A DNA stretch of 14,684 bases. Source: Pseudobdellovibrionaceae bacterium (lineage in GTDB: Bacteria > Bdellovibrionota > Bdellovibrionia > Bdellovibrionales > Bdellovibrionaceae). Positions 1-14,684 of the stretch are shown here, one piece after another. The stretch covers positions 1-14,684 of the forward strand of contig JBDHWW010000066.1 in the NCBI GenBank assembly GCA_039810425.1, written 5' to 3'. Made by a program: the position numbers and the translations under genes. Within the stretch, counting starts at the first letter, position 1. Each line of letters begins with the position of its first letter. Under the pieces are notes generated by a model that saw only the letters and a program-made list of their open reading frames with translations, was not told the DNA's origin and did no database searches.

Positions 1-1
1 G

Positions 2-67
2 GGACGCTTATTTGGCCTTTATCAGAACCCTGACTTCTTTACTGGTGAGTCTTCTTTCAAAGCTTAA
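2..67 (+). CDS. possible 3' end of an upstream gene (…GRLFGLYQNPDFFTGESSFKA*), partial
   Basis: Frame open from the window edge to TAA at 65-67, immediately followed by an SD and the next ATG. Too short to identify. Confidence 0.3.
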   Translation, partial: GRLFGLYQNPDFFTGESSFKA

Positions 68-77
68 AGGGAGGTCC

Positions 78-224
78 ATGAAAGGCCTTTTTGATCTTCG
101 CCCCTTTACTAAGATTTTATCTTGGGGGAAGCAGTTTCGGGCCGTGGCCGCCTATCATGAACTCAATGATTTAGAAGGGCGCGGGCTGCTGGTGAGAAAG
201 AAGAAAACTCAACGCTCGGGATAA
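78..224 (+). CDS. small basic hypothetical protein (48 aa)
   Basis: AAGGGAGGT (67-75) directly precedes ATG at 78, in frame with the listed ORF 12..224. Product MKGLFDLRPF…RKKKTQRSG; no recognisable motif. Confidence 0.4.
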   Translation: MKGLFDLRPFTKILSWGKQFRAVAAYHELNDLEGRGLLVRKKKTQRSG

Positions 225-280
225 TAGTGGCTGCGAGGCCTAAAGCGGCCAGTCCCCGCTCTGAAAAAGAATCTGCAAGA

Positions 281-679
281 CTAGTCGTTGTCGTTTTCAG
301 GCGCGATTTTAGAAATCACATTTTTGAAGTCTAGTTGTGCCTTAACATCACTCGGAACTTCGCGGCGGTCCAACGTAAAGCGGATGTTCTTGATCAAGTG
401 CTGACCAAGTTTTTTGTTCAAAGTATCCTGAATCGGGTCTTTCATGAAGGTCAGTTGTTGCATCCAAGAACTGCTGCGCACCCAAAGGTACAAGACGCCA
501 CGGTTGAGGCCCACGGGCTCCGTGTTTTGTGCAATGGTCGGCCCGACAAACTCACTCCAGCGGGCCCAGAGCTTCCAACGCATGAACTGTTCCGATAATG
601 GCGATTGGCCGCTCTCAAACAGGCGCTGGAGAACCTCGGAGCCGAGACTAAATTTGGATTTAGGATCTTGATCGCGCAT
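281..679 (-). CDS. dciA: DUF721 / DciA family protein (replicative helicase loader)
   Basis: 132 aa with the pattern W..W.E.VG..IA..T.P......GVL.L.V.SSSW.QQL......I...LN......I..IRF, which is typical of DUF721/DciA. Confidence 0.8.
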   Translation of the reverse strand: MRDQDPKSKFSLGSEVLQRLFESGQSPLSEQFMRWKLWARWSEFVGPTIAQNTEPVGLNRGVLYLWVRSSSWMQQLTFMKDPIQDTLNKKLGQHLIKNIRFTLDRREVPSDVKAQLDFKNVISKIAPENDND

Positions 680-747
680 AGGTTAGATCTAGCACAGCTA
701 CCCCCCAAAATCCTTTGAAAAAACTCCTCTTTTTGGCTTATCACCCC

Positions 748-776
748 TTGTCAAGGGCTCCCAGAGCGACTACACA
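748..776 (+). promoter_or_regulatory. candidate sigma70 promoter for trmFO (possibly leaderless transcript)
   Basis: TTGTCA (748-753)-N17-TACACA (771-776), 6 nt before ATG 783, with no SD. The -10 lacks the conserved final T. Confidence 0.35.
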
Positions 777-782
777 GGGCCC

Positions 783-2129
783 ATGAACTTGAAATCAGAC
801 AAGAAAATCACGGTAGTGGGAGCTGGCTTAGCCGGCAGTGAATGTGCTTTACAACTTGCCGACAGCGGCTACAAAGTCGTGCTTTTTGAAATGCGCGACA
901 AGACCATGACCCCCGCCCACAAAACCAACAAGTTCGCAGAACTTGTCTGCTCAAATTCTTTCGGAAGCATGGGTGAAGTCTCAGCCCCTGGTCAGTTGAA
1001 ATGGGAAGCGCAAAAATTAAATTCTAAGATTCTCGAAGCCGCTTACCATGCGCAAGTTCCCGCAGGTCAAGCGCTCGGCATGGATCGTGAAGTCTTTTCG
1101 GCAAAAGTCACTGCAATGATCAAAAACCATCCCAACATCGAAGTTCGTAACGACGTGATCAATAATCTTGATGAAATTCCCCGGCCGGCGGTGATCGCAA
1201 CAGGCCCACTCACGCACGATAACTTGGCCGAAAGCTTGCGCCGTCACTTCGGTGACGAGTTCATGTACTTCTTCGATGCCATCGCGCCAATCATTGATAC
1301 CGAGAGCATCAACACTGATATTGCTTGGAAAGCCGATCGTTATGATAAGGGCACTGGTGATTACTTTAATTGCCCGCTCAACAAAGAAGAATACGAACGC
1401 TTCATCGCGGAGGTAAAAGCGGCCCGCAAAATCGAGCCAAAAGAATTCGAGAAAACAGATTTCTTTGAAGGCTGCATGCCGATTGAAGCGATGATCGAGC
1501 GAGGGGATCAAACCCTGCGCTTCGGTCCAATGAAACCCGTGGGGCTTGATAACCCAAAAACCGGCCGCTACGCTTACGCCGTTGTTCAACTTCGCCAAGA
1601 CAATAAAGAAGGCACTGCTTACAACATGGTGGGCTTCCAAACCCGCATGGCCTACAGCGAGCAAGTACGTATCTTCCGCATGATTCCGGGCCTTGAGAAT
1701 GCGGAATTCCTCAAGCTCGGCAGCATTCATCGCAACTTGTATATCAATTCACCAAAGCGTTTGAACTGTGACCTTTCAAGCAAGATCGATCCCTGGTTAT
1801 TCTTCGCAGGGCAAATCACCGGAGTTGAAGGATACTTCGAATCGACGTGTGTAGGTTTGATGGTGGCAAAGTTTATCGATCAGAAGTTGCAAGACAAAGT
1901 CTTTACTCCGCCGCCGCGTTTGTCGGCGATGGGTTCCCTGCTTGAGGCCATCACCGATCCCACTCGTGCCGACCATTTCCAGCCGACGAACATCAACTTT
2001 GCCTTGATTCCGCCGCTGACCGAAGAAGATCTTGAACCACTCAAAGCTCAGAAACTTCACCGCGATAAAAAAGCGAAGAAAGAAGTACAGATCAAGAAAG
2101 CCCGCGCGGCCCTTGAAAGCTGGATTTAA
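783..2129 (+). CDS. trmFO: methylenetetrahydrofolate--tRNA-(uracil-54-C5)-methyltransferase TrmFO (Gid)
   Basis: FAD-binding VVGAGLAGSE, plus AELVCSNS, FFDAIAPI, FEGCMPIE, TLRFGPMKPVGL, YNMVGFQT, GSIHRN, FAGQITGVEGY and FQPTNINF; 448 aa. Confidence 0.97.
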   Translation: MNLKSDKKITVVGAGLAGSECALQLADSGYKVVLFEMRDKTMTPAHKTNKFAELVCSNSFGSMGEVSAPGQLKWEAQKLNSKILEAAYHAQVPAGQALGMDREVFSAKVTAMIKNHPNIEVRNDVINNLDEIPRPAVIATGPLTHDNLAESLRRHFGDEFMYFFDAIAPIIDTESINTDIAWKADRYDKGTGDYFNCPLNKEEYERFIAEVKAARKIEPKEFEKTDFFEGCMPIEAMIERGDQTLRFGPMKPVGLDNPKTGRYAYAVVQLRQDNKEGTAYNMVGFQTRMAYSEQVRIFRMIPGLENAEFLKLGSIHRNLYINSPKRLNCDLSSKIDPWLFFAGQITGVEGYFESTCVGLMVAKFIDQKLQDKVFTPPPRLSAMGSLLEAITDPTRADHFQPTNINFALIPPLTEEDLEPLKAQKLHRDKKAKKEVQIKKARAALESWI

Positions 2130-2241
2130 TAAGTCGACTTCCGGCTGTAACCCATCACCAAGCCCAAGACCGCTCCGCCCAAGTGAGCCGCGTGTGCTAC
2201 GCCCTGCGCGGCCAGTCAGTCATTCCGGCCCTAGTTGAGTA

Positions 2242-2257
2242 TGGTCCGCTGCTTGCA
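2242..2257 (+). promoter_or_regulatory. candidate sigma54 (-24/-12) promoter
   Basis: TGGTCCGCTGCTTGCA compared with consensus TGGCAC-N5-TTGCW. GG (2243-2244) and GC (2255-2256) are at the exact spacing, about 70 nt upstream of ATG 2329. Confidence 0.5.
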
Positions 2258-2328
2258 TAAAGGAAATTAGCAAGTGCCTGGTGAGTGGCGACTTGTCACC
2301 ATTTGCTCAATCATTTCCAGGGGGAATA

Positions 2329-3066
2329 ATGATACTGCCAATTCTTATGTTACTAGCTTCGTCTTTAAATGCTCAGGCACAAATACCACCAGGAGTCCAA
2401 GTGCGGAGTGTTCAAGCTATGGGCTCAGGCTGTCCCCAAGGAAGTTACAGCGCCATGATTTCTCCGGATGGCAGTGCATTTTCTCTGCTGCTAGATCAAT
2501 ACATTGCCGAGTCCACTCGCCAAATGACTTTGTCGCGAAAAAACTGCCAGCTCAAAGTGGATTTCGCTGTTCCAGCGGGTTGGCAATTCTCCGTCCTCTC
2601 GGCCGACTATCGCGGCTTTGCCAATGTTGAGGGCGGCTCGATCGCCACTCATCAAGCGATTTATTCATTCGATGGCGCTCGTCCCCCGAATGAAAGGCCC
2701 GGATTTCAAGATGGCAGCAATTATTCTTTTAAAGCGCAAAACTTCAACGGTCCTTACCAAGACAACTACTACATTCACAACGAAATCGATCCGCGCCTGG
2801 CTCCATGGTCTCCGTGTGTGGGCACGGCGAATCAGTCGCTCTACATCGCCACTTTCTTAACCGCACGCTCGCTGAATCCGCGCAGCCCTTCTTCCGCAAT
2901 GATCACGCTCGATACGATGGACGGCCAAGTTCAGTCGCAGAATTTCCGTCTTTCCTGGAGAACTTGCAGTTTCAACGGTCGTCCCAACCCACCTCCGGGA
3001 GGCGGCCTTCAGCCACCTCCACCGCGTGACAATCCAAGCCCTGGCAGACCGCCGCGTTTTCCATAG
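2329..3066 (+). CDS. secreted DUF4360 domain protein with Pro/Gly-rich C-terminal tail
   Basis: Start taken at ATG 2329 after AGGGGG. Signal peptide ending …NAQA; motifs GSGCPQGS, RKNCQL, PAGWQFSV…DYRGFA and WSPC match DUF4360; tail PNPPPGGGLQPPPPRDNPSPGRPPRFP. Confidence 0.8.
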   Translation: MILPILMLLASSLNAQAQIPPGVQVRSVQAMGSGCPQGSYSAMISPDGSAFSLLLDQYIAESTRQMTLSRKNCQLKVDFAVPAGWQFSVLSADYRGFANVEGGSIATHQAIYSFDGARPPNERPGFQDGSNYSFKAQNFNGPYQDNYYIHNEIDPRLAPWSPCVGTANQSLYIATFLTARSLNPRSPSSAMITLDTMDGQVQSQNFRLSWRTCSFNGRPNPPPGGGLQPPPPRDNPSPGRPPRFP

Positions 3067-3117
3067 ATATTAGTCGAGAATGAGTCTATTTTGAGCCCTG
3101 ACATCGGGCGCTGTTTG

Positions 3118-3146
3118 TTGTCATGGAGGCCCGCGCAAGTTATTCT
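3118..3146 (+). promoter_or_regulatory. sigma70-type promoter of valS
   Basis: TTGTCA (3118-3123)-N17-TATTCT (3141-3146), then SD GAGG and ATG 3173. Confidence 0.6.
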
Positions 3147-3172
3147 AAGCCGTTATTTTCACGAGGATAATT

Positions 3173-5866
3173 ATGGCGGAACAAAGCACGAACCAGCTCT
3201 CAGATCGTTACAACCCTCAAGAGGTTGAAGGCAAAGTTTATCAGTGGTGGGAAGAATCCGGTTTCTTTAAAGCAGAGAACCGTTCTACAAAACCTCCTTT
3301 CAGCATCATCTTGCCTCCGCCGAATGTCACAGGCTTCTTGCACATGGGCCATGCGCTCGATCATACAATTCAAGATTTACTCATCCGTTGGAAGCGCATG
3401 AACGGCTTCAATGCGATGTGGTTGCCAGGCACAGATCACGCCGGCATCGCTACCCAAATGGTGGTTGAGCGCGAACTCAAAAAGAATGAACACGTGAATC
3501 GCCACCAACTCGGTCGCGAGAAGTTCGTGGAAAAAATCTGGGATTGGAAAAACCAGTACGGCCACCGCATTTATTCACAAATGCGCCGCCTGGGTGATTC
3601 TTGTGACTGGGACCGTGCCACCTTCACTCTGGACGACAACGTTTCTAAAGCGGTTCGCAAAGTATTCGTTTCTCTTTACAAAAAGAATTGGATCTATAAA
3701 GGCACGAGACTCGTCAACTGGTCCGGTCCACTGGAGTCCGCAATTTCGGATCTTGAAGTAGAATACAAACAGGTGAAGGGCTCTCTCTGGCACATCAACT
3801 ACCCGCTAGAAGATGGCTCAGGCTTCCTTGCAATCGCAACAACTCGTCCAGAAACTCTCTTGGGCGATACGGCGGTTTGCGTAAACCCTGAAGATGAGCG
3901 CTATAAGCATCTCATCGGCAAAAACGTGATCGTGCCTTTGATCAACCGCAAAGTAAAAATCATTGCTGACACTTACGTTGATAAGGCGTTTGGTTCTGGC
4001 GTTGTTAAAATCACGCCGGCGCACGACTTCAATGACTACAAAATCGGTAAGACTCACAACTTAGACTTCATTAACATTCTCGATAAGAAAACAATCCTGA
4101 ATGAGAATGCGGGTCCTTACCAAGGCATGACCGTTGTCGATGCTCGCAAAAAAGTAGTTGAAGACCTTAAAAACTTGAACCTTCTTGTAAAAGAAGAACC
4201 CCACGTGAACAACGTGGGCCACTGCGAAAGATCCGGCGCCGTTGTCGAGCCTTTCTTGTCTGAACAATGGTTCGTAAAAACAGAAGGTCTTTCAGTTCCT
4301 TCACGCCGTGTCGTTGAAAGCGGTACGATCCGCTTTGAGCCTGAGTCTTGGACAAAGGTATACTTGCACTGGATGAACATCATCGAAGACTGGTGTATCT
4401 CGCGCCAAATCTGGTGGGGCCATCGCATTCCTGCTTGGAACTGCCCCCACTGCCAACACGTGACTGTTTCAGAAATTGATCCCACTGCTTGTGAAAAGTG
4501 CGGTAAATCGGGCCTGAAACAAGAAGATGACGTTCTCGACACTTGGTTCAGTTCGGCTCTATGGCCGTTCTCAACAATGGGCTGGCCGGAAGAGACCGAA
4601 ACTCTGAAGACCTTCTATCCGACGAGTTACCTCGTAACTGGTCACGATATCATTTTCTTCTGGGTGGCCCGCATGATCATGATGGGTCTTGAGTTCAAGC
4701 GTGATGTGCCGTTCAGAACGGTTTACATCCACGGCCTTATGCGTGACTCCCAAGGCAAGAAGATGTCTAAGAGCTCCGGCAACTCCGTCGATCCGGTTGA
4801 AATGATCGACAAGCACGGCGCGGATGCCCTCAGATTCTCGTTCCTGGCTCATTTATACTCCGGCAAGGATTTCAAGTTTGCCGAACAGCGCCTTGAAGGG
4901 TACCGCAACTTCATGAACAAGATCTGGAATGCGGCACGCTTTGCCCTCACGAATCTTCAGGACTTCCAGGCTCCCGCAGACGGCATAAAAGCGCTACCAA
5001 ACAAGGCGCAGATTTCAATCTTTGACCAGTGGATTATCACCAAACTCGGTGAAGTGGAAAAAACTGTGGAAGAAGCTCTCGAGCAAGAGCGTTTCTCAGA
5101 CGCAGCCATGGCTTTATATCAGTTCACATGGAACCAATTCTGTGACTGGTATATCGAGTTCACAAAACCGATCTTCAGCGGCTCCAACAAAGAAGAGCGG
5201 GCGGCGACTCAGCTCGTGATGGCGCAGGTCCTCAATCGTATGATGAGGCTCCTGCATCCATTCATCCCGTTCATTTCGGAAGAGATCTACCAAAAGCTTC
5301 CGATCCGTGGGCAGGCTTGTATCATCGATCAGTACCCGAACTCTCGTAATGACAAAGACTTCTTGGCGTTGGGCTCTCCGCAAGCCGCTTACGAAATCGA
5401 TATCGTTAAAGACGTCGTAACGGCAATCCGTAACATCCGCGGAGAAAACCGTATTAGCCCGGCAGAGAAGCTCCAGGTGCGCTTGGGTATTACGGAGGCC
5501 GATATCCAAAAGATCCTCGGCAATAATAAGACAGCCATCATGACGATGGCCCGTTTGGCATCCTTAGACATCGGTGCTGATGGCAACCTTCAGAAGTGTG
5601 CGGTGGCTCCCATCACAACGAAGATGGGTCAAATCAAGGTCATTATTCCGCTAGAGGGCCTGGTGGATTTTGATGAGGAAATGAAGCGTCTTAGTAAGGG
5701 TATCGAGAAGCTCAACAAGGACATCTCGATGCTGGCGAGCAAGCTTTCCAATGAAAAATTTATAGCGAATGCCGACGAGGACGTCGTCGCTGCCGATAGG
5801 GAGCTATTAGCTCAAAGTAAAGTGCAGATCGAGTCCATGAAAGAGGCCCTCCTAAGATTCCAATAA
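3173..5866 (+). CDS. valS: valine--tRNA ligase
   Basis: PPPNVTG.LHMGH (HIGH motif), GTDHAGIATQ, ATTRPET, DWCISRQIWWGHRIP, DVLDTWFSS, TGHDIIFFWV, KMSKS and a C-terminal coiled coil; 897 aa. Confidence 0.99.
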   Translation: MAEQSTNQLSDRYNPQEVEGKVYQWWEESGFFKAENRSTKPPFSIILPPPNVTGFLHMGHALDHTIQDLLIRWKRMNGFNAMWLPGTDHAGIATQMVVERELKKNEHVNRHQLGREKFVEKIWDWKNQYGHRIYSQMRRLGDSCDWDRATFTLDDNVSKAVRKVFVSLYKKNWIYKGTRLVNWSGPLESAISDLEVEYKQVKGSLWHINYPLEDGSGFLAIATTRPETLLGDTAVCVNPEDERYKHLIGKNVIVPLINRKVKIIADTYVDKAFGSGVVKITPAHDFNDYKIGKTHNLDFINILDKKTILNENAGPYQGMTVVDARKKVVEDLKNLNLLVKEEPHVNNVGHCERSGAVVEPFLSEQWFVKTEGLSVPSRRVVESGTIRFEPESWTKVYLHWMNIIEDWCISRQIWWGHRIPAWNCPHCQHVTVSEIDPTACEKCGKSGLKQEDDVLDTWFSSALWPFSTMGWPEETETLKTFYPTSYLVTGHDIIFFWVARMIMMGLEFKRDVPFRTVYIHGLMRDSQGKKMSKSSGNSVDPVEMIDKHGADALRFSFLAHLYSGKDFKFAEQRLEGYRNFMNKIWNAARFALTNLQDFQAPADGIKALPNKAQISIFDQWIITKLGEVEKTVEEALEQERFSDAAMALYQFTWNQFCDWYIEFTKPIFSGSNKEERAATQLVMAQVLNRMMRLLHPFIPFISEEIYQKLPIRGQACIIDQYPNSRNDKDFLALGSPQAAYEIDIVKDVVTAIRNIRGENRISPAEKLQVRLGITEADIQKILGNNKTAIMTMARLASLDIGADGNLQKCAVAPITTKMGQIKVIIPLEGLVDFDEEMKRLSKGIEKLNKDISMLASKLSNEKFIANADEDVVAADRELLAQSKVQIESMKEALLRFQ

Positions 5867-5873
5867 AAGGGCC

Positions 5874-5902
5874 TTGCGCTCCGCAAAACGGGGCGCTATA
5901 CC
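5874..5902 (+). promoter_or_regulatory. candidate sigma70 promoter for the riboswitch/HNH transcript
   Basis: TTGCGC (5874-5879)-N17-TATACC (5897-5902) puts the start site near 5909, just 5' of riboswitch P1. Confidence 0.4.
5876..5896 (+). terminator. GC-rich hairpin after valS (possible terminator)
   Basis: GCGCTCCG-CAAAA-CGGGGCGC forms an 8-bp stem with one G-U pair, 9 nt after the stop. No strong U-tract follows. Confidence 0.4.
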
Positions 5903-5914
5903 CTCATTTGTCCC

Positions 5915-5979
5915 CTAAGTATAAGCCGGAAATAAGGTCCGGAGTTTCTACCCGCCACCGTAAAAGGCGGACTATTTGG
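5915..5979 (+). ncRNA. purine riboswitch aptamer, guanine-type (C74)
   Basis: P1 CUAAGUA/UAUUUGG (5915-21/5973-79); J1/2 UAA; P2 CCGGA/UCCGG; L2 AAUAAGG; J2/3 GUUUCUAC (5944-51); P3 CCGCC/GGCGG; L3 CCGUAAA; J3/1 AC. U22, U47, U51 and C74 of the B. subtilis xpt aptamer are all present (5922, 5945, 5949, 5972). Confidence 0.93.
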
Positions 5980-5988
5980 AGATCAACG

Positions 5989-6474
5989 ATGAAGAACGCC
6001 CTAGCTCTCGCGGTCTTAGTTCTAAGTACTCTTAGCTTTCAACAATCGTTCGCCGACAGTTTCCCGACTGGCCCGGCTCAACAAATGACTCCTGGTAAAC
6101 TTTGCGACAAACCAAATTCAACACGTTATCGTGAAAAAATCGCATACTGCGACCGCGATGTCAGCCCGGCTCTCAAGCATCAAATCATCGAAGATTACGA
6201 CCGCAAATTCGGATACACAATCGAATCAATGCCTCGAAACGAATTCAAAATCGATCATTACATCCCTCTCTGCGTAGGCGGCAGTAATGACGTGACGAAC
6301 CTATGGCCGCAACACGAGAGCGTGTACACGATTACAGATCCACTCGAAGAGGCCTTGTGCGAAAAAATGTATCGTGGGAAGCTTTTGCAAAAAGACGCCG
6401 TGAAGCTGATCATCGAGGCGAAGAATCACTTGAACGAGGTTCCTGCGATCCTCGCCCGAGTGAGTGCGCTTTAG
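5989..6474 (+). CDS. secreted HNH (His-Me finger) endonuclease-like protein, 161 aa
   Basis: SD GGAG (5978-81) lies 7 nt before ATG 5989. Sec signal peptide MKNALALAVLVLSTLSFQQSFA; HNH core IDHYIPLCVGGSNDVTNLWPQ…DPLEEALC; 4 Cys. Confidence 0.75.
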   Translation: MKNALALAVLVLSTLSFQQSFADSFPTGPAQQMTPGKLCDKPNSTRYREKIAYCDRDVSPALKHQIIEDYDRKFGYTIESMPRNEFKIDHYIPLCVGGSNDVTNLWPQHESVYTITDPLEEALCEKMYRGKLLQKDAVKLIIEAKNHLNEVPAILARVSAL

Positions 6475-8244
6475 TTACTCCTGAGTATACGAAACCTTGA
6501 CGGAGCTTGTTTCCATCATGGCAACGTCTTCAGCCAGCATCAAAACACCATTCGAAAAGCTGTACTTGCCGGCATCAATCACCACTCCGTCGACTTCGAC
6601 TTTCACGACTTTAGCTACCATCGTATCCTTCATTGTGAAAGAGCGACCGAGCTTCGTTAAAACATCCGTTTTCAAATCCGCAAAGTGTTTCGACCAATCT
6701 AAATCACAGATGTTGTAAACCCGTGAACCCGTCTGAGTTGCGAGGGTCTGGTAAACCGCACCCGTCACGGCCTGGCAGCTACTTACCGAGGCGCCAAGAC
6801 CAATGAAGCTAAAGATCGCGGCTTGGTCTGAAGCCACTCCGGCGTTTTTCAAATACATCGTAAAGGTCGCCGCCGCCATCGACGAGTTGTCATCTGTTAC
6901 AAACACAATGATCTTCTTAGAGTCCGCCCGGAAGAACGGCATACCGCTGTTAATATTGGCGTTCAAACGCTTGATCAGCTGAGCAGGACCGTCGTAAGAA
7001 CCAATCGCCGCATCATACTGAACAAAGCGATTTGCATCCAATCCGTTTGGCAGGCTCACCGCCGTGCCTGTTGTTCCTTGCTTACTGAGAAGCATGAACT
7101 TCATGTCTGAAGACTTATCCAAAGCATTCACGAAAGCCGCCAAGTTAGCGCGTACGTTTGCAGCTTCCTCATTCATGGAGCCTGAATTATCGATCACCCA
7201 AACCATGTCGAGTGGCTTCATTGTTTTCGTGGCGTTGATCGAAAATCTTTCAGTCAATACCGGTGGTGGATTACAAGCCCCATCTTGACGAAGGAACGCA
7301 CCTTTTTGGTATTCGCCGGTTGAGCTGAACGCACCATTCGTACAGAGGTTCTTCTCTTGTTTTTCGTAGAGGTTCGAGAGGTTACCGCCGTACTTGCAAA
7401 GCGCCGCCTCAGAAACCGTTTGGCCAGCCAAAGTTGTGAACTTGAATTCGCCACTGACAAGACCGCCTGGGCAGTTGCAAGCACCTGTCGTTTGCAAGAG
7501 CTTACCTTTGGAGAACATGTTTTGCGCAACCGACTGAGAGTTTGTACAGATATAAGTTTGTTGCTTCTCATAGATGTACTGCAAGTTTCCGCCGTTCGGG
7601 CAGAGACCTTGCTCAACGATTGTTGCGTTGGGAACAAGCTTTATTGAAGAAGCGCCTTCCGCGGAACCATCAGCGCATTTACAAGCGCCAGCTTGGCTGA
7701 GAAGCGTGCCTTTTTGATAGTCTTCAGAAGAAATCAGCTTGCCGTTGTCACAAGTGTACTTCTGTTGTTTTTCGTAAGTCAGAGTCAAAGTGCCGGTGGC
7801 CGGGCACGCTTGGTTTTCGCTGATTGTTTGACTATCAACGTTTTTCCAAATACTCATGCCGTTGTTCACGCCATTAGCGCAATTACATGCGCCTTTTTGG
7901 CCGAGCAGTTTTCCTTTTTGGAATTCATTGCTGCCAGCGTACTTACCGCCTTCGCAAAGAAGCTTTTGTTGTTTCTCGTAAACCATCGTCAGGTTGCCGC
8001 CGAAGTCACACTTGCCCGGCTCTTCGATGTTTTGGCCGTTTACGACTTCCCACTTAATAGAGCCGCTGACCTGACCGTCATCACAAACCGCAGGTATTTG
8101 CGAGTCTTCATCACCTTTTGCTGCAAGAGCATTGTCCGCCTCTGACGGTTTAAATGACACAGGAGCGCAGTTCTGGAAAAGAACGCTGGTGAAGAGGGCC
8201 ACACCAAAGATCAGCGTGGCGATACGCAAGCTACGTGCTTTCAT
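6475..8244 (-). CDS. lipoprotein with four Cys-rich repeats and a C-terminal VWA (MIDAS) domain
   Basis: Start taken at ATG 8244 (AGGGGG 6 nt upstream; ATG 8250 is an alternative). Lipoprotein signal ending LFQN-C; VWA motifs LDMVWVIDNSGSM (DxSxS) and IIVFVTDD; C-terminal beta-rich segment. Confidence 0.85.
   Translation of the reverse strand: MKARSLRIATLIFGVALFTSVLFQNCAPVSFKPSEADNALAAKGDEDSQIPAVCDDGQVSGSIKWEVVNGQNIEEPGKCDFGGNLTMVYEKQQKLLCEGGKYAGSNEFQKGKLLGQKGACNCANGVNNGMSIWKNVDSQTISENQACPATGTLTLTYEKQQKYTCDNGKLISSEDYQKGTLLSQAGACKCADGSAEGASSIKLVPNATIVEQGLCPNGGNLQYIYEKQQTYICTNSQSVAQNMFSKGKLLQTTGACNCPGGLVSGEFKFTTLAGQTVSEAALCKYGGNLSNLYEKQEKNLCTNGAFSSTGEYQKGAFLRQDGACNPPPVLTERFSINATKTMKPLDMVWVIDNSGSMNEEAANVRANLAAFVNALDKSSDMKFMLLSKQGTTGTAVSLPNGLDANRFVQYDAAIGSYDGPAQLIKRLNANINSGMPFFRADSKKIIVFVTDDNSSMAAATFTMYLKNAGVASDQAAIFSFIGLGASVSSCQAVTGAVYQTLATQTGSRVYNICDLDWSKHFADLKTDVLTKLGRSFTMKDTMVAKVVKVEVDGVVIDAGKYSFSNGVLMLAEDVAMMETSSVKVSYTQE
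7270..8085 (-). repeat. four tandem 68-aa (204-nt) intragenic Cys-rich repeats
   Basis: Each unit reads CxxG…C.xxG.L...YEKQ[QE]...C…[FY].KG..L....GAC[NK] and has 4 Cys. Units start CDDG, CANG, CADG and CPGG. Confidence 0.9.
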
Positions 8245-8279
8245 TTTCATCCCCCTGAACGTGAATTGACGCCTTATTA

Positions 8280-8306
8280 TTATCGGCATATTTGTTTATT
8301 TTTTAA
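8280..8306 (-). promoter_or_regulatory. sigma28 (FliA)-type promoter for the VWA lipoprotein
   Basis: The minus strand has a perfect -10 GCCGATAA (8287-8280) with TTAA/TAAA 14-15 nt upstream, in an AT-rich context about 35 nt before the start codon. Confidence 0.7.
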
Positions 8307-8355
8307 TATCAAAGCCCAGTGAATGTCCCACATCGGGCGTAAAATTCCACAAACA

Positions 8356-8370
8356 GTCTCATTGCGAGAC
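8356..8370. promoter_or_regulatory. inverted repeat GTCTC-N5-GAGAC, candidate regulator site
   Basis: Palindrome about 50 nt upstream of the sigma28 -35 element. Confidence 0.35.
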
Positions 8371-8415
8371 AGATTTCTTGGTGCAGTCTTGAAGTTCCGA
8401 TCTTCTACTAAGACA

Positions 8416-9219
8416 CTAGTAGCACTTGCAGCTGGACGCCGTGGCCAGAATACCGGCGCAACGGAAGGTTTTTGAACCGTTTGAGAACTCAAAATCGTCG
8501 ATCTTGCCGTTCTTTTCAGTCAGAACCATTTCCTGGCCATTTTCGAAATACACGCGCTCGCCTTTTTCTTCCTCGTAAACCTCGCCGTCTCTTTGCAAAG
8601 AGGCGATGAACGATTCACTTGGATCCTTGGTTTGTTCACTTGGCAAAGGAATCAGCGTTGGCTGCCCCTCTTTATCAACTTTGAAGTACAACAAATGCCG
8701 TGAGGCCTGATCGCTGTCAGAGTAATCGGTCTCGATACGAATGCGGCGCTCTTCACCACCGACGCGCATGTTCCAAGTCACCCAATCTTCTGAGCGAAGA
8801 ATAGGATCCCCAAGATCGCTTTTTACCGTGGCAAGCAAGCTATCAAAACTGGGGTCTTGGCGCTCGCCGCTGATGTTGGAAGAATTCAAACCCACACAGG
8901 CAGCCATCTGTTTCATGCTTTGGCCGAAGGCCTCAGAGGCTATCGCCAAATCAACAGGTTCCGTTTTTTTTCTATCTTGAACGGTGGCTGCTTCCAGCCC
9001 CACCTTGGCCTCAAGGTCGTCATCGAAACGCGCATCAGGTCCGCTGTCTTCGGACATGTCGCTGACTTCAGCGGTGGCCTCTTCTGGAGGAGGCGCCGAC
9101 CTGTTGCTGCGGAACCAAACGAAGCCGCTCACGAGGGCTACGAAAATTCCCACGCCGATACCGACTTGGAAATAATGTTTAAGCCTCAAGCTCTCTTGAT
9201 CGGGGACTTGCTGATTCAT
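8416..9219 (-). CDS. hypothetical single-pass membrane-anchored protein
   Basis: N-terminal TM segment (VGIGVGIFVALVSGFVWF), acidic linker, C-terminal C…CKCY. The start is uncertain: ATG 9219 overlaps the upstream gene by 41 nt, and an in-frame TTG near 9189 is an alternative. Confidence 0.75.
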   Translation of the reverse strand: MNQQVPDQESLRLKHYFQVGIGVGIFVALVSGFVWFRSNRSAPPPEEATAEVSDMSEDSGPDARFDDDLEAKVGLEAATVQDRKKTEPVDLAIASEAFGQSMKQMAACVGLNSSNISGERQDPSFDSLLATVKSDLGDPILRSEDWVTWNMRVGGEERRIRIETDYSDSDQASRHLLYFKVDKEGQPTLIPLPSEQTKDPSESFIASLQRDGEVYEEEKGERVYFENGQEMVLTEKNGKIDDFEFSNGSKTFRCAGILATASSCKCY

Positions 9220-10327
9220 CCATAAGCCTTTTCAGTTCGACCAGGAATTTCATAATATCCTGATCGGTATTGTAAATATGAGGACTTATGCGAAGACTGT
9301 TACAACGAACACTGACAAAGATATTCTTTTCGCGAAGTCTTCCACACAAATCCTTCACACACACTCCACCTGGCGCTCGCGCGCCGATCATGTGGCCCGT
9401 GCGGCGGTTCTGAGGCACTACTTCAAACCCTAAAGCTGCCAAACCGTTTACCAAAGTTTCATTCAAAGACGTGATATGAGCAAAGATTTTTTCAGGTGTG
9501 ATCGCATTGAGCACCTTCATAGCCTCAATCGCCATGGGATTGAGGGCGAAATTACTGTGCTGCCCGCTATCGAAACGGCGAGCCCCCACGTGATACTCGT
9601 CCGTGTATTCCGTGAGCTTCGTAAAGTCCTCACTGTAACGTCGATTGACCCAGTTGTTTTCCAAAGGCCGGCCCTGCCAGTGCCTGTCAGCGACGTACAT
9701 ATAAGAGACACCATAAGGACCCAGCTGCCACTTGTAACCCACGCTAAAGAGGAAATCAGGATCGAAAGACTTTACTTCCATCGGCGACACACCAAACGAC
9801 TGACTGACATCCACTACCAACGCCGCACCAACTGATTTTGCCTTCTGGCTGATCGCAGCCAAGTCAAAGTGACTGCCATCAGACCAGTCTGTCTGCGGGA
9901 CAGAGACTACAGCGGTATTTTCATCAATCGCCGCGAGAAACGCCGAAGTCCAATCCTGGTTCTGCGGCCGGGGTACGAAAGTGCGATTCTTCCATGGATA
10001 CACGTTTGAAGGGAACTCCCCTTCCGGCATCAGCACGGTCTTACCGGCGGGAACTGGCAAATTCAAAACAGCTGTTTCCACGCCATAGCTCACTGCGGGA
10101 ATCAAAGCGATATTATCGGCGGAGGTTTTTAAAAGATTGGCAACAAAGCCACGGAGCTCATCACAACCTGTGAAGAAATCAGAAGTTTGTAAGCGCCATG
10201 GTTGTTCCTTAAAAGCAGTGGCCTTCATCCCAGCCTCAGTGATCTTTTTCATCTGAGGAGAAATAAAAGCCGAATTCAAGAAACAAACCGAGTCCGGAAT
10301 GTTGAATAAGGCCCTGTACATAGACAT
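9179..10327 (-). CDS. class V PLP-dependent enzyme (selenocysteine lyase/kynureninase/CefD-like superfamily)
   Basis: Motifs FLNSA, EFPSN, VVDVSQSFG, the PLP-lysine motif SVGYKWQLGPYG and LRISPHIYN. Start taken at ATG 10327, 10 nt after the upstream stop. Confidence 0.88.
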   Translation of the reverse strand: MSMYRALFNIPDSVCFLNSAFISPQMKKITEAGMKATAFKEQPWRLQTSDFFTGCDELRGFVANLLKTSADNIALIPAVSYGVETAVLNLPVPAGKTVLMPEGEFPSNVYPWKNRTFVPRPQNQDWTSAFLAAIDENTAVVSVPQTDWSDGSHFDLAAISQKAKSVGAALVVDVSQSFGVSPMEVKSFDPDFLFSVGYKWQLGPYGVSYMYVADRHWQGRPLENNWVNRRYSEDFTKLTEYTDEYHVGARRFDSGQHSNFALNPMAIEAMKVLNAITPEKIFAHITSLNETLVNGLAALGFEVVPQNRRTGHMIGARAPGGVCVKDLCGRLREKNIFVSVRCNSLRISPHIYNTDQDIMKFLVELKRLMDESASPRSRELEA

Positions 10328-10337
10328 GGGCCCAACA

Positions 10338-11324
10338 CTACTTGATAAGACCGATCTCGCGCAATCTTTGCATGAGGAAATCGCCACCGGTAATGTCGGC
10401 GTATTTGGCGCCTGCGCCGCGGCAAGAAGGCAGGCAGCTCAGCATCGCATTTGGGTTGGGATGCATAAAAAACGGCATAGAGTAACGAGGTTTGTTTTTA
10501 GCTTCTGGGCTATTCACAACCTGGTGAGTCGTTGACGGAATCACATCATTCGTCAGACGCGCCAACATATCGCCCGCGTCCACGATCAAAGTATCCGGCT
10601 CAGAAACGATGTCCAACCAAGAGCCATCGCGATCCTTCAACTGAAGCCCAGAAGCGGTGGCCGCTGGCAAGATCGTGATAAAGTTGATGTCTTCGTGAGG
10701 AGCTGCACGCAAGCATCGCGGATCCGTTCCCTCGGGAATCGCAGGGTAGTGCAACAAACGAAGGATCGAATTCCCTTCGTGAGTCATGCCACGGAAGAAA
10801 TCTTTTGGAACCTCCAAAGGACCTGTCAAAGCCTCAAGCATTGCTTGGCCCGCTTCTTCGAGATCAGCATAGAGTTTAGAAAACACTGGTTCGAACTCTG
10901 GAACTTCCGTCGGCCAGATATTGTCTGGATAGTATTGGTCTTTGAGGGGATGACCATCCGCCACTTCACGGCCGACGTGCCAGAACTCTTTTAAGTCCAT
11001 GACCTTTGCATCTTTGGCATGCTCTTGACCGAAGGGAGTGTAACCACGCTGACCACCTCCGGCTTTGGAGATATAAGAGCGCTTCGTTTCAACCGGAAGC
11101 TGATAGAATTTTTCGAGAATGCCGTAAGCTTTGTGAAGAAGAGCCGGCTCAACGCCATGGTCTTTCAGGATAATGAAGCCGTATTCAACAAGGCCCTTAT
11201 AGAGATTCTCCACGAAGTGGGCTTTTTGTTCCCGGGTGCCCCTTGTGTAGTTAGAAAGGCTCAGTGTTGGAACCTTACGCAGAGTCGACGAACCGGTTGC
11301 GACCATGTTTTCCTGAAAGCTCAT
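10338..11324 (-). CDS. isopenicillin N synthase-family Fe(II)/2-oxoglutarate oxygenase
   Basis: GGAGG SD before ATG 11324. DIOX_N-type N-terminus (YGFIILKDHGV, GQRGY, DLKEFW), LRLLHYP, HxD (HED), distal His (STTHQV) and RxS (RYS). Confidence 0.9.
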   Translation of the reverse strand: MSFQENMVATGSSTLRKVPTLSLSNYTRGTREQKAHFVENLYKGLVEYGFIILKDHGVEPALLHKAYGILEKFYQLPVETKRSYISKAGGGQRGYTPFGQEHAKDAKVMDLKEFWHVGREVADGHPLKDQYYPDNIWPTEVPEFEPVFSKLYADLEEAGQAMLEALTGPLEVPKDFFRGMTHEGNSILRLLHYPAIPEGTDPRCLRAAPHEDINFITILPAATASGLQLKDRDGSWLDIVSEPDTLIVDAGDMLARLTNDVIPSTTHQVVNSPEAKNKPRYSMPFFMHPNPNAMLSCLPSCRGAGAKYADITGGDFLMQRLREIGLIK

Positions 11325-11390
11325 AATCCCTCCCAAATGAAGCTCTAAAATAAGGGTTGGGAATTATGCGGGCAAGTCTAGAAGCTGCAA

Positions 11391-12122
11391 CTAATTATTC
11401 ATTGAAAGAATGTTAAAAACGACCACGGTTTCCGCAGAGACAAAGCGGAAATGGACATCCCCATCCAGCAGACGAAAAGCGTGGTCGCTCCGGTATGGCG
11501 ACTCCTCGTTTTCATAACCCCGGTAGAGCACCGGACGCGGGTCCAACTTGAGAGTATCGATGATGATTTCCCGCAATTTTTTATCAGGGTGAGCCTTCTG
11601 CCATTGCACAAGAAAGGCCTCAGTTTCGGGTAAAAACTCCACGGTGATTTGCTTATGCTCCGCCTGATCAAGCCACCCCGTGCGGGCTTCGCGTTTTGCC
11701 TCGACCTCGGGGAGGTAAGGTTTAATGTCCAGAATCGGCGTGCCATCGACGAGATCAGCCCCCGCAAGGATCAACGAATCGCCTTCTACTTTCACCAATT
11801 CCACCAGGGACAAACCAATCGGATTTGGTCTGTGTGGACTGCGAGTTGCAAAAACTCCCATGCTTTCACCACCGAGGCGTGGCGGATGAACTTTAGAATG
11901 ATAACGGGCGACCTTATTTTGATGAAACACGAAAATAAGCCAAATATGACTGAACTTCTCAAGCCCTTCCAGAGCTTGCACCGGCTGCAGATCAGCGCGA
12001 ATTTTCAAGCGCGACCACGCATGTGGCGATAACCCCGGCTGTCGCGGCGTTCCAAATTTATCACGGTAAGATGATTCAAGATAACCAATTGGTTTTAGAT
12101 CACTAATTAGCTCGCACTTCAT
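11391..12122 (-). CDS. tsaA: tRNA (N6-threonylcarbamoyladenosine37-N6)-methyltransferase TrmO/TsaA
   Basis: Motifs KPIG, KFGTPRQPGL, LEGLEKFSHIWLIFVFH, PPRLGG…GVFATRSPHRPNPIGLS, DLVDGTPILDIKPY and LDPRP. Start taken at ATG 12122 after GAGGG. Confidence 0.95.
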   Translation of the reverse strand: MKCELISDLKPIGYLESSYRDKFGTPRQPGLSPHAWSRLKIRADLQPVQALEGLEKFSHIWLIFVFHQNKVARYHSKVHPPRLGGESMGVFATRSPHRPNPIGLSLVELVKVEGDSLILAGADLVDGTPILDIKPYLPEVEAKREARTGWLDQAEHKQITVEFLPETEAFLVQWQKAHPDKKLREIIIDTLKLDPRPVLYRGYENEESPYRSDHAFRLLDGDVHFRFVSAETVVVFNILSMNN

Positions 12123-12236
12123 AGATACCCTCTGTTTGCATTGTAAAGTAGACAATGACAAGCACATTTCTGATGACTTGAGTGAGAGCGGTGGTTATTT
12201 ACCAGCCACATTTTAAAAACACTGAAGGAGGCACAT

Positions 12237-12656
12237 ATGTTGCGCTTTATTCTCTCTATAGCTTTGGTTTTGGGCATGGGTTCTGCGGCGTTGGCCGGCG
12301 AACTTGATAACGAGTCTGGAGTTACTAACAAGGAACTTCAAGGTACGTTGGTTTTGCGTGTAAACACTCAAACAAACGAATCTGCTTTCGTAAAAACAGA
12401 TGCAGCCATGAATTCTAAAGAAGATGCTCAAGCTTTCGCAGCTCAGGCGAATTTCTCTCCGGTTCCGGCAGCTAACATCAAGTCTGAATTGGACAAAGAT
12501 GGCGGCGCTTCGAGCTGGTACTTTTATTATCCTTCTTACGGTTACTACAACCCAGGCTGCAACTGGTACGGCAACTACTACAACCCGTACTACTCTTACA
12601 GCTACGGATACTATAATTATTACTACTACGGCTCATACTGGTCGTATTGGAGATAG
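12237..12656 (+). CDS. small secreted protein with Tyr/Trp-rich C-terminal tail
   Basis: SD AAGGAGG; signal peptide ending …AALA (20 aa); residues 94-139 contain 21 Tyr, 4 Trp and 1 Phe. Confidence 0.9.
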   Translation: MLRFILSIALVLGMGSAALAGELDNESGVTNKELQGTLVLRVNTQTNESAFVKTDAAMNSKEDAQAFAAQANFSPVPAANIKSELDKDGGASSWYFYYPSYGYYNPGCNWYGNYYNPYYSYSYGYYNYYYYGSYWSYWR

Positions 12657-12667
12657 TTTCCCCCTAT

Positions 12668-12698
12668 AAAGCTGGTTCCTAGAACCAGCTTTTTTTTT
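12668..12698 (+). terminator. intrinsic (rho-independent) terminator
   Basis: AAAGCTGGTTC-CTA-GAACCAGCTTT stem running into a T9 tract (12690-12698). Confidence 0.85.
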
Positions 12699-12722
12699 GC
12701 CTTTTTCAGACGGAGGAATCTT

Positions 12723-14312
12723 ATGCAGAAGTTTCTTTTCACCGCAGCCCTCAGTTTCTCTTTGACCTTGTCGTTTGGTGCACAAGCTCAGGTTTTCAAA
12801 AATATTTCCACTCTGCAAAACTCTCTGGGTTTTCAAAAATACTACAACGCTACAACTGCAAAACCAGTGAAGGTCGCGATTTTCGATAAGGGCTTCGAGG
12901 GGTACCAAGCTGAGATCGGCAAGACTCTTCCCGCCAATACAAAGTACATCGCGGGTCCTGTCGCGGCTCCGGATGAGGCGAAGACTGAACACGGTTTCCG
13001 CATGGCTCAGATTTTTACGGCGCTTGCGACCAACAACATGCAAAATCCGGGTGTGATTTCTGAGTTCTATCTTTACAACGTTTTTGGTTACTCCAATTTT
13101 AAAGCCGCTGTCGACGATGCGATGGCTCGTGGCATTGATGTAATTTCTTATTCTGAAGTTTGGGAGTATGGCGGCAACAACGACGGCCAGGGTTTCATCA
13201 ACGCTGAAGTGACTCGCGCAACCGATGCCGGAATCATTTGGGTGAATGCGGCCGGGAACTTTGCCTTAACGACTTACAACTCTGCGATTGAAGCGGGCGC
13301 TGAAGACTGGGTGAAACTTCCAGACACGAATAATGCTTTGGCACTTCGCTGTGAGCAAAACTCTTCTGGCAAATGTGTAATTAAGGCCGTTCTTTCTTGG
13401 AACGACTTTAAGAACGATACAAGTCCTGGTACGGACAAGGACTTGGATCTTGCGATCACTGATGACATGCTCAACATCATTCAAACCAGCGGTCTTAAGC
13501 AAAGTGCCGATCCAAACGAAAACCGTCCTGGTTATTCTAAGTATGCACGTGAAATCCTGACGGCAGAATTAAAACCCGGCACTTACTATTTCCGCGTAAA
13601 AGACCGTAGCAAAAACTTCGGCAAGAACGATCGCCTGCGCCTGACAGTGGATGGCGAAAACATCACGATGCCTCACCACGCGGTGGATGAATCGATTTTG
13701 AATCCGAGTGACAATCCTTCGGTCATCACCGTCGGTGCGTTTGACGCCAATCGCAGTTCGATCTCTTTGAAACTGAATAAGCCAGACATCGTGGCGCCAT
13801 CTTCGATGATCTTGCAAGATGGCAGCGAGTTCCGCGGTAGCTCGAATGCCACAGCCGTTGTGGCTGCCGGCGCGGCTTTGATTCGCTCTATGAATCCAGG
13901 CGCAGAGCGTTCGAAGGTTTTGGCGAAAATGTCTAAGGCCTTTAACTGGGATCAAGGTGGCTTGAGCTTAAACTATCTGCGTTTCACTTCAACGACGAAC
14001 GGTTGCTTTAACTCACGTGAATGGATGGAAGCTCCGGATTACATTAAGCAGGCTCTCACAACGGGCGGTTTGTTGGTTCAAACCACTATTCAATACCGCA
14101 TCATGGTTCCGTTTGATCCATTCTTGCTCGCACCAAATCTGCAACGTCAAATGCAAGACGATATGCTAGTGGCCCTTCCACAAGGTGGCTTCCAAGCAAT
14201 CCGCCGCGTGGGTCCCGTCCCTCAGGGCGCAATTGAACTCTTTCAGCGTCCTGCCGAAATCGGACTCTGCGTAGTTCCTCTGAAACGCGCCGGTCGCGTT
14301 TTCTTATTGTAG
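12723..14312 (+). CDS. secreted S8 family (subtilisin-like) serine peptidase
   Basis: SD GGAGG; signal peptide ending AQA; catalytic D55 (VAIFDKGF), H90 (TEHGFRMA), oxyanion N179 (NAAGN) and S374 (RGSSNATAVVAAGAALI); also VITVGA and KPDIVAP. Confidence 0.88.
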   Translation: MQKFLFTAALSFSLTLSFGAQAQVFKNISTLQNSLGFQKYYNATTAKPVKVAIFDKGFEGYQAEIGKTLPANTKYIAGPVAAPDEAKTEHGFRMAQIFTALATNNMQNPGVISEFYLYNVFGYSNFKAAVDDAMARGIDVISYSEVWEYGGNNDGQGFINAEVTRATDAGIIWVNAAGNFALTTYNSAIEAGAEDWVKLPDTNNALALRCEQNSSGKCVIKAVLSWNDFKNDTSPGTDKDLDLAITDDMLNIIQTSGLKQSADPNENRPGYSKYAREILTAELKPGTYYFRVKDRSKNFGKNDRLRLTVDGENITMPHHAVDESILNPSDNPSVITVGAFDANRSSISLKLNKPDIVAPSSMILQDGSEFRGSSNATAVVAAGAALIRSMNPGAERSKVLAKMSKAFNWDQGGLSLNYLRFTSTTNGCFNSREWMEAPDYIKQALTTGGLLVQTTIQYRIMVPFDPFLLAPNLQRQMQDDMLVALPQGGFQAIRRVGPVPQGAIELFQRPAEIGLCVVPLKRAGRVFLL

Positions 14313-14396
14313 AAGGCGCTCTTTTGCTGCCCTGAACTCAATGCTCGACCAAGACGCCGCTGCCTTCTAAGCGAGTGGACTTATCGGAAGTGAGTG

Positions 14397-14624
14397 TTAA
14401 ATAGACCGTTCGTTTTGCTTGACCAGATTTCTAATCTCATCTGAAACAAATTCGATAAGAAGCTGCTCTTCAAACCAAACATCATACAGAGGACCACCGC
14501 GAGAAGGTCTAAATTTATGAGTAAGACCAAATCTGTCGGCTACGGCCTTAATATCTTGGAGACTGGTTTTAACTTCTATTTGAAAATGGGTTGAATTGAA
14601 ATTTTGCTTAACATCCATATCCAC
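14397..14624 (-). CDS. small hypothetical protein
   Basis: 75-aa ORF bounded by an upstream in-frame TAA; weak SD, AT-richer sequence, no motif. Confidence 0.35.
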   Translation of the reverse strand: MDMDVKQNFNSTHFQIEVKTSLQDIKAVADRFGLTHKFRPSRGGPLYDVWFEEQLLIEFVSDEIRNLVKQNERSI

Positions 14625-14684
14625 TTGACTGGCGTTAGCGTGCCAAGCTTAATAGGCGCGACATGGAGTTCCCCAAAACCCTTC

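Follow-up and report, generated by a model that had tools for sequence, protein, structure and literature searches.

A guanine-type purine riboswitch overlaps the Shine-Dalgarno sequence of a gene for a putative exported HNH-like nuclease in a Bdellovibrio-like bacterium

Analysis of a 14,684 nt stretch of DNA (the window) identified a purine riboswitch of guanine type immediately in front of a gene for a small nuclease-like protein, confirming the observation on which an initial annotation of this locus was built. The explanation we favour, to which we assign a probability of about 0.65, is that a canonical guanine-I riboswitch exerts OFF control through overlap of its P1 helix with the Shine-Dalgarno (SD) sequence of a small, Sec-exported HNH-type nuclease, and would thereby couple nucleic acid breakdown to the purine pool of the cell.

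When the entire window was searched with cmscan against 4227 Rfam families, a single match reached the gathering score, namely Purine (RF00167) at 5897–5994 on the plus strand, where all features described below also lie unless stated otherwise. The match covered the full model (positions 1–102) and scored 57.0 bits (E=8.7e-8), above the family cut-off of 37. It was recovered identically in a genome-wide search, and RF00167 was the top-scoring model of the purine clan for this aptamer. The aptamer proper spans 5915–5979, as defined by the RF00167 match, covariation and invariant ligand contacts, and its elements could be read from the sequence. P1 is formed by 5915–5921 and 5973–5979 (in order C-G, U-G, A-U, A-U, G-U, U-A and A-U), P2 by 5926–5930 and 5938–5942, and P3 by 5952–5956 and 5966–5970. 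J1/2 starts with U5922 followed by two A residues, J2/3 comprises the 8 nt from G5944 to C5951 (GUUUCUAC), and J3/1 consists of A5971 and C5972. P2 is one pair below the Rfam consensus, and the lengths of L2 and L3 differ between related aptamers. All three helices covaried among 26 related sequences, in which 90.3 % of cells were paired compared with 78.1 % in shuffles, none of the 500 of which reached the observed value, and only 31–39 % in slid controls; both-sided changes occurred at 13 of the 21 pairs. Pairing was retained at 96.8 % in P2 and 94.2 % in P3, and most of the seven core P1 pairs were kept. The window RNA is a further member of a known riboswitch class, and the earlier description of a full purine aptamer with a guanine-type C74, here C5972, was upheld.

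The ligand contacts of guanine-I riboswitches are all present, with U22, U47, U51 and C74 corresponding to U5922, U5945, U5949 and C5972, respectively, and these positions were invariant in two sets of related sequences (26/26 and 51/51). The joining regions carry no insertions, and J2/3 aligned to the guanine-I consensus. The variant classes compared with it were each rejected. According to excerpts of PMC8872408 and PMC6847200, U51 specifies nucleobase binders and C51 binders of 2'-deoxyguanosine (2'-dG), and the latter source, again in part, describes 2'-dG-II by C51, two extra nucleotides in J3/1 and a P1 whose junction-proximal pair is G-C. The window aptamer has U51, which removes 2'-dG-I, and with regard to 2'-dG-II it also has an uninserted J3/1 (AC) and A5921-U5973 as the junction-proximal pair. 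Adenine riboswitches need U74, whereas C is found here and in 77 of 77 relatives. Xanthine-II combines G51 with a two-nucleotide J2/3 insertion and guanine-II combines U51 with a one-nucleotide J2/3 insertion (PMC9295807, excerpts); the 8 nt J2/3 fits the guanine-I consensus without insertion, and there is no G51. The 8-oxoguanine riboswitch has lost U47 (PMC10556655, excerpts), which is retained as U5945 and is U in 77 of 77 relatives. It is highly improbable that the same aptamer forms a working switch for a natural ligand other than guanine, such as 2'-deoxyguanosine, guanosine, xanthine, 8-oxoguanine or an unknown purine, in the manner of the 'snuggler' variants of the guanine class. The signatures of 2'-dG-I and -II, xanthine-II, guanine-II, 8-oxoguanine and adenine riboswitches are all missing and the class-defining positions are invariant in all 77 related sequences, against which must be set the short P2, the variable L2 and L3, and a nuclease context that is atypical of guanine-I, a class described as occurring mainly with purine biosynthesis and transport genes (PMC10556655). 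2'-dG-II, moreover, occurs with endonuclease I and ComEC genes (PMC8872408, in part); the initial annotation was correct in linking nuclease genes to that class as far as these two are concerned, and the window RNA does not belong to it.

The SD sequence GGAG occupies 5978–5981, 7 nt before an ATG at 5989 (not 5990), and its first two bases form the last two pairs of P1. The overlap of the P1 3' strand (5973–5979) with the SD, as previously proposed, is thus directly legible, with P1 covering just the GG of GGAG. Among the 26 relatives, the columns of these two G residues were paired in 24 and 21 sequences. Inspection of 32 related leaders showed that in every one, as in the window, the SD lies within or directly beside the 3' strand of P1; this strand was mostly UAUUUGG, with a CUACAAGG-type strand in six leaders of a second gene family, and the start codon followed 4–11 nt past the P1 3' strand/SD run in 32 of 32. 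The resulting leader consensus is UAUUUGG(A/G)G with AUG about 5 nt further on. The stretch from P1 to the ATG measures only 9 nt and leaves no room for a terminator, in agreement with the earlier observation of none. A further proposal, that the upstream UCCCC extends P1 over the SD, was not borne out, as C5914 faces A5980 and the extension is unconserved, its two pairs being unpaired in 15 and 11 of the 26 related riboswitches. In a ViennaRNA fold of 5905–6030 the aptamer was the structure of lowest energy (-26.3 kcal/mol). When the P1 5' strand was blocked, an alternative at -25.6 kcal/mol appeared in which the P1 3' strand and SD pair with codons around 6015–6025, a downstream partner that was rejected because it was not conserved in the inspected orthologue leaders. 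With P1 predicted to form without ligand and the alternative just 0.7 kcal/mol above it, the folding energies show no switch.

This arrangement is best read as a translational OFF switch: guanine would stabilise P1 and so occlude the SD. The aptamer would serve as its own expression platform, through a short A-U/G-U-rich P1 whose 3' strand runs into the SD. When cytoplasmic guanine, or the hypoxanthine and xanthine that the guanine-I class also binds, is plentiful, ligand would lock P1 and hold the first half of the SD in base pairs, 30S binding would fall and less nuclease would be made; when purines are scarce, P1 would breathe and the nuclease would be translated and exported. An ON switch appears quite improbable, as does action mainly through Rho-dependent termination or mRNA decay in place of SD occlusion. 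The SD is part of P1 itself, so that a ligand-stabilised P1 could not release it; the ~5–8 nt of leader separating P1 from the candidate promoter showed no conserved anti-SD or anti-P1 element; and no terminator hairpin fits into the 9 nt ahead of the ATG. Lowered translation does often expose mRNA to Rho or RNases, and a feed-forward logic with purines signalling prey DNA is conceivable. Guanine-II riboswitches are also predicted to be ON switches for salvage genes (PMC9295807).

The guanine-I type of Bacillus subtilis xpt-pbuX (RF00167) has in common with the window RNA the three-stem junction, the loop–loop GG/CC, the sequences of J1/2, J2/3 and J3/1 and the four ligand contacts, and its OFF-type negative feedback on purine acquisition resembles the logic proposed here. 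The xpt type relies on a separate terminator/antiterminator platform and acts on genes of purine salvage, transport and synthesis in Bacillota, whereas the window RNA, with its SD in P1, has no separate platform and its relatives precede genes for exported nuclease-like proteins in Bdellovibrio-like hosts. The add riboswitch of Vibrio vulnificus, likewise built on a purine-family aptamer, also regulates translation in a Gram-negative host by making the SD more or less accessible. It differs in being an adenine ON switch that has U74 and sequesters the SD in a helix of its own, whereas the window RNA has C74 and would sequester the SD by P1 itself, an arrangement that implies OFF. The metagenomic 2'-dG-II riboswitches of Bacteroidetes also place a purine-family aptamer before DNA-acting genes. 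They are reported to act through transcription termination (PMC12342879), a trait missing from the window together with their C51, J3/1 insertion and G-C P1 pair.

Upstream of the aptamer, we identified a candidate −35 hexamer (TTGCGC, 5874–5879) and, 17 nt past it and 12 nt before P1, a candidate −10 hexamer (TATACC, 5897–5902), which together predict a transcription start at ~5908–5910. These elements were suggested by the sequence and by a shuffle test of a looser pattern: a TTGnnn-N16-18-TAnnnn layout with the −10 ending 8–18 nt before P1 was present at 36 of the 52 loci with a riboswitch, among them the window, whereas 200 shuffles averaged 2.7 and never exceeded 8. A stricter sigma-70 scan of 5600–6700 flagged no promoter. 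On this model the riboswitch would constitute the entire 5' leader of a monocistronic gene. A longer ORF from a TTG at 5908 was discarded: it would cross the aptamer, and the MK... codon behind the SD is the start in every orthologue. A GC-rich hairpin with an 8 bp stem and a CAAAA loop was noted by eye at 5876–5896, just past the valS stop codon; it occupies the candidate promoter spacer and is followed by a weak U tract. A terminator scan returned a related hairpin on the minus strand (5889–5871).

The downstream gene (5989–6474) encodes a 161 aa, putatively exported HNH-like protein (P0001), delineated from its translation, homologues and AF2 model. It had 737 homologues at E≤1e-3, and the sources of its relatives were named Bdellovibrio, Pseudobdellovibrionaceae or Bdellovibrionales, as expected of the Bdellovibrionota host initially suspected. 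The protein starts MKNALALAVLVLSTLSFQQSFA/DS, where the slash marks a putative cleavage site; residues 1–22 (5989–6054) resemble a signal peptide by eye, with MK, a hydrophobic run and SFA before DS, and this segment is helical with low confidence in the AF2 model. Four Cys residues were invariant, which fits an oxidising compartment, and on these sequence features the protein would be exported by the Sec pathway. D89, H90, N100, N104 and H109 (DH...N...N...H) were likewise invariant, in 36 of 36 sequences. The AF2 model (pLDDT 89.2) places strands at 86–90 and 105–109 before a helix at 110–128, a beta-beta-alpha arrangement, and together with HNH_5 it predicts a beta-beta-alpha-metal (HNH) core at residues 86–110 (FKIDH...NLWPQH; 6244–6318).

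Database support for an HNH nuclease was consistent in direction and below threshold throughout. No curated Pfam HNH model matched the window protein above its cut-off; HNH_5 reached 17.4 bits against 27.5 over residues 81–105, and among 36 relatives at E≤0.01 HNH_5 was found in 24 and HNH in five (best E 2.3e-5). NCBIfam gave no match for either of two proteins searched, this one included, and a PDB profile search reached at best E 0.38–0.53, to Cas8-HNH. Foldseek returned nothing at E≤0.001 for either of two models, with HNH domains heading the list and HNH proteins making up most of the top rows at E≥0.15 (Cas8-HNH, Gme HNH, McrA and pyocin/colicin DNases; E 0.15–2). VIA-align gave no Z≥5 (maximum 4.2), and its HNH entries at Z 3.0–4.0 were interleaved with unrelated helical proteins and bundles at equal Z. 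The nearest ESM Atlas clusters were unnamed Bdellovibrionota proteins, and in the cluster at rank 8 PF01844 occurred in 11 % of members. Nearly all family members carried the annotation 'hypothetical protein', and a single one was called 'HNH endonuclease'. With the motif and modelled fold, the HNH assignment is probable. Of the initial call of a signal-peptide HNH-like gene, the invariant motif, the beta-beta-alpha model and the N-terminus judged by eye stood, whereas the HNH matches remained sub-threshold. Should the aptamer be real and the protein not a nuclease, DH...N...H would serve another role, for example in a periplasmic protein that binds metal or nucleic acid, and the link to purines would concern something else than DNA or RNA digestion. 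Such a role would account for the sub-threshold matches and the scarcity of nuclease annotation, and riboswitches of the family also precede DUF3465 genes and EamA genes, whose functions are unknown or lie in transport. We nonetheless consider it unlikely given that the catalytic-type residues are invariant, the modelled topology is beta-beta-alpha, even the weak matches point consistently to HNH, and the co-regulated genes encode endonuclease I and restriction-endonuclease-like proteins.

The riboswitch–gene association is conserved. Counting a listed Purine match within 400 nt upstream on the same strand, the riboswitch was directly upstream of at least 75 of 95 strong homologues (E≤1e-30) in 121 family genomes, and of at least 78 of the 113 matches overall, in 74 of the 121 genomes; these counts are lower bounds, since 150 of the 173 riboswitch matches were listed, and as counts over related genomes they are not independent. 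cmscan confirmed the riboswitch at 25 of 29 relatives' loci, and among 80 loci sampled from all species our own model found it in 51. The survey of homologues thus agreed with the expectation of a conserved upstream aptamer. The remaining 29 of 80 loci were without it and the two closest same-genus orthologues have no functional aptamer, indicating that the gene can do without the riboswitch.

Other genes in the family are preceded by the same device. The window's genome contains three Purine riboswitches, each before an exported nuclease-like gene; the second precedes a 53 %-identical paralogue of the window protein and the third a PD-(D/E)xK-like exported protein. Endonuclease I (Pfam PF04231, Endonuclease_1; 114.7 bits for one example scanned) lay downstream at 30 of 40 further family riboswitch loci examined. 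Other targets in the family were DUF3465, an EamA transporter and an EEP-like gene, and no purine-biosynthesis gene followed a riboswitch among the family loci examined, which took in all but 17 of the 72 listed loci classed as 'other' and none of the 23 unlisted matches. The occurrence of the riboswitch before endonuclease I and two other nuclease-like families strengthens the idea of purine-sensing nucleic acid scavenging. Because this device stands in front of several exported nuclease families that are unrelated to one another, digestion of external or prey nucleic acid is most likely coupled to the purine pool of the cell, and the earlier interpretation of a purine-sensing switch on an exported HNH-like gene is supported. 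Bdellovibrio bacteriovorus Bd0934, Bd1244 and Bd3507 are secreted nucleases of the endonuclease I family (PMC3593177 and PMC7925074, in part), the family that follows most of these further riboswitches, and differ in fold from the HNH-like window protein; neither of the two papers contains the word 'riboswitch'. No paper was found linking a purine or guanine riboswitch to Bdellovibrio, nucleases or endonuclease I, and gene-association lists (Weinberg et al. 2017 PNAS; Singh & Sengupta 2012; McCown et al. 2017 supplement) may include cases. A nuclease regulon under a guanine riboswitch thus appears undescribed in the searchable literature.

There is, in our estimation, an even chance that the guanine riboswitch has been turned in Bdellovibrionaceae from a regulator of purine metabolism into a common translational governor of an exported nucleic-acid-degrading set, which would comprise at least four unrelated folds (endonuclease I, the new small HNH, the new PD-(D/E)xK and the EEP-like protein) plus DUF3465. 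A well-understood RNA flags three families without annotation, the small HNH-like, PD-(D/E)xK-like and DUF3465 proteins, and if this reading is true these would be new secreted nucleases, recognisable by their riboswitch alone. The RNA would also represent a minimal form of purine riboswitch whose P1 doubles as the expression platform, for which the orthologues with deleted or decayed aptamers offer natural controls. How predatory bacteria time and limit the breakdown of prey nucleic acid is not understood, and a guanine riboswitch on the SD sequences of most exported nuclease genes would give digestion a simple feedback from the purine pool. In sum, these results suggest that predators tune nucleic acid digestion to their own purine supply, such that a predator would meter its digestion of prey or environmental DNA and RNA against its internal purine pool.

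The sole match to Rfam 15 at gathering score in the whole 14,684-nt window was the Purine family (RF00167; 5897–5994, + strand), found by cmscan at 57.0 bits (cut-off 37, E 8.7e-8, full model coverage); the riboswitch named in the initial annotation was thereby supported by its covariance model. As read from the sequence, the + strand architecture comprises P1 (5915–5921/5973–5979; seven pairs including two G-U), P2 (5926–5930/5938–5942; closing mismatch G5925·A5943) and P3 (5952–5956/5966–5970; A5957·A5965 on top), loops L2 (AAUAAGG) and L3 (CCGUAAA), and junctions J1/2 (U5922-A-A), J2/3 (G5944-UUUCUAC-5951) and J3/1 (A5971-C5972). Numbered as in B. subtilis xpt, the window aptamer has U22, U47, U51 and C74, with C74 at C5972, the same base on which the guanine-type assignment had first been made. 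The Shine–Dalgarno sequence (SD; GGAG, 5978–5981, +) contributes its GG to the last two pairs of P1, confirming the overlap with the P1 3′ strand proposed previously, and the ATG at 5989 follows P1 after just 9 nt. This ATG opens the P0001 gene (5989–6474, +), encoding a 161-aa HNH-like protein with the N-terminus MKNALALAVLVLSTLSFQQSFA/DS. Upstream lies valS (3173–5866; tRNA-synt_1, 474.7 bits) and downstream a convergent gene for a 604-aa VWA-domain protein (6475–8289, −). The stop codons of the P0001 and VWA genes abut (window 6472–6477) with zero intergenic bases, and no terminator lies between these two genes.

Pairing was counted for this structure in A2, an alignment of the window and 25 related riboswitches of other genomes. 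Standard pairs occupied 90.3 % of cells against 78.1 % in column shuffles, none of 500 of which reached 90.3 %, and both sides had changed at 13 of 21 pairs across the 26 sequences. Sliding the 3′ partners by 1–3 columns as a control reduced pairing to 31–39 %. P2 and P3 were paired in 96.8 and 94.2 % of cells, respectively, and the columns of the SD's GG in 24/26 and 21/26 sequences. A UCCCC segment had also been suggested to extend P1 over the rest of the SD; the two extra pairs were unpaired in 15/26 and 11/26 A2 sequences, and a conserved extension was rejected.

U22, U47, U51 and C74 were invariant in A2 (26/26) and in A3, a second riboswitch alignment of matches from other species (51/51). 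Ligand-contact positions of the aptamer are named in the available text of PMC9295807 and PMC6847200. Published signatures of the variant classes are C51, a J3/1 insertion and a G-C junction pair for 2′-dG-II (PMC6847200, PMC8872408), G51 plus a two-base J2/3 insertion for xanthine-II and a one-base J2/3 insertion for guanine-II (both PMC9295807), and loss of U47 for the 8-oxoG class and U74 for the adenine class (PMC10556655). All of these signatures were absent from the window aptamer. By every sequence criterion applied, the window RNA classifies as a guanine-I aptamer and belongs as a typical example to a class already well known.

Leaders before 26 HNH-like genes carried (G)(A/U)CUAUUUGG(A/G)G, differing by one base in a few cases, with the start codon 4–11 nt on, and six leaders before genes of the P0121 family, described below, had an SD of CUACAAGGAG type at the same place. 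None of these 32 leaders has room for a separate expression platform, so that a ligand-stabilized P1 would have to cover the SD in part, and a translational OFF switch is the mode of control this indicates. No SD-freeing element, as an ON switch would require, was seen. In thermodynamic folding the minimum-energy structure was already the aptamer (−26.3 kcal/mol; an alternative fold came to −25.6), a result that does not decide switching. In the coding region, UUCUAAGUAC (window 6015–6025) closely resembles the P1 5′ strand, and when P1 was blocked in ViennaRNA it paired with the P1 3′ strand and the SD. This pairing is probably due to chance, as it was not conserved in the orthologues inspected.

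A candidate promoter (TTGCGC 5874–5879, 17 nt, TATACC 5897–5902, +) predicts a transcription start near 5908–5910. The pattern TTGnnn-N16–18-TAnnnn, with the −10 ending 8–18 nt before P1, occurred in 36 of 52 loci (shuffles: mean 2.7, maximum 8), and transcription of the leader probably begins a short distance 5′ of P1. The candidate promoter overlaps a GC-rich hairpin after valS (5876–5896, +; identified by eye), so read-through from valS is possible.

The strongest evidence is the conserved association between riboswitch and gene. Among 121 genomes of the same bacterial family, P0001 relatives occurred in 89 and RF00167 in 98, and at least 78 of 113 P0001-family matches, in 74 genomes, had a listed riboswitch on their own strand no more than 400 nt upstream. 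By match strength, these were at least 75 of 95 at E ≤ 1e-30 and at least 3 of 18 weaker matches; the counts are lower bounds, since they were made among the matches listed (150 of 173 riboswitches), and as the genomes are related they do not represent independent events. One locus that was negative in the coordinate cross-reference (L032) was positive by cmscan (44.4 bits). Of 29 fetched loci of relatives, 25 held the riboswitch by cmscan; the exceptions were L006, L008, L025 and L030. The survey of homologues thus bore out a conserved upstream aptamer. We also sampled one genome per species across all bacteria and took the best 80 loci with P0001 relatives, which carried Bdellovibrio-type names except for a few MAGs labelled otherwise. 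R1, a covariance model made from A2, found the element in 51 of these, every time just upstream on the gene's strand; R1 spans the SD and start flank and derives from this family, and hence cannot count as evidence separate from the Rfam result.

In the remaining 29 of the 80 loci R1 did not find the element, and the aptamer has been lost in the two closest same-genus orthologues, which occupy the same place after valS. In L080 (400–500; protein 72 % identical) it is deleted, leaving a gap of ~37 nt, and in L082 (400–500; 65 % identical) it is decayed, with J2/3 lost. The P0001-type gene therefore works without the switch. Both orthologues retain the UUGGAGAUUAA ribosome-binding region and the start codon, and they represent natural controls without the aptamer. 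Many of the 29 riboswitch-less loci instead carry a conserved GTAAAAATTTCA-like motif, with GTAATTTTTAC and GTAAAATTTTCA as variants, 60–120 nt upstream (L084, L085, L097, L104, L113, L115, L116, L135, L139, L150, L151 and L159), which may be a promoter or regulator site in the riboswitch's stead.

P0001 had 737 homologues of similar length at E ≤ 1e-3, almost all unnamed or 'hypothetical' and one labelled 'HNH endonuclease'; the names present were Bdellovibrio, Pseudobdellovibrionaceae, Bdellovibrionaceae or 'Bacteriovorax'. In A1, a protein alignment of 36 members, D89, H90, N100, N104, H109 and cysteines C39, C54, C95 and C124 were invariant. The sole Pfam match of P0001 was HNH_5 (17.4 bits, under its 27.5 cut-off). 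When A1 members were scanned singly, HNH_5 was found in 24/36 and HNH in 5/36, with no other family at E ≤ 0.01. An AlphaFold2 model from A1 (pLDDT 89.2, pTM 0.79) placed strands at 86–90, ending in the DH, and 105–109, ending in H109, before a helix at 110–128, forming a beta-beta-alpha arrangement. HNH domains (Cas8-HNH, Gme HNH nickase 4h9d, McrA, pyocin AP41 and colicin E9 DNases, Cas9 HNH) filled most top rows of a Foldseek search of PDB, but at E ≥ 0.15; in an all-against-all VIA-align comparison (Z ≤ 4.2) HNH entries (Z 3.0–4.0) were interspersed with helical bundles. The best PDB profile match had E 0.38, and an NCBIfam search gave no match. Support for the HNH fold is consistent yet weak, and P0001 is probably an HNH-type nuclease (about 0.7–0.75). 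It has a putative signal peptide, judged by eye.

Of the 150 listed family riboswitches, 78 preceded an HNH-like gene and 15 a P0121-family gene (at least 15 of 70 matches to that family). We fetched 40 of the other 57 loci (L040–L079, 35 other genomes), where the genes comprised 30 endonuclease I, six DUF3465, three EamA-type transporters and one EEP-like protein. Example Pfam scores were 114.7 bits for Endonuclease_1 (PF04231), 73.1 and 68.4 for DUF3465, 66.8 for EamA and just 19.7 against a cut-off of 27 for the EEP-like protein. The endonuclease I proteins are secreted and ~290 aa long. The DUF3465 proteins (~150 aa) share a conserved HW.H.D...RPDG motif, and their membership of this regulon hints that they take part in breaking down nucleic acids or nucleotides. 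No purine-biosynthesis gene was found behind the riboswitch in the 133 family loci examined. The EamA transporter leaders (L050, L052, L056) have GUCUCUAC in J2/3, with C replacing U48, and are longer (~40–60 nt), with a hairpin between P1 and the start codon; the nuclease leaders differ.

The window's own genome (3.54 Mb, 99.9 % complete) carries three Purine riboswitches, all with the SD in or at the P1 3′ strand. That on contig C20 (L003 1022–1599, C20:55502–56073, −; 50.7 bits) precedes a P0001 paralogue (53 % identity) with a probable TTG start and the SD GGAGG directly 3′ of P1; its L3 is unusual, CCAACUAA where the window has CCGUAAA. That on C68 (L001 1501–2177, C68:9506–10179, +; 57.9 bits; SD AAGGAG in the P1 3′ strand) precedes the P0121/P0122 gene, encoding a 194-aa protein whose N-terminus is hydrophobic and in which E47, E80, D82, E98 and K100 are invariant. 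Restriction-endonuclease-like proteins occupied nearly all top Foldseek rows for its AlphaFold2 model (pLDDT 92.2), including BstEII (E 1.3e-3), 3ijm, BpuSI, MspJI, BsoBI, EcoT38I, Card1 and NucC, and on this basis the modelled protein likely represents a new secreted PD-(D/E)xK nuclease family. Its relatives gave weak Pfam matches to NERD, DUF234, HSDR_N_2 and HamA. A phosphoribosyltransferase gene adjoins the C68 riboswitch gene in divergent orientation. The only endonuclease I gene in this genome lacks a riboswitch. In the genus with complete genomes, many P0121-family matches contain one in-frame TAA or TAG, and the window's genome holds an incomplete copy (C76:4234–4593) with two stops; these may be matches running beyond the true start, or some broken copies.

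The word 'riboswitch' did not occur in the available text of two Bdellovibrio nuclease papers (PMC3593177, PMC7925074), nor 'purine' in that of a Bdellovibrio transcriptome paper (PMC3627812). A guanine or purine riboswitch linked to Bdellovibrio or nucleases was not found in full-text searches of the literature, although published gene lists may hold cases. The nearest published parallel in the text available is 2′-dG-II, whose few metagenomic members lie upstream of endonuclease I and ComEC (PMC8872408). Throughout, we infer the ligand, the direction of control, export and nuclease activity alike. Exported nucleases would supply purine salvage and excess guanine would turn them off. Feedback of this kind is usual for guanine-I OFF switches and would here extend to a new step; a nuclease regulon under a guanine riboswitch is apparently undescribed and biologically suggestive.
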